Shown here: positions 1 through 64,000 of the stretch, one piece after another
Numbering within the stretch: position 1 is the first letter of the stretch
How the letters are laid out: each line of letters begins with the position of its first letter
Source: Escherichia virus TH54
Strand: one strand, 5' to 3'
DNA: 64,000 nucleotides
Sequence record: MT446420.1
Position numbers and translations under genes: made by a program
Notes under the pieces: model-generated
What the model was told of the DNA's origin: nothing
Seen by the model: only the letters and a program-made list of their open reading frames with translations
Databases searched by the model: none

Positions 1-158
1 AAATCATCTTTAGAGCATCCAAACCAGTTATATCCAGTGATTTGGATTTGCTCAAAACCATTGGCATTCAAAACCTTAGTAGCATTATCTGCATCAGTAC
101 AACCGGCCAATGAAACAGCCAAAACCAGCGCGGCAATAGAACGATTAATATATTTCAT
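1..158 (-). CDS. lipoprotein, N-terminal fragment (3' end outside window)
   Basis: ATG at 156-158 with upstream GAGGAAA; translation MKYINRSIAALVLAVSLAGC has a signal peptide and lipobox; ORF runs off the window edge. Confidence 0.5.
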   Translation of the reverse strand, partial: MKYINRSIAALVLAVSLAGCTDADNATKVLNANGFEQIQITGYNWFGCSKDD

Positions 159-164
159 ATTTCC

Positions 165-338
165 TCATTTAAGCAGGTCGTAAAACCCACCATTAACATG
201 TTTAGGGGCTGAAACTAACCGAACAGCCAGCCGATGACAATCAGGACAAACATCATTATCTCTTTCAGAGATTTTCTTGATTTTTTCGTATTCTTTTGCG
301 CAGTCTTCAGATTGGCATTTGTAATCATAAAGTGGCAT
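165..338 (-). CDS. small zinc-ribbon protein (FmdB-like CxxC..CxxC)
   Basis: Hand translation MPLYDYKCQSEDCAKEYEKI...CPDCH; 57 aa; not in ORF track because under 60 aa. Confidence 0.45.
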   Translation of the reverse strand: MPLYDYKCQSEDCAKEYEKIKKISERDNDVCPDCHRLAVRLVSAPKHVNGGFYDLLK

Positions 339-345
339 CTCTAAA

Positions 346-705
346 TTATTCCTTAAAGTGTGCTTTCAACATCTGGAAAACTGACCAGGCTTCTTCATTA
401 TTACTAATGGTGATTTTAGTCAATGGGAATGCAGTGATTTCTGGAGCTTCAGTTTCTTCATCGCCGTCATCTTTTTCTTCTTCAAAGAAACGGAATTCAT
501 CTTCCTTTATGAATAGGCTCACAAATTCACCAGTTGATAATTCCATTTTACACACATCACCATCTTCAATTCTGACTGGTCTAAATCCCTCGCCATTGAT
601 TATAGCATTGGCTATATTATCATTATCTGTGCATAACAAACGGAATCTGCTTTCAGCAACATTATCTTTAAAATAATACCACTTATCAGTTTCAAATTTA
701 GACAT
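346..705 (-). CDS. hypothetical protein
   Basis: Track ORF trimmed to internal ATG (MSKFETDK) preceded by GGAGAT; co-directional gene array. Confidence 0.45.
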   Translation of the reverse strand: MSKFETDKWYYFKDNVAESRFRLLCTDNDNIANAIINGEGFRPVRIEDGDVCKMELSTGEFVSLFIKEDEFRFFEEEKDDGDEETEAPEITAFPLTKITISNNEEAWSVFQMLKAHFKE

Positions 706-922
706 TATAAATCTCCTTCCAAAAATCTGTACCATCTTCTGATTCTTCACGGAACAACGCATAGCTAGGTAGTTCTGCGTCTTTGTCTGCATACACATAA
801 ATGATATCAGTGGTGCAAAGAAATTCATTGATGTTTTTCTTCACAATCACTTTATCACTTTCAGCAGTATCCCAAAACTCTTCAGCAGTCAGGGAAGTGG
901 TCACACAATCTTCATTAAACAT
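698..922 (-). CDS. hypothetical protein
   Basis: ATG at 920-922 preceded by GAGGAGAA; 74 aa. Confidence 0.45.
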   Translation of the reverse strand: MFNEDCVTTSLTAEEFWDTAESDKVIVKKNINEFLCTTDIIYVYADKDAELPSYALFREESEDGTDFWKEIYNV

Positions 923-969
923 AATATTCTCCTCATTGATAGGGCAAATTACCCTATCATTTTTATAAT

Positions 970-1461
970 TTAGGCAAAATGAATATCAGCATACTCGACA
1001 ATAAAGCTCTCAGGAACAACCTTAAAGGTTCCAAGGAACACGATATTATACAGTTTGACACCTTCTTCAACCCATTGGTCTGTGATATAACCAGACATGC
1101 TAGTGGTTTCATAAGTCGGACCATACTGACAATTATATTCAAACGGTTTAGGTGAAACAAAAAAGACACCTTTGCCCAATTTCCATTTAAAATCAACCCC
1201 AATATGAGACTGGTCAATGGTTTCAACGTCTTCAGCCACAGGAGCGATGTACCCAGTAAATTCGGTTGATTCCAGGAATTTAGGATGTACATAAGCCAAT
1301 TGAGTTTCAGTCTGGCCATGTTTAGGAATAATACGCACTTTAACTTCTTTAATTCCACCTACTAAATTAGTGCGAAGACTCACAACCTCAACAAAACGAC
1401 CAGCAGCTTTGGAACGAGATTCTTTAGAAACACGTACAATATCACCAGCTTCAACTTTCAT
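970..1461 (-). CDS. hypothetical protein; position and size consistent with T4 MotB, shares a C-terminal motif with the next ORF
   Basis: 163 aa; C-terminal ITDQWVEEGVKLYNIV..FKVVP resembles C-terminus of 1540..2295; MotB assignment is positional only. Confidence 0.45.
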   Translation of the reverse strand: MKVEAGDIVRVSKESRSKAAGRFVEVVSLRTNLVGGIKEVKVRIIPKHGQTETQLAYVHPKFLESTEFTGYIAPVAEDVETIDQSHIGVDFKWKLGKGVFFVSPKPFEYNCQYGPTYETTSMSGYITDQWVEEGVKLYNIVFLGTFKVVPESFIVEYADIHFA

Positions 1462-1539
1462 AATTTTCTCTCTTGGTTAATAAGTTTATTCTCCAGTGGG
1501 GTCATTATACTCTGACCCCAAGAGTTTGTACACTTAAAT

Positions 1540-2295
1540 TTAATTAAAAATTTCAACAACCATGAAACGTGGTACAACAGTAAATTCACCAGCATGAACA
1601 ACGTTCAGGAGTTCAACACCATCTTCAATCCACTGGTCTGTTACCCAACCACAAATAGAACTGTTAAATGGGCGTTTGATTTGAACTGGTTTACACAACA
1701 AGTCAATAGGGTCACCCAGTTCGCTAACTTCTTTCAGCAGTACAGATTCGCGCGGATAAAGGATAGCTTCAAGATTGTCACCTGATTCATTAATTGCAGT
1801 AAATTCAAAGATGCTTTGGTGATTGTGGTACTTAACTGTTTTAACGGTAAATGGAGCAAATCCAAAAATACCTTTCAGTACCCGCCAACCAGCATGCATT
1901 GCGACAGTCTTTCCAAATTGACTATCATCTTCAATAAGCTGGTAGGTTTTACCAACTTTGATAGGAGTTTCTTCAACTTCTTTGAAGAGTTCAATCTCAG
2001 CTTCATAAACCATAATTTTTTCTACTTCATTAGTATCAAGGCGACGTGCATGCAGAATATATGCTTTATCAAACCAGTTACTTTTTACAAAAGTTTCAAC
2101 AATAAATTCGCCTTCACCTAAAGCATCAGTCAGAGTATTATACCCAGAAACCATAGCTGCGTTTTGAATAATAGGTTCAATCAGTTGATAAGTTTTGTTA
2201 ATTTCAATAGTCATATTTTGTTTCTCAAGTTTTAATGGTTTAATTGGGCGAACATACATACTTACAACATCAAAGTCAATAAATTCTGGTTTCAT
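1540..2295 (-). CDS. hypothetical protein (paralogous C-terminal domain)
   Basis: 251 aa; C-terminal VTDQWIEDGVELLNVV..FTVVP. Confidence 0.5.
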   Translation of the reverse strand: MKPEFIDFDVVSMYVRPIKPLKLEKQNMTIEINKTYQLIEPIIQNAAMVSGYNTLTDALGEGEFIVETFVKSNWFDKAYILHARRLDTNEVEKIMVYEAEIELFKEVEETPIKVGKTYQLIEDDSQFGKTVAMHAGWRVLKGIFGFAPFTVKTVKYHNHQSIFEFTAINESGDNLEAILYPRESVLLKEVSELGDPIDLLCKPVQIKRPFNSSICGWVTDQWIEDGVELLNVVHAGEFTVVPRFMVVEIFN

Positions 2296-2552
2296 TATGC
2301 AACCTTATTGAACATCGCCAGTTGATTAGGTTGTACAACCATAATTTCACGACGACCTTTTGTATTTGACACGTTCAAGTAGATGCCTTTGTTCATGTCT
2401 GTTTCTTTATCATATACCGCAATTTTATTGACAGTAAAGATTTTACCACGAATATTTGTAAATGCGCATTCAAACGCTTTAGTCAGACCAGCTTCAGCAG
2501 CTTGAAGAGCAGACATTTCATATTGTTGGCCAATTTCAAAAGAAGTAATCAT
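2295..2552 (-). CDS. hypothetical protein
   Basis: Track ORF 2295..2600 trimmed: the first 16 codons translate the conserved promoter leader; ATG at 2550-2552 after GAGGATAA. Confidence 0.5.
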   Translation of the reverse strand: MITSFEIGQQYEMSALQAAEAGLTKAFECAFTNIRGKIFTVNKIAVYDKETDMNKGIYLNVSNTKGRREIMVVQPNQLAMFNKVA

Positions 2553-2580
2553 TTTGTTATCCTCATCAGTAGTTGATGAG

Positions 2581-2613
2581 ATGATTATGTCTCTTTCCAT
2601 TGGCCTTGTACAC
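2581..2613 (-). promoter_or_regulatory. early-type sigma70 promoter (-35 GTGTACA, -10 CATAAT)
   Basis: Reverse complement reads GTGTACA-N15-GACATAATCAT followed by leader CTCATCAACTACTGATGAGGA. Confidence 0.5.
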
Positions 2614-2619
2614 TACTTT

Positions 2620-3303
2620 TTATCGTTTTTTCGGTAAAGATAACGGGTCTGCATCTTCTTCGGAAGGAACTTCATCTAAACCAAGAGCATAGCGTTGGGC
2701 ATACTTAAGCATCAAAATATCTTTCGCGCAGTCATGCACCGAATCATGCGCCACAAATCCATCTAAAGTCCCCTTCGGTAATGGAGTTTCACACATCTTA
2801 CGGACGAGTGACAAGGCTTCGATTGCTGTCCTGATATCTCGCTGGTTCCAGAATACAACCGGTTCCAGACCGTAGGTATTCAATTCACGCTCAGGGATAC
2901 CCTCATTGCGTTGCAGGTCGCGGATAAGGTCAACAAACAACGGGAAGTCAAAGGACATTCCACGACACCACATAAGACTTTCGTATTTGTTAATTCCATT
3001 ACCATTCAGATAATCAATTGCCTGTTGGATACCGGTCAGAGTATCAACATCTTGTGCAGAAGGAGCCAAGTTAACACGGGCTTCCGCTGATTGTTTTTTC
3101 CACCAACCCATGGTTGTTGTGTCGAACAACCGCTTACCTTTTTGGTATTCGAGACTGAACTTAATACGTTTGCCGCGATTAACCAGGGTTTCGAATGATT
3201 CCACAATAGCAGGGTCAGATTCGAATGTAATCAGAGCCAGGTCAATAACGGCTCCCTTCGAGCCGTTTCCCAGAGTTTCAAAATCAATAATAGCATCAAT
3301 CAT
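2620..3303 (-). CDS. dexA: exonuclease A
   Basis: 227 aa, MIDAIIDFETLGN... recognised as T4 DexA-like DEDD exonuclease; synteny next to dda. Confidence 0.85.
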   Translation of the reverse strand: MIDAIIDFETLGNGSKGAVIDLALITFESDPAIVESFETLVNRGKRIKFSLEYQKGKRLFDTTTMGWWKKQSAEARVNLAPSAQDVDTLTGIQQAIDYLNGNGINKYESLMWCRGMSFDFPLFVDLIRDLQRNEGIPERELNTYGLEPVVFWNQRDIRTAIEALSLVRKMCETPLPKGTLDGFVAHDSVHDCAKDILMLKYAQRYALGLDEVPSEEDADPLSLPKKR

Positions 3304-3380
3304 CGCACATCTCTTTTAATTTTTGAATTTCACCAGCAACCATCGCACATCTCTTTTAATTTCTGAATTTCACCAGCAAC
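3301..3380. repeat. 2 x 40 bp tandem direct repeat (one mismatch) spanning the dexA start
   Basis: catcgcacatctcttttaattt[t/c]tgaatttcaccagcaac occurs twice back to back. Confidence 0.9.
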
Positions 3381-3575
3381 ATAGTCGGAGATAAAAATCC
3401 CTGGCTCTTCATTGTTAAAATATTCAATCGCGGCCATACGTTTCCGAATAAGATTCAGTTCCAGCAAAACGTAATTACCCTGCACGACGATAGTTGGATT
3501 ATCTTCGAAAAATTCAACCGCGTCCTGAATACCATAGATAAGATTATCTAAATCTTCTTTATGTACCTTATACAT
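3330..3575 (-). CDS. hypothetical protein
   Basis: 81 aa; C-terminus encoded inside the tandem repeat. Confidence 0.5.
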   Translation of the reverse strand: MYKVHKEDLDNLIYGIQDAVEFFEDNPTIVVQGNYVLLELNLIRKRMAAIEYFNNEEPGIFISDYVAGEIQKLKEMCDGCW

Positions 3576-4896
3576 AATATGCGTCGTACCTCGCTCGTGT
3601 GATTCCTACATAAGCCAACTGGCTCGCTAATGAAGCTTCGGCCATATGGATGCATGGAGTATAGATGAATGCTTTGTCCACTGAAACGCCCTGTGCCTTA
3701 TGGATTGTACTGACCGGAAGAGCACGAACTTTCAAGAAGGTCCTGCGCGCTTTCCAGAAGTCTTTCCACTCTGGACGTTTACCAGCGGCTTTCATCTGTT
3801 TGTATGTGTCAGCAACTTTCGCCAGATATGCCTGGAATTTTGGTTGCTGGTCTTCTGGTAAAACTTTAATGCGGTCAACCTGATATTCTTCATCTTCATC
3901 AATTGACTCAACTTCCAGGTCCCAGTAATTAATCACTAACTGGTGCGATTCACCTTTACAACGGAGAATGGTGGAAGTGTATTTGCAATCCTTGATGCGA
4001 ACCAACTGACCATTATTAAAAATAATTTCGCTGAATTTCTTTCCTTCAAATTCCAGCTCTTTCATGTGCGGCTCTTGCATAACCAGGACTTCATACAGTA
4101 AAAATGCTTTATCCGTTTCATATAGCTTGCGACGAATAATATTATTCAGTTTTTCAACTGATTTATTCGTGTACGCATACATCCTGTTTTCCATCAGCAT
4201 ATCAGCATCTTTTACAATACTGAAATAGTTTATCATGAAATCCTTTAAAGCGGTTTGTGAGGTGAAACCTTGTACGCCATGACCTTCATACATACAGTCA
4301 CGGAACCAACCCCCATTACGAATTTCTGTCGCCACTTCAATGATAGGAGCATTGCTTCGCATGACCTCAGTCAAATGAATCTGTTTGAACTTAGGATGCG
4401 TAAAGAATGGGCTTATCTTTTGTTGTGTGCTTCCTGGGTCAACTGGCTGCAGCTGGTGCATATCACCAATCCCAAGAATAGTACACCATTCAGGAACAGA
4501 GTTAAGAATAATCTTAAACAGAGACCCGTCATACATACTTGCTTCATCACAAACCAGAACATTGCATTTTGACATGTCAGGCATTTCGCGCTGTTCAAAA
4601 ACGTTTTGGTCTTCATACGTAGTCGGGTTAATCTTTAGGATACTATGGATTGTATTCGCTGTTTGACCAGACAATTTAGATAAAACTTTTTTCGCCTGGT
4701 GAGTTGGTGCAGCGAGCACAATTCCCATAACTCCATTTCGCACCAGATGGTCAATGACAAATTTTGTCAGAGTAGTCTTACCTGTGCCAGCTGGACCATT
4801 CAGAGTGATACATTCCCCTGAACGTCGCTGAATAGCTTCAGTGATATAATCAAAAGCTTCTTTTTGTCCTGTGTTCAAGTCTTCAAATTTAATCAT
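3568..4896 (-). CDS. dda: Dda-like SF1 DNA helicase
   Basis: 442 aa; Walker A GPAGTGKTT; overall resemblance to T4 Dda; synteny. Confidence 0.9.
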   Translation of the reverse strand: MIKFEDLNTGQKEAFDYITEAIQRRSGECITLNGPAGTGKTTLTKFVIDHLVRNGVMGIVLAAPTHQAKKVLSKLSGQTANTIHSILKINPTTYEDQNVFEQREMPDMSKCNVLVCDEASMYDGSLFKIILNSVPEWCTILGIGDMHQLQPVDPGSTQQKISPFFTHPKFKQIHLTEVMRSNAPIIEVATEIRNGGWFRDCMYEGHGVQGFTSQTALKDFMINYFSIVKDADMLMENRMYAYTNKSVEKLNNIIRRKLYETDKAFLLYEVLVMQEPHMKELEFEGKKFSEIIFNNGQLVRIKDCKYTSTILRCKGESHQLVINYWDLEVESIDEDEEYQVDRIKVLPEDQQPKFQAYLAKVADTYKQMKAAGKRPEWKDFWKARRTFLKVRALPVSTIHKAQGVSVDKAFIYTPCIHMAEASLASQLAYVGITRARYDAYYV

Positions 4897-5192
4897 GCCA
4901 ATTTTACTCGCTTAACATATAAAGTATCTAAAATTAATTTCAGTTCGCGGACACGTTCTTCAGTAGGAAAAACAGTTTTTGTTTCCCACTTGTTGAACCA
5001 CCATTTTCTGGGAGTACACCGTGTTTCTATACGTCCCATACTTAAATATCTTTTTGTATTATATAAATAGCCAGCCATTTCATAATCTGCGACAGCTTTT
5101 GTGGTGTATAAGGTCACCTTTCCATCATACTCTAATGGGTGTTCAAAACCATCTTTATCTTTGTGAACCAGTGCATATGCGTAGTACATCAC
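4893..5192 (-). CDS. hypothetical protein
   Basis: 99 aa ORF overlapping dda start by 4 nt. Confidence 0.5.
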   Translation of the reverse strand: MMYYAYALVHKDKDGFEHPLEYDGKVTLYTTKAVADYEMAGYLYNTKRYLSMGRIETRCTPRKWWFNKWETKTVFPTEERVRELKLILDTLYVKRVKLA

Positions 5193-5193
5193 A

Positions 5194-5940
5194 TTAACCT
5201 CTAATCAGTTTAAAAATTGACGCGTTCAAAGGCAGACCACGTTTCAGTTTTAATTTACCAATAAAACCAATCTTCTCAAAACGTTCAAGACCTGAAATGA
5301 TTTTATCATAGCAATCAAAAAGCGTTTCAGCATCAGTTAATTTCTTGGTAACTTTCCAGTCATTACCTTTGAGCAAGACGTTCAATTTAGTAAGCTCATG
5401 ACCTTCCGCAACACGGGAACCATCAATGCGAGCCTTCAGCGCAACCATTTTTAATTGGTTTTCTTTTGACTGCTCTGATTTACTCATTTGAGCATAATGC
5501 TTAACGCGATTCTCACGTTTGTGCTGAATGTTCTTTATATGGTTATATGCCTTTTTAATCTGTTCCCATTTCTCTGAAGTCAGATTTAACTTTTCAATCT
5601 TCTTGGCGGACGGGCGAGCAATTTTTACAGCAACATCATCACGACGTTGTTTAAGCTCATCCAGGGACCAATCAGAACGCATGGTGTTGTATTTCTTTTT
5701 AACAGGAATAACATTACCCTTGATATAACCAATATCATTGTTAAAACGTTCTAATGATAACTTCTCGTCTTCAACAGAGTTATTAAATGCTTCACCAGAA
5801 TAAGCACAAACTTTTTGGTCAAGAATGTTAACCAGGTAATTGAAATCCAGGTTAAAGTCCTTACCACGACGTTTAGCAGAAGCTTGAGTGTGTTCCAGAC
5901 GACGTTTAACTTTCAGTGTTTTGGTTTTTGATAAAGTCAT
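5194..5940 (-). CDS. hypothetical protein at the T4 srd position
   Basis: 248 aa basic protein between dda and modA; Srd assignment is by position and size only. Confidence 0.4.
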   Translation of the reverse strand: MTLSKTKTLKVKRRLEHTQASAKRRGKDFNLDFNYLVNILDQKVCAYSGEAFNNSVEDEKLSLERFNNDIGYIKGNVIPVKKKYNTMRSDWSLDELKQRRDDVAVKIARPSAKKIEKLNLTSEKWEQIKKAYNHIKNIQHKRENRVKHYAQMSKSEQSKENQLKMVALKARIDGSRVAEGHELTKLNVLLKGNDWKVTKKLTDAETLFDCYDKIISGLERFEKIGFIGKLKLKRGLPLNASIFKLIRG

Positions 5941-6073
5941 GATATTTTTCTCATCTTACGGACGTGAATAACTCAGTACGGAATTATTATATACTATTCA
6001 TCTTTTATGTACACTACTTTTTCACCTTTAACGCTTTTATTTTTACTGTGTATAATGGTTCTAAGGTCTTTGG

Positions 6074-6688
6074 TTAGTTCAAAACAGTTAAATGCCAAAC
6101 AGTATACAGGTTATTCAATGGGTGTGTTTCAATCAAGTCTACGCGGAGCGTAGTCCCAGCGGGAAACATAAACTCATCTTCATCATTAACCAGGTGCAAG
6201 TTTGACTTCCTGGTTGCTTCTGGATATGCACCATTGAACTCTTCAGGAGGAGCACCGCAAATCATTTTGAAGATTGCTTCCTGATAGTTATACGCATATG
6301 GTGCATTGTTTATACAGAAAATGTTCCTTGTGCCATAGAAACTGTATGATGCAAAATTTCTTGCAACCTGCCAGTCCCTGGAAAAACTCATTACACGGTT
6401 GAACTCAATTGTCGCACCAACATATCTTAAATCTTCCAGGTATTCCATAGTTTTCTTTGATATACCACGGAACAATGCCGCAGGCGGTGCAGTATTCAGA
6501 TTGTTGCGGATAATCCTGGTTAAGTCTTCTTGAATCAAGTCGGGTTTATTTTCCATACACTGCCAGAGTACTGATTGCTCATTATCTGTATAAAGAGCAT
6601 CAATCTCAGCTTGACATTGGTCACGAAAAGACTCACTAGAAGCGGCAGTGTCAATAATTCCATTCAAAACGTCATCAGTGTACAGCAT
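6074..6688 (-). CDS. modA: ADP-ribosyltransferase (Mod family)
   Basis: R-S-ExE signature (LFRGIS, SFS, EDEFMFP); start trimmed to ATG 6686-6688 because upstream codons translate the promoter leader. Confidence 0.75.
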   Translation of the reverse strand: MLYTDDVLNGIIDTAASSESFRDQCQAEIDALYTDNEQSVLWQCMENKPDLIQEDLTRIIRNNLNTAPPAALFRGISKKTMEYLEDLRYVGATIEFNRVMSFSRDWQVARNFASYSFYGTRNIFCINNAPYAYNYQEAIFKMICGAPPEEFNGAYPEATRKSNLHLVNDEDEFMFPAGTTLRVDLIETHPLNNLYTVWHLTVLN

Positions 6689-6717
6689 TTTATTATCCTC
6701 ATCAGTAGTTGATAGGA

Positions 6718-6749
6718 ACATATTAACGTGTCTTATTGCTCTTGTACAC
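6718..6749 (-). promoter_or_regulatory. early-type sigma70 promoter
   Basis: Reverse complement GTGTACA-N16-TTAATATGT then leader CCTATCAACTACTGATGAGGA. Confidence 0.45.
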
Positions 6750-7293
6750 AGTCAAGAACATAATAATCACCAACAAATCCAGCATCAACTATCACGAATT
6801 TCTGGTCAGCTGGAACAAACCATTCAAGCTCAGAATCAATCATGTCCATATATTCTTCACGTCTTAACGTTGCCGCCTGTTCGGAACCAGAAGCAGTATT
6901 GAAGAATTCCAGTGGAACATCAAGCGCAATTTTGCGCATCGCATCATGGTAACAAAAAGCTTTTGTATGATTCAATCTGATGATAGTCCTTGATACATAT
7001 TCCATTGCAGCAAAATCCCTGGCAATACCATAGTCTTCTGTAAAGGAGGTTATCCTTCCAAATTCAAAAGGTTGCATTGATTCTTTTGCTTCATCTAATA
7101 AATCAATCTCTTGCTGGGTTACCCCACGATACAAGACTGTATCGGGTATAGATAACCTTGACTTGATGATTGAGTTGACATTTGAATGCAAGGTCTTATC
7201 AACCTTTGCTGTACGGCACTCAAATAATGAAGCTATCTCCATTTCACTAAATTTTAACTGGTTGGGTTCGGTATCAGATTTGATGATGTTCAT
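6733..7293 (-). CDS. modB: ADP-ribosyltransferase (Mod family)
   Basis: 186 aa; LYRGV, SFT and EWFVP motifs; tandem with modA. Confidence 0.7.
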   Translation of the reverse strand: MNIIKSDTEPNQLKFSEMEIASLFECRTAKVDKTLHSNVNSIIKSRLSIPDTVLYRGVTQQEIDLLDEAKESMQPFEFGRITSFTEDYGIARDFAAMEYVSRTIIRLNHTKAFCYHDAMRKIALDVPLEFFNTASGSEQAATLRREEYMDMIDSELEWFVPADQKFVIVDAGFVGDYYVLDCVQEQ

Positions 7294-7349
7294 AATGGCC
7301 TCTCTGTTGTAAGAAAGACCATTATGTCATTAGGAGGGGAGTAAGTAAA

Positions 7350-7604
7350 CTACTTAAATACTCCAAGTGGGGCGCCAAAGACTGCAATGTCTACGGCCAT
7401 GCCAATCGGAGATTGATATGATGAGTAAGAACTTTTCGATTCTGTCGGGCGTTTGACTTTAATTGTCTCGGATTCAGTCTTAAGCCTTTGTAAACGATTA
7501 ATTTTTTGTTGCTCAATTTCCTTATGAGCATGTTTACGGTCGATATCCAGTGCCGATGTGGGGATATTTGTTAACCAGTTCATTGTTTCACCCATGGTGC
7601 CCAT
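7350..7604 (-). CDS. hypothetical protein
   Basis: 84 aa ORF, start uncertain. Confidence 0.35.
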   Translation of the reverse strand: MGTMGETMNWLTNIPTSALDIDRKHAHKEIEQQKINRLQRLKTESETIKVKRPTESKSSYSSYQSPIGMAVDIAVFGAPLGVFK

Positions 7605-7758
7605 GGAGGTGGGTCGTCGTAATATGAGGCCAGGTCGCGTAGAACTTCCATTGGGAGACTAAAACCGTGCTTCTGTATAATCGCATCAAGTTCGTCAACT
7701 AGGTCCACACGGGCTTCCGTATGAGCTTTAGGCTCTTCAAAAAGTTCAAATAAATCCA

Positions 7759-8247
7759 TTAGTAACCACCAATCGGACCGTAACCATACATACGAGCACG
7801 CATTTTAGTATCTTGAATAGCTTCTTCTGTTAAAGTAAAGCGTAAACCAATATCAAAGTGCTTCCAAATCTGACGTTCGACTTCAGTAAGGTCTTCAGGT
7901 GCAGAAATCAGATAAGTGCGACCCTGAAGACGTTCATTGGAATTTTTATCAGTATCTTTATAGAAAATATCCGCGGTTCCTTCTGCATAATGGTCCGGAT
8001 AACGATAGCCTTTGATATGCAGAGCTTCGGAAACAGTAAACGGGCACCCTTCGGCAACATTAACGTTTTTTCTATGAAATACCTTCAGCATAACGTTTTC
8101 TGGCATCGTCAGGTTCATTAATTTTGTTTCCAATGCAGTGACCGAATCCATGCCATTGTAAACCATGATAAGGCATGCGGTAGCATCGTAAGGTCGTGTC
8201 TGTCCAGCGGAATCACGGACATAGAATTCTAATTCATATACTTTCAT
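7759..8247 (-). CDS. hypothetical protein at the T4 mrh position
   Basis: 162 aa; position between modB and soc; assignment is positional only. Confidence 0.4.
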
Positions 8248-8389
8248 AATGATTTCCTCTTACCAACTAATGGACCATCAGGAACTTTATTTTCCTTGAT
8301 GTACTTTTCGTTTTCTTCCATCATTTTACTGCCAATTTTCAAAAGCAAATCCAGTGCTTCTTTTGCTCGGCGTTCAGCATCTTCTTGTG

Positions 8390-8584
8390 TCATGATTTAT
8401 CTCCGTAGATATCACGCATCAGTTTAAGCGCTGCTCGTTCAGTCTTCTTTTCCTGCATGGCTTTAAGCCCGTTAACAGCCCATTCTTCGGCTTCGCGCTG
8501 CATTTCTTCCTCGGCTCTGGCCACCCAGGAATCATCAATCCCTGGAGTAACCAACCAATCTTTAAGCCAACTTGTAATTCTCAT
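8390..8584 (-). CDS. hypothetical protein
   Basis: 64 aa; N-terminus M.I.SWLK resembles the next ORF. Confidence 0.4.
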
Positions 8585-8944
8585 TTAATCACACGAGCTG
8601 GAAGACGAATCACAGCTTCCTGAATCATAGGAGGAATAAGACGAATCACCGGTCCAGGAACTGACTGCAGCGGCCGTAACCACAATCGAAGTAGTATCGA
8701 TAACTGGAGTGGTATTAATATGGTTTGCAGGACGTCTTGAATCCAGATGCTCTTTTAACTTTTTCGAATTCAATGGCAATGCACCTGGTCCGACATTACC
8801 GGCTTTTTCTGGACGTCGACGAACTTCTTCCATCATACCATCGCCCATGTAAACATATTCTCTTAGCTTAACATCTGACACGCTAACTGGAACCACACCC
8901 TCACCAGGTTTAGTCTTGAATAAATTCTTGAGCCAACTAATCAT
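8585..8944 (-). CDS. hypothetical protein with Ser-rich C-terminus
   Basis: 119 aa. Confidence 0.4.
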   Translation of the reverse strand: MISWLKNLFKTKPGEGVVPVSVSDVKLREYVYMGDGMMEEVRRRPEKAGNVGPGALPLNSKKLKEHLDSRRPANHINTTPVIDTTSIVVTAAAVSSWTGDSSYSSYDSGSCDSSSSSCD

Positions 8945-9138
8945 AGGAAACCTCGTTTAAATTCAACTTTACCATCATCACATCGGATTTCAATATTGAA
9001 TTCTAAAGAGTCATCGTCATGCATCATGAATGAATGTACGATAACTTCATCAAACACACCCAATCCGTACTTAAAATGGACATCATGAGCAATAATTTCA
9101 TCTAAAGCTTTGTTTGGTTTAATCCAACGGTTTAACAT
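8941..9138 (-). CDS. hypothetical protein
   Basis: Track ORF trimmed to ATG after GAGGAGAATACT (MLNRWIKPNK); a MotA-box-like TTTGCTTTT followed by TATAAT sits upstream. Confidence 0.4.
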   Translation of the reverse strand: MLNRWIKPNKALDEIIAHDVHFKYGLGVFDEVIVHSFMMHDDDSLEFNIEIRCDDGKVEFKRGFL

Positions 9139-9180
9139 AGTATTCTCCTCTGTAATTGAAATAATTATACCGCTTCTATT

Positions 9181-9208
9181 AAAAGCAAAAAGGGACTCCG
9201 AAGAGTCC
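9181..9208 (-). terminator. rho-independent terminator after soc
   Basis: Minus-strand RNA GGGACUCUUCGGAGUCCC (UUCG tetraloop) followed by UUUUUGCUUUU. Confidence 0.6.
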
Positions 9209-9214
9209 CTATAA

Positions 9215-9448
9215 TTAAACAATATCAGTCGGCGTAAACATTGCCTCATTCTTGGTCTTCCAGTCAGCAGCATCAGTCACTACAGTAGAATAGGCTGCAA
9301 CGGCCGAAGGGAAAGTCTGATAATGAGCATTAGCGATACGATGCGCATCAGAATAGATTTCAAATGGAACTGAAACCTCAGTACCTTTAACTTCTTTACC
9401 TTCACCAGCTGCATGCGTGAAGGTTTTGATATTAACGAAACCACCCAT
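9215..9448 (-). CDS. soc: small outer capsid protein
   Basis: 77 aa; GFVNIKTF...HYQTFPS..AAYSTV resembles T4 Soc. Confidence 0.8.
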   Translation of the reverse strand: MGGFVNIKTFTHAAGEGKEVKGTEVSVPFEIYSDAHRIANAHYQTFPSAVAAYSTVVTDAADWKTKNEAMFTPTDIV

Positions 9449-9489
9449 AATAAACTCCTTTGATGTTTAATTACAGGTGTATTTATAAC

Positions 9490-9771
9490 TTACAATTTGG
9501 CGGCTTGGACTGCTTTATTGGCTTCGGTCATTTTAGCTAGATTTTCAGCAGTAGGATTAGCAATGTATTCAGCAGTAGCTTGGGCAAAAACATTATGAGT
9601 TTCGATTACATTTTTAGCATTTTCAGTATTCATAGCAATTTCTTGTTTAGATAAATTTTTTAGTTGATTGGCTAAAAGTTCTACAAAGATTTCAACATTA
9701 GCGTTTTCAATTATATCATTAATATGCTTCTTACGAGCTTTCTTAAGCTGACGTTTATTTAAACGAGCCAT
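9490..9771 (-). CDS. hypothetical protein
   Basis: 93 aa lysine-rich helical ORF. Confidence 0.45.
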   Translation of the reverse strand: MARLNKRQLKKARKKHINDIIENANVEIFVELLANQLKNLSKQEIAMNTENAKNVIETHNVFAQATAEYIANPTAENLAKMTEANKAVQAAKL

Positions 9772-10289
9772 TAATAACCTCGGTCTTGACGAGCGAAGTT
9801 TTCAGCATTTTTCAGATAATAAAGTTTAAAGATTTCTTCTGCTGACAGACCAAGACCATGGAACATGTTCAGAACAAAGTGCAGGATGTCAATCATCTCA
9901 AATTTAATTTCGAGCTGGTCTTCAGGAGACAACTCATCAATACGACGATTACGGAATTCAGCATGTTGGGCTTTCCAAGGCTTCCATACACTAGATGCAG
10001 CTTTCTCGCCATTAGACATACCACCGAGAGAAGTTAGAAGTTCACGGAATTCATCATCAACATAATCTTTCTGGTTACGAAGCCATGCAACAACATCGCC
10101 GGCGGTAGCCAATTCGTCTGGATGTGAGTTGTATTCTGGTTTTTCAGTAGCCAAACGGACCTGCAATGATTTCTGCATATCAAGCATAATCTGCAGCGGG
10201 TCAGTGCCTTCGATAATTGCATTGTCATAAGCTTCTTCAGCTTTATCAACGCCAGCAATCAGTTGGGAACACTCGTTAAAATGAGCCAT
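9771..10289 (-). CDS. 56: dCTP pyrophosphatase (MazG-like)
   Basis: Resembles T4 gp56 (MAHFNEC...DRGY); start set at ATG 10287-10289 after AAGGAAAAA. Confidence 0.85.
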   Translation of the reverse strand: MAHFNECSQLIAGVDKAEEAYDNAIIEGTDPLQIMLDMQKSLQVRLATEKPEYNSHPDELATAGDVVAWLRNQKDYVDDEFRELLTSLGGMSNGEKAASSVWKPWKAQHAEFRNRRIDELSPEDQLEIKFEMIDILHFVLNMFHGLGLSAEEIFKLYYLKNAENFARQDRGY

Positions 10290-10373
10290 TATATTTTTCC
10301 TTATCAATTCATGTTGTTTGTATGTTAATTATATCGTATTGGTTTGAAGCATAAATACAAGAAAGGAGGATAT

Positions 10374-10571
10374 ATGCTAAAACTATCTAGTCTAATTCAA
10401 GCCATCAAAGGCAGTCGTAAGCGAACGATTCTGGTCCTTTCGATACTCTGTTTAGTTCTACTCTGGAACTTTATTGTTGCCCCTGTTGCATTGGCACATG
10501 GTGTTATATTGCCAGTCGTCGCACTCGAATCAGTTGTAGATGTTTCACTGGCATTAATCGGCCTTATATAG
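10374..10571 (+). CDS. small hydrophobic membrane protein
   Basis: Plus-strand ORF with AAAGGAGGA Shine-Dalgarno before ATG; two predicted TM segments; lies in the 56-61 gap. Confidence 0.4.
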   Translation: MLKLSSLIQAIKGSRKRTILVLSILCLVLLWNFIVAPVALAHGVILPVVALESVVDVSLALIGLI

Positions 10572-10679
10572 GTGGAACTTACTGGTTATGCCTATCGCTG
10601 CATCACAAGGGGTACACTTACCTCAGGTCACAATGGAACATATCCATTCCATCATCGGTTACTTTACCGGAATCCCTTC

Positions 10680-11708
10680 CTAAACTTTTGCGTACTTCGA
10701 AAGTCGCATTCTCGCCATCAGCCCTTGAGCAACGTTATCGGCCATATATGATTCGATTTGTTCAGGGGTTGCACCCTCCGATTTAACCATCTCATTTATG
10801 TCTTTAGTATGCCATGGTGCATTGTCCCAGAACATAACAGCTTCGCCAGCTTCAACGAGTTTCTTCATACGTTTAATCGTATCCGGATGTCTTGGCTCGT
10901 TGTCCATTACCCATACTCGGGTTTCAGCATAAGGAACGGCTTCCAATGCTAATGTTCCACCGGTTATCGCAATGCTGTTAGGGATAAACAAACTATCAAT
11001 CGGACCTTCCATTACCCACACGCGCTTGCGCTCATCAATCTTGTCTACGCCATAGACTTTGGAAGCTTCTGGGTGAGCTTTGATTGTGATATATTTTTGT
11101 GGTGCATCTTTGCGAAGAGCTCGTCCTTGGAAAGATTCGATTTCTTTTTTGCCGTTGAAGATAGGAATAACCAAGCGTGGTTCATTCGTTTCATTCTTAT
11201 ACGTCCCAGGATTAACGGAGTTAACTAATGCAGGCCATTTGTTTGTAAACCATAACCGGTTCCAAACATTGCTCGGAATACACCGACTTTTAACATACTT
11301 AACTATCGGATGCGCTTCTGGTAAAGTATCGATTCTTTCGCAAAAAGCAAGCTCTTCAATAACCGGAGTTTTTTCTGGTTCTTTCGGAGTTTCTGCAACT
11401 TCATTACGTTGTCGACCGAAGGCATTTTCCTTGTACTTCTCAACCATATATTCCCGGTGCAAATCCGGCTCAAACTCTTTTATGTATTTGCTTATATGCG
11501 TGGAGTAGTCACAGTTAAAACATTTCACGTAAACCGCACCATCAGACGGATTGGTATACGCCCAGAATCGAGCCTTATGTGAATCTTTCTGGGAGTCCCC
11601 GCAAACCTTACAACGACAGTTTGCTTTAAATGTGCTCCCGGTGACTTCTCTATAACGTGGTTGATACGATAAAGCTCTGACTGCAAATTCTTTATCAATA
11701 TATGACAT
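10680..11708 (-). CDS. 61: DNA primase
   Basis: 342 aa; N-terminal Cys4 zinc ribbon; resemblance to T4 gp61. Confidence 0.9.
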   Translation of the reverse strand: MSYIDKEFAVRALSYQPRYREVTGSTFKANCRCKVCGDSQKDSHKARFWAYTNPSDGAVYVKCFNCDYSTHISKYIKEFEPDLHREYMVEKYKENAFGRQRNEVAETPKEPEKTPVIEELAFCERIDTLPEAHPIVKYVKSRCIPSNVWNRLWFTNKWPALVNSVNPGTYKNETNEPRLVIPIFNGKKEIESFQGRALRKDAPQKYITIKAHPEASKVYGVDKIDERKRVWVMEGPIDSLFIPNSIAITGGTLALEAVPYAETRVWVMDNEPRHPDTIKRMKKLVEAGEAVMFWDNAPWHTKDINEMVKSEGATPEQIESYMADNVAQGLMARMRLSKYAKV

Positions 11709-11729
11709 AGTTTCCTCATTTCAATGGCC

Positions 11730-11898
11730 CCGAAGGACCATTATACTGTAGGTTTATCGTCTTTATTCTTACGCTTTTTTGATGGGATTTGTTCAGGGCC
11801 TTTATTGACAACTGCTCCGGAAGTGGTACCTGTTGCGATATTAGTTGGGTTTCCACCTGCATCACCGGCAACCATATCTTCGTTGATAAAATCTTTGA
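11730..11898 (-). CDS. small hypothetical protein with internal-protein-like N-terminus
   Basis: Hand translation MKTFKDFINEDMVAGD...; not in track (under 60 aa). Confidence 0.3.
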
Positions 11899-11927
11899 AT
11901 GTTTTCATAACACCCCCTTTCCGCTAT

Positions 11928-12119
11928 TTATACAACGAAGATAGCTTTATCACCATTTGCATCAGTCACTTCATAAGTGTCTTCATGATACAACGGAATA
12001 ATCCAGGTAACACCATCATCAGCGATAACATGGATTGCTTCTTGGTCTTGCGACACGATTTCATATTCTTCAAAAATCTGGAAGACCGAAATCTTAGAGC
12101 CCGTACACATTGCACTCAT
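11928..12119 (-). CDS. hypothetical protein
   Basis: 63 aa acidic ORF. Confidence 0.35.
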   Translation of the reverse strand: MSAMCTGSKISVFQIFEEYEIVSQDQEAIHVIADDGVTWIIPLYHEDTYEVTDANGDKAIFVV

Positions 12120-12315
12120 ATTGTTCCCTTCTTTTAATCAATTGACGATGTGCCTTTTTAAGCTTACGAATCTGACGTTTAGTCGGTCGCGCAACGTAAG
12201 CTTGTGTAGTTACTCGTCCAAAAACACCATACTTAGGCGAAGGAGTATCAATAAAGACTTCCCACTGGCAAGAGTAACTATATATTGCTTTAGAGAATTG
12301 GGTCAAAACAAACAT
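12094..12315 (-). CDS. hypothetical basic protein
   Basis: 73 aa. Confidence 0.35.
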   Translation of the reverse strand: MFVLTQFSKAIYSYSCQWEVFIDTPSPKYGVFGRVTTQAYVARPTKRQIRKLKKAHRQLIKRREQYECNVYGL

Positions 12316-12316
12316 A

Positions 12317-12676
12317 TTAACCTCGCTTCATGAAGGCATTAAAAATCTGGTCATCAATATCAGTAGGCAGTTCTTGAGCTTTAACCCAAGCCCCTTCCAG
12401 AATGTCATTTGCTTCAGTAGATATCATGACCCCAATTTCAGGGTTTCCGGTTATCCATGCTGCACAATCGCGTACATTCTTTTTATCAAATGGATAGCCA
12501 CGAGTATCTTCATAAGGTCCACTCATTACCATAAATGAGCGAGCCTTTATGATAACATCATCTTTAACGATAATATAACCAATCGCCTGATTAAACCGAG
12601 GCTCACGAAATTCATAACGGGCATTACCATTATTATTGCTCACCAGTTCAAAATTCAGAAAATTATAATAACTCAT
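12317..12676 (-). CDS. hypothetical protein, paralog pair member (C-terminal DDQIFNAFMKR)
   Basis: 119 aa; last 11 aa and the underlying DNA nearly identical to the next gene. Confidence 0.5.
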   Translation of the reverse strand: MSYYNFLNFELVSNNNGNARYEFREPRFNQAIGYIIVKDDVIIKARSFMVMSGPYEDTRGYPFDKKNVRDCAAWITGNPEIGVMISTEANDILEGAWVKAQELPTDIDDQIFNAFMKRG

Positions 12677-12677
12677 A

Positions 12678-13118
12678 TTAATCTCGCTTCATGAAGGCAT
12701 TAAAAATTTGGTCGTCAACTGAATATACAGGGGTTTCCAGAAGTTTCAAAAGACTGTTTTTAATGTACTTACCCGGGATACCCATATTAACAATACTGTC
12801 ATTCAATTCATTATCAGGGTTGATGTCTTTAAATTCAAACCCATCAAATTCAACCTTGTCAGGAATACCATCAGCGAAAAAATAAACCAATTGGTGCATT
12901 GTATTGCGCGAAAATAATTTAGACTTGACCGCAATAAGTTCTTGCCAATGGTTTAATTCTTTGTTAAGAAGTTTATGAGCAAACGTAATTCTATTATCAC
13001 TATCAACAAGAAAATAACCCAGGTATTGAATGGGTTCGTCGCTCCAAAACATCCTGTATGCTTGTGCATTTTGATTTTTACAACGAAGTTTTTTGATAAC
13101 TAAATTTCTGTTAATCAT
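12678..13118 (-). CDS. hypothetical protein, paralog pair member (C-terminal DDQIFNAFMKR)
   Basis: Track ORF trimmed to ATG 13116-13118 immediately after the spackle stop. Confidence 0.5.
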   Translation of the reverse strand: MINRNLVIKKLRCKNQNAQAYRMFWSDEPIQYLGYFLVDSDNRITFAHKLLNKELNHWQELIAVKSKLFSRNTMHQLVYFFADGIPDKVEFDGFEFKDINPDNELNDSIVNMGIPGKYIKNSLLKLLETPVYSVDDQIFNAFMKRD

Positions 13119-13119
13119 T

Positions 13120-13413
13120 TTATTCACCTGTAACCCATTGAACAATCTTGCTGTTGTCAAATGAAGCATCGCAATACAGAACATAGTTATACTGCATAAC
13201 GTCACCAGAAGCCAGTTGGTCAGATACTTCTTTAACCATATCTGGGCGGTCACGTTTAGTAATATTCATGATATCAGCATAAATCTGATGTTCAACATCA
13301 GTCTGGTCAGCAGTCATAGACCACTCACAAAGGTCTTTATCAAGTCCAGCGGTTACAGGAGCTGTACCACATGATGCTACGGTAAGAATTGCCGCGATTA
13401 ATAACTTTTTCAT
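13120..13413 (-). CDS. sp: spackle periplasmic protein
   Basis: 97 aa with signal peptide; DKDLCEWSMTADQT...MQYNYVLYCD resembles T4 Sp. Confidence 0.8.
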   Translation of the reverse strand: MKKLLIAAILTVASCGTAPVTAGLDKDLCEWSMTADQTDVEHQIYADIMNITKRDRPDMVKEVSDQLASGDVMQYNYVLYCDASFDNSKIVQWVTGE

Positions 13414-13440
13414 TTCAATCTCCTCAGTAGTTGATAGGGA

Positions 13441-13471
13441 TAATATACTGCATTATCCCTTTGTTGTACAC
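13441..13471 (-). promoter_or_regulatory. early-type sigma70 promoter
   Basis: Reverse complement GTGTACA-N16-GTATATTAT then CCCTATCAACTACTGAGGAG leader. Confidence 0.45.
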
Positions 13472-13813
13472 TTATTTTTCACCTTCAACTGAAAAACCGG
13501 TCAAGTTGTAATATTCAGCACGTGCAATATGAAGAGCTGCTTCAATATCAGTAAGGCAGATTTCTTCATTTAACAGTTGCGCTTCAACGGTCAAAATCAG
13601 ATTACGCAATGCGGTACCCTTACGCATGTCTACTTTATGAATTAGCTTGTCATCAACAAAAGCTTCAACAAGTGCATTATAGTTATCAGCAGTCTTCTGA
13701 ACATACCAGTGAATACCTGCGGGATGGAACATACTTGAGCGCTCAAAAGATGGAACGCCAACAGCACTCACTTTGATTGTTACTTTTACGCGGTCTTCTG
13801 GATTAAAAGCCAT
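13472..13813 (-). CDS. Dmd-like paralog
   Basis: 113 aa; segment ADNYNALVEAFVDDKLIHKVDMRKG parallels the Dmd core of the adjacent gene. Confidence 0.5.
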   Translation of the reverse strand: MAFNPEDRVKVTIKVSAVGVPSFERSSMFHPAGIHWYVQKTADNYNALVEAFVDDKLIHKVDMRKGTALRNLILTVEAQLLNEEICLTDIEAALHIARAEYYNLTGFSVEGEK

Positions 13814-14026
13814 TTAGATTTCCTCAGATAAGTGGATACGATAATCACATTCAAAAACTTTATTGTCATTAACAAAGGCTTTCACCAGCGCATTATTCAC
13901 CTCTGCATACTGCACCGTAACCCATTCAATCATTTTTTGGTCACTAACATCCAGCGCGGTTTCTTTGGTAAACATATTACCATTTTCAAACCAACCAATA
14001 AACACTACGTTCTCTAATTTATACAT
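13814..14026 (-). CDS. dmd: Dmd antitoxin
   Basis: 70 aa; VVFIGWFENGNMFTKE...VQYAEVNNALVKAFVNDNKVFECD resembles T4 Dmd. Confidence 0.8.
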   Translation of the reverse strand: MYKLENVVFIGWFENGNMFTKETALDVSDQKMIEWVTVQYAEVNNALVKAFVNDNKVFECDYRIHLSEEI

Positions 14027-14344
14027 TTAGATTTCCTCACAAAACGCCCAGTCTGCGTGATAAACTGTTGCGCCTTTAGTATCATTTAAACAAACCACGT
14101 CAACAGGTGCAATCACACGATAAAGACGGGGTTCTCCTCCATACGAGCGAGCTGCTCTTCCTGCATAGATACGCGCCAAACCAATATCTTCAGTAAAAAA
14201 CACACGCCCTAAATTTTTCTTACGCCCAACTTCTGACAGAACACCAGTTGCATCAGGAGGGCAAAGCATATTTTGGATTCCAGCATTAGAGCTTGAGCCA
14301 TGGTAATAAACTTTGTATTCTGCCTTGCAATCAATGGTTTTCAT
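14027..14344 (-). CDS. hypothetical protein
   Basis: 105 aa; YYHGSSS and GRAARSYGGEPRLY motifs; no confident family call. Confidence 0.5.
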   Translation of the reverse strand: MKTIDCKAEYKVYYHGSSSNAGIQNMLCPPDATGVLSEVGRKKNLGRVFFTEDIGLARIYAGRAARSYGGEPRLYRVIAPVDVVCLNDTKGATVYHADWAFCEEI

Positions 14345-14370
14345 TTTATTCTCCAGTAGTTGATAGGTCT

Positions 14371-14399
14371 ATAATAACACAACTAACGGAGAAGTAAAC
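14371..14399 (-). promoter_or_regulatory. early-type sigma70 promoter
   Basis: Reverse complement GTTTACT-N15-TATTAT then CCTATCAACTACTGGAGA leader. Confidence 0.45.
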
Positions 14400-14403
14400 T
14401 GTT

Positions 14404-14781
14404 TTAGAGATGATTGCAATAAGCAGTCCATTCAACATGGACCTTTTCACCATTAAAATCAAAAGCGATAATACGAGCGGCTTCATCTACATACTTATAC
14501 ATGTGATGGAAACTAACAGGAATATATTCACCTTTTCGGCAAACCATGATTTTATCGCCTTTAAACAAGGCTAAGTCATCATAAATCTCTTTAAGGCCGA
14601 TGAAATCGATTTCACGACCACGTCTGCCTTCAATCTGGATAATAGCTTTACCTGGGTAAAAATCGTAGGCGATTGGTACATTAGCTCGTGGAGCCAGGAT
14701 AACGAATTCAATTGCATTTTCAGAGAATTCTACATTTACGGATTCAGTGATTGCTTTAACGATGGCTTGTGAAAAGTTCAT
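14404..14781 (-). CDS. hypothetical protein
   Basis: 125 aa; own promoter upstream. Confidence 0.5.
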   Translation of the reverse strand: MNFSQAIVKAITESVNVEFSENAIEFVILAPRANVPIAYDFYPGKAIIQIEGRRGREIDFIGLKEIYDDLALFKGDKIMVCRKGEYIPVSFHHMYKYVDEAARIIAFDFNGEKVHVEWTAYCNHL

Positions 14782-14820
14782 AATAATTTCCTCTTAGTGC
14801 GTATTTGATTTACAAGGTCC

Positions 14821-14850
14821 ATAGTACCACGCCCATGTGGTAGTGTAAAC
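14821..14850 (-). promoter_or_regulatory. early-type sigma70 promoter
   Basis: Reverse complement GTTTACA-N17-TACTAT. Confidence 0.45.
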
Positions 14851-14925
14851 ACTTATTGTAAGCGAATATCTTTAACCTTACCTACAGTTTCACAATTATC
14901 ATGCCTACAGGAGATGTAAACCCCT

Positions 14926-14951
14926 AAAAACAAAAAAGGAGCCAAAGCTCC
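14926..14951 (-). terminator. rho-independent terminator after gene 41
   Basis: Hairpin GGAGCUUUGGCUCC directly after the stop codon, followed by UUUUUUGUUUUU. Confidence 0.6.
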
Positions 14952-16391
14952 TTAAAATTTGATAGATGCTGCTAAATCGTCCAAATCGCTTCTATTAACA
15001 CGCGTCTGACGATTGACCTCGGCTTGACGATTCATCTCACCGGTGGCTTCTTTAACCGTAGGACCTTGTTTAGGAGCTGAATCATCATCAACCTCGTACC
15101 AGCGCTGATTACCTTTCTTAACACCCATCTTGAATTTATTATAGTAGTTTTTATCGCCATAACGAGACTTAAGTTGTTTGATTAACTGCAGCCCCATTTG
15201 AGCGAATTCTTCGGTCTCAACAACACCCAACATAAAGTCAGCCGTGTGAGCAATACCAAAGGATTCTGCGATGTCAGCCATATCAATCTCAGCTGCAACG
15301 TTCGCGCCCCTGGTTGTCTGCGCTGCAGTCCACAGGACTACATTTTTCTCGACCGCCAGACCGCGAAGTTCTTCTGCGACCATCTTAATCAGGCCGTAAC
15401 TGTTTTCGGTAAACGTTTTCAGTCTTGAGCTTGCACAGATTGCCAGGTAGTCAACAATAATCACATCTGGCACAAACCCTTGCTTCAGCTTGTACTCGTT
15501 CAGTAATGCACGGAAGGTATCCGCATGAGCACCACCGGTTGGATATTGTTTTATCTTCAGAGTCCCGAGAGTCCCGGAAGCTCGCCATTTTTCCATCTTA
15601 CTTTTGTATTCTGCCCATGACATATGACCTTCATCAATATCATCCAGAGATACATCCAGCAAGTTGGCATCAATACGTTTGGCACATACTTCTTCGGCCA
15701 TTTCCATGCTTATATAAAGAACATTATGACCAGTCTGAAGATAGTCAGCAGCTAACGAACAAAGTCCAAGGGATTTACCGACGTTTGTCCCGGCCAGTAA
15801 AACGTTCTCTGTACCGTACTCAACCCCACCTTTCGTAATTTTATTCAGGATGTTAATACGGAACGGAACTTTCTTCGATTTGTTCAGATAAGTCTGGAAT
15901 CGAGCCTCGTAATCGTTTAACCAGTCATGGCCAAGGGCAGAATCAAAACAGATGGACAATGCATCACGCATGATGTCAGGGATAGCACCGATATCCGGGA
16001 TTCGTTTATCACGCTTATCTTTCGGAAGTTCGGCATTACTCTGGATTTCGATAATCCTGGATGTGGCATTGAACATCGCAGACTTCTGTACATACTTCTC
16101 GGTTTCTCTGACCAACCATTCCTGGTCTTCTGGAGTATCAACCAGAGCTCCTAAGAGTTTCTTTGTGCCTTCATATTCGACTTCAGAAAGGTCAGAACTA
16201 TCGAGCGCAATATCAAGTGCAGTCTTAGTTGGTACCGCTTGATATTCTTTTACGTGTTCGTTAATCGTATTAAAAAGGGTCTTTGCGGGACCCTTTTCAA
16301 AATATGTGTTATTCAGATATGGCCAGACTTTAACAAAATATTCCTTGTTAAAGAGTAGCTGGGATAAAATAGTTTCTACCACTTCCACCAC
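14952..16391 (-). CDS. 41: replicative DNA helicase (DnaB-like)
   Basis: 479 aa; Walker A GTNVGKS; strong resemblance to T4 gp41. Confidence 0.92.
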   Translation of the reverse strand: MVEVVETILSQLLFNKEYFVKVWPYLNNTYFEKGPAKTLFNTINEHVKEYQAVPTKTALDIALDSSDLSEVEYEGTKKLLGALVDTPEDQEWLVRETEKYVQKSAMFNATSRIIEIQSNAELPKDKRDKRIPDIGAIPDIMRDALSICFDSALGHDWLNDYEARFQTYLNKSKKVPFRINILNKITKGGVEYGTENVLLAGTNVGKSLGLCSLAADYLQTGHNVLYISMEMAEEVCAKRIDANLLDVSLDDIDEGHMSWAEYKSKMEKWRASGTLGTLKIKQYPTGGAHADTFRALLNEYKLKQGFVPDVIIVDYLAICASSRLKTFTENSYGLIKMVAEELRGLAVEKNVVLWTAAQTTRGANVAAEIDMADIAESFGIAHTADFMLGVVETEEFAQMGLQLIKQLKSRYGDKNYYNKFKMGVKKGNQRWYEVDDDSAPKQGPTVKEATGEMNRQAEVNRQTRVNRSDLDDLAASIKF

Positions 16392-16720
16392 CTCTTTTTC
16401 ATTTTAATCTTATCAATTTCATCTTGTATTTGCATTGTAACACACTTTTCTACATGCACTGCAAGCTCCGCTTTGCGGTCTTCAGAAGGGGTGCCGAAAT
16501 CAACTGAAACTTTTCCAGATGGTTCAATTTTAATTCCGGTTACGTACACGATGTGATTGGACCCATCAGGGAGTGATAACAGAATTTCCTGTCGCACAGT
16601 TCCCATGGATTGCCGGATAATCTCCAAACTTTTTTCGTAGTAAGGTACAGAAGGAGCCTTAGCTCCCTCCGCATCTTTCTCGAAATTATCTAAATCAGAT
16701 AAATCGATATCATTCATCAA
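16376..16720 (-). CDS. 40: gp40-like protein
   Basis: 114 aa between 41 and uvsX as in T4; size match. Confidence 0.6.
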   Translation of the reverse strand: MMNDIDLSDLDNFEKDAEGAKAPSVPYYEKSLEIIRQSMGTVRQEILLSLPDGSNHIVYVTGIKIEPSGKVSVDFGTPSEDRKAELAVHVEKCVTMQIQDEIDKIKMKKRWWKW

Positions 16721-17888
16721 GGTCTTCCATCATATCTAAATCGTTTTCGATATCTGCTGCAGATGGTTTTGCCTTACCTTCAGGAGCAGAGTATTTTTCA
16801 ACCTTGGAGGCAATAAGCGCATCAACTTCGGCATCAACAACAGCATTGCTATCAATTGCACCCAGCTGGTAATGACGTTTGATTGCGTCACGGAAAGGTT
16901 CGTGCTTGAACAACGGACCCCAGAATTCAGTACAGTTAGTATCTTTTGCACGCCATGATTTTTCTTCGCGGACCATTTCACCGGTCTCAACATCAAGATA
17001 TTCACGGTTATACCAACCAACTTTCGGTTTCACTACAAATCCGATTTCCATTGCCATATCAAGCAGGCCAGAATATGGGTCAATACCACCATCGAATTTT
17101 ACATCAATGAAGAATTTACTTTTCTCTTTGACCATACGAGATTTTTCGGCATTCAGAACAAATTGGAAACCTTCAAGTTCTTTACCAGTTTCTTTAATCT
17201 GGCGTTTGCCGATAATGAATACGGTGTCCGCAGAATACATAACACCTGTACCACCGGTCATAACGGTTTTGCTATACATCTCAATCGTCTCGATTGTATG
17301 GTTAACCGCGACACAAGGAATATCCTTGATACTAAAATATGGGGTAACAATACGGAACAGAGATTTCAGGGATTTAGCACGAGTCATATCGCCAACGACT
17401 TTTTCGTTCATCGCATCTTCTGTTTCTTTTTTTGACGCCATGTTACCGATTGAGTCAATAAAGATAATGACTTTTTCACCACGCTCAATTGCTTCAAGCT
17501 GGTTAACCATATCAACTTTCAATTGTTCAACCGACTGGATTGGTGTGTGGATAACACGCTCCGGGTCTACTTTCATTGCACGCAGATAGGCTTCTGTGAT
17601 ACCAAATTCTGAATCATAGAACAAACAGATTGCTTCGGGGTATTTGTTCATATATGCAGAGACCATCGTTAAACCCATATTGGATTTAAAGTGTTTTGAC
17701 GGACCAGCAAAAATAGTCAAACCTGACTGCATACCACCATCTAGTGCACCGCTGATTGCAATGTTCAGCATCGGGATTTTTGTACGAACTACATCTTTAT
17801 CATTAAAAAACTTGGACTTAGTAAGAGTCGCAGTCATTTTGGATGTAGAAGCTTTAATCAAACGGGATTTCAAATCTGCAATAGACAT
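16710..17888 (-). CDS. uvsX: RecA-like recombinase UvsX
   Basis: 392 aa; DLKSRLIKASTSK...GPSKHFKSN; strong resemblance to T4 UvsX. Confidence 0.92.
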   Translation of the reverse strand: MSIADLKSRLIKASTSKMTATLTKSKFFNDKDVVRTKIPMLNIAISGALDGGMQSGLTIFAGPSKHFKSNMGLTMVSAYMNKYPEAICLFYDSEFGITEAYLRAMKVDPERVIHTPIQSVEQLKVDMVNQLEAIERGEKVIIFIDSIGNMASKKETEDAMNEKVVGDMTRAKSLKSLFRIVTPYFSIKDIPCVAVNHTIETIEMYSKTVMTGGTGVMYSADTVFIIGKRQIKETGKELEGFQFVLNAEKSRMVKEKSKFFIDVKFDGGIDPYSGLLDMAMEIGFVVKPKVGWYNREYLDVETGEMVREEKSWRAKDTNCTEFWGPLFKHEPFRDAIKRHYQLGAIDSNAVVDAEVDALIASKVEKYSAPEGKAKPSAADIENDLDMMEDLDE

Positions 17889-17973
17889 TCATTTTTTCCA
17901 TAGGCACCATTATATTTTTCTCACAGGTTTAAGATAGGATAATTATATCACTGTATTTTTAGAGCAATTAATG

Positions 17974-18477
17974 TTAGTTAATACCTTGGCGGGCTTTCTC
18001 TTTAGCCACACATTTATTAATATAGCTCAGACGATTTTGAGCAGACCGCTGATACATATCGCGATACTCATTGGCTTTTGGAGAACCCGTCTCCGCTGCC
18101 TGATAAGCTTCCGCGCGTATGATGTTTATCTGCATATTGATGTATGACATGCAGACCTGTGAAATCTGGTTAACAGTATCCAAGTCATTTTGTCGCTTAG
18201 TTTCTGCTTCCAGCTTGGCAATGATTTCGTCATGCTTTGCAGCTTGCTCGCGTTTGTACTCAATTTCTTGTTGAGCATATTTTGCGCAGTTGTTTCCACA
18301 TTGATTGTTGTCGCGTTTGTAGATAAGTCCAGTACCACCTTTGAAATCAAAGGAACCATTATGCACCTGACGGTCTGCAGCAATTCGCGCTTTACCAATT
18401 TCACTGACATTAACTACATCGCCCTGGTAAGCACAACCAGATAGCAGCATAACAGCTGCGATAGCTAACTTTTTCAT
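17974..18477 (-). CDS. lipoprotein (signal peptide plus lipobox LLSGC)
   Basis: Start trimmed to ATG after GAGGAAAA (MKKLAIAAVMLLSGCAYQ); sits where T4 has beta-gt and 42. Confidence 0.6.
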   Translation of the reverse strand: MKKLAIAAVMLLSGCAYQGDVVNVSEIGKARIAADRQVHNGSFDFKGGTGLIYKRDNNQCGNNCAKYAQQEIEYKREQAAKHDEIIAKLEAETKRQNDLDTVNQISQVCMSYINMQINIIRAEAYQAAETGSPKANEYRDMYQRSAQNRLSYINKCVAKEKARQGIN

Positions 18478-18627
18478 TGTATTTTCCTCAATTAAAACAT
18501 TCATAGCGAGCTTGGAGCCCCAAAAATACCCAACCCAAAATTAAAGTTGGAATCATATGCGGAGTCATTATTGCCCAATAGATTGACATACTAAAAAATG
18601 CAATCAGTATAATAATTGTAATTATCT

Positions 18628-18870
18628 TCATTTGGTTTCCTTGATGATAATTACTTGTGCGTTTGATTTACGCTCAGCAACGAGTGCCCAGATAAATGCA
18701 ATAAACCATCCGACCATTGTCCAACCTAACAGGAGGTTAACAAAGAAGATTCCGCAATTACTTTTGGTTCCTCGCAGTAGTGCGATAATCCACGGCAGAA
18801 AATATGCCAGTGCAGCCAGGAAGAAAGAGCCAGCACCCAGAACAACAGTACCCGCAATTAATGTTTCCAT
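18628..18870 (-). CDS. imm: Imm-like membrane protein
   Basis: 80 aa, two TM helices, immediately before gene 43 as in T4. Confidence 0.65.
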   Translation of the reverse strand: METLIAGTVVLGAGSFFLAALAYFLPWIIALLRGTKSNCGIFFVNLLLGWTMVGWFIAFIWALVAERKSNAQVIIIKETK

Positions 18871-18907
18871 TTTAATATCCTTAAGTTATTCATCAGTTGA
18901 TGGAGTA

Positions 18908-18937
18908 ATCATACGGCAGTCCTTTGCCGTTGTAAAC
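18908..18937 (-). promoter_or_regulatory. early-type sigma70 promoter
   Basis: Reverse complement GTTTACA-N16-GTATGAT; overlaps the 3' end of gene 43. Confidence 0.45.
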
Positions 18938-18939
18938 AC

Positions 18940-21654
18940 TTAAAAGTCAAACATATCAAAAAGAGATGCTTTTTTCTCGTAATCAACCTTAGCTGCTTCA
19001 GAGAACCCTGTCAATGGCTTAACAAAAGTCTTCTGGAACAGTGTGTTGTAGTCCATCCACTGCAAGACTTGGTCACGAATTTCAATCGGGAGTTCAATCC
19101 CTGATGGCCACGCAATCACGGTTTCGCCAAACGGGTTACCAACTTTAAGAGGAAGCACATACACCTTTTCCCCTTCCATGATTTGTGGAACAGTCTTCAG
19201 CCCTTTGGTTGCACGCATGTAAGCAAGCACGCCTTTGATATGAGCCGGACACTTAAATCCAGGGAAACCACCCTCATTATATTTCTGGATGTTGTTAACC
19301 GATGATACACCTGCGATGGTCATGTAATTAAGCTCATTAAATTCCTTGTTGAATTCCTTGAAGTACGTCTGCAGAGATTCTTCACCTTCTTGCAACATAC
19401 GGCGGATACATTCTTTCAGAGCTTTCTGACATGCTTTTGGTGTGCTCGACTTTTGAGTTTCCAGACCCATGATTTTCAGTTTCGGAACAGCATATCGTGT
19501 GCCTTCCATATCGTACACGTTCAGAGCATAACGCTTCTTCGCCGTCCAGAATCCACCAACACCTTTAGAACCAAGTGGAGGACATGCAATCGCTTCACGG
19601 TCCATAAACATAAGGTGCTGTTTGTTGTTCATGTATTCAGCTAGTTCACGGAAAGCTTTATCGATTGCCGGTTCCAAACGGTCTTTCGCGAACTTGTCCA
19701 TGAAGTCAACCAGGTGGTTTGTATCGCGGAATTTAGATTCGCCACCAACCTTTTTAATCAGGTTATCGCACTGGATATAAATGGAGTCAGTATCGCCATA
19801 GAATACATATGTTTCACCACTTGTACCACAAACACTATCAAAATATTCGTTAACTTTACGCTCAATCCACTGCAATGCAAGTTGCCCGAAAGATGTAATC
19901 GCGGTTGCATTTCGCAGGTCAAAGTAACGGAACCAGATATTACCCAGAGCACCATAACAACTGTTGATAAGCAGTTTACGGTTAATCTGTGCGGTCATGC
20001 CTGCGACTTCTTCCATCTGCGCTTTGTACAACATACCATTCAGAACTGTTTGATTCAGACCGTGCAAGGTTGTTTTCATATTGTCATCGAAGTCATAACG
20101 ATAATCAACTTCAGGCTCGGTTGTACCAGTTCCTGGATTACGCAGGGCTTCCTTAATCAGTTCACCATTACGTTGAGCCGCAAGCATATAACCTTTGTGC
20201 TCTTTACGCTGATTAAACACCTTGGTGACTTCTGTTGGAATAATACCCGCAACATCTTTAAAATACATCATACCGTTTGGAGCACAACTAAATGTATCAG
20301 ATGGACGGTCAGCAGTTCCTGCAATGTATTCATACATCGGCGCTGGTGCAAATGACCCGGCAATCGTTTCTGGACTGATGTTAATCTGTCGGATGATGCT
20401 CGGATACAGAGATGTTAAGTCACAGCTCATAACGTATTTGTATGCGTTCGGAATAGGTTCCTTAACAAATGCACCTGGGAACGATTGACGAACATGCGAT
20501 TTGGTTTCCGGAATGACTTTGTTTTGAGTCTTCAGGCTGTTAAAGATAATCGCATCCCAAGTTTTGATTGGGCTGAATACAGACTGAATCTGCATTTTTG
20601 CGTAATAACCCATTGACTGGCTAAGGTTAATAAACTGGCGCTTACGGTCAATCTGTACAACACGATAAACATCGATGATGTTATAAGAAATATACCGTTG
20701 GTGATTTGATTCACGCAGTTTAGAAATCGGACCATCATATGGGAGTTTACCAACACCCAGCTCAGATTCCGCAACATAATCCAACGAATAAGATGGCTGG
20801 TTTGTGAAGCTGAACTTTTTATACAGGTCCAGATAATCCAGAACAGAGATACCCAGAATCTGAATGATTTCTTGTTCTTCACCGAATCCGTTGTTAATGA
20901 CCTTAACTTTTGTACGACGATGTGGACTCAGACGTTTTGCTGTAGCTTCACCAAACACATTTTTAAGGCGGTTGTAGATATATGGAATATCAAACTTCTC
21001 GATGTTCCAACCAGTTAACATAACCGGAGTTTTCTCGTTCCAGAATACCAAATACTGCTGGAGCATTTCTTCTTCTGAATCGAAAGCCATATAAACAATT
21101 TTTTCCAGGATTTCTTCAGGGACTTCATCGCCGCCATCTTCTTGCAGCTTAGCAGCAATATCGATAGACCATTGCTCCACAGTGGCGTATGGTGAGCTCA
21201 AAAGGTCAAAGACATAGAATTTATCGTCTACCGAATCATAGTGCGTCAGGGCATCAATAGGGTGACGTGCTTCAGACGGCTCAGGGAACCCATCAGGAGA
21301 TGTCACCTCGATATCGAAGTTAGCCACACGGATTTTACTTGAATCGTATTTGATTTCGTGCGGGTAACGGTCGGACAAGTATGCGAGTTTAAAGTCATCC
21401 ATACCCATAGCTTCGAGACCCATGTCATTCATTCGCTTCATCCACTGGGATGCATCACGCATGGAGTCGAATTCTTTTTTCACACAACCTTTATTATAGA
21501 TGTCTGTATACTTTGCAGCCTGGTCTTCGCGGGCATGCATAAACAAGCATGGAGCATAAGGGATTTCACGAACACGTTCATGACCGTTCTTGTCAATGTA
21601 TCGTTCGAGTAGATTGTCACCGATTTGTTCGATAGTTAAATAAAATTCTTGCAT
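18940..21654 (-). CDS. 43: family B DNA polymerase
   Basis: 904 aa; exonuclease motifs and polymerase motif YGDTDS; collinear resemblance to T4 gp43. Confidence 0.95.
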   Translation of the reverse strand: MQEFYLTIEQIGDNLLERYIDKNGHERVREIPYAPCLFMHAREDQAAKYTDIYNKGCVKKEFDSMRDASQWMKRMNDMGLEAMGMDDFKLAYLSDRYPHEIKYDSSKIRVANFDIEVTSPDGFPEPSEARHPIDALTHYDSVDDKFYVFDLLSSPYATVEQWSIDIAAKLQEDGGDEVPEEILEKIVYMAFDSEEEMLQQYLVFWNEKTPVMLTGWNIEKFDIPYIYNRLKNVFGEATAKRLSPHRRTKVKVINNGFGEEQEIIQILGISVLDYLDLYKKFSFTNQPSYSLDYVAESELGVGKLPYDGPISKLRESNHQRYISYNIIDVYRVVQIDRKRQFINLSQSMGYYAKMQIQSVFSPIKTWDAIIFNSLKTQNKVIPETKSHVRQSFPGAFVKEPIPNAYKYVMSCDLTSLYPSIIRQINISPETIAGSFAPAPMYEYIAGTADRPSDTFSCAPNGMMYFKDVAGIIPTEVTKVFNQRKEHKGYMLAAQRNGELIKEALRNPGTGTTEPEVDYRYDFDDNMKTTLHGLNQTVLNGMLYKAQMEEVAGMTAQINRKLLINSCYGALGNIWFRYFDLRNATAITSFGQLALQWIERKVNEYFDSVCGTSGETYVFYGDTDSIYIQCDNLIKKVGGESKFRDTNHLVDFMDKFAKDRLEPAIDKAFRELAEYMNNKQHLMFMDREAIACPPLGSKGVGGFWTAKKRYALNVYDMEGTRYAVPKLKIMGLETQKSSTPKACQKALKECIRRMLQEGEESLQTYFKEFNKEFNELNYMTIAGVSSVNNIQKYNEGGFPGFKCPAHIKGVLAYMRATKGLKTVPQIMEGEKVYVLPLKVGNPFGETVIAWPSGIELPIEIRDQVLQWMDYNTLFQKTFVKPLTGFSEAAKVDYEKKASLFDMFDF

Positions 21655-21717
21655 TTGGTTTCCTTTATAGTCGAGTGATTGACTTTTGTTTTATGACTTG
21701 ATGTTATTATACTACAA

Positions 21718-21745
21718 AAGGGACCGAAGTCCCTTTGCTTTAAAT
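21718..21745 (-). terminator. stem-loop, possible weak terminator
   Basis: GGGACUUCGGUCCC with UUCG tetraloop followed by only four U. Confidence 0.4.
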
Positions 21746-21967
21746 TTCTATTGTACGCCGTTCGATGGTTGGATTACCCTTTTCATCTTTAGTTCTAACC
21801 ATAGCCTGGAAGGCTCTCTGTCCAGGATGCAATAATTTATTGAGTTCCTTTTGAAATTCTATTTGAAGTTCTTCGGAAAGGTCAAAAATAGTTTGAGTTG
21901 GGGAAAGTCCATATATTTCTTTAAGGCGTTCGCATGTTTCAATTTCATGCTTCATATCAATTACCAA
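21740..21967 (-). CDS. hypothetical protein
   Basis: 75 aa ORF between regA and 43. Confidence 0.45.
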   Translation of the reverse strand: MVIDMKHEIETCERLKEIYGLSPTQTIFDLSEELQIEFQKELNKLLHPGQRAFQAMVRTKDEKGNPTIERRTIEI

Positions 21968-22325
21968 TTGTATATTTGGCTACGAGCTTCCAGTCGTCTT
22001 TTTGTTTAAAGGAGATAACACGGAAGTTGTTTGTTACTGCGAACAATTCATTATGCTCTTCTTCTTTGATAGTGATTAAGCCCCAGTCTTCGAGCAGTTG
22101 AGCAATGGAATCACGGCGCTGATAGTCTTCACCATCAATATCTACCTGGCGACCATCCATACGCAGCATTTCTTTGAAGTGAACAATATAGTAACGACCT
22201 TGCTTCTGGAGGATGTGGCAGCTCTGGTACAGCACACGGTCTTTATTATTTGCGATGCCCATACGGGTCAGAGTTTCTTTAACTTTCAGGAAGTCTTCAG
22301 GTTGCTTTAATGTAATTTCAATCAT
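21957..22325 (-). CDS. regA: translational repressor RegA
   Basis: 122 aa; MIEITLK.PEDFLKVKETLTRMGIANNKD resembles T4 RegA. Confidence 0.9.
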   Translation of the reverse strand: MIEITLKQPEDFLKVKETLTRMGIANNKDRVLYQSCHILQKQGRYYIVHFKEMLRMDGRQVDIDGEDYQRRDSIAQLLEDWGLITIKEEEHNELFAVTNNFRVISFKQKDDWKLVAKYTIGN

Positions 22326-22326
22326 T

Positions 22327-22905
22327 TTACCATTCCAATATTTGTTTTTTAATTTCTTTTTGTTCTTTCACATTACTGGTAACGGTCTTTAAGAATTCAT
22401 CCGTTACCAGACCTTTTGTCTTTTTCAAAACATCTTTAAGACTACCTTTGACTTTCAATGTTTCCATATACATCAAAGCATCATCTGCATTAATTGTATA
22501 ATATTTCATTAAAAGCTTTAACACAAGCTGGACGTTGACCGCATCCGGCTCAGCCTTTGCCCATTTGCCATAACGCTTGCCTTGTGGAACTGCATGCAGC
22601 AAATAATTATAATGCTGTTGGTCTGTTAACCCGGAACCGATTAAGTTCATCACATTTACCTGCATGATACAATCGACATGTTGGCTCAATGCGTTTTCCA
22701 ACCAGAATTTATTGTAGTTTTCCGATTGAATCAAGTTCCGTGGTTTTTTGCTAACGGTTATGTCATTAAGAATCGCGAACAATTCATTTTCTGCTTTCTC
22801 TTTGTATGAATCGGACAATTCCTGAATTTTGTTAAAGTCGCGTGATTTCCACGCGACCTCATGTTCGTTTAATTGAACGTCATCATCAAAGAGACTTACA
22901 GCCAT
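22327..22905 (-). CDS. 62: clamp loader small subunit
   Basis: 192 aa; position between 44 and regA. Confidence 0.8.
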   Translation of the reverse strand: MAVSLFDDDVQLNEHEVAWKSRDFNKIQELSDSYKEKAENELFAILNDITVSKKPRNLIQSENYNKFWLENALSQHVDCIMQVNVMNLIGSGLTDQQHYNYLLHAVPQGKRYGKWAKAEPDAVNVQLVLKLLMKYYTINADDALMYMETLKVKGSLKDVLKKTKGLVTDEFLKTVTSNVKEQKEIKKQILEW

Positions 22906-23855
22906 TTCATTTCCCCAGCCAGTTGAGCAAACAGATAAGTCAAGTGAACTTCGGTATTGGCTGCAATACCATGGTACTGATTATTCTCGCCCACAATCTC
23001 ATACATACGGATGATGCTTGCACCAGTCAGTTTGCCGTACATTTCATCAGCCAGCTTTGCAATGAAGTTTGAATAATCATTTGCATGTTTAGGAGCCAGG
23101 CCACGAAGAATTTTAAAGTTACGGTCCTTAAGGGCATCAATCACATCATCAATTGGCGTGCGATTGTTTGTCACGATGCTTAGAATACCGGAATCGATAA
23201 CACCCTTTGCAGAGTAACGGTCAAGCTCATTAATTGTCTTACGCAGGTCCGGGAAGTTATGCTTAACCAGAGCAGCAACAACTTTCAGGTCTTCGATTTC
23301 AACGCCTTCGTTTTTACATATCGCGACTGCACGATGAATCATCTCTTTCATCATAGTAGTCTGGTCAGCTGGAGTTGCTTCACCAAACTTAATTACGCGA
23401 CAACGAGACTGCAACGGAGTGATGATGCCATCGATATTGTTCGCGGTCATAATGATTGAACAGTTGCTCGAATAAGCTTCCATAAAGCTACGAAGGTGTC
23501 GTTGTGATTCAGCCAGCCCCGCACGGTCAAACTCATCGATAACGATTACCTTACGGCGCCCTTCGATTGATTTAGATGATGCAAAGCGAGTCAATTCATT
23601 ACGCACAAAGTCAATTCGGCAATCGGAGCCGTTAACAAACAGCATATCAGAATTCGTATCCGCGCACATAGCTTTCGCAACTGTTGTCTTACCAGTACCA
23701 GGTGAAGAACTGACCAGAATCAAGTTAGGAATCAAACCTTTTTTAACAATCGCCTCTAATGTTTCTTTATCATGAGCAGGGAGAATACACTCTGATAATG
23801 TACCTGGGCGGTATTTTTGTTCCCACATGAATTCTTTGTCATTAACCGTTAACAT
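22896..23855 (-). CDS. 44: clamp loader AAA+ subunit
   Basis: 319 aa; Walker A GTGKTT; resemblance to T4 gp44. Confidence 0.9.
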   Translation of the reverse strand: MLTVNDKEFMWEQKYRPGTLSECILPAHDKETLEAIVKKGLIPNLILVSSSPGTGKTTVAKAMCADTNSDMLFVNGSDCRIDFVRNELTRFASSKSIEGRRKVIVIDEFDRAGLAESQRHLRSFMEAYSSNCSIIMTANNIDGIITPLQSRCRVIKFGEATPADQTTMMKEMIHRAVAICKNEGVEIEDLKVVAALVKHNFPDLRKTINELDRYSAKGVIDSGILSIVTNNRTPIDDVIDALKDRNFKILRGLAPKHANDYSNFIAKLADEMYGKLTGASIIRMYEIVGENNQYHGIAANTEVHLTYLFAQLAGEMKWL

Positions 23856-23892
23856 ATATTTTCCTCATATTAGTTTCTACTTTGTACTCCAT

Positions 23893-23910
23893 GGGGCCGA
23901 AGCCCCATTT
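23893..23910 (-). promoter_or_regulatory. intercistronic UUCG-tetraloop hairpin between 45 and 44
   Basis: Minus-strand RNA UGGGGCUUCGGCCCCA between the gene 45 stop and the gene 44 Shine-Dalgarno. Confidence 0.5.
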
Positions 23911-23911
23911 A

Positions 23912-24607
23912 TTAATCTTGGAATTCGTGGCTAGAGCCTTGTTCCATTGCAATCACATAGCTTGCTTGCGTGCCTTCAAACTTCGTAGCAAATTTATCAT
24001 CTTTCGCCCAAAGCATAACACGGTAATCAGCCGGAATCATTTTCATGTTCAGTTTGTTAATGATAAATTTAAACGCTGCATCGCCTTCGTAGTCGCCACA
24101 TACCAGGGAATACAATGGACGCGCTAACTCTTTATCTTCGAGCTGATTATAACCATGGATAACAATCTTACCGTCTTTGTTGGTGATTGCAAAAGTATCC
24201 AGAGACAAACCACCAGCCACACGCAGAAGCTGCTGCAGGTCACTGCCTTTCAGGTCGAAAATAACCTTAGCTACCGGGAAAGGAATCTTCTTAGCAGGGA
24301 ACACGATAGTGCTCGGGTCTGCTGCAGGCCAGTGAATCGTTGAACGTTGGTCTTTGATAATGATGTTTGATGCATCTTCAGCCAGAGATACTTCAGCTTG
24401 GTCAGTTACCAGGCCCAGGATACTTAAGAAGCCGTTCAGGTCATAAATTGCAGCTTCAAAGTCAATTGTATCATTGATTTCGGCTTCGCCATATGACGCT
24501 CCAGTTACGGAACGAGTCAGGATAGTATTACCTGGTTTAAGCATAATGCCAGAGTAAATGGAAGTGAAGTTTTTCAGAACTGCGATAGTGTCTTTAGAGA
24601 ATTTCAT
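23912..24607 (-). CDS. 45: sliding clamp
   Basis: 231 aa; resemblance to T4 gp45. Confidence 0.9.
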   Translation of the reverse strand: MKFSKDTIAVLKNFTSIYSGIMLKPGNTILTRSVTGASYGEAEINDTIDFEAAIYDLNGFLSILGLVTDQAEVSLAEDASNIIIKDQRSTIHWPAADPSTIVFPAKKIPFPVAKVIFDLKGSDLQQLLRVAGGLSLDTFAITNKDGKIVIHGYNQLEDKELARPLYSLVCGDYEGDAAFKFIINKLNMKMIPADYRVMLWAKDDKFATKFEGTQASYVIAMEQGSSHEFQD

Positions 24608-24637
24608 TTAATTACCTTTTATTCAAATCAAAATTAA

Positions 24638-25045
24638 TTAAGCAACAACTGCCATTTGTTTGCGGATAGCTTCCGGAAGAGATTCAATATACTCTGGAAG
24701 TTGTGCAGCAATAATAGAACCAGCTTGCACCAGATGGTCGTCAGAGTTAACGCAATAATCATCTTCAAGACGTTCGGAACCGTCACGGTCGATAACCAGT
24801 TTAGCACCAGCAGCCAGTGAATCGTTGTAGTGATTACGCATCAGTTCAATCCACTTATCAGATACATCAGTATCAATCACACCGTACAGCATGAATTTAA
24901 TTTCTTGCGGCAGAGACTGCAGACGGGTAGCAGATGCTTCATCACAGGCCAGAACCCAGGATTTGCGCACACGGTTTTGGTTATGCGGGTTAGCGTCAGT
25001 GCGGATGGTTTTAACTTGGATATCTTTAGCAGTTACGTTGTTCAT
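24638..25045 (-). CDS. rpbA: RNA polymerase binding protein RpbA-like
   Basis: KDIQVKTIRTDANPHNQ; start ambiguous between two ATGs. Confidence 0.55.
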   Translation of the reverse strand: MNNVTAKDIQVKTIRTDANPHNQNRVRKSWVLACDEASATRLQSLPQEIKFMLYGVIDTDVSDKWIELMRNHYNDSLAAGAKLVIDRDGSERLEDDYCVNSDDHLVQAGSIIAAQLPEYIESLPEAIRKQMAVVA

Positions 25046-25069
25046 AATATTCTCTCTATTCATTATCAA

Positions 25070-25321
25070 TTAATCAAAGTATTCATATGCGAACCAGGCA
25101 TTGTGTCTGTTCGCGATTATTTTAACATATTCTTCACCGAAAGCGTTTTGCAAGTCACGTTCAGTGACAAGGTGCTCATCTTTCGAAAAGGTATTAACTA
25201 ACACATACCGTTTAATTTCAGGGACAGCCAGTAAATGCTGCCCGGTTAAGAAGTCAGCCATAATAGCCTCTATTATAACATCCTTGTTTAAAGCATTATT
25301 CCATAACGGTGAATCGACCAA
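25070..25321 (-). CDS. hypothetical protein
   Basis: 83 aa. Confidence 0.45.
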   Translation of the reverse strand: MVDSPLWNNALNKDVIIEAIMADFLTGQHLLAVPEIKRYVLVNTFSKDEHLVTERDLQNAFGEEYVKIIANRHNAWFAYEYFD

Positions 25322-26978
25322 CTTTTTTCATCTGGAGATGTTGCCCGTATGCTTCCGGGTCATGGTCTCGGTGACTGATAATAAAAATGTTGGTGTCTTC
25401 CAATTTGTTCAGGATGGTAGCAATTGCTTTAACACCCTCTACATCAGTGGCCGAGTCAAAAACTTCATCCAGAATCAATGTGTTAATATTAACACCAGAT
25501 ACTTTCGCAGCAATATCGCGCCATGTAAACAGCAATGCAATATCTATACGAGCTTTTTCACCCTGGCTAAATGATGCATAGCTAAAGTCTTCACGTCCAC
25601 GAGATTTAATCGTTTCGTTGAACTCTTCATCTAACGTAAAGCTATAATCAGCTTCCATAACTTTAAGATAAGCGTTTATCTGCTTATTAAAGATAGGAAT
25701 ATATTTCTTAATAATCGCGCCCTTGATACCAGAATCTTTCAACATATCCGTTAGGATACCACGTTGATATTTTTCCATCACAAGGTCAGATTTCTGTTTG
25801 ACTATTTTATCAAGCTGGTCTTGAAGCATTTTAATGTCTGCTGCATGGTCAATGAATTCTGACTTGGCCTGCTCGATTAATGCTTTAACCCTTTTAGCTT
25901 TTTCGACAGTCTGGACTAAGGTTTGTTTCTTAGTTTGAATGTCTTGAGCTATTGTACGCTGGTTTTGTCTTGCCTTGGTATACGCATCAAATTGCTCCTG
26001 AACAGCATTCTGGCGAGCTTTATGCTTATCAGCCGATGCATTACATTCTTCAATCTTTGACTCAATCCTGGCGACAATAGGGTCTCCTGGATGCAACTGA
26101 CTAGCACAGGTCTGACAACAACCACCTTTCTCGTACAGGCTAACAACCTTTCGATAATCGTCAATCTTCGATTTAATCAGGAATGATTCCTGCTTTAACT
26201 TTGTGAGTTCGTGCTCAGGGTCTTCTCCCAAGATTATCTCGGTCAGTCTTGTCGTTGCTTCTTCGATAGTTGCCTTGATTCCACGTGCTTCTGTGGCAAG
26301 TTCATCATACATCGTTTGCAGTCGCAACAGATTATCACCCGACAATTTTCTTTGACGGTCTTCGTTGTCCTGATAGATTTTAATCTGTTGAACGATACCG
26401 TCATGCTGTACATCCATCACCTGGATTTGGCTATTGACTTCGCGGATAAGAGATTTGTTCAGCTTATCCATATCGGCCAGTACAGAAACCTCTAAAAGGT
26501 CTTCGACAAGCTTTCTTCTGGCAGGAGTGGATAGGCCCATAAAAGGGGTATATCCAGCTGTGCCGAGTACGACAATTTGTTTGAAGCTTGCGTATGACAT
26601 TCCGATAAGCTGTTCAAATTCCGCTTGGAAGTCTTTACTGCTGGCAGATTCATCAAGACGTTTACCGCCACAAGAGATTTCAAAAACATTGGGTTTTTGC
26701 CCGCGTTTGATATAGTATTCTTTTCCATCATATTCCATCCACAATTCAACGAGCATATCTTTTTTGTTGCTCGAGTTAATCAGCTGACCTTTCTTTACAT
26801 CACGGAAAGGCTTACCGAACATAGCAAAGGTAACCGCTTCAAGGAACGTAGATTTACCTGCGCCATTCTTGCCGGTTACAAGAGTTTTCTGGACTTTATC
26901 CAGTTCAACAGTAATCGGTTGAGCACCAACCGACATAATATTTTTATAGATAACTTTCTTTAGCTTAAACGTTTTCAT
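25296..26978 (-). CDS. 46: recombination nuclease ATPase subunit (Rad50/SbcC-like)
   Basis: 560 aa; Walker A GKNGAGKST; coiled coil with CxxC zinc hook; resemblance to T4 gp46. Confidence 0.9.
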   Translation of the reverse strand: MKTFKLKKVIYKNIMSVGAQPITVELDKVQKTLVTGKNGAGKSTFLEAVTFAMFGKPFRDVKKGQLINSSNKKDMLVELWMEYDGKEYYIKRGQKPNVFEISCGGKRLDESASSKDFQAEFEQLIGMSYASFKQIVVLGTAGYTPFMGLSTPARRKLVEDLLEVSVLADMDKLNKSLIREVNSQIQVMDVQHDGIVQQIKIYQDNEDRQRKLSGDNLLRLQTMYDELATEARGIKATIEEATTRLTEIILGEDPEHELTKLKQESFLIKSKIDDYRKVVSLYEKGGCCQTCASQLHPGDPIVARIESKIEECNASADKHKARQNAVQEQFDAYTKARQNQRTIAQDIQTKKQTLVQTVEKAKRVKALIEQAKSEFIDHAADIKMLQDQLDKIVKQKSDLVMEKYQRGILTDMLKDSGIKGAIIKKYIPIFNKQINAYLKVMEADYSFTLDEEFNETIKSRGREDFSYASFSQGEKARIDIALLFTWRDIAAKVSGVNINTLILDEVFDSATDVEGVKAIATILNKLEDTNIFIISHRDHDPEAYGQHLQMKKVGRFTVME

Positions 26979-27199
26979 GTATTGTTCTCACGAATTGTTT
27001 GTTCAGCATATTCTAGCATTTCTTCGGAAGAAGCAAACACGTCGTCAAGTTCCATGGCCCATGAAACACCTTCAGAATATTCAGAAGTGACATACATAGT
27101 TCCGGTATACCAAGAACCATCCACGTTCCATTCTACATTACCGAACCAGCCATCGCCAATATGAAAATCATGTTTATACATTTTCATCATTATAAGCAT
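26975..27199 (-). CDS. hypothetical protein
   Basis: 74 aa. Confidence 0.45.
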   Translation of the reverse strand: MLIMMKMYKHDFHIGDGWFGNVEWNVDGSWYTGTMYVTSEYSEGVSWAMELDDVFASSEEMLEYAEQTIRENNT

Positions 27200-27437
27200 C
27201 CTTGATGCATGATTCAGCCATATGAATTAATGTCTCTGGAGTATCATCTTCCATTACATTAAAACTAAATTCTACGGCCCAATCGGTGACTACATAGACT
27301 TTGATAAGTTGACCGGTTTCCAGGTCAGTGATAGCTTCAAACCAATACTTAATAGTATTCGGTTGATTATCGTCGTCAACCACATCACATTCGCGGATAT
27401 GTTCAAGCCCCGCTTCATTAAAATCATAAAGTCTCAC
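27174..27437 (-). CDS. hypothetical protein
   Basis: 87 aa acidic. Confidence 0.45.
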   Translation of the reverse strand: MRLYDFNEAGLEHIRECDVVDDDNQPNTIKYWFEAITDLETGQLIKVYVVTDWAVEFSFNVMEDDTPETLIHMAESCIKDAYNDENV

Positions 27438-28453
27438 GGTTGTACCTCAAGATATAATTTGTTGGCCAATGCTTTAAGAGCTTTTGATTCTTTCTCATTG
27501 GTGTCAGGTAATGCATCAATATATTCTGCCATCATATCAGTTAAGCGTTTTATGTCTAACTCTTCTTCGGAGTCAGTCGTATCAACACTGTTATCAACCT
27601 TATTAACAACACGCAATTCATGCACACGCTTTTCTAATTCAGATTCGAACTTGGTCAGGTCTTTATCGACTTTTTCTACAATAACACGGACTGATAAGTC
27701 TTTGAAGTCGTCGTAGTTAATAGTTTCGTTTGGATAGAAAATCTTCCGATGCCAAGTGGTTTCATTCGGAATAAATTTCATCTCTTCGGTTTCTGTATCA
27801 AATTCCCAGAATCCGCGCGGGTCATTCTCATCACCTGCTGTTAATGTCCATGGCGTTCCTATGTACTTAACGTTCGCAGCTTCTGAAATGGTATGGAAGT
27901 GCCCAGACCAAACTTGCTTGTACTTCTTAAGGAAATCAGGCTCAAGCCCGTGGGATTTCAATCCTTTATAGAAATAAAACCCGGTTAATTCCCAGTGACC
28001 GATGCAATATTCAGCACCAGAAGTTTTGATATGTTGGTGAATGTCAGTCGCGTTCTCGTCACACATCCATGGAATCATATCAATCTGACAACCGTCAAAA
28101 TCAACAGTCGTTGGCTTGTCGTAGATTTTAACATGGTCATACTTATTCAGGAGTTCGGTGATAGCATTAGGATGAATCTTATTCTTCAGATTCATGTCAT
28201 GGTTCCCGACTATCGTGTGCATAGTAATTCCTGCTTCACGAAGGAGTTCCATAATCTCGCGGCTGAATTCCATTGTCTTATGCGTTACGGCCTTACGGAC
28301 GTCAAAAATATCACCATATTGAATCCAAACTTTAATTCCATTCGCTTTGGAATATGCAATCGCCTGTAAAATACCATCACGTTGAATGTTTTGAGCCCAT
28401 GGGTCGTCAGCTTTGACACCCAAGTGCCAATCACCTAAATTTAAAATTTTCAT
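27434..28453 (-). CDS. 47: recombination nuclease subunit (Mre11/SbcD-like)
   Basis: Start trimmed to MKILNLGDWHLG; phosphoesterase motifs GDWH and GNHD; resemblance to T4 gp47. Confidence 0.9.
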   Translation of the reverse strand: MKILNLGDWHLGVKADDPWAQNIQRDGILQAIAYSKANGIKVWIQYGDIFDVRKAVTHKTMEFSREIMELLREAGITMHTIVGNHDMNLKNKIHPNAITELLNKYDHVKIYDKPTTVDFDGCQIDMIPWMCDENATDIHQHIKTSGAEYCIGHWELTGFYFYKGLKSHGLEPDFLKKYKQVWSGHFHTISEAANVKYIGTPWTLTAGDENDPRGFWEFDTETEEMKFIPNETTWHRKIFYPNETINYDDFKDLSVRVIVEKVDKDLTKFESELEKRVHELRVVNKVDNSVDTTDSEEELDIKRLTDMMAEYIDALPDTNEKESKALKALANKLYLEVQP

Positions 28454-28598
28454 AAGCCAAGCGCCGTTATCGCAGTGCAAAATAAAATTATTGAAATGAA
28501 CCCGTCAGGAGTAGAAAAGAATCCTATCCAACAAGCTCGTGTGAATGTGTAGAATGCCATGAATAACACAACATATCCTAAAAATAATTCCATATAAT
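28452..28598 (-). CDS. small membrane peptide coupled to gene 47
   Basis: GAGGAGATTAT before ATG; hydrophobic 48 aa; stop overlaps the gene 47 ATG. Confidence 0.35.
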
Positions 28599-28633
28599 CT
28601 CCTCAGTTGGTTCATTTTATCATCCCGAATATA

Positions 28634-28660
28634 AAGCAAAAAAGGAAGCACTAGGCTTCC
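28634..28660 (-). terminator. rho-independent terminator
   Basis: Stem GGAAGC/GCUUCC followed by UUUUUUGCUUU on the minus-strand RNA. Confidence 0.5.
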
Positions 28661-29089
28661 TTTCCAATTAATACACCATACAGAGGTTCGCGATTAGACT
28701 TGAACTTGATTTTCTTATGGGTAATAGTACCTTCATTTTCTGCTTTAATACGAGCGGCTTCAAATTGAAGTATCATCTCATTTTTGCCAGATTTAATCTT
28801 ATCAAAATCCATCGAATTCGTCATTCATATGACCTCTTAAACTTTTTCGTATTCGTCATTCATAAGCTTAAAAATCCGGGTGTTCGTCTTCAAAGCAACC
28901 GATATTCATCGCTGCCACCACTTCTTAAGTTGATGAGAATCGACCCAAACCTTGGCCACAGGCTCAATCTGAAAAATACCATCAGAATACTGACCAACCA
29001 TTTTATATTCGGTTTCGGTCTGCTTGATACAGATATTACCGTATGAGCGAAGTCTGAAAGCGGCTCCAACAAGAAGCCGTTTAAAAGGT

Positions 29090-29401
29090 TTATTTACTAA
29101 TGCCATTTACGATTTCCCAAATTTGTTTGCGAGTAGTTTCCCACATCAACTTAATCAGGTCTTCCGTAACTGGTTGGCGGTAAATTCCACGCAGTTTAAC
29201 TAAAGCATATTTGTATGCTTCAAAATTGTTTTCCAGCACTGCCCCTTGAGCATGCTTATTCAGTCGTGCAATTTCACGAGCATTCTTTTTCAGAATCTTT
29301 GCTGCTTGACTCTGTGCTTCGAGTGCGTTCGCTTCTTCGAGACGTTCCTGTGCTTCTTCAATCTGCTTATCGGTCAGTTGAGAAATATCTGGAGCTTGCA
29401 T
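29090..29401 (-). CDS. hypothetical protein
   Basis: 103 aa helical. Confidence 0.45.
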   Translation of the reverse strand: MQAPDISQLTDKQIEEAQERLEEANALEAQSQAAKILKKNAREIARLNKHAQGAVLENNFEAYKYALVKLRGIYRQPVTEDLIKLMWETTRKQIWEIVNGISK

Positions 29402-29402
29402 A

Positions 29403-29654
29403 TTAATCCTTGGGAGTTAACTCAATTGTAAAATATAGATTAGCATTATCCACATGATAACGGTAATCAACGTTATTATCCGGTGAAGTAAATTCCAGAT
29501 TCCGGACGTTTAAAGGGTCGATATCAATTGGAAGACCTTTTATGTCTCGCAGATAAAGTTTAATGAAATATGGGAGCGCAGTAAAGTCTTCCTCGATTTT
29601 ATCTAAAAAATCGGTAATATCAAATTGATGTTCCATATAAAAAATCCAAATCAC
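29403..29654 (-). CDS. hypothetical protein
   Basis: 83 aa. Confidence 0.45.
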
Positions 29655-30177
29655 CTTCTTTATCTTTGGCGCTCTTATCAGACCCTGGCGCTTTAACTAA
29701 AGAGGATTCGTACTGTGTCATTTTGTCATAGATGTCCTGGATAAATGTTTCATCAGCCAGAGCCACCATATCGTCGTCACGTGAATCATATACGTTATGG
29801 ACGAAGTAGCTATATTTCTTTGCCATTTCTTTACGTTCTTTTTTGATACGCTGAACGAAAGCATTGAAGCAAGCCATTGTTATGTAAGCATGTGGATTAT
29901 CGTATTTTGTTTCGTCGAAGTTGTGAAGACCTTTTATTGCGGCCTCAATTCCGTCTGCTATCATTTCTTGCTTCCAGGATTGGGTATATCCGGAGAAGTT
30001 GAAACGTTTGCTAAGACCTTCGGCTATAAGCATAATCGCCAGACCAATAACATCGTTCTGGCGAATAATTTTGTTCGGGTCGGTGTTCGCATTCAGCTTC
30101 TGTTTCCACTCCGAAATAGCTTTCAAAAGCTCTTTATTATTTACATAGTTATTCTTGGTTAATTTAATTTCGTTCAT
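29620..30177 (-). CDS. 55: late-transcription sigma factor
   Basis: 185 aa; NYVNNKELL...[22 protein letters not shown] resembles T4 gp55. Confidence 0.9.
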
Positions 30178-30225
30178 ATCGCCTCACTTAGTATATGAAT
30201 ATTATATCATCCTTAATACAAAGCA

Positions 30226-30492
30226 TTAGCGAAGTAAACAGTAAGCCTGAAAGACCTTCTCCATAATTGCCTTAAATTCATGGATGTCAATATAAGGAAT
30301 AACCTCGGCATCACTAATGAATTCCATCAAACGGTCATGCTCGTTGCGGTATTGTCCTTCATTCAGCATACCGATATGGGACTCCCAAGAGCCATACCCT
30401 TCTGCGTGCGGGAAGAATGTTATTTTCATAAATTCATCCACCCAAAACGTTCCCAGGTCCTGGACGGATATCATTGTATGATTGATGTGCAT
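30226..30492 (-). CDS. hypothetical protein
   Basis: 88 aa. Confidence 0.4.
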   Translation of the reverse strand: MHINHTMISVQDLGTFWVDEFMKITFFPHAEGYGSWESHIGMLNEGQYRNEHDRLMEFISDAEVIPYIDIHEFKAIMEKVFQAYCLLR

Positions 30493-30779
30493 CAGTACAC
30501 CATCTGGGCAGCTTCTAAAACATCGTCAAGCTTATCAAACTGGTCAACATAATCAATCCCACCTACTTCATCTTTGGCATACAACCAATACTGATGGAAT
30601 TCATATTCAATAATAAAGTGGTCGCCTTCAATCTGGAGGACACCAACATCATTAAATTGAACTGCATAACCCGTCAAGCGGACATCATTCAGGAGTTCTT
30701 CTTTCATAGTAATCATTTCCAAGTTTTTATCGTAATTAGAGAGTTTTATTTTAATCATTAAGATAATCCTCAAATTCAT
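30492..30779 (-). CDS. hypothetical protein
   Basis: 95 aa. Confidence 0.4.
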   Translation of the reverse strand: MNLRIILMIKIKLSNYDKNLEMITMKEELLNDVRLTGYAVQFNDVGVLQIEGDHFIIEYEFHQYWLYAKDEVGGIDYVDQFDKLDDVLEAAQMVY

Positions 30780-31005
30780 TTAATGTCATGCCTTCGTTCC
30801 ATGCTGTTTTCAGGTGTGGCATTCTGCTATACGTCGTTTCCGAGCTTATAGGAAATATCCTGAAATCACGATTACTGTCACCAAGCATATTGGCAGCTTT
30901 TATAATAGTTTCACTTTTATTCATTATAGTTGTACGTTGAACACCATGAATAAATGGACCTTTAAAGACAATTATGGCTGATACACCTTCTGGTAAATTA
31001 TTCAT
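30751..31005 (-). CDS. hypothetical protein
   Basis: 84 aa. Confidence 0.4.
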   Translation of the reverse strand: MNNLPEGVSAIIVFKGPFIHGVQRTTIMNKSETIIKAANMLGDSNRDFRIFPISSETTYSRMPHLKTAWNEGMTLNEFEDYLND

Positions 31006-31328
31006 TTCACACCCTTAACAATTTTCAGGTCAACAAAACCTTTCTTGCGCTGGGACTTCATACGCTTGATAGCTTTATCAGAAACTTCTTTGTTTTCACG
31101 CAGAAGCGGTAAACCAAACGCTACTACATCAAATTCATTCAGGATATACTGGACAAGGCTTTCACGAATACGCGCTTTACCCATTGTCTGACCTTCCGCA
31201 ATAATCAGTTTCTGTACATCGCCTTCCCACTGGTCCAGAATCTCAGGGGTAACAAAACCAGATTTCATCAGAGTGTTAACTTTAGCAAATGCGAAATTAG
31301 CGATGATGTTAGTGATAGATGCAGTCAT
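31002..31328 (-). CDS. hypothetical protein
   Basis: 108 aa. Confidence 0.45.
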   Translation of the reverse strand: MTASITNIIANFAFAKVNTLMKSGFVTPEILDQWEGDVQKLIIAEGQTMGKARIRESLVQYILNEFDVVAFGLPLLRENKEVSDKAIKRMKSQRKKGFVDLKIVKGVK

Positions 31329-31400
31329 GATATATTCCTCAGTCTCATTAAATTAAAATTTTATTATCCCGGGGTCATTATACCATGACCCCGTTGGTTT

Positions 31401-31598
31401 TTATTGCGCTTTAGCCGCTTTCCAGCCTTCATACATCATTGCGGCTGATATTAATATCGCTCCTGAACAACTTGAATACTTGTGATTCCAAAACCAGTTT
31501 AGAAAAACTTCGTCATCGATACCTTGAGCTATCATATTTTCAAAAAACTGGCGACGAGCTTCAGCAATTCGCTGTGATAATTTAGATTCAGGGTTCAT
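31401..31598 (-). CDS. hypothetical protein
   Basis: 65 aa. Confidence 0.35.
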   Translation of the reverse strand: MNPESKLSQRIAEARRQFFENMIAQGIDDEVFLNWFWNHKYSSCSGAILISAAMMYEGWKAAKAQ

Positions 31599-31737
31599 TT
31601 AAATTTTCCAGTTACCGTTTTCATCAATAAATTCAATCCAGTCATTTACTGACCACTTGGTTGTATCGCCTTTTGGAGCAGAATTTAAAGTGTATAACCC
31701 TTGTTTAAAAAGCATACGTTTGATATTCATATTTTCC

Positions 31738-32031
31738 TCAGCTGTAACGATAGCATTCGTTTGATTTACGCTTTGCAACACGGTGAGAAGTATTATAATC
31801 AAAATCATCCTCAACGTATACATCTTTTTTCAACTGGCGAACTTCTTTGCGCAGTTGACGATTCATTTCATTCTTGACTTCTGAATCAACGCCACGCATA
31901 CGCTTCCATTTGTCTGAACGGAAAATATTTTCTTCAACTTGTTCCTGACTTACACCGTCTGGTGCTTTACGACGTCCGGAATAATAAAAATCTTTTACAG
32001 ACAATTCTTTACGACGGATAGTTTTACCCAT
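31738..32031 (-). CDS. hypothetical basic protein
   Basis: 97 aa; overlaps the 31599..31823 ORF, start uncertain. Confidence 0.35.
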   Translation of the reverse strand: MGKTIRRKELSVKDFYYSGRRKAPDGVSQEQVEENIFRSDKWKRMRGVDSEVKNEMNRQLRKEVRQLKKDVYVEDDFDYNTSHRVAKRKSNECYRYS

Positions 32032-32033
32032 AG

Positions 32034-32288
32034 TTACCTCAACAGTTTGTATCCAATAAGATTTTTAATGTACTGGATATCTTTGACATCCAAATCCAAC
32101 TTAAGGTCTTTCAGGCGTTCACCCAGGGTCAAAAAGGTTACATGTTTCCAATTCTTCACTGGGCAGCAATAAGTCTTAGGACCATTTGCAATTTCAATAT
32201 TCTTATCAGTGACGGTGAGAAAAATCAGGCGCTCATCATCAAGATTAAGGGTGATGATATTTTTGGTTGAATGCAATTTAAGGCTCAT
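32034..32288 (-). CDS. hypothetical protein
   Basis: 84 aa. Confidence 0.4.
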   Translation of the reverse strand: MSLKLHSTKNIITLNLDDERLIFLTVTDKNIEIANGPKTYCCPVKNWKHVTFLTLGERLKDLKLDLDVKDIQYIKNLIGYKLLR

Positions 32289-32467
32289 AATTTAGGTCCT
32301 TTTGCAACTGTATTGAACAAGCTACGGTCGCACACCATCAACGGAGCGTCTGGCCATTTCAAAGGACGATACCATACATCTTGGTCAGTCACTTTGGTTA
32401 CTTGTACAGGATAACCATTTACAGAATAATAATGGTCAACTTTAATTTCTTTATCTTCAATAACCAT
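32285..32467 (-). CDS. hypothetical protein
   Basis: Track ORF 32285..32545 trimmed; upstream codons translate the promoter leader. Confidence 0.45.
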   Translation of the reverse strand: MVIEDKEIKVDHYYSVNGYPVQVTKVTDQDVWYRPLKWPDAPLMVCDRSLFNTVAKGPKL

Positions 32468-32494
32468 TTTGTTTTCCTCATCAGTAGTTGATGG

Positions 32495-32528
32495 GATAAT
32501 GATACACCGTTCAAAGGGGCTTGTACAC
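32495..32528 (-). promoter_or_regulatory. early-type sigma70 promoter
   Basis: Reverse complement GTGTACA-N15-TGTATCATTAT; the -35 lies in the loop of a GGGG/CCCC hairpin. Confidence 0.45.
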
Positions 32529-32534
32529 CCCTTT

Positions 32535-32852
32535 TTAATCTTCAATTAAGTCCTGGTCATACCCCAGGGATATCAGTTTTGTTTTAAAGGCAGGAATATT
32601 TGTCATTTTTTCATCATTGACAAAAATCACTGGGTAACGAATGTTAAGGGTAGGATATCCAGCACGCTTAGCCAAAGACACGATTAATGGCCTGTCATAA
32701 GCGATTTCAGAGCCTTGTTTGTTAAGGACTGAATAGAATGTATAAGGAAGGTTTAAGGAGCCCAGAAGGCTCCTGACGTGCATACAACCAGGGCATCGAC
32801 CGACTTCTTCGGGGATACCATAGATTTCAATCTTAGTCGAGTTTTGGCCCAC
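32535..32852 (-). CDS. nrdH: glutaredoxin-like protein
   Basis: 105 aa; CPGC active site; adjacent to nrdG/nrdD. Confidence 0.6.
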   Translation of the reverse strand: MGQNSTKIEIYGIPEEVGRCPGCMHVRSLLGSLNLPYTFYSVLNKQGSEIAYDRPLIVSLAKRAGYPTLNIRYPVIFVNDEKMTNIPAFKTKLISLGYDQDLIED

Positions 32853-33132
32853 AGGAAATCACTCCTTGGTAGTTCCAGGTTTTAATAACTTCTTCATCGC
32901 TGGCGGTTGCATACGGGACATAAACCTGAATAAGGAAACCTGTGTCATCGAAAGAGAAATAAACCGTCGGTTTGATTCCATGAATCTCAGATAGAGCATA
33001 GATATCTTTAAGGTCTTCTTCTTTATCAGCAAAGAATTTCGGGTCCAAGTCACAGTCGTGGAAGTACCATTCATCACCGAACTTGTCCCATGCGGTCCAA
33101 TTAGTAGCTACATATTCTTCAAAACGTTTCAT
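32833..33132 (-). CDS. hypothetical protein
   Basis: 99 aa. Confidence 0.4.
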   Translation of the reverse strand: MKRFEEYVATNWTAWDKFGDEWYFHDCDLDPKFFADKEEDLKDIYALSEIHGIKPTVYFSFDDTGFLIQVYVPYATASDEEVIKTWNYQGVISCGPKLD

Positions 33133-33368
33133 TCTTTCACCTTCAGCATTTTTGCAATGGTACTATGAATAGTCTGGATTCTTTTGTTGAATTCAGAGCT
33201 TTCGAGGCCAGGATTGGTGCTTAACCAACCGATGATAACAAACAGCAAACCAAACGGGATAGCCAGAATAAGCAGACAAACGATGAACAACACAAGCGTT
33301 ATGTTTGCCAGAATATCTGCTGTAGCATTACGAAATTTATTCATATTTACCCTTAATTGATTAACCAA
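33129..33368 (-). CDS. hypothetical membrane protein
   Basis: 79 aa with one TM helix. Confidence 0.4.
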   Translation of the reverse strand: MVNQLRVNMNKFRNATADILANITLVLFIVCLLILAIPFGLLFVIIGWLSTNPGLESSEFNKRIQTIHSTIAKMLKVKE

Positions 33369-33458
33369 GCATTGATAAACACTAAACTATACTGCGAATA
33401 AAATTCTGGACCAAAATGAAAAATCATATCATTTATAGTATCCATAATATAATTCAAT

Positions 33459-33929
33459 TTAATCATGTTTCCACACCCCATCGGTATTTGACCAAAGTCG
33501 CTGATTATCTGACCCTCGCCACAGTTTTTTGGTCGGAAGATTTTTCTCATACTTCCCATCAATAATAACATCAACATATTTAAGCATTTCTAGTTGTTTA
33601 ATATCTTCAAACTTATATCCCGTCCACATCCAAATGCTTTTATTGGGATAAAGATTTTTAATAGTTTGAACCACAGAGTGAATAACATCTCGGTTATCAG
33701 GATAGAGAGGGTCTCCTCCGGTTATAGTTAATCCTTCTATATAATCATTATTCAAACATTCAATTAATTGTTCTAGTGTTTCACCAGTAAATGGAACACC
33801 ATTTCTAGCATTCCATGTTGATTTATTATAACACCCTTCGCATTTATGCAAACAACCTGTAACGAAAAGAACGACCCTGCATCCAGGGCCATTTACAAAA
33901 TCGCAAGGATAAATTCTATCATAATTCAT
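33459..33929 (-). CDS. nrdG: anaerobic ribonucleotide reductase activating protein (radical SAM)
   Basis: 156 aa; Cys cluster CLHKCEGCYN; overlaps nrdD. Confidence 0.85.
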   Translation of the reverse strand: MNYDRIYPCDFVNGPGCRVVLFVTGCLHKCEGCYNKSTWNARNGVPFTGETLEQLIECLNNDYIEGLTITGGDPLYPDNRDVIHSVVQTIKNLYPNKSIWMWTGYKFEDIKQLEMLKYVDVIIDGKYEKNLPTKKLWRGSDNQRLWSNTDGVWKHD

Positions 33930-35743
33930 TGGTGTTTAACCCTATGCATGATTTCTTTATTTTTGCCGAGATTAAATCCGCGTTCGTTCGGATTTCCCAA
34001 ATAACCACAAGTTCTTCTTATTGTGTTCATCTTTTTAGGGTCAGTTTCTCCACAAATAGAACAAACAAATCCGTTTTCAGTAGGAGTCATTTCATGGGTA
34101 CTTCCACATGTAAAACATTTATCTACTGGCATATTAACACCAAAATAATCTAAATGTTGTGCAGCATAATCCCACACAGCCTCAAGACCTTTTAGATTAT
34201 TTTTCATATCAGGAAGTTCAACATAAGAAATATGTCCGCCTGTCGCAATGAAATGATATGGTGCTTCGCGAGAAATCTTTTCAAACGGGGTGATATTTTC
34301 TTCTACTGAAACATGGAAACTATTAGTGTACCAGCCTTTATCAGTAACATCTTTTACACTTCCATATTTTTCAGTATCAAGTTTACAGAAGCGATAGCAC
34401 AGGTTTTCAGCAGGAGTAGAATACAAGCTAAAAGCAAAACCGGTTCTTTCGGTCCACTGCTTAAGACGAGCATTCATTTTAGTTAAAATTTCTTGCCCAA
34501 TATCACGACCGACAAGAATATTCAATTCGTGAATACCAATGTATCCCAAAGACACTGAACTTCTACCGTTTTTAAATAACTCAATTATATCATCATCGGG
34601 TTTAAGACGAACCCCGAATGCACCTTCTTGGTAAAGAATAGGAGCAACAGTCGCTTTAACTCCTTTTAAGGAATTAATTCTACACATCAAAGCTTCAAAA
34701 CACAAATCCATTCGCTCATTGAACAATTCAGTAAATTTCTGTTCATTGAACTGTGTTCCAATATAAGAATCTAACGCAATACGAGGAAGATTCAGTGTTA
34801 CAACGCCAAGATTATTACGCCCATCAAGAATTTCATTACCAGTCGAATCTTTCCATACGCCCAAGAAACTACGGCAACCCATTGGAGAAACAGGAATAGA
34901 TGAACCGGTGATAGCTTTGTTATTCTTAGCCGAAATGATGTCAGGATACATTCTTTTGCTTGCACACTCTAAAGCAAGCTGCTTAATATCATAGTTCGGG
35001 TCGTCTTTATAAAGATTAACACCTTCTTCAACGAACATAACAAGTTTAGGGAAAATAGGAGTTATCCCATCACGACCAAGACCTTTAATACGATTTTTCA
35101 GAATTGCTTTCTGAATCATTCGTTCAGTCCAATCAGTTCCCGTACCAAATGTAATGGTTACAAAAGGCGTTTGTCCATTTGAACTAAAGAGAGTATTTAC
35201 TTCATATTCATAAGCTTGGAATGCATCGTATACGTCTTTTTCTGTTTTAGATTGGGCATAATTCAATGCATCAGTGATTTGCCATTTTTCTGCGTCTTCA
35301 ATATGTTTTGCGTATGTACGTTTAACATAAGGAGAAAATACTTTGTCTACATTAGCAAAAGTCGTTCCGCCATATTGGTGAGAAGCAACCTGTGCAGTAA
35401 TTTGTGCCATAATTGCAGTAGCAACACCAATTGATTTAGGAGTTTCAATCTGTGCATTACCGAGTTTAAATCCGTTCTCAAGCATTCCTTTTAAATCTAC
35501 TAAACAGCAATTAGTAAATGGAAGAGCAGGGGAATAATCAATATCATGGAAATGAATAATTCCACTTTCATGTGCTTTCATAATAAAAGACGCAACCATA
35601 TTTTTGGCAATGTGTTTAGATACAATACCAGCCATAAGGTCACGTTGAGTTGGAAAAACACGAGAATCTTTATTAGCATTCTCGTTTAAAAGGTCTTTAT
35701 TAGTTTTATGAATCAATCCTTCAATTTCGTTTTCAATTGTCAT
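33926..35743 (-). CDS. nrdD: anaerobic ribonucleoside-triphosphate reductase
   Basis: 605 aa; C-terminal glycyl-radical region RTCGYLG and zinc-ribbon cysteines. Confidence 0.92.
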   Translation of the reverse strand: MTIENEIEGLIHKTNKDLLNENANKDSRVFPTQRDLMAGIVSKHIAKNMVASFIMKAHESGIIHFHDIDYSPALPFTNCCLVDLKGMLENGFKLGNAQIETPKSIGVATAIMAQITAQVASHQYGGTTFANVDKVFSPYVKRTYAKHIEDAEKWQITDALNYAQSKTEKDVYDAFQAYEYEVNTLFSSNGQTPFVTITFGTGTDWTERMIQKAILKNRIKGLGRDGITPIFPKLVMFVEEGVNLYKDDPNYDIKQLALECASKRMYPDIISAKNNKAITGSSIPVSPMGCRSFLGVWKDSTGNEILDGRNNLGVVTLNLPRIALDSYIGTQFNEQKFTELFNERMDLCFEALMCRINSLKGVKATVAPILYQEGAFGVRLKPDDDIIELFKNGRSSVSLGYIGIHELNILVGRDIGQEILTKMNARLKQWTERTGFAFSLYSTPAENLCYRFCKLDTEKYGSVKDVTDKGWYTNSFHVSVEENITPFEKISREAPYHFIATGGHISYVELPDMKNNLKGLEAVWDYAAQHLDYFGVNMPVDKCFTCGSTHEMTPTENGFVCSICGETDPKKMNTIRRTCGYLGNPNERGFNLGKNKEIMHRVKHQ

Positions 35744-36213
35744 TTTAAACTCTTTCTAAGCTGCTTCTTAAATGAAGCCATTAATTGTGTTTTGGTGTCA
35801 GATTCATTATAAGTCATACCATTCAAAAGCATTTCCCGAATCATTTCTTCTTTCCCCAGACGACCGAACTCTTTGGCTTTGTCTGTTACAAAATTGGGGT
35901 GAATATTGTTTTCGGTATAATCAGATTTCAGATAGACAAGCAAACTCTCTAACCATTCCAGGTAGTCAACATCGCGACTTTTTAGACCCGAACGGCTGAA
36001 CTTATGCTTCATTTGTCCTTCTGTTCCATTGCACAGATTGCATAGTAACCCGCGAACCTTACCGGCTTTTGGTCCGTTCAATTCGTGGTCATGGTCAAGA
36101 TGGTTGGCCTGAACATCGGAGTCCAAATCACGGTGACAAATTGGACACTTACCAGCTTGTGCATCATAAAGTTTTTGTTTTTCTTCTTTGTATAATTTGC
36201 CAGTCAACAACAT
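35740..36213 (-). CDS. 49: recombination endonuclease VII
   Basis: 157 aa; CPIC...HLDHDHE...CNLCN resembles T4 endo VII. Confidence 0.85.
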   Translation of the reverse strand: MLLTGKLYKEEKQKLYDAQAGKCPICHRDLDSDVQANHLDHDHELNGPKAGKVRGLLCNLCNGTEGQMKHKFSRSGLKSRDVDYLEWLESLLVYLKSDYTENNIHPNFVTDKAKEFGRLGKEEMIREMLLNGMTYNESDTKTQLMASFKKQLRKSLK

Positions 36214-36518
36214 AATAAACCCTTACCATTATTAGATAAGGGTATTTATTAATATCCTAATAGTTTAGCAGTGCAACTTAGCACTAACAACAATCCGAAT
36301 AAAGCAACTCCGGCCCAAAATACCGTAATAAGAGCATCCATATCAGACCCCGTAGAACGAGCGATGTAACCGTTTAAATTGACGAATCATCTTTTTGGTA
36401 GGACGGGTATACAATCCCACACAGGTGGCCATAAACTGGTCAGTAGGGCTTCCTTTGATAAGAAGTTTCCAGACCTTGTCACCGTTTAACTTTTCGGTAT
36501 AGACTAATGCAGTTTTCA

Positions 36519-36791
36519 TTAAACAATCCTAAAACAAGGATAATGACATTCAACGTTACCATTATCAATTATCATATACTCAGTGATACAGGTCCATGAC
36601 CCTTCAATTTCTATGGTATCAAAAAGGTATTCATCTGTTTCAACAACGTCCCAAACATTACATTCAACATCAGGGTCAAAACGTTGTCTTAACGCATGGA
36701 TAACATCACCATTTTTAAATCCTGCGTCTTGAAGCTCTTTCATAAAACCTGATTGATCAGCAGCATGAATATTAACAATTTCTAAAAACAT
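36519..36791 (-). CDS. hypothetical protein
   Basis: 90 aa. Confidence 0.4.
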   Translation of the reverse strand: MFLEIVNIHAADQSGFMKELQDAGFKNGDVIHALRQRFDPDVECNVWDVVETDEYLFDTIEIEGSWTCITEYMIIDNGNVECHYPCFRIV

Positions 36792-37081
36792 TAAAAGACC
36801 TCATCAGAAAAGCGGAGTTGAGCTTCAAGCCAATGAATGTAGTCAGCTGCAGCAAAAATCAAAGCAGATTCTTCATCAGGTAACTTACGGGAATCCGACA
36901 ATTCATAAAGTGAATGTTCAATCAGACGGCCTTTATGACGGCCAACTTCAATTTTGGTACTCATATCCAAACTCCATATCGATTAAATCATTGTTTGAAG
37001 GTTCATTATAATCTATTTCGGAATCGTTGTAAACCGGTTCCTCTGGCTCGACGGTTTCCCATCGAGCGGTATACCATGGTT

Positions 37082-37402
37082 TTATAGCGTAATCCATTCT
37101 CGGATAGTTTGGGTTACGACACGTTCTTGGAGCTTAACCAGTTCAACAGTCGGGACCATATGGTCCCAGTCAGTATGATAAGAGCCGGTACGAGTTTCGT
37201 TTACAGACACATGCACATTATGTTTTTTGCTGAAATAAATTGCCTGGCGATATTGGTATTTGCCGGTTTGTGTCCATTCACCTAATTCAACCGGAACCAG
37301 GTAGTCCGAAAATTCAAACTCGTATGATTCAGTAAACGCATCATGGTCTTCAATGATTTCGCTTAAAACAGCATCAACATCTAATTCATTTTCAATAGTC
37401 AT
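37082..37402 (-). CDS. hypothetical protein
   Basis: 106 aa acidic. Confidence 0.4.
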   Translation of the reverse strand: MTIENELDVDAVLSEIIEDHDAFTESYEFEFSDYLVPVELGEWTQTGKYQYRQAIYFSKKHNVHVSVNETRTGSYHTDWDHMVPTVELVKLQERVVTQTIREWITL

Positions 37403-37707
37403 TGGTCACTCCAATAGCTTGATACTTCAAAATCAGGCTCACCGTCGTCCCAGTACCAAGGACCAACCGGATGCCAATCGCCATGCTTATCTTCTTCATA
37501 TTCTTCAGATTCAAGCCCAACGTATTGCCATTGGACTTCATAAGCAGTGCCGCCGATTACAACAGTGTTCTCACCATACGGGTGAGCCACAGCAAAGTCA
37601 ATACCTTCTGCTTTAGCCAACCAAACCATATACTCGTATAGTTTATATTCCAGGTCATCTTCAGTACCATCACCTAGAAAAATAGTCTGTTCATTTAATT
37701 CAATCAT
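37399..37707 (-). CDS. hypothetical protein
   Basis: 102 aa. Confidence 0.4.
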   Translation of the reverse strand: MIELNEQTIFLGDGTEDDLEYKLYEYMVWLAKAEGIDFAVAHPYGENTVVIGGTAYEVQWQYVGLESEEYEEDKHGDWHPVGPWYWDDGEPDFEVSSYWSDQ

Positions 37708-37949
37708 AATTCTGCCATAAATTCAAATAACTGGTCGCGTACACAAGTATCAGTCCAACCCCATTCGTTGGCTTCTTCTTTTAACCAATCCGGGAGATTT
37801 GCCAATACGGTTTCTTTACTAGGCGCGGGAGTATCAAACTCTCTCGCGCAGGTTTCATATGCCATATCAAATTCGGTCATTTGAAGTTCCAGAATGAAGC
37901 ACCAACCAGAAATAAAGGCCAACAAATCATAGACGTCAGCCACCAGCAA
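37704..37949 (-). CDS. hypothetical protein
   Basis: 81 aa. Confidence 0.4.
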   Translation of the reverse strand: MLVADVYDLLAFISGWCFILELQMTEFDMAYETCAREFDTPAPSKETVLANLPDWLKEEANEWGWTDTCVRDQLFEFMAEL

Positions 37950-38040
37950 AAGTCACCTGCACCGAAATCATCTAATTTAGCTAGGGTCTTAGCATAACCA
38001 ATACCGATGATAAGATACAAAACACCCAACGATAATTCAA

Positions 38041-38304
38041 TCATTTAAAATATTCTCGCAGTTGGTCGAAGCCACCAATATGACTTCCGTCAGGGGCAAA
38101 TACTTGCGGCATGGTCAAACCAATTTGGGATTCGCGACCAAGCGCAACCAGGAGTTGAGCAATCTTCTCATCATCAAACACACCTTTTTCTGGCATAACG
38201 TTGATGAACTCGTAAGGTTGTTTTTTAACATCCAAAAAACGTTTTGCATTATCGCAGAATACACAGCGATGAATAGATGAATCATAACCATATACTTTAA
38301 ACAT
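38041..38304 (-). CDS. nrdC: thioredoxin/glutaredoxin
   Basis: 87 aa; MFKVYGYDS..CVFCDNAK...GLTMPQVFAPDGSHIGGFDQLREYFK resembles T4 NrdC. Confidence 0.85.
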   Translation of the reverse strand: MFKVYGYDSSIHRCVFCDNAKRFLDVKKQPYEFINVMPEKGVFDDEKIAQLLVALGRESQIGLTMPQVFAPDGSHIGGFDQLREYFK

Positions 38305-38305
38305 A

Positions 38306-38563
38306 TTATTCCTTAATTCCTAATACTTGTTTGAAGGTCTCAGTATAATCGGGGTATTGACCGGTTTGTTCTTTATGTTTGACCATAATACCATAAACTT
38401 CTGAACGCATATTATTATATGAACGAGTTAAAGCAGATTTCAATACTGAATAACTATCCGGAAGTTTACCGTGTTCTTTATAATAGGCCAGAGTTAATTC
38501 ACGGACCGCCTTATCAGCAGTCTCAAGATATTCTTTACGCTTTGCCATTTTCGTCTCGCTCAA
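38306..38563 (-). CDS. hypothetical protein
   Basis: 85 aa. Confidence 0.4.
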
Positions 38564-38828
38564 ATTTGTGTTTACAATGTCTGCATTTGTAACGAAGAGT
38601 ACTAGTCTGCCAATGGACTAACTGTACCTGTTCAGTTCCACATTCTGGACAGTTAGGAACACGCTTAGAAGCACGTTCACGACGACGAACCATAGCCATT
38701 ACTGTATCCCAATCAGGAACCTGACTATAATCATCAGTCCAGTTTATAAGACCTTTATCAAACCCCGCTGCGGGGGTCCATTCTGGAAATGCAGTTTCTG
38801 CAATATCTTCAGCTAAACGTTGTTTCAT
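38535..38828 (-). CDS. zinc-ribbon protein
   Basis: CPECG...(17)...CRHCKHKF Cys4 motif. Confidence 0.45.
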
Positions 38829-39817
38829 TTCAGCAGCTCCAGAGCTTGTTCCAGTTTATCCAGACGATTGGTTGATTCTTCCCAAAGTCGTTTGGCTTTT
38901 GTATAATCTTCAGTTGCCTTTTTATTAATAGCAAGAGCTTCATTATACGCCGTTTCCAGGGCAACAATTTCAGGCGCTTTTTGTTTCACTGGCTCATTAT
39001 TCAGATTATCAATCAGGTCTTCAAGGGTAGTAACTTCATGCGGAGCGTTCATAATTTCCTCACTTTTCTTTTTATAAATTTCTGCATCAGTTGGTTGTTT
39101 TGCACATTTAACTTCACGCAATGTCACCACAATTTTCCAACCTTTCCAACCATGAGCACTGGTGATAGGGTCTACTTTAATTTTTTCAACAGTGCGCATA
39201 TAATTAAGGGCACACTGTACCTGATGAGTAAGCGTACAGGCAACATCAAGATACTTTTTGACATTTTCTGGAGTAGCCACCGGCGTAAAGAACTCATGCT
39301 TAACTGTAATAATTACTTGGTTTTCACCAGACTCTTTAACCTTTATCATATGCTCAGCCAAATGGGAGATAGTGCGAAAATCACCACCCATCAATTTTGT
39401 CGCTGATTTTATGATAGACATTTTGTTATCTCTGAATTCACGAGCCCAGCAATTTGCGAATTCAGAAACAGTATAGCCTTGCTTATCAAGGTAGTATTTT
39501 TCAACATCACCAAACCAATGATATCCAATTGTACCTTTACCACGTCTGGATTCAACACCAAACTTATTAAGAAGGTCTTTATTAACCAGGTATGCCAGAA
39601 CTCGGGAACCTTTAAAAGTTTTCTTGATATCATCATTACCAGCACGACTCGCAATAGTCGCAATGTCTTTCTTGAAGCGACCAGATGCAACAATCGTCGA
39701 ATCAATCTGATTTAACCAGAAATTGATAATTGAAAGGATAGCCGATTCACCTATTAATGGTTTTACTTTTGCATCGATAGTGGTGTTAAAGGCCTGGATA
39801 TATTCGTTACGCGTCAT
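38825..39817 (-). CDS. hypothetical protein with C-terminal coiled coil
   Basis: 330 aa. Confidence 0.55.
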   Translation of the reverse strand: MTRNEYIQAFNTTIDAKVKPLIGESAILSIINFWLNQIDSTIVASGRFKKDIATIASRAGNDDIKKTFKGSRVLAYLVNKDLLNKFGVESRRGKGTIGYHWFGDVEKYYLDKQGYTVSEFANCWAREFRDNKMSIIKSATKLMGGDFRTISHLAEHMIKVKESGENQVIITVKHEFFTPVATPENVKKYLDVACTLTHQVQCALNYMRTVEKIKVDPITSAHGWKGWKIVVTLREVKCAKQPTDAEIYKKKSEEIMNAPHEVTTLEDLIDNLNNEPVKQKAPEIVALETAYNEALAINKKATEDYTKAKRLWEESTNRLDKLEQALELLK

Positions 39818-39875
39818 AGTGTTCTCCTCATAAAGTAGGAATTCATTATACTCCCTCCATCCTTGGAAGTAAACA

Positions 39876-40817
39876 TTATTTTAATGCTTTGATTGCCGCT
39901 TGCAATTTATCGCGTTGCGTTTCCATATTCTTGATGCGATTCAGAACATCCTGAATACCCTTTTTCTCATCTTCAATCAGACCGTTTAAGCGGTTGACTG
40001 ATTCCTGGATAGCATCAGCATGATAGCTCTCAATAGGCTTCATGGTTGGGTTAAAGATTTCAAGAGAGCTGGATGGCTGGATTTTCCATTTGTACATATT
40101 TTTAACGTCCGGTGGTGAAATTTTGGCCTGGTCGTAAGATTTAAACTGGCCTGCAAATGCTGGGCCATATGAGACAGATGATGCGGTAGGGATACGTTCC
40201 ATTTCTGGTTCCTTTTTTTCTTCTGGTTCATTTTTCTCCTGATAAGGAGCATAAGATAAAAGATATTCTTTAGTTAATTTAATATCAATGGCTATAGTTT
40301 TGAGGAATTTTTCAGTCTGATGAATATAATTGGTATCTTCATCAAATGTATATCCTTCAACGGCATGCCGCATATAAAACAGTGCAATACCCATAACCTC
40401 TTTAAAGGTATCACAAAGAGCAACATCACCCTTGGTGGTTGGCTTGAACTTAATCTGCACACCATCGTTCTTGATATTAATAATCAAGTTACTGGAGTTA
40501 AAATTATAGTTCTTGATGTTAACAGGAGCCTTGCGAATACGAAGCCCGGCAGCCAGGATTTCCTTAATGCTCTTACGAACTGTGGCACCAAACAAAAACG
40601 CAGGGCGGCGGCAGTAATCATTCAGAGAGTTAATTCTTACAATACGTTGCCCATACCCCTGGGTGGCAGAACCAGATTTGATTTTGCCAAAGTTAACCAG
40701 AGAATTCATCGCAATAAGACGGGTTGCACGTCCTTCACGCTGTTCAAATCGAGAATATTCTTTACGTGTTTTAATTTTCATATCATAACCCAAATAATTT
40801 TTCATAGAGTTTAGCAA
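39876..40817 (-). CDS. hypothetical protein with C-terminal coiled coil
   Basis: 313 aa. Confidence 0.55.
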   Translation of the reverse strand: MLNSMKNYLGYDMKIKTRKEYSRFEQREGRATRLIAMNSLVNFGKIKSGSATQGYGQRIVRINSLNDYCRRPAFLFGATVRKSIKEILAAGLRIRKAPVNIKNYNFNSSNLIINIKNDGVQIKFKPTTKGDVALCDTFKEVMGIALFYMRHAVEGYTFDEDTNYIHQTEKFLKTIAIDIKLTKEYLLSYAPYQEKNEPEEKKEPEMERIPTASSVSYGPAFAGQFKSYDQAKISPPDVKNMYKWKIQPSSSLEIFNPTMKPIESYHADAIQESVNRLNGLIEDEKKGIQDVLNRIKNMETQRDKLQAAIKALK

Positions 40818-40998
40818 AAGGCCAGGTCACACACATTATAACAGCGACTACCCAGAATATAGGCCAGCAAAATGTTGTAAACACCGCATCATACTCGTCC
40901 CCACTTTCGTAGGGACTATCAAACTTGTGAAGCAACAGGGTAGTAACAAATCCCGTTGCAAGATAACCAAAAATAATACTGATAATCAAAATGGTCAT
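40783..40998 (-). CDS. small membrane protein
   Basis: 71 aa, two TM helices. Confidence 0.4.
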   Translation of the reverse strand: MTILIISIIFGYLATGFVTTLLLHKFDSPYESGDEYDAVFTTFCWPIFWVVAVIMCVTWPFAKLYEKLFGL

Positions 40999-40999
40999 A

Positions 41000-41845
41000 T
41001 TAAGCCTTAAGCAATTTAATAACGTCCATCAGTTTCTGACGTTCAGCTTTCGCTGCACTGTTCAAGCCTGTCAGGCGGAAAATTTCATCATCTTGCTGCT
41101 GGATGGTGATGTTAAGCTCTTCAATCTGTTTAGTGAAAAGCTCAATTTGCTCTGAATATTTTTCATTGCTTCGCACTGGAACAGGTTCCATTTTAGGAGC
41201 TTGTTCTGAAGAGTCTTCAGTCAAGTCTTTAATTTTATAAAGTTTAATACGCTGACCTGCTCCAGTTTCAGCATCACCAAAACTAAGAACGCCGTGTTGT
41301 TCTAATTCAGACAGGGCCAAGCGCAAATGGAACTTCCAGTTGTCATATTGACAACCACTAAAAGTTGAAATGGTATACTCATTTTCATTTCCGGGGTGGT
41401 TAACAATATTAAAGATAATCCAATCACCTGAACCGTTAGTCTTAAATGTCATTTGTTTATCAAGACCTTTTGCAAGACGAGCACCAAGGGCCAGTAGACG
41501 ACGTTGATTAGTATTAAGGTCTTTAACAACTTCGCCAAATGACATCGCCGGGATTAAACGACCATAAAGGTCGTAGCCTTTGTTATAATTTTTAAGAATA
41601 ATTTTGGCATTAGCACGAGACAACATACCTGTTTTACGAAGAGTTTTCATGACTCGGTCTTCTAAGGTAAACGAACCTTTAGTCTTGTCAAAGATTTTAG
41701 TGAAGTCATCTTTAACAGTACAAACATTGAACTTGTCCCACATCATATATAGGACCTTTTCAACCACTTCTTTAGTGCTCGGAATACGCCCGAATTTAAC
41801 AACTTTTTTAACTTCAGAACGAATTTCATTAATTGCTTGCGACAT
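41000..41845 (-). CDS. hypothetical protein with C-terminal coiled coil
   Basis: 281 aa. Confidence 0.55.
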   Translation of the reverse strand: MSQAINEIRSEVKKVVKFGRIPSTKEVVEKVLYMMWDKFNVCTVKDDFTKIFDKTKGSFTLEDRVMKTLRKTGMLSRANAKIILKNYNKGYDLYGRLIPAMSFGEVVKDLNTNQRRLLALGARLAKGLDKQMTFKTNGSGDWIIFNIVNHPGNENEYTISTFSGCQYDNWKFHLRLALSELEQHGVLSFGDAETGAGQRIKLYKIKDLTEDSSEQAPKMEPVPVRSNEKYSEQIELFTKQIEELNITIQQQDDEIFRLTGLNSAAKAERQKLMDVIKLLKA

Positions 41846-41908
41846 AATAATTTCCTCAATAGATTAATCAAAGGTCAGAACCATTATACCATCCTTGGTA
41901 TAAAGCGT

Positions 41909-42433
41909 TTATGCGAGAACCGTCTTTAAACGCTCTTCAAACTTCTGAAGGAGTGCCTGGCGCTCTGCTCTTTGTTTGGTATAGGTTTCAATACGCTCTG
42001 AAGTGAGATTGTATTGTTCATTAACTGATTCCCGCATGAATTCAGGAATCTCTTTACATGCTTTGATTTCATTGAACTTATCAAGCACCGCTTGTTGTTC
42101 AGCAATCAGACCATCATAATATTGGATATCTGATTTGATGTTTTGTACATCAGATTCAGTAGGCATATTTTTCTTTGCTCTTGATGCCTGATACTCAGCA
42201 TTAGTCTCTCTTGACCAGAACAAAGAGCGGTTTTTATTGGTGTTTTTATACACATCAACAATACCAACTGAATCAACAGTCACAATCCAGTTCCAGGCGT
42301 TTTTATAAGTTTGACCACCTGATACTGTAATCTCACCAGCACAAGCAACATCATTAAAGAACTTGCTTTGTGCTTCTGATTTAAAATTACCATTATTGTA
42401 ATTAATCAGATTAAAGATTGATTTGGCTTCCAT
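41909..42433 (-). CDS. hypothetical protein
   Basis: 174 aa; own promoter upstream. Confidence 0.5.
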   Translation of the reverse strand: MEAKSIFNLINYNNGNFKSEAQSKFFNDVACAGEITVSGGQTYKNAWNWIVTVDSVGIVDVYKNTNKNRSLFWSRETNAEYQASRAKKNMPTESDVQNIKSDIQYYDGLIAEQQAVLDKFNEIKACKEIPEFMRESVNEQYNLTSERIETYTKQRAERQALLQKFEERLKTVLA

Positions 42434-42468
42434 TTTATTCTCCAGTATTTGGTAACTCAGTATGGGAA

Positions 42469-42499
42469 CATTATACGTCTATCCCCATACTATGTACAC
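42469..42499 (-). promoter_or_regulatory. early-type sigma70 promoter with CCATACTGAGTTACC leader
   Basis: Reverse complement GTGTACA-N17-CGTATAATG. Confidence 0.5.
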
Positions 42500-42501
42500 A
42501 T

Positions 42502-42804
42502 TTAATTAAAAGTTCTTTCAGTATTTTCACCGCTGAACCAGACGCTCTTAACGGCTTGCTGGGCGCGATGGAGCTGCTCTGCCATATAAACACCAAGGGC
42601 CTCAGCTTTACGTGTCCTGTGAGCTTCTGCGGCGACCATTTGCAGCTTATCCATCATGATAAGAGCTTTGCATTTCTCCTTCAGAGCATATCGCTTCTTC
42701 TCTTCTGGAGTTTTGACCATTCCTCTTAACTTGTGCATTTTCAACTTAAAATGGTCAGCAGATTTCAGACATGCATCAATCATGTCAATTTCATACTTTT
42801 TCAT
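42502..42804 (-). CDS. hypothetical protein
   Basis: 100 aa basic helical. Confidence 0.45.
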   Translation of the reverse strand: MKKYEIDMIDACLKSADHFKLKMHKLRGMVKTPEEKKRYALKEKCKALIMMDKLQMVAAEAHRTRKAEALGVYMAEQLHRAQQAVKSVWFSGENTERTFN

Positions 42805-42810
42805 AATTCC

Positions 42811-43017
42811 TCACTTGCGACGACGTTTTGGTAATGGTTTAGGGAAGAACATTGCTTTACCTGCAGGGGTCAAAGTCACACGTAAAGCATTACCAATACC
42901 AAGGGATGCTTTAACCAGACCTTTGGCTTTTAACTCACCAAATGCTTGACGTTGTTCAGGGTCACGAGTGTTAACCATCAGACCTTTTTCACCAGCAGCT
43001 TTGATTAATTCTAACAT
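42811..43017 (-). CDS. small basic protein
   Basis: 68 aa with C-terminal KRRRK. Confidence 0.45.
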   Translation of the reverse strand: MLELIKAAGEKGLMVNTRDPEQRQAFGELKAKGLVKASLGIGNALRVTLTPAGKAMFFPKPLPKRRRK

Positions 43018-43055
43018 TTTATTCTCCGTTTGTTTATTTGGTAACTCAGTATGGA

Positions 43056-43088
43056 ATCATTATGCATCATGACCATCTGGTTGTACAC
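43056..43088 (-). promoter_or_regulatory. early-type sigma70 promoter with CCATACTGAGTTACC leader
   Basis: Reverse complement GTGTACA-N17-GCATAATGAT. Confidence 0.5.
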
Positions 43089-43134
43089 ATATACTAAATA
43101 AAAATACTTAATAAAACCATAAAGGAGAAAGTTT

Positions 43135-43881
43135 ATGATTTTATCCGGAAGAACTGTTGATGAACTCAATGAAAAAGTCCAGGCTGCCTTGGCTAATAAT
43201 TGGTATTTGTTTGGTTCGACTATGGTGTTGCCGAATACCCCTACGGATAGCAAAGAGCGTTTTTTCCAAACTATGTCCAGCTCGGAAACTCAGATACCGG
43301 GTCCACCTGGTCCCAAAGGAGAACCGGGTGTACCAGGACCAAAAGGAGACCCAGGTGGGGATGGAAAATCTTCTTATCAGATATGGCTTGACTTGGGAAA
43401 TACAGGAACTGTTGATGATTTTTTAACTGATACAGCAGGAAAGAGGGAAAAATCCGAGGTGTTTTGGAGTGGTATAAACGTTCTATTAACCAATGGTGTG
43501 ACTTCAAACATAATTAGTGTTTTAAAGGGGATTCCACCGACTGCAGGGACTCTATCTCCGTTTTTTAGAACCACTGATGATAAGTTGTGGCCATATAACC
43601 AAGACAGAAGCCTAATGTTTAAACTCAACCTTATTGGTAATTTTGCAGGAGCCTCGCAAGCTCGAAGTATAACATTAAATTTCGTTGGAACCAACGGAAA
43701 CACTTATATACAGAATCGTCCGGAAAATGCTACAGATATTTTGTCTTTTACAACGTTCTTTAGCATTGATAAAGATGGGGCAATGGCAACCAATGGTACA
43801 GCTATAACTGTTATGCCAAATGGCGGCAACTTTACAATAACCTCTGCATTGTTAGTAGCCGAACAAACAGTGACTTCATAA
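43135..43881 (+). CDS. collagen-repeat, tail-fibre-like protein
   Basis: Plus strand; AAAGGAGAAAG Shine-Dalgarno; eight G-X-Y triplets (GPPGPKGEPGVPGPKGDPGGDG) followed by SSYQIWLDLGNTGT. Confidence 0.6.
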   Translation: MILSGRTVDELNEKVQAALANNWYLFGSTMVLPNTPTDSKERFFQTMSSSETQIPGPPGPKGEPGVPGPKGDPGGDGKSSYQIWLDLGNTGTVDDFLTDTAGKREKSEVFWSGINVLLTNGVTSNIISVLKGIPPTAGTLSPFFRTTDDKLWPYNQDRSLMFKLNLIGNFAGASQARSITLNFVGTNGNTYIQNRPENATDILSFTTFFSIDKDGAMATNGTAITVMPNGGNFTITSALLVAEQTVTS

Positions 43882-43882
43882 A

Positions 43883-43903
43883 CAAAAAAGGGCCGTATGG
43901 CCC
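43883..43903 (-). terminator. rho-independent terminator ending the nucleotidyltransferase operon
   Basis: GGGCCAUACGGCCC followed by UUUUUUGU on the minus-strand RNA, directly after the stop of 43904..44128. Confidence 0.6.
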
Positions 43904-44128
43904 TTAGATTGCACTCCAAAAATTATGGAATCTTATAGTATTGATAGCCCAGTTAACAAACCTGCGAGTTTGCTTGGGAGTTGGTTTGCATATGTACTTG
44001 ATATTGACCCGACGACCAGTTTCACGACAGACTGCTTCGAGATACCAGCGGCGACCTTTATGAGGTCTTCCATACGATAAGAAGACCTTGATTTCCTGGT
44101 TATCGATAATAGGAATTGTGGTTGTCAA
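43904..44128 (-). CDS. small basic protein (probable TTG start)
   Basis: GAGGAGG, 6 nt, then TTG; Arg/Lys-rich; track ORF extends to 44146. Confidence 0.4.
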   Translation of the reverse strand: MTTTIPIIDNQEIKVFLSYGRPHKGRRWYLEAVCRETGRRVNIKYICKPTPKQTRRFVNWAINTIRFHNFWSAI

Positions 44129-45110
44129 GATATACCTCCTCAACAAACTTGTCCCAGAACTTCATGTCCACCTTCGCAGGCATACCATTCTTAGCAGCCC
44201 AGATGGCATTAGTTTCGACTTCATCAACGATAGCTTCAAGTTCAGCCTGTACATCTTTAAAAGCATGTAACCCTTGTTTGATTTCAAGGATAAACGGTGC
44301 TGTTCGTAAAGGATATTGAAGGTCACCGGTCATATAAATTTCCTTCAGCTGATATCCAGCTCGATAAGCATGACTCAATGCTTTCCAGTCAATACCTTCA
44401 TTCGCTTCGGCCTTACGAGCACGTTCACCATATTCGGCATCAAGTTTATTCAGAGATTGCTTGAGCTCGATTAAAGACAGAGTAGTTTGGTATTTACGAC
44501 CGAGGACAGTATAGAACGTTTGAGGACCTGTTTTCTCATGGTTATGAAATACCCATTCACAGAACTCGTTTTCAGGGAGCCGGTGCTTAATATCTTCTAC
44601 CTTAGTACGTCGTTGCTTAGTAGAACCATCTTCTTGATAATCGACCCATTGTTCAGGAATCTGGTTAACGATTTCCAATACACCACGCAGTGCAGCCAAT
44701 CGAGAACCTTTAACACCATATTTGGAAGCTTGCTTGCGGACATACCCCAAATAGGCTTTCATGTTGGTTGTATAGAACCGCGAACGGTTATCCTGAATAA
44801 ACTTCCATACATCTGGTAAATCGGATTTGACAACCAGGTCAGCCGGCGTGTGAATCATGTCCAGAGCAACGGTTTCGCCTTCGGCCGCCAGTTTAAAGAA
44901 ATATTTCAGACTATAAAGTTCATGGTCAACATCATCTTTTGTATTTTTGGTAGCCGTGTTATTCGTGTTCAGGTTGGTATGGTTCATCGCCGTCCCAAGT
45001 AGAATATCACGAGGATGTGGAACAAAGATTTCTTTAAAATCGACATCAGATTCTGGGGTACTTGTTCCATAAAGGTGGCTACCGAAGTAGCCTTTCATAA
45101 TAGTTTTCAT
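44100..45110 (-). CDS. Pol-beta-superfamily nucleotidyltransferase-domain protein
   Basis: Start trimmed to ATG after GAGGACAAAGA; N-terminal GSHLYGTSTPESDVDF fits the GS...DxD nucleotidyltransferase signature; ATGA overlap with the upstream gene. Confidence 0.55.
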   Translation of the reverse strand: MKTIMKGYFGSHLYGTSTPESDVDFKEIFVPHPRDILLGTAMNHTNLNTNNTATKNTKDDVDHELYSLKYFFKLAAEGETVALDMIHTPADLVVKSDLPDVWKFIQDNRSRFYTTNMKAYLGYVRKQASKYGVKGSRLAALRGVLEIVNQIPEQWVDYQEDGSTKQRRTKVEDIKHRLPENEFCEWVFHNHEKTGPQTFYTVLGRKYQTTLSLIELKQSLNKLDAEYGERARKAEANEGIDWKALSHAYRAGYQLKEIYMTGDLQYPLRTAPFILEIKQGLHAFKDVQAELEAIVDEVETNAIWAAKNGMPAKVDMKFWDKFVEEVYLDNHNSYYR

Positions 45111-45559
45111 TCTTTGTCCTCGAAGTGGATTACTGGGCACATCTTAAATTTACGAGCTTTAATATATTGAATGAAAACATTTTCTTTAATTTCCTTTCCT
45201 TCACGTTTAGCTTTAATGCGTTCCCATTCTTTTTCTTCTTTACGTAAATCGTACCAGGCCCATAAATTCATTATACAATATACAATACCGACGGCTACCG
45301 CTAGAATAAGAGCCAGTGTAACCAGTCCTAAAATAAAACCTAAACTTAAGCCAACAGGAGTACTCAATACAAAGAACTGCTCCAATATACCAGCACCTGC
45401 AACAGTTAAGCCGAAAATAGTACTACCTGCAAGCACAGAACACATAAAGCACACCCAAACCATTTTCCAGAAGTATGCGCATAATGAGCGTGGACGTGAA
45501 TAACTGGCATAAAAACGGTCGTGTAATTTAACGTGCCAAGAGTTTGAATTGATAATCAT
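45107..45559 (-). CDS. integral membrane protein (about 3 TM) with charged C-terminal tail
   Basis: 150 aa; hydrophobic segments. Confidence 0.5.
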   Translation of the reverse strand: MIINSNSWHVKLHDRFYASYSRPRSLCAYFWKMVWVCFMCSVLAGSTIFGLTVAGAGILEQFFVLSTPVGLSLGFILGLVTLALILAVAVGIVYCIMNLWAWYDLRKEEKEWERIKAKREGKEIKENVFIQYIKARKFKMCPVIHFEDKE

Positions 45560-45569
45560 AATATTTTCC

Positions 45570-46130
45570 TTAAGAGTTCATAGTTGGGATAACAGAGTTC
45601 AGATAAGAGACTAAAACTTTTAGCTCGTCTTTAGTAAATACCACTTCACTTTCGCCGTCATGTCTTTGGACAATGGACAACAAGTCACGGCCGTTATGTT
45701 GATGCACAGTCAGTTCAGTATTATAATCTAATTCCTCTTCATCGCCTTCAAACGTTTCGCTAGAGCGAATCAGTGCGTCTTGTCCTGGGACTTTCCATTC
45801 AACTTCTGGTTTACATTCTTCCTGGAACAGTTTGAAAATACAATCAAAGAATTTATCAGAATCGCTGATGCTCAGACATTCAATACCATTTTCTAAATTA
45901 AACCCGTTTTCGTTTTTATAGATATAGGCATACATATCATCATTGATATCAACAGGAGCACTAGCACGACCATTAAGATAATCGTGTCTATCCAAAACCA
46001 TTAAATCATAAAGCGGTTTAATATCAGCGATAGTCAGTACGATTTTATCGTCTTCTTGACAAAGCTCAATTGCGTTATTAACTACTTCAGCGGTCAGTTC
46101 GCCAAACAATTCAGTTGTTTCAATAATCAT
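45570..46130 (-). CDS. hypothetical acidic protein
   Basis: 186 aa. Confidence 0.5.
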   Translation of the reverse strand: MIIETTELFGELTAEVVNNAIELCQEDDKIVLTIADIKPLYDLMVLDRHDYLNGRASAPVDINDDMYAYIYKNENGFNLENGIECLSISDSDKFFDCIFKLFQEECKPEVEWKVPGQDALIRSSETFEGDEEELDYNTELTVHQHNGRDLLSIVQRHDGESEVVFTKDELKVLVSYLNSVIPTMNS

Positions 46131-46140
46131 TTTCTGTTCC

Positions 46141-46431
46141 TCAACGGTTATGTTTTAAAATACTATAAAGTGCTTCTACTTGGCTTGCATCCAGGTAAAT
46201 AACATCATCATCTTGCTCAATGGAAATCCCACCAGTATTACCTTTAACAAAATTACATTCGCACACTTCAACCGGGCGGTATACGTCACCAACTGGATGC
46301 TCAGGCTCCAGAACAATCACACCATTTTCAGAATTACCACTTGGGTCATATAACATTACAGTTTCCTCGCTAACCATGAAAAGAATAAACCAATTAAAAC
46401 AGGCCCTATAGCCATTGTTAACCAAGCCCAA
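46141..46431 (-). CDS. hypothetical protein
   Basis: 96 aa. Confidence 0.4.
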   Translation of the reverse strand: MGLVNNGYRACFNWFILFMVSEETVMLYDPSGNSENGVIVLEPEHPVGDVYRPVEVCECNFVKGNTGGISIEQDDDVIYLDASQVEALYSILKHNR

Positions 46432-46447
46432 GGTTCAAGATAGTAAA

Positions 46448-46705
46448 TCATCTCATGCTCCTGTGCCAACAATTTCTTGGTTCACGTTTAAAAATTTCAT
46501 CATGCATTGATTGACAACCAACACAATATATCACACCCCTAATCGCTTGTCTCCGCGCTTCAGGAATTTTTTCATCGCAGTCAAAACAGAATTCAGCAGA
46601 CTCCCTTTCAACTGCAACCTGTGCTCTCGCATGGGTGATAGCGGCTTGTACAACCGCTTCCATCTCTAACTGTTCAGCACCATCTTTTGCAAATCCAACA
46701 GCCAT
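46448..46705 (-). CDS. TraR/DksA-like C4 zinc-finger protein
   Basis: CFDCDEKIPEARRQAIRGVIYCVGCQ. Confidence 0.5.
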   Translation of the reverse strand: MAVGFAKDGAEQLEMEAVVQAAITHARAQVAVERESAEFCFDCDEKIPEARRQAIRGVIYCVGCQSMHDEIFKREPRNCWHRSMR

Positions 46706-46887
46706 TATTCTTTCAACCCATTCAGATAAGCAATTAATTCTTCTTTAGAACTATTCAAATCACGCTTGCACTGTTCTATTCCAGAATATGAATAACCTTC
46801 ACATAATTCAACAGCCAGGTCATTGGATGCGTTTTCAATGTGCCAAGCAAGTTTGATAATTTTTTCAATCTGTTCAGTAGTTAACAT
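46705..46887 (-). CDS. small paralog (MITLEQA family)
   Basis: 60 aa, MLTTEQIEKI.. Confidence 0.45.
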   Translation of the reverse strand: MLTTEQIEKIIKLAWHIENASNDLAVELCEGYSYSGIEQCKRDLNSSKEELIAYLNGLKE

Positions 46888-47081
46888 TATGCAGTCCTGT
46901 AATCAATAATTTCGTCAAGGAACATATCCAATGCTTCCAGAGCATTGTCAACCTTTGCTTCTAATTCTTCACCACCACCAAGCGATGGGGACCAATACGC
47001 AAAGTCATTTAGTGTTTCATCTGCTTCGCGAATCGCTTTTACCAATGCTTTAATTCTATCAGCTTGTTCTAAAGTAATCAT
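46887..47081 (-). CDS. small paralog (MITLEQA family)
   Basis: 64 aa, MITLEQADRIKAL.. Confidence 0.45.
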   Translation of the reverse strand: MITLEQADRIKALVKAIREADETLNDFAYWSPSLGGGEELEAKVDNALEALDMFLDEIIDYRTA

Positions 47082-47266
47082 TATTCCACCAATGATTCAA
47101 TGAAGGTATCAAGAGCTGCTTTAGCTTCATCCATTTGTTCTTCACACCGATTTCTGGTGTAATAATCAGATAAATCAGATTCAGATACTACAGTAAAGAA
47201 TCGGACTTCTTTCTTGTAGTTGGCGATAAGTTCTTTAAGTTTTTGAGCTTGTTCTAAAGTAATCAT
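47081..47266 (-). CDS. small paralog (MITLEQA family)
   Basis: Track ORF trimmed to MITLEQAQKLKEL; a 28-nt DNA block is repeated at the starts of this and the previous gene. Confidence 0.45.
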   Translation of the reverse strand: MITLEQAQKLKELIANYKKEVRFFTVVSESDLSDYYTRNRCEEQMDEAKAALDTFIESLVE

Positions 47267-47469
47267 TATTCCACCACATATGATAATGAGAAAATTGCTG
47301 ATGAAAGATGAGTAGCATCTTCTTCGCACAGTTCAAATGGAGCTTTCTGTAAGAGTTCAACAACTTCTTCATCAGTGGCACTGTCCATAAAGATTGCATA
47401 ATCATTAAGATAGATAACAACCTCATCACCAGTATTAACTGCATCAATCTTGATATTTTTAATTCTCAT
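47266..47469 (-). CDS. hypothetical protein
   Basis: 67 aa; own promoter. Confidence 0.45.
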   Translation of the reverse strand: MRIKNIKIDAVNTGDEVVIYLNDYAIFMDSATDEEVVELLQKAPFELCEEDATHLSSAIFSLSYVVE

Positions 47470-47495
47470 TGTATTCTCCTCAGTAGTTGATGGGA

Positions 47496-47527
47496 TAATA
47501 GTACACCCTTTTTATGAGGATGTAAAC
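47496..47527 (-). promoter_or_regulatory. early-type sigma70 promoter
   Basis: Reverse complement GTTTACA-N17-TACTATTAT. Confidence 0.45.
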
Positions 47528-47536
47528 CCCTAAATG

Positions 47537-47562
47537 AAAAAAGGTCCACCCGAAGGCAGACC
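47537..47562 (-). terminator. rho-independent terminator
   Basis: GGUCUGCCUUCGGGUGGACC followed by UUUUUUCAUUU. Confidence 0.55.
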
Positions 47563-47569
47563 TTTTGAA

Positions 47570-47953
47570 TTACTCTAGTGTTAACAGATACTTAGTCTGA
47601 AAGAAAACTCCAACGATATCGTCCAGAGTCGATTGAATAGCCTTAGGTACAACTTTATAGACTCTTTCCGAGCTTTTAATCATTTCATCTAAAAACAAAA
47701 TTGTATCTTTCGGCAAGTCCGAGGCGGACGGTAATGCAGCTTTGTATTGTTTCCCGCTGTAACCTAACCATTGCTCACTGAACTGGTCGAGTGGACCTTG
47801 GATTTCTGTGAAGTAGAAATCATAAGCTTTATGGCGGGCGTAACTTTTGGTTTCAAGATGGGCGGACTTAAAATAAGCCAAAGAGACTAACAACCACCCA
47901 ATATATGAATCCACCTCAGACCCACGACCCGTTACGAAATCATCAAATTTCAT
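47570..47953 (-). CDS. hypothetical protein
   Basis: 127 aa. Confidence 0.5.
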   Translation of the reverse strand: MKFDDFVTGRGSEVDSYIGWLLVSLAYFKSAHLETKSYARHKAYDFYFTEIQGPLDQFSEQWLGYSGKQYKAALPSASDLPKDTILFLDEMIKSSERVYKVVPKAIQSTLDDIVGVFFQTKYLLTLE

Positions 47954-48236
47954 CTTCCAATTTTACCTTCATTAATTTAGCGTATTCGACTGCAGCAGCA
48001 CGGCCATCAATTTGACATGTGATTTCATTTACACATTGGCTCTTATTGTTCCATTCAGTTTTAATAAAAGCCCAAAATTGTTCGGACTGCTCGACGCTGG
48101 GTTCTTTGAATTGCGAATAGATTTGCATCGCACTATCTGCATACTGGGTAAATTTACCATCTGTAGCAGAGGACATATTTGGGCCTAAACAGCCCATTAG
48201 TAATAGACTTAGAGAAAGTCCTCGAATAAGGTCCAT
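47943..48236 (-). CDS. rI: lysis-inhibition regulator RI-like periplasmic protein
   Basis: Start trimmed to ATG after AAGGAG; N-terminal signal-anchor; SVEQSEQFWAF...C..EC resembles T4 RI. Confidence 0.65.
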   Translation of the reverse strand: MDLIRGLSLSLLLMGCLGPNMSSATDGKFTQYADSAMQIYSQFKEPSVEQSEQFWAFIKTEWNNKSQCVNEITCQIDGRAAAVEYAKLMKVKLEDEI

Positions 48237-48310
48237 AAAGGACTCCTTATTGTTGGTCATGATTACGCTTTGCAGCCTTAACATAGCGGAATACTAGTTA
48301 GTAACTGTAT

Positions 48311-48586
48311 TTATAATCTTTTAAACTTGAAACAATATATTGCAAATAAATCAGAAAAATGGCTATCAACCCATATTCTTTGCACTGGACTAGTAACAGT
48401 CAGCATATAATGTGCTTTTTGTAAATTTATTCCATTTTTATTCGGACATTCTTTATTAACAGAATGGTACGTGCTTGCTACTATTTCAATTTCCCTTTCA
48501 TATCTCTCGCTATCTGTTTGTGTGGGGATAAATGCAATTCCAGCAATAACAAAAATAGAGATATACGTCCAAATCTTATATATCAT
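48311..48586 (-). CDS. small membrane protein
   Basis: 91 aa with an N-terminal TM helix. Confidence 0.4.
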   Translation of the reverse strand: MIYKIWTYISIFVIAGIAFIPTQTDSERYEREIEIVASTYHSVNKECPNKNGINLQKAHYMLTVTSPVQRIWVDSHFSDLFAIYCFKFKRL

Positions 48587-48593
48587 AAGGACC

Positions 48594-49166
48594 TCAGCTT
48601 GTCAATTCGAGCCAATGTTTCCTGCATAAAGATACGTACGATTCATTCCCACCGACCAATACTTGCTCGCCGTCCTTTACAGCAGCACCGTCGATTACTC
48701 GAGCGGTCATGGTTGCTTTCCGGCCGCAATGGCAGACGCCCTTTAATTCAACCAGTTTATCCGAAATAGCCAGAAGTCTGGCTGAACCGGGAAATAACTG
48801 ACCCCGAAAATCTGTTCTTAGCCCGTAACACATAACGGGGATATTGTAATTATCAACCACTCGTGCTAACTGGTCAATTTGCTCTGGCAACAAAAATTGA
48901 GCTTCATCGACCAGGACACAATGGATGTCCTTTTGAGACTCGGCCCATTTATAGAATTCAAACAGGTTCATGTCGGCCGTTACCAGGTTTGCTTCCTGGC
49001 TAATACCAATACGTGATTTAATTTCAGATTCCGAGTCCCGATTATCAATAACAGGCTTTAGCAAAAGCACACTCATTCCACGCTCTTTATAGGAATAAGC
49101 GGCAGTCAGCAATGAAGCTGTTTTGCCTGCATTCATTGCTGCGTAATGATAAATTAAACTCGCCAT
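48594..49166 (-). CDS. tk: thymidine kinase
   Basis: 190 aa; Walker A AMNAGKT; C-terminal Cys pairs; resemblance to T4 Tk. Confidence 0.9.
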   Translation of the reverse strand: MASLIYHYAAMNAGKTASLLTAAYSYKERGMSVLLLKPVIDNRDSESEIKSRIGISQEANLVTADMNLFEFYKWAESQKDIHCVLVDEAQFLLPEQIDQLARVVDNYNIPVMCYGLRTDFRGQLFPGSARLLAISDKLVELKGVCHCGRKATMTARVIDGAAVKDGEQVLVGGNESYVSLCRKHWLELTS

Positions 49167-49175
49167 ATCACCTTC

Positions 49176-49361
49176 TTAAAGCGTATTCACATAAGCTATT
49201 AATTCGTTTTCTTTCTCATCAAATCGATTAGCAAATTCTTCCAGATGGTCGGCATCTATCGGGCCATATTCATCATAAAAGGCGTTTGCTTCCGTATGCT
49301 CGTCCAAAAGCTCATGGATAAGCTCAAACAATCTACTTTTCTGACTAATACTTAAACTCAT
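49176..49361 (-). CDS. hypothetical protein
   Basis: 61 aa. Confidence 0.4.
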   Translation of the reverse strand: MSLSISQKSRLFELIHELLDEHTEANAFYDEYGPIDADHLEEFANRFDEKENELIAYVNTL

Positions 49362-49564
49362 TTCAGTTCACCATATCGTACAAATTCAGGGTGTTCACAA
49401 TCACCAGAATGGAGACCTTCACCTTCATGGTTAGGACATCCTTTATTAGAACAGTACCACCAGTAATCAAATCCACATTCCATTTCATCGTTGCATAAAA
49501 CTGCGATTACTGGCCATTCGCATTTTTCACATTTGGCCGTTTTAAGAATTCGGGCTTGGCTCAT
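49358..49564 (-). CDS. Cys-rich small protein
   Basis: 68 aa; CEKCEW..C...C..CPNHEG..CEH. Confidence 0.45.
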   Translation of the reverse strand: MSQARILKTAKCEKCEWPVIAVLCNDEMECGFDYWWYCSNKGCPNHEGEGLHSGDCEHPEFVRYGELK

Positions 49565-50015
49565 AATCCACCACTATTAAATCAATATCAGGAGTAAACA
49601 TGTCGATTAATTTAGAAACCTTATCCCAATCGCCGCCAGCAATACCACAACCAATACGAGGAATATAAATTACCGGTTTAAACAAAAGGGTTTCTGCCTG
49701 TAGATTTAATTCTATCATACAATTTACTAAAGCGCCATAATCAAGATTAGGGCCCGGTTCATATTGGGTGTACAAATTATAACACATACCAAACCCAGTA
49801 GGCTTATGTTTAAAAACAATAGACATATCACCGAGTTTTTCTCTGGAACCATATTCAGTAGTGGTTTTATCTATTTCTAAAACTTTTGGATAAGCCTTCG
49901 CCAACTGTCCAGCTACGCCAGAACCCATTGTGTGAAAGCAGTTGCAACCATGTGCAATAATATTGCCTTGAAGAAAGAGGGCGACAATATCGCCCTTAAT
50001 ATACTGGGTAATCAT
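49542..50015 (-). CDS. macro-domain protein
   Basis: 157 aa; GDIV...NIIAHGCNCFHTMGSGVAGQLAKAYP matches the macro-domain nucleotide-binding signature. Confidence 0.65.
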   Translation of the reverse strand: MITQYIKGDIVALFLQGNIIAHGCNCFHTMGSGVAGQLAKAYPKVLEIDKTTTEYGSREKLGDMSIVFKHKPTGFGMCYNLYTQYEPGPNLDYGALVNCMIELNLQAETLLFKPVIYIPRIGCGIAGGDWDKVSKLIDMFTPDIDLIVVDYEPSPNS

Positions 50016-50371
50016 TTAGAGTTCAATCCTCTATTATATGAATCCACTAACCTGTCAACCATACTGGTGCAGGCCGCCTTATATTTTGCACTTGAAAGAA
50101 TGCAATCCATTTCAAATAATTTCTTTTCATATTTGTTGGATAATACATTCTTTTTCAAAAGTGTATGTTCAACATCATTTTGACCATCTTTATATGCCGC
50201 GGTGAGCTTGGCGCTGAACTGGATTACACAATCCACATTGCTTGCTGCGCAATAATCTTTAGCCGTCCTCGTTGCATATTCTATGATGCTGTTGTTGTCA
50301 TCGCTCTGTACTGAAGCTATTCCTCCCATGCTGAATACTAACCCTATGGCTAAAGTGATAACTCTTACCAT
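50012..50371 (-). CDS. secreted protein (signal peptide)
   Basis: 119 aa; N-terminal hydrophobic signal sequence. Confidence 0.5.
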   Translation of the reverse strand: MVRVITLAIGLVFSMGGIASVQSDDNNSIIEYATRTAKDYCAASNVDCVIQFSAKLTAAYKDGQNDVEHTLLKKNVLSNKYEKKLFEMDCILSSAKYKAACTSMVDRLVDSYNRGLNSK

Positions 50372-50373
50372 TT

Positions 50374-50916
50374 TTAATCCACCGTTTTTAATAGGCCTCG
50401 TGATTTTAAGTAGTTAGCTTTTTCTAGGACTTGTGAAGCATACTTATTACCAGCTTTCACATTCCACCCTGCGTTATATGATGATAGTGTTTTCCTTATA
50501 TCCCCCTTATGAATATCCAACCAGTATGAAAGCTCAATGTAAGCCCAGCGTGCACTGTTCTCTCTCTTGCTTATCATCTTGATTATTTCTTTATCTGTCA
50601 TTGTCCACCCAACCTGTTTCACGCGTTCGCGCACGGTTGGAAGATAATTTTGGAATATACCATATGCATGGTGCTTATCTTTATTTAATCCAGTATTAAT
50701 CCCAGCAGAACTCTCCTGCCAGGTTAAACCAGCCATGATATATCCCAAACCATTATGTTGGTGCGGATTTTCTTTGTACTTACCATTTTTCTGGAACTGT
50801 TCTCCAAACGCATAAGCATATTGAAGGTTTTCCATTTGTTCATTACTGAAAGTAGGCTCTACGCTATGGGCAGACATACTAACTGTCAATAGTAAGGTGG
50901 CGATTACTTTTTTCAT
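50374..50916 (-). CDS. secreted lytic transglycosylase (SLT domain)
   Basis: Signal peptide; SLT motifs WQESS, YGIFQ and SYNAGWN. Confidence 0.65.
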   Translation of the reverse strand: MKKVIATLLLTVSMSAHSVEPTFSNEQMENLQYAYAFGEQFQKNGKYKENPHQHNGLGYIMAGLTWQESSAGINTGLNKDKHHAYGIFQNYLPTVRERVKQVGWTMTDKEIIKMISKRENSARWAYIELSYWLDIHKGDIRKTLSSYNAGWNVKAGNKYASQVLEKANYLKSRGLLKTVD

Positions 50917-50926
50917 GAATTCCCCA

Positions 50927-51385
50927 TTAGATATAAATCACTTTTGTGCTAATTTTTCCTTCCAGACGATTAGAGTTAACAAACGCCATACGGCAACACA
51001 TGGTTGGAGACTTCCCAGGAATAGCGGGGTTAACTGTCATTCCTAACCATAGGTTCTTGTCCGTGATTTCCAGACGAAGTGGACGGTAGTTCACATTCGG
51101 GTCAATTTGTGCTTCAACTTCCGGGAGTGGTTTCATCTCCAAGAATTCAACGATTTCTTTTACATGTGGTGTGATTTTTCCAAACAAGTCAAAAACATAT
51201 TGTTCATCAATTTCACGCTGGATTGCACGGTCCAATAGGTGTGGACTGTACTTAATGAAGAATGCTTCAAGGCCTGCTTCTTTACAAGCCTTGTTGATAG
51301 CATTATTAATTTTGAGGAACTCCGTTTCAAAAATGCGACGAAGTTTATTGCGGCGAATGTAAACACTTGAATCGATAGTAGTCAT
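50927..51385 (-). CDS. regB: endoribonuclease RegB
   Basis: Start trimmed to MTTIDSS after AAGGAGA; FIKYSPHLLDRAIQREIDE resembles T4 RegB. Confidence 0.8.
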   Translation of the reverse strand: MTTIDSSVYIRRNKLRRIFETEFLKINNAINKACKEAGLEAFFIKYSPHLLDRAIQREIDEQYVFDLFGKITPHVKEIVEFLEMKPLPEVEAQIDPNVNYRPLRLEITDKNLWLGMTVNPAIPGKSPTMCCRMAFVNSNRLEGKISTKVIYI

Positions 51386-51409
51386 GATTATCTCCTTTTG
51401 TTTGATGGG

Positions 51410-51441
51410 ATAATCATAACTCATTTCAATCTGCTTGTACA

Positions 51442-51442
<1 letters not shown>
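51410..51442 (-). promoter_or_regulatory. early-type sigma70 promoter
   Basis: Reverse complement GTGTACA-N16-TTATGATTAT. Confidence 0.45.
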
Positions 51443-52021
<579 letters not shown>

Positions 52022-52025
<4 letters not shown>

Positions 52026-52255
52026 TTCACTTCCTCGCCAGTTGCGATATCATATTCCACCAAACGAATGCCGTCAGTCCAACCTTGCACGGAGATATAA
52101 GTAGTTGGATAAATCATTTCTTTACCATTCCACTGACCACCGTCCCAGCATTCCAGAAAGTCTTGTTCACCTGGTCCATTAAACCATTCAACAAATCTCT
52201 TCAAAGCTGCATCAGAACCTTCAATTGTCAATTTAGACATATTTTTTCCAGTCAC
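52022..52255 (-). CDS. hypothetical protein
   Basis: 77 aa. Confidence 0.4.
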
Positions 52256-52532
52256 TAATTAATCGCACATCCTGGTCATACGTCAGGAGGCTACGAGTTA
52301 TAATACCCTTACATGGTCCAGAAATAAATTCCAGGGTAAAGTAAGGAACCAACTTCATCAAGCGAATACTCGGAGCAGTGCAACGAAATCTGGACCCAAT
52401 AAAAGGTCCAGACAAAAACACATACTCAAAGAAATTTGCTTTATTAAAGATTTCAAAATTCTTTACGAAATCTTCTGACCTAACCTTTGGAATAAAATAG
52501 ATTTGGTCAAAAAGCTCTTCATGGGTCATCAT
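52233..52532 (-). CDS. hypothetical protein
   Basis: 99 aa. Confidence 0.4.
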   Translation of the reverse strand: MMTHEELFDQIYFIPKVRSEDFVKNFEIFNKANFFEYVFLSGPFIGSRFRCTAPSIRLMKLVPYFTLEFISGPCKGIITRSLLTYDQDVRLISDWKKYV

Positions 52533-53074
52533 TGCATTCCTATCACAAAGAACAGTGGACGTGTGGTTTGATTGGTTTCTTCACATGATGCACGACAGCA
52601 ATGTTGCACCACCTTTATATGGGCATCGTAAATTTTATCCATATCCGGTGTTTTAATAGGTTCATCAATTATATACAGAATACGTGAAAGTGATAATCCA
52701 CGGAATTTGCATGCAGTATTACCAATAAAACTACGAACAGAATCAGTGTACAAACGATACTTAATACTTTCTGTATGGTTATTAAAATATTCCTTTCTGA
52801 TTGCAGTAGCCGAAACATTAGCATATGCCGTGTTATTAGACAAAATAACAATAGAACCGCCATCAGCTAACCATTCCGTAGCAAAAATGGATACCGCTTT
52901 AGTTTTACCGGATTGGCGCCCGCCATCAAGTTTTAAGGTGCAGCATTCTTTAAACAGGGTTTGTGAATCGGGTACATAAAACCCACTATTACAAATGTGT
53001 TCTACTCTAGCATCAGAATGGTTTGCAAAAGCATTCATCAGGGATAGATAACTACCGGTTAAAAACGTTTTCAT
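52529..53074 (-). CDS. P-loop NTPase-like protein
   Basis: Walker A-like GGRQSGKT and Walker B-like ILYIIDE. Confidence 0.5.
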   Translation of the reverse strand: MKTFLTGSYLSLMNAFANHSDARVEHICNSGFYVPDSQTLFKECCTLKLDGGRQSGKTKAVSIFATEWLADGGSIVILSNNTAYANVSATAIRKEYFNNHTESIKYRLYTDSVRSFIGNTACKFRGLSLSRILYIIDEPIKTPDMDKIYDAHIKVVQHCCRASCEETNQTTRPLFFVIGMQ

Positions 53075-53238
53075 AATTGTCTCTTTTTAAGTTGTGGGCC
53101 GTTCCTTGGCACATTAATTCATCCATGTATCCGAATGTAAACCCCTTACCGCACTCGGGCTCGACCTTATTACAGGTAGGGAAAGGTCCATCACTCAGAG
53201 GACGCGACGTTCATGAGGAGAGGGTCGGTTTGCCTTTA

Positions 53239-53538
53239 TTAAAAAGAACCAGAGCCTTTAATTGTGTTCTGGCGACCTTTATTTTCTAATTCAGAATGGT
53301 CGATTTCGTATGCTTGTGCTACACCAAAGGCCTTTTTAACTTTAGCTAAAGAACCTTTAGATGTAACAATATTAAAAGTATTACCTTTAGTAAAATCAAC
53401 CAAATCCACTTGTACACCCTGTTTACCGAGGCTTGCTACAATAGCATCAACATATTGTTGGTCTAAATTACCCTGAACCCCAATTTGAAATGCTTTAGGA
53501 GCTTTGACTTCAGTAATAAATTCTTGATAAGTTTTCAT
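53239..53538 (-). CDS. internal protein (capsid-targeting N-terminus MKTYQEFITE)
   Basis: 99 aa; conserved N-terminal 10 aa shared with the next two genes. Confidence 0.7.
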   Translation of the reverse strand: MKTYQEFITEVKAPKAFQIGVQGNLDQQYVDAIVASLGKQGVQVDLVDFTKGNTFNIVTSKGSLAKVKKAFGVAQAYEIDHSELENKGRQNTIKGSGSF

Positions 53539-53561
53539 TTATTCGCTCCAAGTTGATAGGA

Positions 53562-53593
53562 TAATTATACACTATCCCATCATAAAGTAAACA
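53562..53593 (-). promoter_or_regulatory. early-type sigma70 promoter
   Basis: Reverse complement GTTTACT-N16-TGTATAATTAT. Confidence 0.45.
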
Positions 53594-53594
53594 G

Positions 53595-53858
53595 TTATGC
53601 TTTACCGCCAGAAACAATACCAAAGGTCTCAAAGTCCCATTCAATATCGTCAACATCAACTTTCTTACCAGCAACCACGAATGCGATTTCGCGACGTTTT
53701 GCATAGGTGACAATTTCTTTACCATCACCACCAAAGAAAGAATAACCATTGCGCTTCATGGTGCCAAAGTCTTCAGCATCACCGGCGAAGGCGCGGACTT
53801 TAAAAGCACCGGTAGGAGCTTTAGCAGATTCAGTAATAAATTCTTGATAAGTTTTCAT
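53595..53858 (-). CDS. internal protein (MKTYQEFITE N-terminus)
   Basis: 87 aa. Confidence 0.7.
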   Translation of the reverse strand: MKTYQEFITESAKAPTGAFKVRAFAGDAEDFGTMKRNGYSFFGGDGKEIVTYAKRREIAFVVAGKKVDVDDIEWDFETFGIVSGGKA

Positions 53859-53871
53859 AATGTCTCTTTAA

Positions 53872-54186
53872 TTACTCTTTAGGGAAATCACGCAAAAATG
53901 CATCATAAAGTTTATTACCAATGCGACGGAATGCTTTTGCCGCATGAACGTTATCCGGATTTGCAATTTTAATCTGCATTACATGACTACCAGCCCATGA
54001 TTTGGCTTCATCATAATAGCCTTTAATTTCTTTAATAGTCTTACGTTTTCCACCAGGGCCATCAACAGTAATTTTCCACGAACCCGTGCTCGTTTCACTT
54101 GGTGGGGTTAATTGTTCAATCCAGACATAACCACCTTCAACACGTTTTTGGGTAGATTCAGTAATAAATTCTTGATAAGTTTTCAT
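53872..54186 (-). CDS. internal protein (MKTYQEFITE N-terminus)
   Basis: Track ORF trimmed to the conserved MKTYQEFITE start. Confidence 0.65.
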   Translation of the reverse strand: MKTYQEFITESTQKRVEGGYVWIEQLTPPSETSTGSWKITVDGPGGKRKTIKEIKGYYDEAKSWAGSHVMQIKIANPDNVHAAKAFRRIGNKLYDAFLRDFPKE

Positions 54187-54215
54187 TTTATATTCCATTG
54201 TTTGGTTGATAAAAT

Positions 54216-54246
54216 CATTATACAACCTTTTTAGTTAAGCGTACAC
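54216..54246 (-). promoter_or_regulatory. early-type sigma70 promoter upstream of the internal-protein cassette
   Basis: Reverse complement GTGTACG-N15-TGTATAATGAT. Confidence 0.45.
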
Positions 54247-54651
54247 AGCTTTCCCATAGTATTTGTACCAGGTAGGCTTTTGAGAAATTTTCTCATTCAG
54301 TCTGGCTTGACTGATTTCAATTGACCAGATTGATGGTTGATAATCATTTTTCCATTCATCAGGAATATCACTTAAATCTTGGGTAGAAATATCTTTTATG
54401 TTAAACCCTCGCTTTAAACATTCTGCAATAAGTTCTTGATGACGGTTTTTAAGGAACAAAAGTTTATCATAAAAGAAGGTAACATGACCAGTCCCTAAAA
54501 GAAAAGATGATGGGATTTTAAAGTCAGAAACCTTTTTACCATTTTGCACATGCTTACGAACAGCACCAAACACGCGAGGAAGTTCACGATATTCAGCCAT
54601 AAGATGTTGGTCAGCGAGTTCAGATACCAGGGTTAAATTAATGCGAGTCAT
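54235..54651 (-). CDS. denV: endonuclease V (pyrimidine-dimer DNA glycosylase)
   Basis: 138 aa; [29 protein letters not shown] close to T4 DenV. Confidence 0.9.
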
Positions 54652-54676
54652 GTTTGTTCTCCGTAGTTGATAGGGT

Positions 54677-54707
54677 CATTATAACCCTATCATTTGGAGA
54701 TGTACAC
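54677..54707 (-). promoter_or_regulatory. early-type sigma70 promoter
   Basis: Reverse complement GTGTACA-N16-TTATAATGA. Confidence 0.45.
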
Positions 54708-55195
54708 TAATATGCGTCAAAAGTTCCGGTACGGAACGTTTCTATAACTCGTTTGGCTCGGTTCGGAGTCTGGACTTTATACCATCTCGAGTCGGCCAGT
54801 TCCTTAGCGGCGGCTTCCCACGATTTGGCCTTCAACAATCGCATACCCTTAGGAAAACCAGCTACCCCTGCAACACCCATCTGGAATACCATATTAATGA
54901 GTGCACAACGACGAACTTCATCCAGTACATCATAAACAGGTTTTAAGACAGGATGCCTCAAGATTCCGGCTTTAGCTTTTTCGACCGAACGGTTAAACAA
55001 TGTTTCAGCTTCGTGCTGGGTTATGCGACCATTGCAAACGCGACCCATGAGCTTATCGAGTTCGGCACGAGCAACATCTTTTGATGGGTTCTTAGTTATC
55101 AGTTGCCCGATACCAATGGTCCAATAGCCTTCAGTATCTTTATACAAATCCAACTTACAACCTTCATCTATGCGTAACATTTCGAATATATTCAT
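54707..55195 (-). CDS. e: endolysin (T4-type lysozyme)
   Basis: 162 aa; [12 protein letters not shown]...[11 protein letters not shown] with catalytic Glu/Asp/Thr context. Confidence 0.9.
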
Positions 55196-55222
55196 AATAC
55201 CCCCTTTATATAGGGGTATTTA

Positions 55223-55681
55223 TTATCCGAAAATTTGAGTCATTACCTTGTACATCGATTTACCCATCACATACTGCCATTGACTCGGTTTAATCAAAGC
55301 AAATGCATCGAACTCTGGGACTGTACTACCATCCGGGAAGGTATGATAGGCAGAGCATTTACTATGTCTGAACTGCTCATGCTCGACCGGAACCGTGTAC
55401 AGAAACAGGTGAAGATTTTTGTTATCTGAATAGCGGAATTCACCCAGGTCCTTTAAGAATGCTGGGTCATATTGGGTAAACCCGGTTTCTTCTTCGGTTT
55501 CACGGATAGCAGCTTCAATCGGGGATTCATCAGCTTCAACATGACCCTTAGGGATGTCCCATTTGTGTGCAGGCATACCTGGTTTACGAGAACCGGTCAC
55601 ACGACCCATGAATAACTCTTTATCTTCAGTCATGAAAATAATGCCAGCAGATAATTCTTTCACCTTGTTTTTCTTACTCAT
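55223..55681 (-). CDS. nudE: Nudix hydrolase
   Basis: Nudix box GHVEADESPIEAAIRETEEETG; start set at ATG 55679-55681 (track start is GTG). Confidence 0.8.
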   Translation of the reverse strand: MSKKNKVKELSAGIIFMTEDKELFMGRVTGSRKPGMPAHKWDIPKGHVEADESPIEAAIRETEEETGFTQYDPAFLKDLGEFRYSDNKNLHLFLYTVPVEHEQFRHSKCSAYHTFPDGSTVPEFDAFALIKPSQWQYVMGKSMYKVMTQIFG

Positions 55682-55910
55682 CGTCACGTTCCCAGGATTG
55701 GTTAAAAATATCACTCATTAAAAATTCAAGTCTATTTTCCAATGAAGGGGATTCACTATCAGAAATTTGAATTCTGTATTCAGAAATAGGGCGGAACATA
55801 TCCAAGTCAGTTTCTAAATCATCTTTGATTTTCTCTTCTGATGTACCTGTATCATAGGAATACAGATAAGAATCACACGACTCAGATTTAATATAAATTG
55901 CAATACTCAT
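55674..55910 (-). CDS. hypothetical protein
   Basis: 78 aa. Confidence 0.4.
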   Translation of the reverse strand: MSIAIYIKSESCDSYLYSYDTGTSEEKIKDDLETDLDMFRPISEYRIQISDSESPSLENRLEFLMSDIFNQSWERDDE

Positions 55911-56494
55911 TTACGGCATTCCTCAATAAAAGAGTTCAATGTATTTTTCTTGGCGATATCGTCGTATACCTTTTTAACTTTAGAAATACGAAAAGGTACT
56001 TCAATAACCATAGTCCATAAAAGTGATGCAATAAGTCCAACAGCAGCAGAAGAAATGCACGCGCCCATTACAGCTACAGGTGCTTCATTTTTACCTGTCA
56101 GGAAAAACCACAGGATTGGTAAAAATAAGATTCCAGCCCATGCATAAAACCTGGAACAAATTAACTTATCAAATTCATCTTTCCAGGTACGAAATCCATA
56201 TTTCTTGCTATAAGAAATTAATGGGTCTGGTGTCTGTTCTTTGAGTGGTTCTGGTTGATGCCCATTAATGATGTATCCCATTTTATATTCCTTAATTAAA
56301 AGCTCTTTCATATGACGATTGCATCGCGACCAATCAACATTTTCAACCTTGATTCCTTCATCACCATCATCAAGGTTCGCCCAATATTTTTTGGCAATCA
56401 TAAATTCGTCTCTTGATACAATTATACCTGTATTTTCTGGGCGACGGATGAAGTTTACATCAACACCCATACACCCAGGTTCATAAAGGGCCAT
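55907..56494 (-). CDS. membrane protein, FIxEC C-terminal family
   Basis: 195 aa; TM helices; C-terminal NSFIEECRK. Confidence 0.5.
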   Translation of the reverse strand: MALYEPGCMGVDVNFIRRPENTGIIVSRDEFMIAKKYWANLDDGDEGIKVENVDWSRCNRHMKELLIKEYKMGYIINGHQPEPLKEQTPDPLISYSKKYGFRTWKDEFDKLICSRFYAWAGILFLPILWFFLTGKNEAPVAVMGACISSAAVGLIASLLWTMVIEVPFRISKVKKVYDDIAKKNTLNSFIEECRK

Positions 56495-57183
56495 TACCAG
56501 CCCTCCATGGGGAATTCCAGATATACTTGAGCATTAACGCGGATTTCATTGGTAACTTTATTAACACGGTCAGTTTTACGAGATACGCGACCAAACCAGC
56601 GCCAACCGTTACTAACTGTTTTTGTTCCAGTATGCCAGGTCTGCCAGTTGAATTCACATAATGTGCGGTCAGGAGCTTCTTGAACTAAAAGTTCACCCGC
56701 CTTGATTTTTTCCAGAACTTCCTGGTGCCACTGGCGATAGATAAGTTCGCCATCAGGAATCTGACTGAATTCTGCAGTTCCAAGAGCAAAATTAGTAGGG
56801 CAAACAGAAGCGTTAACCAGACCCAGGATGTGTTCAGAATGGTAACGAGGGTTATCATAATCAGGTTGTCCTGCTGTAATAAAATGTTGTCCTGCTGGAA
56901 TATCTGGTCGCGGTACGTCATCATGGTGATATCCAGGGATAGCAGGATACCAACCAGGCATTAACATGTGTACACGGGAATCAAATACAATATCAGGGCC
57001 ACATTGCCAATCTTCAGGCAGGTTTTCAATAAAGCTACGAGTAATAGGACCGCCATGCTTATGCGCAAATTCTGGATAGCAGTTAAAGAACATGGGCTCA
57101 TTTTTAATCATATCATTACTGATATCTTGAGCAAATTGACCAACTTCACGCATTTGACTATTAAAAGTTTTTGGACTGTTCAT
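56494..57183 (-). CDS. hypothetical protein
   Basis: 229 aa; His/Asp-rich segment PGYHHDD. Confidence 0.5.
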   Translation of the reverse strand: MNSPKTFNSQMREVGQFAQDISNDMIKNEPMFFNCYPEFAHKHGGPITRSFIENLPEDWQCGPDIVFDSRVHMLMPGWYPAIPGYHHDDVPRPDIPAGQHFITAGQPDYDNPRYHSEHILGLVNASVCPTNFALGTAEFSQIPDGELIYRQWHQEVLEKIKAGELLVQEAPDRTLCEFNWQTWHTGTKTVSNGWRWFGRVSRKTDRVNKVTNEIRVNAQVYLEFPMEGW

Positions 57184-57242
57184 AATATTTTCCTCATTGA
57201 TTGTGGGACCATTGTGTCATGGTCCCACTTGGATGTACACAA

Positions 57243-58265
57243 TTATTTTTCGAAAGGACGAATTAAATGTTGGTTAGCCTTAAAGCGTTTAACATAGTCT
57301 TCATGACCCAGTGTGTTATACATATTAACCACGTCCTGATAATGTTCCCAGGCATACTCACGGAACCATCCAGAAGTAATGGAGGTGCAGACTTTTTCCA
57401 GCGCAATATGGAAGCTCATGGATGGAGAGATATTGAACTCATTAGGAACCTGCGAACGTTCCAGAGCGAGCACACATGCTTCTTCATAAACCCCTGCCAG
57501 TTTAATAACATCAGGCAGTGCTTCAAATTTTTCACGTGAGGTCATGACTTCTGAATCATCCTTCATATAGAACTTATATGCAGGCTTATCAGCAAGCGCC
57601 ACAGCCTCGTGGATGGAGTCATGGTCAAGGGTATAGATTGTATCATTAAAGAAAGTTTTCTTGCCCACATCTAGTTTAGGGTGACTGTATGACAGTGTTT
57701 CTGCCTGACGCTGCAGCATGATTTTCTGCAGTTCATCATTAAGAACAACACCCTTATTGCGAAGATAATTAATATGACTCATGGTCTTCAGGAAGAATGG
57801 GTTGTTCTTCAGGTAACGATGAGACAATTTAATCGCCAGACAAATATCAGGAGTCGCCCAATAGAAACCTGTAAGACGGTCTTTCTTAATATGATTTTCA
57901 GCGTATTTCAAGAGACGATAACTTGAGGTGAAATCTTCGTCTTGAAGCTCACCAGTAATTTCTCGTACGTTAGTCAGGGCACGGACAATATAAGCTTCAA
58001 AATAGGTTTCTTTGCCATTGTACATACATTTAAAAGCTTGGACATCAGGGTTATCCACAGGAACATGAGCACCGAACATACGTGCTTTAAAGTGGTTCCA
58101 AGAACCCTGGTCAGCGATAAAGTCCCAATCAGAGTTTTCAATTTTCTGACTTTCAATCAGACCAGCGTTATGTAATGCACGAGAACCAATAACTAACATC
58201 ATAATATTTTCCTCAGTAAACTTAAATTTCAGCAACGTAATCGTTATGCAATTCCCACATATCAT
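57243..58265 (-). CDS. hypothetical protein
   Basis: 340 aa, start uncertain. Confidence 0.5.
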   Translation of the reverse strand: MICGNCITITLLKFKFTEENIMMLVIGSRALHNAGLIESQKIENSDWDFIADQGSWNHFKARMFGAHVPVDNPDVQAFKCMYNGKETYFEAYIVRALTNVREITGELQDEDFTSSYRLLKYAENHIKKDRLTGFYWATPDICLAIKLSHRYLKNNPFFLKTMSHINYLRNKGVVLNDELQKIMLQRQAETLSYSHPKLDVGKKTFFNDTIYTLDHDSIHEAVALADKPAYKFYMKDDSEVMTSREKFEALPDVIKLAGVYEEACVLALERSQVPNEFNISPSMSFHIALEKVCTSITSGWFREYAWEHYQDVVNMYNTLGHEDYVKRFKANQHLIRPFEK

Positions 58266-58461
58266 CAGAATTATTCTTAATGATAGGAATTATCTCATTA
58301 GAGATTTCTTCTGCATAAGGGTCATTGATACAGTGAGCATCTTCAAAACGAACACCATAATCAGACTTCTTATAAGAGAAGCCATAAATCTTTTTAAACT
58401 TGGCACGAGTAATGCGTACCGGTTCATTAGACTTATCGGACATCGGAGCGTAATACCACAT
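58222..58461 (-). CDS. hypothetical protein
   Basis: 79 aa. Confidence 0.4.
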   Translation of the reverse strand: MWYYAPMSDKSNEPVRITRAKFKKIYGFSYKKSDYGVRFEDAHCINDPYAEEISNEIIPIIKNNSDDMWELHNDYVAEI

Positions 58462-58573
58462 ATATTCTCCTCATATTGTGTAAAGTAATAGTATCGCAGT
58501 TTTTTGGAGTTGTATACTGCTTCTGCAATATTCTAAAAATAATTTATCCTCCTATCACATCCTTGTGATAATT

Positions 58574-58807
58574 TTAGCAGCTACTCGGATACCAGATTTT
58601 ACCATCGGCACGAGCAACGAAGGTACGACCAGCTTCTTCACCATAACAAGAGCTGTTCAACCAGTCTTCAAGACGGACTTCGCCGTCATAATCATCAAGC
58701 TCAACACCAAAATCTTGAGCAGAAGCCATATCTTTTACTTTCTTATACAGTGCAGCCAGTTCAAGGGCAGCTTTTTCTAATTCAGCATGTTCAACAGCAG
58801 TAGTCAT
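58574..58807 (-). CDS. small paralog, C-terminal WxSSxC family
   Basis: Track ORF trimmed to MTTAVEH after AAGGAAAT; ends WYPSSC. Confidence 0.5.
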   Translation of the reverse strand: MTTAVEHAELEKAALELAALYKKVKDMASAQDFGVELDDYDGEVRLEDWLNSSCYGEEAGRTFVARADGKIWYPSSC

Positions 58808-58817
58808 TTTTATTTCC

Positions 58818-59045
58818 TTAGCAAGACATAGAGGAGTTAAACCAGAAACCTTTACCATCTGGGATACCATAATCACCGCGAATCCAGTCATACTCTTCGT
58901 ATTCTGGACAACCCGCAGGAATATATCGTTGAAGACTGTCAGCATACACATGAAAGTATTCACCAGTTTTATCGGCCAGTTGTTCACCTTCACAGATTAG
59001 TGCACGGATTTGGTCTTCAATTTCTTTAACAGTTTTAGCAGTCAT
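58818..59045 (-). CDS. small paralog, C-terminal WxSSxC family
   Basis: 75 aa; ends FWFNSSMSC. Confidence 0.5.
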   Translation of the reverse strand: MTAKTVKEIEDQIRALICEGEQLADKTGEYFHVYADSLQRYIPAGCPEYEEYDWIRGDYGIPDGKGFWFNSSMSC

Positions 59046-59054
59046 TTTATTTCC

Positions 59055-59252
59055 TTAGCATTCGTAAGAGGAGGACACCCAGGAGCCACCCGTAATTGTA
59101 ATACAGCCATTGTAAATCGTGATATGACGGTCCAGATGGTTTTCACCTTCGATATAGATGTCGGCTTCTTCACGTTCTTCTTTACAAATCTGGATAACGT
59201 TTTCAATAGCTGCCGCGGCAGTACGGATTGCACAATCTAATTCACGAGACAT
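59055..59252 (-). CDS. small paralog, C-terminal WVSSSxEC family
   Basis: 65 aa; ends GGSWVSSSYEC. Confidence 0.5.
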   Translation of the reverse strand: MSRELDCAIRTAAAAIENVIQICKEEREEADIYIEGENHLDRHITIYNGCITITGGSWVSSSYEC

Positions 59253-59261
59253 AATAATTCC

Positions 59262-59543
59262 TTAACATTCAACAGAAGAGGACACCCAACCACCATTTTC
59301 CAGGTCAGTTGTATAGTCATGAGTATTAACAATAGCCCATTCAGGATGACCATGTTCTTCCCAATGAGCAAGGTCGGCTTTCAAGGCGCCAGGAGAATAA
59401 TAGTCACCGCCCATACCGCGAGCAGGGTATATATTAAAATGAGTCTCATATTTGTCTGCAATTTCCTCGGCACGACGAATAGCTTTATGGATATCATTTA
59501 CTGCGGCCAGAAGCTCTGGTTGGTTATGGTTATCATTCATCAT
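59262..59543 (-). CDS. small paralog, C-terminal WVSSSxEC family
   Basis: Track ORF trimmed to MMNDNHNQ; ends GGWVSSSVEC. Confidence 0.5.
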   Translation of the reverse strand: MMNDNHNQPELLAAVNDIHKAIRRAEEIADKYETHFNIYPARGMGGDYYSPGALKADLAHWEEHGHPEWAIVNTHDYTTDLENGGWVSSSVEC

Positions 59544-59544
59544 A

Positions 59545-59835
59545 TTAGCACACCTCAGAAGAGGAAACCCAGGCACCAACAGTAACAATGCCGTTTTCAA
59601 CTTGCCCGCCGTTGTTTTCAATATGGTGGGCGAACCATTCGGAACATTCATAACCGACTGGGTGATATGTACGGCCGGTGCCGTAATCGCCAGTGCTGAA
59701 TTCGATACCATATTCATCTGCGATTTCTTCACAGTGTTTTTCAATTTCAGAGGTCTTATTTAGAAGAGAATAGATAGCTTTTTCTGCAGATTTCTCATCA
59801 TAATACTTGGGGATAGCAATTTCAATTTTATTCAT
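59545..59835 (-). CDS. small paralog, C-terminal WVSSSxEC family
   Basis: 96 aa; ends GAWVSSSEVC. Confidence 0.5.
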   Translation of the reverse strand: MNKIEIAIPKYYDEKSAEKAIYSLLNKTSEIEKHCEEIADEYGIEFSTGDYGTGRTYHPVGYECSEWFAHHIENNGGQVENGIVTVGAWVSSSEVC

Positions 59836-60248
59836 GATTTACATTCCTTAATAAAGGTTTCAAGGTCATTACGTTTTGTTTTGTCTAGAAACTTATTATA
59901 CTCAGCCATTGCCGAAGCATATCTCTTACGACTAGGAGCATTCACGGCGTTTGTGTGACAAATATCATACACAACCGGGATAAAATAAGCCACAATAGCC
60001 GGAGCGATTATCATAAAGAAACCCATCTCAATAGGCATGACTCCCTCGATTGCAGCCATAACCGTGGTCATTACCAGACCAACCAAACCACCAAGCATGG
60101 CGGTGACAATCCCTAATAATAAATTGCCACCAATATCATATTCAGCCAATTGATAAACATGTGAGGCAAGACTAGGCCGTTCCATTACGAACCTCCTTAA
60201 TAAATTCTTCGGCACATTTAATTTTGTGCTCTTCTTGTAGGGAAACAC
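59832..60248 (-). CDS. membrane protein, FIxEC C-terminal family
   Basis: TM helices; C-terminal ETFIKECKS; start uncertain. Confidence 0.45.
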   Translation of the reverse strand: MFPYKKSTKLNVPKNLLRRFVMERPSLASHVYQLAEYDIGGNLLLGIVTAMLGGLVGLVMTTVMAAIEGVMPIEMGFFMIIAPAIVAYFIPVVYDICHTNAVNAPSRKRYASAMAEYNKFLDKTKRNDLETFIKECKS

Positions 60249-60567
60249 ATTTTTGTTCCCACGCTTTAACTCGCCCGCGATAACCTTTATTCATATGATT
60301 TTGATGCCACACGTTTATCAATAACATGCTCAGGACTGTAATAAAAGGTGCTGCAATTACTAGCGTCCAGGCGACTCCAACACTAATGATATTCATATCT
60401 CCACAAAGCACCATCATTATAACCCCAACGATGCACATGGACAGAGCTCCAAATGGAGGCATAAGGTCTTTATCAATCTTGTCTGCGTATACAAATTTTT
60501 CTGGTTTACTTGGCAGATATAACGTTCGCATTTTGAACCTCTTTAGCATATTCACGACATTCAGCAA
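60172..60567 (-). CDS. membrane protein, FIxEC C-terminal family
   Basis: TM helices; C-terminal EEFIKEVRNG; start uncertain. Confidence 0.45.
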   Translation of the reverse strand: MLNVVNMLKRFKMRTLYLPSKPEKFVYADKIDKDLMPPFGALSMCIVGVIMMVLCGDMNIISVGVAWTLVIAAPFITVLSMLLINVWHQNHMNKGYRGRVKAWEQKCVSLQEEHKIKCAEEFIKEVRNGTA

Positions 60568-61078
60568 TAAAACGATTAAGCTTACGTTTCCGTTTACGAC
60601 ATTCTAATGTGTACTCAGCCGCCAAATCAAAAAGCTCATCTTTATCATAATTTTTAATATCAGTATAAGTTGGGCGGCGGTCAACCATTCCAAAGTGGTC
60701 ACCATTTTCCAACATCAAATAACACACCAAATGGTCATCATCGTCCGCATTAATAAGCTGCTTATAATCACTTGGTTCATTTAACGCATACACAGAATAA
60801 CTCAGTCCAGCGAATTCCACTCGTTGAATACCCAGATTTACATCAATAATTTCCAAGGCATCTGCGAAAGAAAGGTCTTCAGCTAAAGCAAAAATAAAAG
60901 GCAATTTGGTAGTATCACCGCGACTTGTTGTTCTTCTTAAGAAATCATTGGAATAGCCCAGGTCACCACGGATTCTATAAAGAACTGTATTAGTTTCAGT
61001 GGCAAGACCGCTACCACCAAACCAGTCTACATTTGATATAAGGTCAGTGTATAAGCTCATAATTTTCTCCTCTCCCAA
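60506..61078 (-). CDS. hypothetical protein with FIAEC C-terminal motif
   Basis: 190 aa soluble N-domain; C-terminal RKRKRKLNRFIAECREYA. Confidence 0.5.
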   Translation of the reverse strand: MGEEKIMSLYTDLISNVDWFGGSGLATETNTVLYRIRGDLGYSNDFLRRTTSRGDTTKLPFIFALAEDLSFADALEIIDVNLGIQRVEFAGLSYSVYALNEPSDYKQLINADDDDHLVCYLMLENGDHFGMVDRRPTYTDIKNYDKDELFDLAAEYTLECRKRKRKLNRFIAECREYAKEVQNANVISAK

Positions 61079-61104
61079 TTAGGGGGCAAAGCCCCCATTT
61101 TATC

Positions 61105-61698
61105 TTACTTAAGCGAATTGATATATTCTTCAATGTCAGCGGATGTGGTATCCACACCAACCTGTGGGCCTTTGAAGGTTTCAACACGCATCAGAGTGTC
61201 TTCAATATCAATCTTAGTCAATGCAGCGATTTCAACAACATCATCTGCAGTCGCAATACCTAGGGCAGATACTTTACGGGTTTCGCGGATGTATTCCAGT
61301 TTAACAGCTAGTTCCTGACGAGAGTCATCTAGCTCTTTAACTTTCAATTTAATTTCATTACGCATTTCAACATAATCATCTGCCTTCTTACGAAGTTGTT
61401 TAGCAGTGCGACGATACAGGAGACCCAGTTTAGCATGGACCTGGACATCTGCACCATCAGCAATCAGTTTGCGGATTTCACGCTCTTTTGAAGCGGCGAG
61501 TTGGTCTTTTTCATTCGCTAACTCGCGGATGCGTTTTTCTTCATTAACAGACTTAACGTGGGCAGTCTGGAGCTCAGTAATCTTGTCAATCAGGGTAGAA
61601 GCCGCTTGAGTATATTGGTCTTCAATAGACAGGTTTTTTGCCATTGCAGTACCCAGTTTGGAGCGGATGAATTCAACAAGTTTCTTTAAAGTATTCAT
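61105..61698 (-). CDS. coiled-coil protein, possibly PspA/IM30-like
   Basis: 197 aa, helical heptad pattern throughout; family call tentative. Confidence 0.4.
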
Positions 61699-61773
61699 GG
61701 TATTTCCTTCAGTTGGTTAATGTTTTATTATCCAGGGAACATACTATCATGTTCCCAGAGGTTTGTAAACATT

Positions 61774-62172
61774 TTATTTCATTTTTGCGAGGCAGATTTC
61801 ATTGGCTTCCCATTGAGCTTGCTTAATAATAGCTTTGGATACAGGAACCTTTTGACCATAAGTTTTTGACGTTGAGAGAACAATATATTTGTTTGCCTCA
61901 TTATGCCAACCCCATGATTTTTCGCCATGAGTACCTTTAACAACAGCTGACACCTCAACAGAACAACCATCAGCGCCAATCTTGGTATCAACAATCCATT
62001 CATTTCGCTTAATTGCTGCTTCCAATGTTGCTGCTTCCGCCATCCAGTGCGTTTCAGGGTCTATTTGTTCAATCTCACGAGTTAACGCAACTCCCAGGTC
62101 TTTTGCATATTTTTGTTGTTCAGGAGTTAATGAATCATATAACTTCTTCATTTCTTTATCTTCAATATTCAT
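61774..62172 (-). CDS. hypothetical protein
   Basis: Track ORF trimmed to ATG after TTGAGGAAAA; a GNRA-loop hairpin GGGGCGAAAGCCCC sits just upstream. Confidence 0.45.
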   Translation of the reverse strand: MNIEDKEMKKLYDSLTPEQQKYAKDLGVALTREIEQIDPETHWMAEAATLEAAIKRNEWIVDTKIGADGCSVEVSAVVKGTHGEKSWGWHNEANKYIVLSTSKTYGQKVPVSKAIIKQAQWEANEICLAKMK

Positions 62173-62206
62173 AATATTTTCCTCAAGGGGCTTTCGCCCC
62201 AATCAT

Positions 62207-62512
62207 TTAGATTTTGTTTTCCTGTACACCATAATAAAGCTCATCAGACACAATATCCAGGATGCGGCGAACATATTCATCATGGTATTGACAGTCAAAA
62301 TCAAATGCAACAGTAGTTTCCGCTTCACGAGTGAATTTAACTTGCACATTCAGGTGATTAACAACGTTAGTTAATTTATCAGTAAAGAACTCTTTTGCTA
62401 CCGCCTGTTGGACTTGCACTTTGAACTTGGTGTTACGAATCATATTTTCAGCAGATGCGAAATTACCAGTTTTATCAAAGTCAACAAGCGCCAGGTTGAT
62501 GATGAATTTCAT
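62207..62512 (-). CDS. hypothetical protein
   Basis: 101 aa; own promoter. Confidence 0.5.
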   Translation of the reverse strand: MKFIINLALVDFDKTGNFASAENMIRNTKFKVQVQQAVAKEFFTDKLTNVVNHLNVQVKFTREAETTVAFDFDCQYHDEYVRRILDIVSDELYYGVQENKI

Positions 62513-62550
62513 TTTATTCTCCAGTGTTTTATTTGGTAACTCAGTATGGA

Positions 62551-62583
62551 ATCATTATGCCTTAAAGCAGGGGGCTTGTATAC
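62551..62583 (-). promoter_or_regulatory. early-type sigma70 promoter with CCATACTGAGTTACC leader
   Basis: Reverse complement GTATACA-N16-GCATAATGAT; the -35 lies in a GGGGG/CCCCC hairpin loop. Confidence 0.5.
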
Positions 62584-62594
62584 CCCCTTTTTAA

Positions 62595-63026
62595 TTAAAT
62601 TTCAAATTCTTTGCGGAAGTTGGAAGCATAAGACTGAACTGATGCTTTGTTGAATCCAAACTCACGCACAATCATATCAATAACAGCTCTACGAGCAGCA
62701 CCATTAGACATATTGACAGTTTTGAACATATCATAGCATAAATCTTTGTTGCTCATGCCGGAGCGTTTAGGTGCCTTACGTTCAGCTTTAGGAGTAGGTT
62801 TAACTTCTGGTTTAACCTGTCCATCATTCAGACCTTTAAAAATTTTACCTGCCAGCGTTGCCAGTTTAGCAGCTTCGCCACGAGTGATACCAAATACTGC
62901 CGGGTTAAATGAAATACCTTCAGCTGTCAGACGTTTGAAGAACATACGTGCTGCGGATTGTGCTTCAGCTTCAGAAGAGTTGTTTAATGCCAGTTTAATG
63001 TACTTAACCAGTTTTGAAGTTTTCAT
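62595..63026 (-). CDS. hypothetical protein, C-terminal paralog of 63479..63904
   Basis: 143 aa; C-terminal NGAARRAVIDMIV...KASVQSYASNFRKEF. Confidence 0.5.
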   Translation of the reverse strand: MKTSKLVKYIKLALNNSSEAEAQSAARMFFKRLTAEGISFNPAVFGITRGEAAKLATLAGKIFKGLNDGQVKPEVKPTPKAERKAPKRSGMSNKDLCYDMFKTVNMSNGAARRAVIDMIVREFGFNKASVQSYASNFRKEFEI

Positions 63027-63065
63027 TTTATTATCCCGTTTGTTTATTTGTTAACTCAGTATGGA

Positions 63066-63098
63066 ATCATTATGTCTTAGTTAAATTCCAAAGTACAC
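63066..63098 (-). promoter_or_regulatory. early-type sigma70 promoter with CCATACTGAGTTAAC leader
   Basis: Reverse complement GTGTACT-N17-CATAATGAT. Confidence 0.5.
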
Positions 63099-63099
63099 A

Positions 63100-63396
63100 T
63101 TAATTTTCAGAAGTTGGGAAATAAACTTCAAAGTCATACATGTTTACTACCGCAGACGCGATTGCCTGGTACTGCATACCTAAGAAAGTTTTCTTATTCT
63201 TGCGCCACAAGTTAACCATTTCTGTTTTGATGCATGCCAGGGAATAGTTGGATGCAGGATACTGTTTGATGATTGCAACAACTTCTTCAGAAGCAGTTTC
63301 ACACAATTCATTCAGTTGAGCTTCAATTTTAGCAGAAATGATTGCTTTGTTTTCTTCTTGAGCTTGGGTAGCGTGCCATGCAGGTGCGTTAAACAT
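63100..63396 (-). CDS. hypothetical protein
   Basis: 98 aa. Confidence 0.5.
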   Translation of the reverse strand: MFNAPAWHATQAQEENKAIISAKIEAQLNELCETASEEVVAIIKQYPASNYSLACIKTEMVNLWRKNKKTFLGMQYQAIASAVVNMYDFEVYFPTSEN

Positions 63397-63434
63397 TTTA
63401 TTCTCCAGTGTTTTATTTGTTAACTCAGTATGGG

Positions 63435-63467
63435 ATAATTATACAATATCCCACCTGGAAGTAAAAC
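63435..63467 (-). promoter_or_regulatory. early-type sigma70 promoter
   Basis: Reverse complement GTTTTAC-N17-TGTATAATTAT. Confidence 0.5.
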
Positions 63468-63478
63468 ACTTTTCTCAA

Positions 63479-63904
63479 TTATTTTTGAGCTTTGCGGAAG
63501 TTGGAAGCATAAGACTGAACAACAGTCTTTTTGATATCATGGGTGGTAACCAGAACATCAATCAGAGCGCGTCGAGCTGCATTATCATTCATATCAATTT
63601 CTGCAAATGCCTGGAAGCAAATGTCACGGGCGTTACCCGATTTGGACCGGATTTTTTCTTCTTTAACTTCTTCAATTGGGAATTCAATCATTTCAGCTTG
63701 GATTAATTCAATGATAGATTCTTTTGACTGTTTGGTGTTTACCTTCAGTTCAGAATTAAGGGACTTGGCGATGGCAACAATCTGGGTTGAAGTCAGATGA
63801 ATAAGTGCATCTTCACGAATGCAGATTTCACATACTTCGTCAGCAACCATTTTGTTGGTGATGCGGGTAACAGAGAATGCAGAGGTCAGGGTCAGAAAGT
63901 TCAT
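63479..63904 (-). CDS. hypothetical protein, C-terminal paralog of 62595..63026
   Basis: Track ORF trimmed to MNFLTLT after GGAGAAATAAA; C-terminal DNAARRALIDVLV...KTVVQSYASNFRK. Confidence 0.5.
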   Translation of the reverse strand: MNFLTLTSAFSVTRITNKMVADEVCEICIREDALIHLTSTQIVAIAKSLNSELKVNTKQSKESIIELIQAEMIEFPIEEVKEEKIRSKSGNARDICFQAFAEIDMNDNAARRALIDVLVTTHDIKKTVVQSYASNFRKAQK

Positions 63905-63951
63905 TTTATTTCTCCAAAGTTTTGTTTGATTCAGTGTGTAACTCAGTATGG

Positions 63952-63984
63952 AATCATTATGCACCCGGTCAATTCGGATGTACA
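63952..63984 (-). promoter_or_regulatory. early-type sigma70 promoter with CCATACTGAGTTAC leader
   Basis: Reverse complement GTGTACA-N17-GCATAATGAT. Confidence 0.5.
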
Positions 63985-64000
63985 CTACTTTTTGAAGAAA

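Follow-up and report, generated by a model that had tools for sequence, protein, structure and literature searches.

A collagen-stalked protein with a tail-needle-type knob, encoded against the early genes of a T4-like phage: a possible head-anchored accessory fibre

What is the role of a gene with a collagen repeat that lies within the early region of a T4-like phage and is oriented against the genes around it? The question is raised by a 64,000-nucleotide stretch of Escherichia virus TH54 (record MT446420.1), hereafter the window. The phage is a T4-like member of Gaprivervirus with about 99% identity to phage TH40. In the initial annotation, the gene was considered a solitary plus-strand gene for a tail-fibre-like protein and a horizontally acquired moron. 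This interpretation is partly supported by the analysis below. The features of the locus are collected in Table 1. The gene is referred to as the knob gene, after the C-terminal domain of its product.

Table 1. Features of the knob gene and its surroundings (window coordinates)
Feature	Position	Strand	Basis or remark
Sigma-70-type early-promoter-like site (TGTACA, 17 nt, CATAAT)	43059..43087	-	Promoter scan
Two overlapping variant T4-late-promoter candidates	43093..43106	+	Direct reading
ACTAAATA, single-mismatch late-promoter candidate	43093-43100	+	Direct reading
TAAAAATA, single-mismatch late-promoter candidate	43099-43106	+	Direct reading
Shine-Dalgarno sequence AAGGAG	43122-43127	+	7 nt 5' of ATG
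Knob gene, complete	43135..43881	+	ATG start; TAA stop at 43879-43881
N-terminal domain (aa 1-50), distant DUF1737 (PF08410) relative; proposed capsid anchor	43135..43284	+	Profile, hhalign, model
Collagen-like stalk, eight G-X-Y triplets (aa 56-79)	43300..43371	+	Direct reading
Neck motif SSYQIWLDLGNTGTVDDFLTDT (SSYQIW), aa 79-100	43369..43434	+	
C-terminal Sf6-type knob (aa 101-248), TNF/C1q-like jelly roll, presumed trimer	43435..43878	+	PF16532
Hairpin AAGGGCC-GTAT-GGCCCTT	43888-43905	.	GC-rich, between convergent genes; terminator scan
Convergent neighbour, 80-aa ORF, VR7ORF100c-like	43904..44146	-	phrog_8921, E=4e-38

The open reading frame with its collagen repeat was confirmed as initially described: the product of 248 aa (26.6 kDa, pI 4.8), the eight uninterrupted triplets and the strong Shine-Dalgarno sequence were all read directly. 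No signal peptide was found in the protein. PHROG 1030 matches it with E=3e-67. Comparison with the copies in the near-identical phage vB_EcoM_RZ (RZ) and in phage C6 gave dN/dS values of 0.18-0.20; for C6 the value was 0.18 at a dS of 0.55, a substantial divergence. Since, in addition, the match to the Pfam family PF16532 scores 112 bits (cut-off 27), the open reading frame is a real gene under purifying selection. It is intact and preceded by a strong ribosome-binding site in all eight near-identical genomes. The claim that it stands nearly alone on its strand also held. The annotation of RZ was used for strand comparison, and the equivalent stretch contains only two plus-strand CDS, the knob gene and a small one at about 10374..10571. 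Four other plus-strand open reading frames of the window (11724..12137, 12121..12333, 18632..18943 and 28717..29046) have no PHROG matches. In the early region of minus-strand genes, the knob gene is one of two supported plus-strand genes.

A check for a C1q/TNF-like domain was positive. Judged by sequence, the C-terminal 148 aa are unambiguously homologous to the tail-needle knob of phages Sf6 and HS1. The PF16532 (Phage_tail_NK) match has 112.1 bits (E=2.9e-32) and aligns aa 99-244 with profile positions 30-175 of 175; BLASTP against Sf6 gp9 gave 41% identity over 145 aa, and a profile search of the PDB with the knob returned 3RWN at E=7e-47 and also 4K6B. The knob of the AF2 model, which is a predicted and not an experimental structure (pLDDT about 70-90), takes the form of a TNF/C1q-like jelly roll and was matched by Foldseek to 3RWN and 4K6B with TM 0.84-0.86, E=7e-16 and rmsd 2.4-3.0 Å. 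Further Foldseek matches were PRD1 P5, C1QL and TNF-like lectins. In the BLASTP alignment, the L-glutamate-site residues E146, K200, S248 and D250 of Sf6 correspond to E108, K163, S210 and D212; the first three are invariant in the family alignment and D212 is nearly so (90% or more). Two more glutamate-contact residues are changed (L255 to M, K277 to L). Four glutamate-contact residues were reported to be conserved in all non-P22 homologues (Leavitt et al., PMC3741392).

The stalk consists of the run GPPGPKGEPGVPGPKGDPGGDGKS, exactly eight triplets, and is immediately followed by SSYQIWLDLGNTGT. Eight of its 24 residues are proline, and it would be about 7 nm long if the predicted triple helix forms. 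The Pfam Collagen profile (PF01391) stays at 17.9 bits, below its cut-off of 27.2, because the run is so short. Among relatives the stalk varies from zero triplets (RB43 and Kpn BU9) to many more than eight (P0008). Many phage tail-fibre proteins with collagen also contain the neck motif, often as tandem copies; repeated copies were found in P0011, P0012, P0021 and P0125, and profile positions of about 43-123 gave multi-stretch matches in long fibre proteins. Weak 'tail fibre' PHROG matches cover aa 1-128, mostly collagen and neck and not the knob. The tail-fibre-like character proposed initially is thus borne out for a collagen-stalked, fibre-like protein of structural or adhesin type, and not for its head domain, which is not a tail-fibre tip.

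The N-terminal domain was modelled separately, because the full-length AF2 model (mean pLDDT 60) has low confidence outside the knob. The separate model, built from family sequences only, reached pLDDT 78 and has the order strand (2-5), helix (8-20), strand (about 24-31), long loop, strand (43-48). It matches the fold described for DUF1737, one helix and three antiparallel strands (bioRxiv 10.64898/2026.04.10.717836), and its best non-family Foldseek matches are DUF1737 proteins. The top 40 matches in BFVD include seven named DUF1737 proteins (TM 0.57-0.78). PF08410 is matched by the N-termini of 8 of 8 family members at E from 3e-6 to 0.06 (best 3.1e-6); for the protein studied here the match has 17.6 bits (E=0.0036) and lies below the 24-bit cut-off. 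Comparison by hhalign with the NanS-p/phi24B gp84 N-termini gave a probability of 92.6% and P=4.4e-7 over only 30 columns, with a shallow template because the phi24B gp84 relatives found are mostly fragmentary E. coli sequences. A search of PDB sequences with the N-terminal profile, in a copy that holds no DUF1737 chain, returned chance GCN4-like matches only (E about 0.4). A short coiled coil at the N-terminus was considered and rejected, as the helix ends in a G-W/M-x-x-aromatic-G-S motif common to DUF1737 and RB43-type members carry Gly at a core position. A word-indexed profile search for new architectures with this domain found none; all that it returned were copies of the knob gene with truncations, frameshifts or internal deletions (P0016-P0019).

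In a 2026 preprint, DUF1737 was identified by cryo-EM as a capsid-binding module; in phi24B gp84 it is plugged into the capsid hexons from the outside (bioRxiv 10.64898/2026.04.10.717836). This capsid-binding result comes from a single preprint and concerns phi24B gp84 only. The Tyr42 anchor loop of phi24B is not conserved in the knob protein, in which the loop is longer and different. From sequence comparison and modelling, the N-terminus resembles a capsid-binding module of the DUF1737 type and not a tail or baseplate adaptor.

This bears on a location at the tail, where the protein would be an accessory fibre or tip of the tail or baseplate, making receptor contact or sensing the outer membrane, in line with the database name 'tail needle knob'. 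We consider such a location improbable. [quoted passage not shown] The central spike of Staphylococcus phage phi812 likewise ends in a TNF-like knob, collagen and neck motifs of this kind are characteristic of tail fibres, and PHROG 1030 is filed in the category 'tail'. However, the similarity to Sf6 gp9 ends at the knob, with neither plug nor coiled-coil shaft, and the N-terminus matches DUF1737 instead of a tail adaptor. The same N-terminal domain is found in a siphophage with an unrelated tail. T4-type phages are, moreover, already equipped with the gp5/gp5.4 spike.

The explanation that we prefer, to which we give slightly less than an even chance, is that the product of the knob gene is an accessory virion fibre, dispensable and made late, probably anchored to the capsid and adhesin-like. 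Three chains would trimerise through the C-terminal Sf6-type knob, and the knob trimer would nucleate the short collagen helix. Docking on the particle would fall to the DUF1737-like modules at the N-termini, with the HK97-fold capsid shell as the most likely site, as for DUF1737 in phi24B. Displayed outward, the knob may serve as a weak, reversible adhesin or as a sensor for the cell envelope or the surroundings, comparable to T4 Hoc. Attachment to the capsid is suggested by the range of carriers: the capsid fold, and not the tail, is expected to be common to myo-, sipho- and podoviruses. Against it stand the shortness and sub-cut-off score of the DUF1737 match, with the Tyr42 loop not kept, and, by analogy, the hexameric state of DUF1737 in phi24B, compared to the trimer expected of a collagen/TNF head.

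T4 Hoc sits at hexon centres. It is encoded in RZ, and the binding site of the knob fibre would therefore have to differ from that of Hoc or be common to both. RB43 contains Hoc fragments only. The presence or absence of Hoc was considered as a test and set aside, since two genomes, RZ and RB43, are too few for a correlation.

Presence in the virion is suggested by Vi01-like phages, whose knob-only homologues were found in virion proteomes or are annotated as structural; our literature search returned no virion proteomics of a T4-like phage with the knob gene, so the support is for the Vi01-like knob-only proteins only. Alternatively, the product might be a non-virion late protein, a soluble trimeric lectin-like factor released at lysis that acts on envelopes, competing phages or the environment. 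The gene is surrounded by non-structural early genes and is remote from the head and tail clusters, and the knob model resembles the TNF-like bacterial lectins PLTL and BC2L-C. Most DUF1737 proteins are small and single-domain, and gp84 loses its catalytic part by cleavage (bioRxiv 10.64898/2026.04.10.717836). We nevertheless hold a free protein to be unlikely, given the lack of a signal peptide, the knob-only relatives in purified Vi01-like virions and the conserved N-terminal module, which has a capsid-binding relative and is hard to explain in a soluble factor.

Late synthesis, as assumed for an accessory fibre, is suggested by the orientation and the upstream region. Early and middle transcripts of T4 are all of one polarity, and only late transcripts have the opposite one (PMC2988020); the knob gene, on the plus strand within a minus-strand early block, has the polarity of a late gene. 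A promoter scan found no sigma-70 promoter upstream of it on the plus strand, and an early promoter of this type was accordingly rejected for the gene. In C6, AnYang, PEi20 and fHe-Yen9-01 the ATG is preceded at 30-33 nt by a perfect T4 late promoter, TATAAATA, and RB43 has CATAAATA in its place; in RZ, canonical late sites precede known late genes by comparable distances (-25 to -60). The window contains only four perfect copies of TATAAATA, all of them away from the knob gene. The upstream region holds only ACTAAATA and TAAAAATA, each with a single mismatch, which counts against the explanation that we prefer. Rightward transcription of the gene, against the flow of the early genes, would begin late in infection, at a gp55-type promoter just upstream.

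The deviation from consensus could also mean that the late promoter was lost and that the gene is a silent or poorly expressed relic in this lineage, its reading frame kept only through the short time elapsed. Such decay would fit the missing TATAAATA, unlike in four other lineages, the loss or replacement of the gene in most close relatives and the decayed copies elsewhere. We regard it as very unlikely: reading frame and ribosome-binding site are intact in 8 of 8 near-identical genomes, the dN/dS against C6 was measured at considerable divergence, and late promoters with a single deviation are in use by T4 (PMC2988020).

The sigma-70-type site further upstream faces the next leftward operon (an ORF098c-like gene, then nrdC.9), back to back with the upstream region of the knob gene. 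A TGTA(A/C)AC element is kept upstream of the knob gene in C6, AnYang, PEi20 and fHe-Yen9-01, and in C6 its reverse complement, GTTTACA, would be the -35 box. We only infer early-promoter function for this site, because sites found by the scan are no more numerous than in shuffled sequence.

At the 3' side, the knob gene was claimed to converge with the nucleotidyltransferase (nrdC.11) operon and to share its terminator hairpin. The convergence and the common hairpin were both found. The last gene of the operon is the 80-aa open reading frame, in which the phrog_8921 match begins at residue 8 and whose stop codon adjoins the hairpin. As a terminator, however, the hairpin was scored on the minus strand only (7 pairs, then TTTTTGTTT); on the plus-strand side the next letters are TAGATT, which make a poor T-run. 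For the minus-strand operon the hairpin should thus serve well as an intrinsic terminator; for the knob transcript, which would end there, it is likely a weaker stop. The end coordinate of the locus given earlier, 43903, falls inside the hairpin. At every homologous locus a hairpin directly follows the stop codon, with different stem sequences.

The knob unit fits precisely into the gap between two early operons, bounded by the terminator of the first and the promoter of the second. Of 45 related records, 8 contain the gene. Its slot and orientation are identical in Gaprivervirus, Dhakavirus, Kanagawavirus and RB43; relatives lie on the same opposite strand in four other T4-like lineages, in three of them behind a perfect TATAAATA. 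Yersinia phage fHe-Yen9-01 has the gene in a different slot. The anchor and knob are also found together in Klebsiella phages of about 57-60 kb, namely Carvaje (named vB_KpnS), VLCpiS10a and the siphophage Kpn BU9, in which the gene is directly 3' of the large terminase gene. In VR7 the knob gene is absent and replaced, remnants of the promoter region upstream of it are kept, and homology resumes at 43900. These remnants indicate gene loss or replacement in the VR7 lineage and not gain in the window. The GC content of the gene is 41.1%, compared to 39.5% for the window, and its GC3 of 0.33 is within the range of its neighbours. Of the proposed moron there remain an autonomous-looking unit between operons, a late promoter in relatives and a patchy distribution; a mark of recent foreign insertion is lacking. 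Its presence in a minority of records, the VR7 replacement, the decayed copies and the variable stalk suggest a dispensable, modular gene.

A broader proposal, which we find rather doubtful, is that T4-like phages of several genera have a third head decoration beside Hoc and Soc, a C1q-like trimeric fibre with a collagen stalk, a TNF-fold knob that binds glutamate and a DUF1737-type anchor in the capsomers. If so, capsids of myo-, sipho- and podoviruses could exchange the anchor, the fibre would serve reversible adhesion or environmental sensing, and the label 'tail needle knob' would be wrong for the whole clade. That label is probably a misleading automatic annotation that is spreading through phage genomes. 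The DUF1737-like N-terminus leads to a concrete prediction: a T4-type head that bears collagen/TNF fibres on its capsid. Should it fail, the knob gene is an ordinary accessory phage gene; if it is confirmed, anchor, stalk and head would form a portable display module of possible use in phage engineering.

The family itself is already known in T4-like phages, and its GenBank name is "tail needle knob". Knob homologues in such phages, RB43 ORF128w among them, were described by Casjens' group in 2013 (Leavitt et al., PMC3741392), in an analysis that left aside the N-terminal extension, the promoter and synteny. RB43 ORF128w is 46% identical over its full length and has the same opposite-strand placement adjoining nrdC.11, but it lacks collagen triplets. 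The likeness to Sf6 gp9/HS1 (PF16532; 3RWN, 4K6B), whose knob is well characterised in structure, comprises the C-terminal knob, its TNF-like jelly roll and the glutamate-site residues, and the alignment is limited to Sf6 aa 139-282. In place of the N-terminal plug domain and coiled-coil shaft of P22/Sf6, the protein has the DUF1737-like domain and collagen, and no needle-shaft family was matched in Pfam. The Sf6 gp9 gene is situated between homologues of P22 genes 10 and 14, among head-completion genes, whereas the knob gene of this T4-like myovirus is in the early region, between nrdC.9-side genes and nrdC.11. Plug, shaft and placement among head-completion or ejection genes, which characterise P22-like tail needles, are all absent.

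C1q/adiponectin and Bacillus BclA/ExsFA have the same architecture, a collagen stalk with a C-terminal TNF/C1q-fold trimer, on much longer stalks. The structural matches of the knob model include C1QL and ExsFA; at 9-14% identity the likeness is structural only, with no descent shown. T4 Hoc is a functional analogue only: on the proposed reading both would be dispensable, late-made, weak adhesins of the capsid surface, while Hoc is a monomer built of Ig-like domains in a row and has no sequence or fold relation to the knob protein. Phage phi24B, of podovirus morphology, has a T=9 capsid, compared to the T4-type prolate head, and its gp84 carries an esterase as cargo in place of a collagen/TNF-like trimer. 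Though the similarity is distant and sub-threshold, gp84/NanS-p and the knob protein have in common a small module at the N-terminus, made up of one helix and three strands and containing the motif G-W/M-x-x-(Y/F/W)-G-S; in both, a linker leads from it to a functional domain that faces outward.

The knob gene, which encodes the collagen-stalked protein, is real. AAGGAG stands 7 nt 5′ of its ATG and residues 56–79 of the product form eight uninterrupted G-X-Y triplets followed by SSYQIWLDLGNTGT, so the 248-aa plus-strand gene with a strong Shine-Dalgarno sequence described in the initial annotation is confirmed. No signal peptide was found in the 248-aa protein. The gene occupies a gap between two leftward early operons, with an early-promoter-like site to its left and a terminator to its right. 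The terminator scan called the hairpin behind its stop codon on the minus strand only, where the T-run lies. The small convergent ORF, the final gene of the nrdC.11 nucleotidyltransferase operon, ends at the same hairpin, and the proposed convergence with this operon thus holds. This ORF and the 3′ end of nrdC.11 share 47 nt; no CDS is annotated at its position in the RefSeq record of the near-identical phage RZ.

Features of the knob gene region and of the other plus-strand ORFs
Feature	Coordinates	Strand	Details
Small peptide gene	10344..10571	+	phrog_2024, E=3e-26; matches RZ gp058
Two ORFs adjoining primase gene	11724..12333	+	137 and 70 aa; no PHROG family match
Early-promoter-like site	43087-43059		promoter scan
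Variant late-promoter candidate	43093-43100	+	ACTAAATA; direct reading
Variant late-promoter candidate	43099-43106	+	TAAAAATA; direct reading
Knob gene	43135..43881	+	248 aa, 26.6 kDa, pI 4.8
Hairpin AAGGGCC-GTAT-GGCCCTT	43888-43905		3′ of knob-gene stop codon; sequence reading and terminator scan
Small convergent ORF	43904..44146	-	80 aa; phrog_8921, E=4e-38; VR7ORF100c-like; stops at hairpin

Over positions 42800–44200 the window is 98.9% identical to TH40 and 97–98% identical to seven further records from six other T4-like phages (ECML-359, pEC-M719-6WT.2, Yersinia phage vB_YenM_P8, DK-13, vB_EcoM_RZ in two records, and EAWsc9). RZ is classified in Straboviridae, Tevenvirinae, Gaprivervirus. 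The content of the window is that of the classical T4 early region (motB, dda, DNA polymerase, nrdC to tk, vs), all leftward. Only two plus-strand CDS are annotated in the equivalent range of RZ, the knob gene and a small gene near 10.4 kb, and a PHROG search gave no family support for the remaining plus-strand ORFs of the window, in agreement with the solitary placement claimed before. The small peptide gene also opposes the early block and may be transcribed late too. Near the equivalent of the two ORFs beside the primase gene, a homing endonuclease and small minus-strand ORFs are present in RZ, so this patch is variable.

[quoted passage not shown] PHROG 1030 “tail needle knob” was matched with E=3e-67, and the family profile found the Sf6 and HS1 knob crystal structures with E of about 1e-46. 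In BLASTP, full-length Sf6 gp9 is 41% identical over 145 residues, confined to Sf6 residues 139–282. An AF2 model superimposed on 3RWN/4K6B with TM of 0.84–0.86. The subsequent structural matches were the phi812 central-spike knob, PRD1 P5, C1q-like proteins, TNF-like lectins, ExsFA and EDA; the C1q/TNF relationship suggested earlier is therefore correct at the level of the fold. The four residues that contact bound L-glutamate in the Sf6 and HS1 knobs are reported to be conserved in every non-P22 homologue (PMC3741392), and their equivalents in family and BLASTP alignments are E108, K163, S210 and D212. Several GenBank records name the gene “tail needle knob” or “tail-NK domain-containing protein”, and it is a further member of the PF16532 group already noted in T4-like phages. 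What is added here is the putative DUF1737-like anchor, the opposite-strand, late-promoter cassette structure conserved across relatives, and evidence for loss of the gene from VR7.

The N-terminal 50 residues are conserved family-wide, and a word-index search with them alone recovered the knob gene only in truncated or damaged form. Among these metagenomic and assembly proteins, P0019 joins the first 29 to the last 16 residues of an RB43-type knob protein, the whole middle being lost in frame; P0016 and P0018 are frameshifted N-terminal fragments. Unless these three are assembly errors, the gene is decaying in some genomes. PF08410 (DUF1737) matched all eight family N-termini at sub-threshold to marginal level (E of 3e-6 to 0.06; 17.6 bits for the window protein against a cut-off of 24). 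Profile–profile comparison with the N-termini of NanS-p and phi24B gp84 gave 92.6% probability (P=4e-7), the alignment spanning strand 1, helix and strand 2 and including the motif G-W/M-x-x-aromatic-G-S. An AF2 model built from family sequences only (pLDDT 78) consists of strand, helix, strand, loop and strand; after two family members, its best matches in BFVD were small proteins named DUF1737 (TM 0.6–0.78), and the model also matched the N-terminal parts of collagen-like proteins from phages Jk06, Rogue1 and BECP10. These comparisons point to a distant relationship with DUF1737. Such an N-terminus is apparently present in Jk06 JK_26P (Q45PZ0) and in proteins of Rogue1 (K7PMK4) and BECP10 (A0A7T7GU87, which carries the name collagen-like); L7TMG8 of phiJLA23 was another BFVD match. 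The label “putative DNA polymerase I” has been given to one relative, and residues 1–75 of the window protein match PHROG 22681 (“DNA polymerase”); these names are probably mis-annotations.

Between the putative anchor and the knob lies the variable part of the family, the stalk. The eight collagen triplets are followed by the neck motif SSYQIWLDLGNTGTVDDFL, N-terminal of the knob, a motif also seen, frequently as tandem copies, in many phage fibre proteins that contain collagen repeats. G-X-Y triplets are absent from the knob proteins of RB43 and Klebsiella phage Kpn BU9, P0008 has far more than the window protein, and P0021 has three neck motifs in tandem.

Dhakavirus C6 (85% identity) and AnYang (68%), Kanagawavirus PEi20 (55%) and RB43 (46%) have full-length homologues in the same slot by nrdC.11, likewise on the opposite strand. 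Yersinia phage fHe-Yen9-01 also has the gene on the opposite strand, at a position about 1.2 kb off, flanked by a mobD-region gene and rI. In Kpn BU9 it comes directly after the large terminase gene; Carvaje and VLCpiS10a carry close copies of the Kpn BU9 knob gene (96–98% identity). The whole segment is present in only 8 of 45 records of the Gaprivervirus/Dhakavirus set. Homology between VR7 and the window ends at 43088 and restarts at 43900, and a small leftward ORF, ORF099c, stands in place of the knob gene. Compared with window positions 43080–43110, VR7 (locus L002, 6270–6330) retains GGTTGTACAC-TACTTTTTAAAATA, nearly the GGTTGTAAAC-TACTTTTATAAATA stretch of C6 that contains the C6 late promoter (upstream of 3764 in locus L003), and the ORF099c terminator follows the TACTTTTTAAAATA relic immediately. 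Since this C6-like promoter relic remains, VR7 has lost or replaced the gene. The initial annotation had read the gene as a horizontally acquired moron for a tail-fibre-like protein. Fibre architecture, C1q/TNF fold and self-contained unit stand. The unit does not look recently imported: its GC content is unremarkable, 41% against 39.5% for the window, and it behaves like a cassette old in the phage family and often lost. Two T4-like phages isolated on Yersinia enterocolitica, vB_YenM_P8 (PP693301) and fHe-Yen9-01 (KY593455), carry the gene, and E. coli phage UPEC07, the nearest relative of P8, is without it, an anecdotal lead for a host-related role.

T4 early and middle transcripts have a single polarity, and only late transcripts run in either direction; T4 has about 50 late promoter sites, 32 of them perfect, and also makes use of variants with a single deviation (PMC2988020). 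An A is frequent at −13, and the site used by Aeh1 is CTAAATA (PMC1524935). C6, AnYang, PEi20 and fHe-Yen9-01 have a perfect T4 late promoter, TATAAATA, 30–33 nt 5′ of the knob ATG, and RB43 has CATAAATA at equal distance; in the RZ late region TATAAATA is found 25–60 nt 5′ of genes 19, 20, 22, 24, 26 and 51, among others. No perfect late promoter was found near the knob gene in the window. Late expression thus has good support in the family and is plausible for the window copy, which has only the variant sites. With dN/dS of 0.18–0.20 against the RZ and C6 copies, the gene is under purifying selection; a silent relic in the window lineage, a reading that the variant promoters would allow, is very unlikely.

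The predicted anatomy of anchor, stalk and trimeric head suggests, tentatively and with a little less than even confidence, that the protein may be a late-made, dispensable head fibre whose knob would serve as accessory adhesin or sensor. The same anchor-plus-knob protein occurs in T4-like myoviruses and in non-T4-like Klebsiella phages, which are expected to resemble each other in the capsid fold though not in the tail. A head fibre is favoured because of this occurrence and the capsid-binding DUF1737 relative; a tail or baseplate fibre is unlikely. We infer, newly here, that “tail needle knob” probably mislabels the location of the protein. A non-virion, late, lectin-like protein would suit the TNF-like fold and is also doubtful: knob-only relatives are present in virions of Vi01-like phages, where mass spectrometry detected Sajous1 gp119 and where the homologue of Dickeya phage XF4 bears the annotation “unknown structural protein”. 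RZ, which bears the knob gene, encodes a Hoc of 282 aa (locus L010, 11487–12335), shorter than the 376 aa of T4; in RB43 all that is annotated of hoc is two tiny fragments, one of 61 aa and one of 47 aa (locus L011, 25353–25856). Two genomes prove nothing about a relation to the knob gene.

Identity with a P22-type tail needle was rejected after plug domain, shaft and gene context were each tested: the needle has a plug domain and a shaft, both missing from the knob protein, and the gene context differs. A 2026 cryo-EM preprint on Stx phage phi24B (bioRxiv 10.64898/2026.04.10.717836) shows that the gp84 esterase binds the capsid through its DUF1737 domain, which sits as a hexamer in the central pore of a hexon. 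The phi24B anchor loop is not conserved in the knob protein, and a hexameric anchor needs reconciling with the trimeric stalk proposed here.

Follow-up and report, generated by a model that had tools for sequence, protein, structure and literature searches.

The 336-amino-acid nucleotidyltransferase (NTase) encoded at 44100..45110 on the minus strand of Escherichia virus TH54 (record MT446420.1, of which we analysed a window of 64,000 nucleotides) is, judged by its sequence, the orthologue of T4 NrdC.11, an ordinary and widely conserved gene of the T4 family. It falls in a divergent long-form clade of the RlaP family (PF10127) of Pol-beta-fold NTases and, by analogy with its relatives, probably rebuilds damaged RNA ends. 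The account that we favour, with rather more confidence than doubt, places 43904..46130 at the 3' end of a run of early-region genes in a T4-like (Tevenvirinae) phage, where an intrinsic terminator closes the run and NrdC.11 would act as a counter-defence RNA-repair accessory. The original prediction had been unable to assign these genes to T4, and had set its proposal against the case of an ordinary conserved T4-family reading frame; for the NTase, that is largely what was found. The enzyme is already known as a named T4 gene, and existing annotations label it a nucleotidyltransferase or a Pol-beta family protein for RNA repair.

Alignment with T4 NrdC.11 (NP_049709, 336 aa) gave 82% identity over 336/336 residues with zero gaps. 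The longest open reading frame begins at a GTG at 45140; the ATG form is 336 aa long and is colinear with the T4 protein. Homologues of nrdC, nrdC.6, nrdC.8, nrdC.9, mobD.1, rI.-1, rI, tk, vs and regB flank the gene in T4 order, and it sits between the nrdC.x block and mobD.1, syntenic with the nrdC-to-tk early region of T4. The protein was matched by phrog_388, ‘nucleotidyltransferase’ (E = 1.9e-132), and by PF10127 (Pfam RlaP) at 42.4 bits against a gathering threshold of 23, the latter match being limited to the N-terminal half (residues 6-133, profile positions 23-141 of 249). All listed NTase homologues carry a precomputed assignment to PF10127, and homologues fall into 8,519 clusters at 50% identity. 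Presence and absence across T4-like phages, a check that the original prediction had proposed, revealed a widespread NTase (1,516 phage records) with a lineage-specific membrane-protein neighbour, as discussed below.

The motif GSHLYGTSTPESDVDF corresponds to residues 10-25 of the protein and had been read as a GS...DxD signature. This reading was right, as the match to a Pol-beta-superfamily family above the Pfam threshold attests, and the third carboxylate that was to be sought on the next strand is present as D62. From sequence and predicted structure, we assign G10-S11, D22, D24 and D62 as catalytic residues. G10, S11, D22 and D24 are invariant in 38 sequences reaching down to 34% identity, and in the same set D62 and E64 reach 90% conservation or more; D62 lies on predicted strand 61-67 and is aligned with the third Asp of a canonical RlaP. 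Both the G[GS] motif and the three conserved carboxylates of a Pol-beta NTase core are present. In an AF2 model, the C-terminal part of the protein is predicted to form a helical domain (helices 213-335); PfRlaP has a C-terminal helical domain that, in its published crystal structure, makes a cleft with the NTase domain. PDB sequence searches with the 336-aa protein and with a profile of the 38 sequences returned nothing meaningful, nor did the PDB copy searched yield an RlaP crystal structure. The NrdC.11 clade resembles a canonical RlaP only weakly, and only at the N-terminus (hhalign E = 0.032).

We found the four co-directional genes, the ATGA overlap and the TTG start as originally described, whereas the proposed terminator-bounded operon held at its 3' end and not at its 5' end. 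The intrinsic terminator (43888..43905, minus strand) has a 7-bp stem with 5 G-C pairs and an ATAC loop, AAGGGCC-ATAC-GGCCCTT (43905-43888), followed by TTTTTGTTT, with a T-run to ~43880; its free energy is -14.3 kcal/mol (z = -3.0 versus shuffles). The region shows no excess of terminator-like sites (4 found versus 4.8 expected), so what makes this one credible is its placement exactly where two convergent genes meet. The convergent gene (43135..43881, plus strand) encodes a 248-aa protein that combines a collagen-like Gly-X-Y stretch with a tail-needle-knob domain of the Sf6 type; the gene runs up to the same hairpin from the other side and lies outside the NTase unit, whose 3' boundary it sets. 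An identical terminator site was found in phage RZ. At the other end, the mobD.1 homologue is preceded at a distance of 10 nt by a gene for a 71-aa acidic protein (DUF7189/phrog_4844; 46141..46356, minus strand), so the co-directional string does not begin at 46130. Going further upstream, a scan by consensus alone placed the first terminator-like hairpin (12-bp stem, 47566-47539) and promoter-like site (TTTACA-17-TACTAT, 47526-47498) together at 47498..47566 on the minus strand, directly downstream of the rI.-1 homologue. The transcription unit terminating at 43888 likely has its 5' boundary here, which would make the four genes the tail of a string of ~10 genes.

The first of the four (45570..46130, minus strand) encodes an acidic protein of 186 aa (pI 4.18) that we could assign as a homologue of T4 MobD.1 (33% identity, E = 2e-19); it matches Pfam T4_y05I_N and T4_y05I_C, labelled ‘putative transcription factor’. 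The second (45107..45559, minus strand) encodes a membrane protein of 150 aa (phrog_944) in which residues ~26-103 form a hydrophobic block; it has conserved N-terminal SWH..L...RP..LC.YFW and C-terminal ARK.K.CPVI motifs and, in close relatives, three hydrophobic segments (a crude topology estimate from a 19-residue Kyte-Doolittle window). An oleosin assignment for it was rejected, the Pfam score being below threshold. Its stop codon overlaps the NTase start (ATG at 45110-45108) as ATGA. We read both proteins as syntenic neighbours of the enzyme.

The last gene (43904..44125, minus strand) encodes a 73-aa basic protein, DUF7279/phrog_8921 (pI 10.7, 14 K+R), and its stop codon is overlapped by the terminator hairpin. 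Its TTG start at 44125 lies 26 nt within the 3' end of the NTase gene and follows a GAGGAGG by 6 nt. Related loci that carry this reading frame keep both the TTG and a Shine-Dalgarno resembling GAGG in 14/14 cases, in several of which TTG is the sole in-frame start, and PHROG 8921 covers the 73-aa form end to end. Four beta strands and a long C-terminal helix are predicted for the protein; a WYL assignment scored below the Pfam threshold and was rejected. The gene is carried by a minority of phages but, where present, always overlaps the NTase 3' end. As the only neighbour with a fixed position relative to the NTase, the DUF7279 protein may be an accessory factor. None of the four proteins had a significant match in PADLOC or NCBIfam.

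The link to RNA repair comes from distant bacterial homologues, with 34-50% identity to the 336-aa protein, and for the phage enzyme is one of guilt by association. In these bacteria the operon order is a small ORF, the NrdC.11-like gene, canonical RlaP, Hen1 and Pnkp, with RtcB nearby. Across 80 genome loci, the recurrent NTase neighbours were canonical RlaP (21), RtcB (10), Pnkp (7), Ro60 TROVE+vWA (5), Hen1 (5) and HAD_PNKP+kinase (3). The NTase operon of TH54 itself has no RNA ligase, kinase-phosphatase or tRNA gene, homologue checks across 38-52 kb of the window revealed no repair enzyme, and tRNA and Rfam scans of the whole 64-kb window were empty. In phages of the T4 family, the genes for Pnkp and RNA ligases lie in other parts of the genome.

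Canonical RlaPs of Pseudomonas add 1-2 NMP onto RNA 3'-OH ends, prefer nicked-tRNA mimics and are inactive on DNA or protein; they also rescue the aminoacylation of a tRNA lacking one anticodon-loop nucleotide, and the same 2025 preprint places T4 NrdC.11 in PF10127 cluster 5 (PMC12776372). RlaP has been predicted to put back, before ligation, nucleotides removed by RloC-type nucleases (PMC7824862), and the nrdC.11-mobD.3 block of T4 is deletable (PMC9825161). By analogy, D22, D24 and D62 would hold two metal ions, and NrdC.11 would use NTPs to add one or a few NMPs to broken RNA at its 3'-OH, probably to tRNA halves that have lost one nucleotide after attack by a host RloC-type anticodon nuclease. 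The end-healing and sealing enzymes of the phage, Pnkp and RNA ligases, could then restore usable tRNA, with NrdC.11 a counter-defence accessory that would be dispensable in laboratory hosts. Among the functions originally offered for the region, a nucleic-acid-modifying or counter-defence role is closest to this evidence, whereas signalling found no support.

An enzyme of this clade might instead use a different substrate from canonical RlaP, AMPylating or otherwise neutralizing a host protein such as a HEPN RNase (in the manner of an MNT antitoxin), modifying a small molecule or acting on DNA ends, in which case the bacterial RNA-repair neighbourhood would reflect another step or a regulatory role. 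We regard this as unlikely, although the PF10127 match covers the NTase core only, the clade is a separate similarity cluster and its occurrence in tandem with canonical RlaP in bacteria argues against simple redundancy. The NCBIfam MntA-like equivalog does match over the GS...D motif, but at 13.4 bits, far under the cut-off of 60; the neighbours that we examined included no HEPN partner gene, those that recur heal and seal RNA ends and are not toxins, and assayed family members act on RNA only. The tandem arrangement suggests that the two activities are non-redundant, and its setting in Pnkp/Hen1 and RtcB operons means that the long-form NrdC.11-type NTase may perform a step distinct from that of RlaP, differing, for example, in nucleotide or substrate specificity or serving the other RNA fragment. 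That it does so, and in this phage lineage with the tightly overlapping DUF7279 protein as its RNA-binding or specificity subunit, we consider unlikely.

Much less probable is a dedicated module of membrane protein and NTase, possibly with the small basic protein, working as a Hailong-like oligonucleotide-gated membrane effector or as a phage decoy against such a system. The coupling of the two genes had been proposed alongside their ATGA overlap, which is shared by TH54 and Tequatrovirus relatives. We reject the overlap as a sign of functional coupling, since NrdC.11 proteins start with Met-Lys or Met-Arg (ATGA...) and the overlap is kept whatever unrelated gene fills the upstream slot. Only ~15/78 related phage loci have a multi-TM gene (at least 2 hydrophobic windows) in that slot: a membrane gene stands directly upstream in some T4-like lineages only, most other lineages have a soluble ORF in this slot, most T4-likes of Klebsiella and Enterobacter have a soluble ORF between the two genes, and elsewhere they are separated by other genes or the pair is absent. 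T4 retains nrdC.11 yet has the mobD homing endonuclease in the slot, and the loci of bacterial homologues have no membrane partner of the NTase. Identity to HalB is 13%, over the generic NTase core, and neither protein had a PADLOC match, in a 2023 library that may be without Hailong models. The membrane protein is thus a lineage-specific neighbour of the NTase and not its fixed partner. Least credible of all is a second-messenger synthase of the cGAS/DncV-like (CD-NTase) kind, or an enzyme of the CCA-adding or poly(A) polymerase type. The GS...DxD motif is present, but it is common to the entire Pol-beta superfamily; Pfam, NCBIfam and PADLOC gave no CD-NTase, PolyA_pol or CCA family match, no CD-NTase appeared among the listed structural matches, and it is the threshold of another family, PF10127, that the protein clears.

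The preferred reading, of NrdC.11 as an RNA-repair enzyme, concerns the function of the whole clade and not the TH54 locus specifically, which is a routine orthologue of a gene carried by >1,500 sequenced phages and has little weight for genome scanning. It was in T4 that RNA repair directed against anticodon nucleases was discovered. If a distinct step with a DUF7279 subunit were true, T4-like phages would carry a second layer of tRNA repair against nucleotide-excising anticodon nucleases. The activity of NrdC.11 also bears on the prediction, made in the literature, that enzymes of the RlaP type serve as the antidote to nucleotide-excising nucleases such as RloC.

Compared with known systems, the TH54 enzyme shares with canonical RlaP (PfRlaP, PaRlaP) the PF10127 assignment and a three-carboxylate Pol-beta core followed, in the predicted structure, by a helical domain, and both types occur in RNA-repair operons (RtcB, Pnkp/Hen1). 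The NrdC.11 clade nevertheless forms a sequence-similarity cluster separate from canonical RlaP, is longer (~320-340 aa versus ~270-290 aa), has a beta-rich insertion at residues ~150-210 that canonical RlaP does not have, and has its own invariant motifs, KYGxKGSR and DWKALSHAxR. Canonical RlaPs in the phage collection came mostly from genomes of ~260-310 kb, in phages of Pseudomonas, Caulobacter, Brevundimonas and Burkholderia, and the matches included no Escherichia, Shigella or other E. coli-type T4-like phage genus. Hailong HalB (PDB 9dbh) and kanamycin nucleotidyltransferase, at 10-13% identity, are likewise NTase and helical-domain enzymes but belong to other families, with other substrates (dATP oligomerisation and aminoglycosides, respectively) and a partner logic different from that of NrdC.11. 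The closest likeness is to T4 NrdC.11, with the same length, strand, early-region context and slot downstream of mobD.1; in T4 the HNH homing endonuclease mobD lies between mobD.1 and nrdC.11, where TH54 has the 150-aa membrane protein, and only 114 nt follow nrdC.11, without an annotated DUF7279 gene, where TH54 encodes the small basic protein.

The nucleotidyltransferase (NTase) gene (44100–45110, −) is nrdC.11 of the RlaP family, and so largely matches what the original prediction had allowed for as its own refutation, an ordinary, named and widely conserved T4-family gene. Gene names were taken from annotated relatives and from T4 itself; DNA identity to many Tevenvirinae phages, Gaprivervirus SP18, VR7 and RZ among them, is 85–93%. 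Genes earlier left without a T4 name could be assigned: the NTase is 82% identical to T4 NrdC.11 across 336/336 residues with zero gaps, and the acidic protein is a T4 MobD.1 homologue (33% identity, E = 2e-19) matching Pfam T4_y05I_N and T4_y05I_C. The NTase also matches phrog_388 ‘nucleotidyltransferase’ (E = 1.9e-132) and, by tblastn, 1,516 phage records, among them Escherichia, Klebsiella, Aeromonas, Acinetobacter, Vibrio and Caulobacter phages; a profile search recovered 8,519 family clusters at 50% identity. Similarity of nrdC.11 to the COG3541 NTase had been pointed out by 2006 (PMC1524935). Orthologues of NrdC.11 are entered as ‘thioredoxin’ in many GenBank and UniRef records and as ‘HNH homing endonuclease’ in one, names apparently carried over from nrdC and mobD nearby; the NrdC.11 protein has no thioredoxin domain.

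Four minus-strand ORFs are tightly packed in 43904–46130: those of the acidic protein (45570–46130; 186 aa, pI 4.18), the membrane protein (45107–45559; 150 aa, with a single long hydrophobic block at about residues 26–103), the NTase (336 aa, N-terminus MKTIMKGYFGSHLYGTSTPESDVDF) and a small basic protein (43904–44125; 73 aa, pI 10.7). The NTase ATG shares bases with the TGA of the membrane protein ORF upstream (ATGA), and the small basic protein ORF starts at a TTG 26 nt within the NTase gene and 6 nt past a GAGGAGG. A terminator scan found a 7-bp, G+C-rich hairpin with a T-run (43905–43888, −; −14.3 kcal/mol, z = −3.0), which overlaps the final stop codon and lies exactly between the gene string and a convergent plus-strand gene (43135–43881). 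ORF and hairpin analysis thus bore out the ORFs, ATGA, TTG start and terminator as originally described. The proposed operon was correctly bounded at its 3′ end but not at 46130, as a further gene (46141–46356, −) lies only 10 nt upstream; the closest upstream terminator-like hairpin and promoter-like site are predicted at 47566–47498 (−), directly after an rI.-1 homologue. The four genes form the 3′-terminal part of a longer string, about ten genes in all.

That the NTase is of Pol-beta type, as first suggested from its motif, is supported by a match to Pfam PF10127 ‘RlaP, RNA repair pathway DNA polymerase beta family’ (42.4 bits, cut-off 23). When 38 homologues were aligned (lowest identity 34%), G10, S11, D22 and D24 were invariant and D62 and E64 at least 90% conserved; invariant C-terminal motifs were KYGxKGSR (130–137), YGxR (227–230) and DWKALSHAxR (241–250). 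The AlphaFold model (pLDDT 88.7, pTM 0.75) has an N-terminal alpha/beta NTase core, in which strand 61–67 bears D62, supplying the further conserved carboxylate that had been sought, followed by a beta-rich insertion (about residues 150–210) and a helical C-terminal domain.

Bacterial homologues 34–36% identical to the NTase (P0198 and P0189) lie in operons ordered as a small 107–120-aa ORF, the NrdC.11-like NTase, canonical RlaP (the shorter PF10127 type), Hen1 and Pnkp, with RtcB adjoining in one contig set. We surveyed 80 bacterial and archaeal loci with NrdC.11-like genes, clustering all adjacent ORFs unsupervised. Recurrent neighbours were canonical RlaP (21/80 loci; its representative matches PF10127 end to end, 255 bits), RtcB (10/80), Pnkp (7/80), ResIII helicase (6/80), Ro60 TROVE+vWA (5/80), Hen1 (5/80) and a HAD_PNKP+kinase protein (3/80), showing that the NrdC.11 clade itself, beyond PF10127 at large, is embedded in RNA-repair systems. 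The conserved 107–120-aa ORF (TLYRPVGPEELELIRQSGFRAFPPRLPEQPIFYPVL...) often precedes bacterial NrdC.11-like genes, abutting or overlapping the NTase start (locus L007, 5678–6001; L010, 5642–6004; also L131, L134, L140, L148, L158 and L160); no Pfam family matched it, and it could be an uncharacterised part of Pnkp/Hen1–RlaP operons.

The original prediction had coupled the NTase to the membrane protein (phrog_944, carried by 931 phage records), and the two do adjoin in the nearest relatives and Tequatrovirus-type phages, but only there among 78 related viral loci. In Klebsiella, Enterobacter and Serratia T4-likes the membrane protein homologue lies 0.5–1.7 kb upstream with other genes intervening, and none was detected in those of the 78 with NTase identity of 60% or less. 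A homology-free check agreed: in only some 15 of the 78 did the ORF running up to the NTase start have at least two hydrophobic windows. The NrdC.11 start overlaps or abuts the upstream stop (ATGA, TGATGA or TAATGA) in most viral lineages, while the upstream gene itself varies, being the membrane protein, one of many unrelated soluble ORFs (114–185 aa) or, in T4, the free-standing HNH endonuclease gene mobD. Such junctions arise with unrelated ORFs because NrdC.11 begins ATG-A(A/G)A, so the packing is generic and no evidence of partnership. As no membrane neighbour was found for bacterial homologues in the 80-locus survey either, the membrane protein is probably not an obligatory partner, and the adjacency is lineage-specific. 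Consequently, analogy with Hailong, in which an NTase acts with a membrane channel, has nothing behind it but a structural match of a generic kind (13% identity). Reading the NTase as a signalling enzyme found no support.

The small basic protein (DUF7279/phrog_8921; 211 phage records and only 9 clusters in a 5.8-billion-protein database) was detected in 14/78 viral loci, always directly following the NTase with an overlap of about 26 nt and the same TTG and Shine–Dalgarno; T4 and most NrdC.11-bearing phages are without it. Its 26 invariant residues among homologues 53–86% identical mark a real gene. Neither the SP18 nor the RZ RefSeq record annotates the ORF, although both contain homologous DNA (L001, 3923–4201; L003, 6083–6300); its TTG start and overlap probably made gene callers overlook it. 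The model (pLDDT 86.6) has a four-stranded sheet and long helix, and a search found no specific structural relatives; the protein could serve as an accessory factor or bind nucleic acids, but this is speculative.

Other features of the window were recorded. The convergent 43135–43881 gene encodes 248 aa with collagen-like Gly-X-Y (about residues 53–77) and an Sf6-type tail-needle-knob domain (Pfam Phage_tail_NK, E = 2.9e-32; phrog_1030). It is unusual for an early region to contain a structural-type gene on its opposite strand; the gene occupies the same spot in RZ and, in a few other T4-like loci (L034, L053, L058 and L063), lies elsewhere in the vicinity of nrdC.11. No exact T4 late promoter (TATAAATA) was seen by eye in 42990–43134. 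Three small acidic ORFs in a row (46705–47329, −; 60, 64 and about 60–80 aa; N-termini M(L/I)T(T/L)EQ...) look like tandem paralogues, and their counterparts in relatives are named mobD.3, mobD.4 and mobD.5. An 85-aa ORF with CxxC...CxxC (46448–46705, −) has a counterpart in relatives that is annotated as a TraR/DksA-family C4 zinc-finger protein. The gene at 51750–52025 (−) is 75% identical to an RZ ‘vs.4 gene product’; T4 Vs.4 is presumably Acb2, the anti-CBASS cyclic-nucleotide sponge, which would place a known counter-defence gene about 6 kb from nrdC.11. No tRNA genes, or Rfam families at gathering threshold, were found in the whole 64-kb window (1–64000).

A December 2025 preprint characterised two canonical RlaPs encoded in RtcB operons of Pseudomonas: they extend an RNA 3′-OH by one or two NMPs (or dNMPs), do not use DNA or protein, prefer Mn2+ and favour a 3′ end mimicking a nuclease-cut anticodon loop, and with them a tRNA lacking one loop nucleotide partly regained aminoacylation (PMC12776372). 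RlaP was proposed there as an antidote to ‘smart’ ribotoxins of the RloC kind, whose cutting is followed by excision of a nucleotide, and T4 NrdC.11 formed its own PF10127 similarity cluster, cluster 5 (PMC12776372); an antidote role had already been predicted for phage RlaPs (PMC7824862). The T4 block nrdC.11–mobD.3 is deletable (PMC9825161), consistent with an accessory, host-dependent function. From this family biochemistry and the operon context, the NTase most likely acts before sealing: it would extend the 3′-OH of nuclease-damaged RNA by one or a few nucleotides, and phage Pnkp and RNA ligases would then seal that RNA. The original interpretation was partly right, in that a nucleic-acid-modifying, counter-defence role for this Pol-beta enzyme is plausible. 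The exact activity can be assigned with only moderate confidence, mainly because long-form NrdC.11 genes occur in tandem with canonical RlaP in bacteria, which suggests that the two types are non-redundant. Canonical RlaPs occur in 86 records of the phage collection, mostly genomes of about 260–310 kb; the matching genera included no Escherichia or Shigella T4-like phages.

What the first reader, a model, noticed from the sequence alone, without database searches (positions are those of the whole stretch)
49358..50015. Macro-domain protein downstream of tk, in a genome that also encodes ModA/ModB ADP-ribosyltransferases
The 157-aa ORF has the macro-domain signature GDIV...NIIAHGCNCFHTMGSGVAGQLAKAYP, aligned with the NAAN...GGGVxGAI core. 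It overlaps a 68-aa Cys-rich ORF upstream. Macro domains bind or hydrolyse ADP-ribose adducts. In a phage this could reverse host ADP-ribosylation-based defence (for example DarT-type DNA ADP-ribosylation) or tune the phage's own ART activity.
Basis: partly seen in the sequence, partly recalled or inferred. Interest (0 to 1): 0.55.

Follow-up and report, generated by a model that had tools for sequence, protein, structure and literature searches.

The report
Phage macrodomain that counters DarTG2 defence
This gene is the counterpart of phage T4 tk.4 (adfM), a small ADP-ribose-removing enzyme that T4 needs to grow on bacteria carrying the DNA-modifying DarTG2 defence, so the finding is real but already explained.

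Summary

The window comes from a T4-like phage (Gaprivervirus; about 97% identical here to vB_EcoM_RZ and vB_YenM_P8). The gene sits in the same place as T4 tk.4, between vs and tk, and is 58% identical to it.

A 2025 preprint renamed T4 tk.4 as adfM: knocking it out makes T4 sensitive to DarTG2.

Those marks are on arginine, which a different enzyme family removes.

The catalytic centre is not of the DarG type. An invariant glutamine (Q84) replaces the DarG/TARG1 lysine, as in Streptomyces SCO6735, which cleaves thymidine-linked ADP-ribose.

The main rival is an ADPR-1''-phosphate phosphatase role like Vibrio phage Gary Adpp (39% identical). Its NARP1 partner genes are missing from the window and from the closest complete genome.

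No biochemistry exists for this allele. Verdict: ordinary and already known; interest is low.

The parts
49542..50015 (-). Macro-domain gene, 157 aa; ortholog of T4 tk.4 (adfM)
49941..49952 (-). Codons H22-G-C-N25: first active-site motif, equivalent to SCO6735 His24 and Asn27
   Evidence: H22 and N25 are invariant in 58 homologs. They align with SCO6735 H24/N27. Their roles in SCO6735 are described in PMC9411070. Coordinates checked.
49764..49766 (-). Codon Q84: glutamine at the position of the catalytic lysine of TARG1 (K84) and DarG (K80); equivalent to SCO6735 Gln85
   Evidence: Invariant in 58 homologs. The profile alignment puts it opposite TARG1 K84. The multiple alignment with verified PDB sequences agrees. 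SCO6735 Q85A is inactive (PMC9411070).
49626..49652 (-). Codons G122-C-G-I-A-G-G-D-W130: diphosphate-binding loop (IGCGxAGGxW); G124 is equivalent to SCO6735 Gly128, and A126 sits where TARG1 has Asp125
   Evidence: G122, G124 and W130 are invariant. Alignments.
49358..49564 (-). 68-aa Cys/His-rich protein in the tk.3 slot, overlapping the macro gene by 23 nt. It is a neighbour; no functional link is shown.
   Evidence: PF23895 at 2.7e-27 and PHROG 2306. Present in 776 phage records, mostly T-even-like. T4 has a different family (PHROG 2008) in this slot.
50012..50371 (-). vs (valyl-tRNA synthetase modifier); its TGA stop overlaps the macro ATG (ATGA), which suggests coupled translation
   Evidence: PHROG 1256 at 1.4e-32. 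Overlap read directly from the sequence.
49176..49361 (-). 61-aa DUF7438 protein (like T4 tk.1/tk.2); ATGA overlap with the 68-aa gene
   Evidence: PF24219 at 2.2e-16 and PHROG 653. T4 has two copies of PHROG 653 here. Overlap seen.
48594..49166 (-). tk, thymidine kinase; the synteny anchor
   Evidence: PF00265 at 4.5e-58 and PHROG 592.
6074..7293 (-).
   Evidence: PHROG 832 'RNA polymerase ADP-ribosylase' at 1.9e-38 and 8.7e-28. Annotated 'ADP-ribosylase' in phage vB_EcoM_RZ.

Best explanation
The gene is the ortholog of T4 tk.4, recently renamed adfM (anti-DarT factor macrodomain). It is made as part of the tightly packed vs.1-vs-tk.4-...-tk gene block.

Proposed mechanism. The host toxin DarT2 attaches ADP-ribose to thymidines in single-stranded DNA, which blocks replication. 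The macrodomain binds that ADP-ribose and hydrolyses the bond at ribose carbon C1'', restoring the DNA. The phage can then grow on DarTG2 hosts.

Catalytic centre. Catalysis would use the Gln-type centre described for Streptomyces SCO6735 (here H22, N25, Q84 and the G122-W130 loop). In that scheme the glutamine positions the substrate and a water molecule. It differs from the lysine mechanism of DarG and TARG1.

Shown here: the fold, the class, the conserved residues, and orthology and synteny with T4 tk.4.
Taken from the literature: the T4 knockout phenotype and the SCO6735 chemistry.
Inferred: that this 58%-identical allele does the same job, and that it works by hydrolysis rather than by binding DarT2.

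For: 2. Orthology. The protein is 58% identical to T4 Tk.4 over 153 aa, E 3e-70. The gene order vs.1-vs-tk.4-...-tk is the same. Relatives SP18 and RB69 annotate the gene as tk.4. In a neighbour-joining tree it falls in the T-even clade, next to the subclade that holds T4 Tk.4.

3. Function of the ortholog. tk.4 was the single significant hit on a DarTG2 host, and the knockout is sensitive to DarTG2.

4. Catalytic residues. H22, N25, Q84 and G124 are invariant in 58 homologs. They align with SCO6735 H24, N27, Q85 and G128. SCO6735 cleaves thymidine-linked ADP-ribose on DNA and protects against DarT, and its Q85A mutant is inactive.

5. Precedent. An unrelated phage macrodomain, PhiKZ gp104, removes DarT2 marks from DNA in vitro.
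Against: 1. There is no biochemistry for T4 Tk.4 or for this allele. The T4 result is genetic and comes from a preprint.

2. This allele is only 58% identical to the tested T4 protein, and its second loop differs (GCGIAGGDW here, GAGIGKGNW in T4).

3. The SCO6735 DNA-contact lysines K34 and K89 are not conserved; this protein has S32 and G88 there. The protein is acidic, pI 5.05. PhiKZ AdfM, a proven DNA de-ADP-ribosylase, has the same pI.

4. A 39%-identical relative with the same motif set, Vibrio phage Gary Adpp, is a proven ADPR-1''-phosphate phosphatase. The residues therefore do not settle the substrate.
Confidence: 0.72

Rival explanations
1. The protein is mainly an ADPR-1''-phosphate phosphatase like Adpp. 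It would convert the product of RES-type NAD+ phosphorolysis (the aRES defence) back to ADP-ribose, for NAD+ rebuilding or detoxification.
For: It is 39% identical (E 2e-25) to Vibrio phage Gary Adpp, which converts ADPR-1''P to ADPR in vitro. Adpp has the same H..NC, NxY[G/T]QY and IGCGxAGGDW motifs. A tblastn with Adpp retrieves a similar number of phage records, with nearly the same organism breakdown, as the window protein does: 2,704 against 2,760. A NARP1-linked Acinetobacter phage macrodomain nests among the Tk.4-like sequences in the tree. PHROG and RefSeq call the family 'phosphatase'.
Against: Adpp works only together with Adps and Namat; inactivating any one of the three abolished anti-aRES activity. 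A local tblastn with Gary Adps and Namat finds nothing better than E 0.5 in the window or in the complete 170-kb genome of the closest relative, vB_EcoM_RZ. No Escherichia, Shigella or Yersinia phage appears in the NARP1-associated macrodomain table. The syntenic T4 ortholog has a DarTG2 phenotype.
Confidence: 0.12
2. The protein removes ADP-ribose from RNA or protein targets of other host ADP-ribosyltransferase defences, for example the mRNA-modifying CmdT. Any DarTG2 activity would be secondary.
For: TARG1-class macrodomains cleave several C1''-linked adducts (Iyer et al.). The discussion in PMC11825919 suggests that phage anti-DarT factors may also detoxify other DNA or RNA ADP-ribosylating defences.
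Against: CmdTAC still defends strongly against wild-type T4, which carries tk.4. The T4 transposon screen linked tk.4 specifically to DarTG2. I found no direct evidence for RNA substrates.
Confidence: 0.06
3. The protein acts without catalysis. It would bind and block DarT2 directly, or soak up an ADP-ribose-derived molecule.
For: Catalytically dead SCO6735, DarG and TARG1 all inhibit DarT by binding it, and SCO6735 does so most strongly.
Against: The active-site residues H22, N25 and Q84 and both glycine loops are invariant across 58 diverse homologs. That pattern is expected for an enzyme rather than a binder. The protein lacks the C-terminal DarT-binding domain of DarG: 157 aa, matching only positions 3-149 of the 338-position DarG model.
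Confidence: 0.05
4. The protein erases or tunes ADP-ribosylation laid down by the phage's own Alt, ModA and ModB enzymes.
For: ModA/ModB homologs are in the same window at 6074..7293. The closest complete genome carries an Alt-type gene.
Against: [quoted passage not shown] Arginine-linked ADP-ribose is cleaved by DraG/ARH enzymes, whereas TARG1-like macrodomains cleave ester and nucleic-acid linkages. The macro gene is about 42 kb from modA/modB and is not co-located with them.
Confidence: 0.03

Closest known systems
T4 Tk.4 / AdfM (anti-DarT factor macrodomain; bioRxiv 10.1101/2025.11.20.689424)
   Same: Same size (157 and 155 aa), 58% identity, same position between vs and tk, and the same invariant H, N and Q residues. 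T4 needs it to grow on DarTG2 hosts.
   Different: This is a divergent allele class. About 317 phage records carry an allele at least 90% identical to this one, while T4's is 57.5% identical. The second glycine loop differs (AGGD here, GKGN in T4). The gene immediately downstream differs: a PF23895 zinc protein here, PHROG 2008 in T4. This allele has not been tested.
Streptomyces coelicolor SCO6735 (PDB 5E3B) and Bacteroides BT1257 (2AFC/2FG1)
   Different: Only 26-28% identical. The motif is NLYTQY here and NMIGQH there. The DNA-contact lysines K34 and K89 are absent. SCO6735 and BT1257 are basic cellular proteins, whereas this is an acidic phage protein.
DarG antitoxin macrodomain (M. tuberculosis 5M3I, T. 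aquaticus 5M31) and PhiKZ gp104 'AdfM'
   Different: DarG and PhiKZ gp104 have the FPTK(K/D)xWR motif with a catalytic lysine; this protein has glutamine. Score on the NCBIfam DarG model is 31.4 bits against a cut-off of 250. On the PADLOC DarG model this protein scores 31.8 bits and PhiKZ gp104 scores 132.9. There is no C-terminal DarT-binding domain. BLASTP against PhiKZ gp104 gives only E 0.001. The two phage proteins called 'AdfM' are therefore separate lineages.
Adpp, the ADPR-1''-phosphate phosphatase of NARP1-AP operons (Vibrio phage Gary gp137; bioRxiv 10.64898/2026.01.28.702374)
   Same: 39% identical, with the same Gln-type motif set. Both queries match about 2,700 phage records with nearly the same organism breakdown.
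   Different: Adpp lies between adps and namat and needs both of them. This genome has neither. Most NARP1-linked macrodomains branch outside the T-even clade.
Yeast Poa1p (6LFQ) and human TARG1 (4J5R)
   Different: Poa1p has Ser, and TARG1 has Lys84 plus Asp125, where this protein has Q84 and A126. Identity is only 23-24%.

Membership tests
Macro domain superfamily (Pfam PF01661) | Score above the Pfam gathering threshold | tested here: met
   34.2 bits against a cut-off of 22, covering residues 22-136 of the protein and positions 2-117 of the 118-position model.
Macro domain superfamily (Pfam PF01661) | Mixed alpha/beta macro fold with glycine-rich ADP-ribose-binding loops | tested here: met
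TARG1 / DarG / Poa1p / SCO6735 class of macrodomains ('ALC1-like' in PMC9411070) | Closest structures belong to this class rather than to the MacroD, viral or PARG classes | tested here: met
T4 Tk.4 / AdfM orthologous group | Full-length similarity to T4 Tk.4 | tested here: met
   58% identity over 153 of 157 residues, E 3e-70.
T4 Tk.4 / AdfM orthologous group | Conserved position between vs and tk in a Tevenvirinae genome | tested here: met
   The window has vs.1-vs-macro-...-tk and T4 has vs.1-vs-tk.4-tk.3-tk.2-tk.1-tk. The closest genomes are Gaprivervirus, subfamily Tevenvirinae.
T4 Tk.4 / AdfM orthologous group | Required for growth on DarTG2-carrying hosts | not testable with these tools
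   Known only for T4 itself. It needs a knockout of this phage or complementation of T4 lacking adfM.
DarG antitoxin (NCBIfam NF048014, PADLOC DarG) | Score above the equivalog cut-off | tested here: not met
   31.4 bits against a cut-off of 250. PADLOC gives 31.8 bits, against 132.9 for PhiKZ gp104.
DarG antitoxin (NCBIfam NF048014, PADLOC DarG) | Catalytic lysine (TaqDarG K80) in an FPTKxHWR motif | tested here: not met
   This protein has Q84 in an NLYTQYEPG motif at that position.
DarG antitoxin (NCBIfam NF048014, PADLOC DarG) | C-terminal DarT-binding domain and an adjacent darT gene | tested here: not met
   The protein is 157 aa and matches only positions 3-149 of the 338-position model. 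Its neighbours are vs and a 68-aa zinc protein.
Gln-type DNA de-ADP-ribosylases (SCO6735-like) | Gln at the catalytic position, plus the His24, Asn27 and Gly128 equivalents | tested here: met
   Q84, H22, N25 and G124 are all invariant in 58 homologs and align with SCO6735. Their roles are described in PMC9411070.
Gln-type DNA de-ADP-ribosylases (SCO6735-like) | Basic DNA-contact residues Lys34 and Lys89 | tested here: not met
   S32 and G88 occupy the aligned positions. The alignment of the second residue lies in a loop and is less certain.
Gln-type DNA de-ADP-ribosylases (SCO6735-like) | Hydrolysis of thymidine-linked ADP-ribose on single-stranded DNA | not testable with these tools
   Needs an in vitro assay with a DarT2-modified oligonucleotide.
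Adpp (NARP1-AP ADPR-1''-phosphate phosphatase) | Homology to a characterised Adpp | tested here: met
   39% identity to Vibrio phage Gary Adpp, E 2e-25.
Adpp (NARP1-AP ADPR-1''-phosphate phosphatase) | Encoded in a NARP1 operon next to adps and namat | tested here: not met
   A local tblastn with Gary Adps and Namat gives a best E of 0.5 in the window and in the full vB_EcoM_RZ genome. In Gary the three genes are adjacent.
MacroD / YmdB-type O-acetyl-ADP-ribose deacetylases | Score above the family cut-off | tested here: not met

The most novel reading that the evidence does not exclude
The phage Gln-type macrodomain family may be a general hydrolase for groups attached to ribose C1'' of ADP-ribose. 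One active site would serve two different counter-defences: removing DarT2 marks from thymidine in DNA (the AdfM role) and removing phosphate from ADPR-1''-phosphate made by RES-type NADases (the Adpp role). The window protein would have both activities. The sharply different allele classes at the T-even tk.4 locus (at least 90% against about 57% identity) would reflect selection by different host toxins. My evidence does not exclude this: AdfM and Adpp share every catalytic motif, match about the same number of phage records with the same organism mix, and intermix partly in the tree.
Probability: 0.3. Interest if true: 0.45.

Novelty: already known. Interest (0 to 1): 0.25.

Why it matters
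The finding is ordinary as a discovery. Macro domains occur in about 41% of myoviruses (PMC9503650). A 100% identical protein is already encoded in GenBank in phage vB_EcoM_RZ. The T4 ortholog has been named an anti-DarTG2 factor.

It still has some practical value. It adds a divergent, widespread allele to a counter-defence family for which only genetics on one allele exists.

It also shows that T-even AdfM uses the glutamine-type catalytic centre of SCO6735, not the lysine of DarG. So two proteins both called 'AdfM' (T4 Tk.4 and PhiKZ gp104) are independent solutions to the same defence.

Finally, the same family supplies the Adpp phosphatase of NARP1-AP operons. Database labels such as 'phosphatase' or 'macro domain protein' therefore cannot say which counter-defence a given phage has. 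That matters when predicting host range for therapeutic T4-like phages.

Tried and rejected
1. Rejected: 12.9 bits against a cut-off of 291, and clearly lower structural scores.

2. True DarG family member. Rejected: the score is far below the cut-off, there is no catalytic lysine, and there is no C-terminal domain.

3. Catalytic residues as a way to separate a DNA glycohydrolase from an ADPR-1''P phosphatase. This failed. Adpp, SCO6735 and Tk.4 share the same motif set. The T or G before the glutamine does not separate them either, because the NARP1-linked Acinetobacter phage macrodomain has T-Q.

4. Overall charge as a hint of DNA binding. Uninformative: pI is 5.05 for this protein and also for the proven DNA enzyme PhiKZ AdfM.

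5. A dedicated promoter or terminator around the gene. The counts do not differ from shuffled sequence: 11 promoter-like sites against 11.7 expected, and 2 terminator-like sites against 2.6.

6. A tblastn with yeast Poa1p to find phage Adpp. It did not retrieve Vibrio phage Gary. I took the sequence from the preprint's supplementary table instead.

7. A functional link between the macro gene and the overlapping 68-aa zinc protein. There is no evidence for one. T4 has a different gene in that slot, and in phage phiD1 about 200 nt separate the two matches.

8. The neighbour-joining tree has no support values and is used only as a rough guide.
Full report
**Observation**

The window has a 157-aa ORF at 49542..50015 on the minus strand. 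Its ATG is at 50015-50013 and its TAA stop at 49544-49542.

It scores 34.2 bits against Pfam Macro PF01661 (E 2.8e-8, curated cut-off 22). It scores 9e-71 against PHROG 335, which PHROGs labels 'phosphatase'.

It is a real gene:
- A tblastn finds homologs in 2,760 phage records.
- An alignment of 58 diverse homologs has 14 invariant positions: G8, H22, G23, N25, C26, G33, A35, N80, Y82, Q84, P119, G122, G124 and W130.
- AlphaFold2 run on that alignment gives mean pLDDT 95.1 and pTM 0.90.

The 68-aa ORF at 49358..49564 (minus strand) overlaps the macro ORF by 23 nt. It has 7 Cys and 3 His and matches PF23895 'Phage zinc binding domain' at 2.7e-27.

Two ModA/ModB-type ADP-ribosyltransferase genes are in the window at 6074..6721 and 6733..7293.

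One correction is needed. All these genes are on the minus strand, so the macro gene is upstream of tk in the direction of transcription, and the 68-aa gene is downstream of the macro gene.

**Genomic setting**

The tk-to-vs.1 segment (48594..50916) is 97.6-97.8% identical to Yersinia phage vB_YenM_P8 and Escherichia phage vB_EcoM_RZ, and 95.5% identical to Shigella phage SP18. vB_EcoM_RZ is classified as Tevenvirinae, genus Gaprivervirus. 58.5 kb of the 64-kb window aligns to vB_EcoM_RZ at 88-97% identity.

On the minus strand the gene order is:
- vs.1 (50374..50916)
- vs (50012..50371)
- the macro gene
- the 68-aa zinc protein
- a 61-aa DUF7438 protein (49176..49361)
- tk (48594..49166)

T4 has vs.1, vs, tk.4, tk.3, tk.2, tk.1 and tk in the same order. 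The T4 gene in the matching position is tk.4 (155 aa, PHROG 335), and it is 58% identical to the window protein over 153 residues (E 3e-70). SP18 and RB69 annotate their copies as tk.4.

The vs stop codon and the macro start codon overlap as ATGA. So do the stop of the zinc-protein gene and the start of the DUF7438 gene. A scan for promoters and terminators found no more sites than in shuffled sequence. The genes therefore look co-transcribed and translationally coupled. This is an inference.

**Fold and class**

The protein therefore belongs to the TARG1/DarG/Poa1p/SCO6735 class. The YmdB-type NCBIfam model scores only 12.9 bits against a cut-off of 291.

**Catalytic residues**

I assembled reference sequences whose identity I checked against PDB chains:
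- SCO6735
- BT1257
- TARG1
- Poa1p
- the two DarG macrodomains

To these I added T4 Tk.4, PhiKZ gp104 and Vibrio phage Gary Adpp, and aligned them all.

The invariant Q84 sits where TARG1 has its catalytic Lys84 and DarG has Lys80. The profile alignment shows this independently. SCO6735 and BT1257 also have glutamine at that position.

The SCO6735 study reports four relevant points (PMC9411070):
- Gln85 occupies the position of the DarG/TARG1 lysine.
- Q85A and Q85E abolish activity.
- Asn27 and Gly128 are important for activity. A His24 mutant was also inactive, but it misfolded.
- The enzyme efficiently removes ADP-ribose from thymidine in DNA and protects against DarT.

In the window protein the equivalents H22, N25, Q84 and G124 are all invariant. 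A126 sits where TARG1 has Asp125. Poa1p has serine at the Q84 position. Two SCO6735 DNA-contact lysines (K34, K89) are not conserved; the window protein has S32 and G88 there.

**What is known about the ortholog**

A 2025 preprint used a transposon library of T4 (HIDEN-SEQ). On a host expressing DarTG2 the only significant hit was tk.4. A clean tk.4 knockout became sensitive to DarTG2. The authors renamed the gene adfM and proposed that it removes ADP-ribose from DNA (bioRxiv 10.1101/2025.11.20.689424).

It is genetic evidence on a 58%-identical ortholog. It is not biochemistry on this protein.

T4-like phages are already known to carry two other anti-DarT factors. These are AdfA, a small protein thought to act by binding DarT, and the NADAR enzyme AdfN (gene 30.3), which acts against DarTG1 (PMC11825919).

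**Two different proteins are called AdfM**

A 2026 Cell Reports paper gave the same name to PhiKZ gp104, which removes DarT2 marks from DNA in vitro (PMC13309987).

That protein is a genuine DarG-type macrodomain:
- E 9.4e-25 to M. tuberculosis DarG
- an FPTKDNWR motif containing the lysine
- 132.9 bits on the PADLOC DarG model

The window protein scores 31.8 bits on that model. It scores 31.4 bits on the NCBIfam DarG equivalog, whose cut-off is 250. Against gp104 it gives only E 0.001. It also lacks the DarG C-terminal domain.

It therefore works like DarG, most likely, but is not a member of the DarG family. T-even phages and chimalliviruses reached the same counter-defence with different macrodomain lineages.

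**Main rival**

A 2026 preprint shows that some phages add a macrodomain, Adpp, to the NARP1 NAD+-rebuilding operon. Adpp from Vibrio phage Gary converts ADPR-1''-phosphate, the product of RES-type NADases, into ADP-ribose (bioRxiv 10.64898/2026.01.28.702374).

I took the Adpp sequence from the supplementary table. What I found for the rival:
- Adpp is 39% identical to the window protein (E 2e-25).
- It has the same motif set, including the glutamine.
- It retrieves a similar number of phage records, with nearly the same organism breakdown, as the window protein.
- In a rough neighbour-joining tree one NARP1-linked Acinetobacter phage macrodomain sits among the Tk.4-like sequences. The Vibrio and Pseudomonas ones branch outside them.

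So the residues alone cannot decide the substrate. Both reactions release a leaving group from ribose C1'', so one active site could plausibly perform both. This is an inference.

Context argues against the rival as the main role here:
- Adpp needs both NARP1 enzymes.
- In Gary the three genes are adjacent.
- A local tblastn with Gary Adps and Namat finds nothing better than E 0.5 in the window or in the whole 170-kb vB_EcoM_RZ genome.
- No Escherichia, Shigella or Yersinia phage is in the published table.

**Other readings**

Erasing the phage's own Alt/ModA/ModB marks is unlikely. Those enzymes belong to the R-S-E (cholera-toxin) family, which chiefly modifies arginine. Arginine-linked ADP-ribose is removed by DraG/ARH enzymes, whereas TARG1-like macrodomains cleave ester and nucleic-acid linkages (PMC8120803).

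A role against the mRNA-modifying CmdTAC system is not supported, because CmdTAC still defends strongly against wild-type T4.

A purely binding role is possible, because dead SCO6735, DarG and TARG1 can all block DarT by binding it. The invariant active site argues for catalysis.

**The neighbouring zinc protein**

The 68-aa protein occurs in 776 phage records, mostly T-even-like ones, in the same tk-vs region. T4 has a different family in that slot. In phage phiD1 about 200 nt separate the zinc-protein and macrodomain matches. I found nothing that ties its function to the macrodomain. The 23-nt overlap looks like ordinary tight packing.

**Allele classes**

Identity to the window protein across phage records is strongly bimodal:
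- about 317 records at 90% or more, including the Tequatrovirus phiD1 and Escherichia phage ime09 at 94%
- only 92 records between 60% and 90%
- T4 itself at 57.5%

Divergent alleles therefore circulate at one locus among T-even phages. Only the T4-type allele has been tested.

**Verdict**

The finding is already known in kind: an identical protein is encoded in GenBank, many records annotate it as a macro domain protein, and the T4 ortholog is a named anti-DarTG2 factor.

What this analysis adds:
- The enzyme has the glutamine-type (SCO6735-like) catalytic centre.
- It is not a DarG family member.
- It shares its family with the Adpp phosphatase, so the true substrate range of this allele still needs a direct assay.

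Noticed in passing
L003:827-1971 (Streptomyces phage Annadreamy genes 151 and 152): A phage macrodomain very close to SCO6735 (E 2.6e-47 to PDB 5E3B) lies directly after a Sir2 gene. This is the sirtuin-plus-macro pair that Iyer et al. 2022 predicted to be a toxin-antitoxin-like system in actinophages.
   Followed up: partly
window 49542..50015, compared with PhiKZ gp104 (sequence from PMC13309987): The name AdfM is used in the literature for two macrodomains of different lineages: T4 Tk.4 (glutamine type) and PhiKZ gp104 (DarG lysine type). Their PADLOC DarG scores are 36.0 and 132.9 bits.
   Followed up: yes
window 49358..49564 (-): The 68-aa Cys/His-rich protein (PF23895, PHROG 2306) fills the slot where T4 has an unrelated tk.3 (PHROG 2008). 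It occurs in 776 phage records, nearly all T-even-like. Its function is unknown.
   Followed up: partly
window ~10570..10702, compared with vB_EcoM_RZ 26649..27398: The window lacks the 249-aa hypothetical gene that vB_EcoM_RZ carries immediately downstream of the primase gene. The blastn blocks jump from RZ 26671 to 27401 while the window coordinates stay continuous.
   Followed up: no
window 12317..12676 and 12678..13253 (-): Two adjacent ORFs of unknown function (PHROG 4122 and PHROG 8539) end in nearly the same C-terminal peptide, DDQIFNAFMKRG and DDQIFNAFMKRD. They lie in the region upstream of the primase gene, where I expected the AdfA (gene 61.2) homolog from my memory of the T4 map. 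I did not test whether either one is AdfA.
   Followed up: no
window 49542..50015; phage records: Identity of tk.4 homologs to the window protein is bimodal: about 317 records at 90% or more and T4 at 57.5%. The window-type allele is also present in the Tequatrovirus phiD1 and in Escherichia phage ime09, which suggests allele exchange at this locus.
   Followed up: partly
L006:15814-17874 and L006:20574-21032 (vB_EcoM_RZ, outside the window): The closest complete genome also has an Alt-type ADP-ribosyltransferase. It also has a 152-aa ORF at the position where I expect T4 30.3 (AdfN, anti-DarTG1), downstream of the DNA ligase gene. The phage may therefore carry several ADP-ribosylation tools. 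The identity of the AdfN candidate was not checked.
   Followed up: no
window 50374..50916 (-): The vs.1 homolog (PHROG 600) has only a weak, sub-threshold match to the SLT lytic transglycosylase domain (15 bits against a cut-off of 21.3), although some records annotate it as an SLT-domain protein.
   Followed up: no
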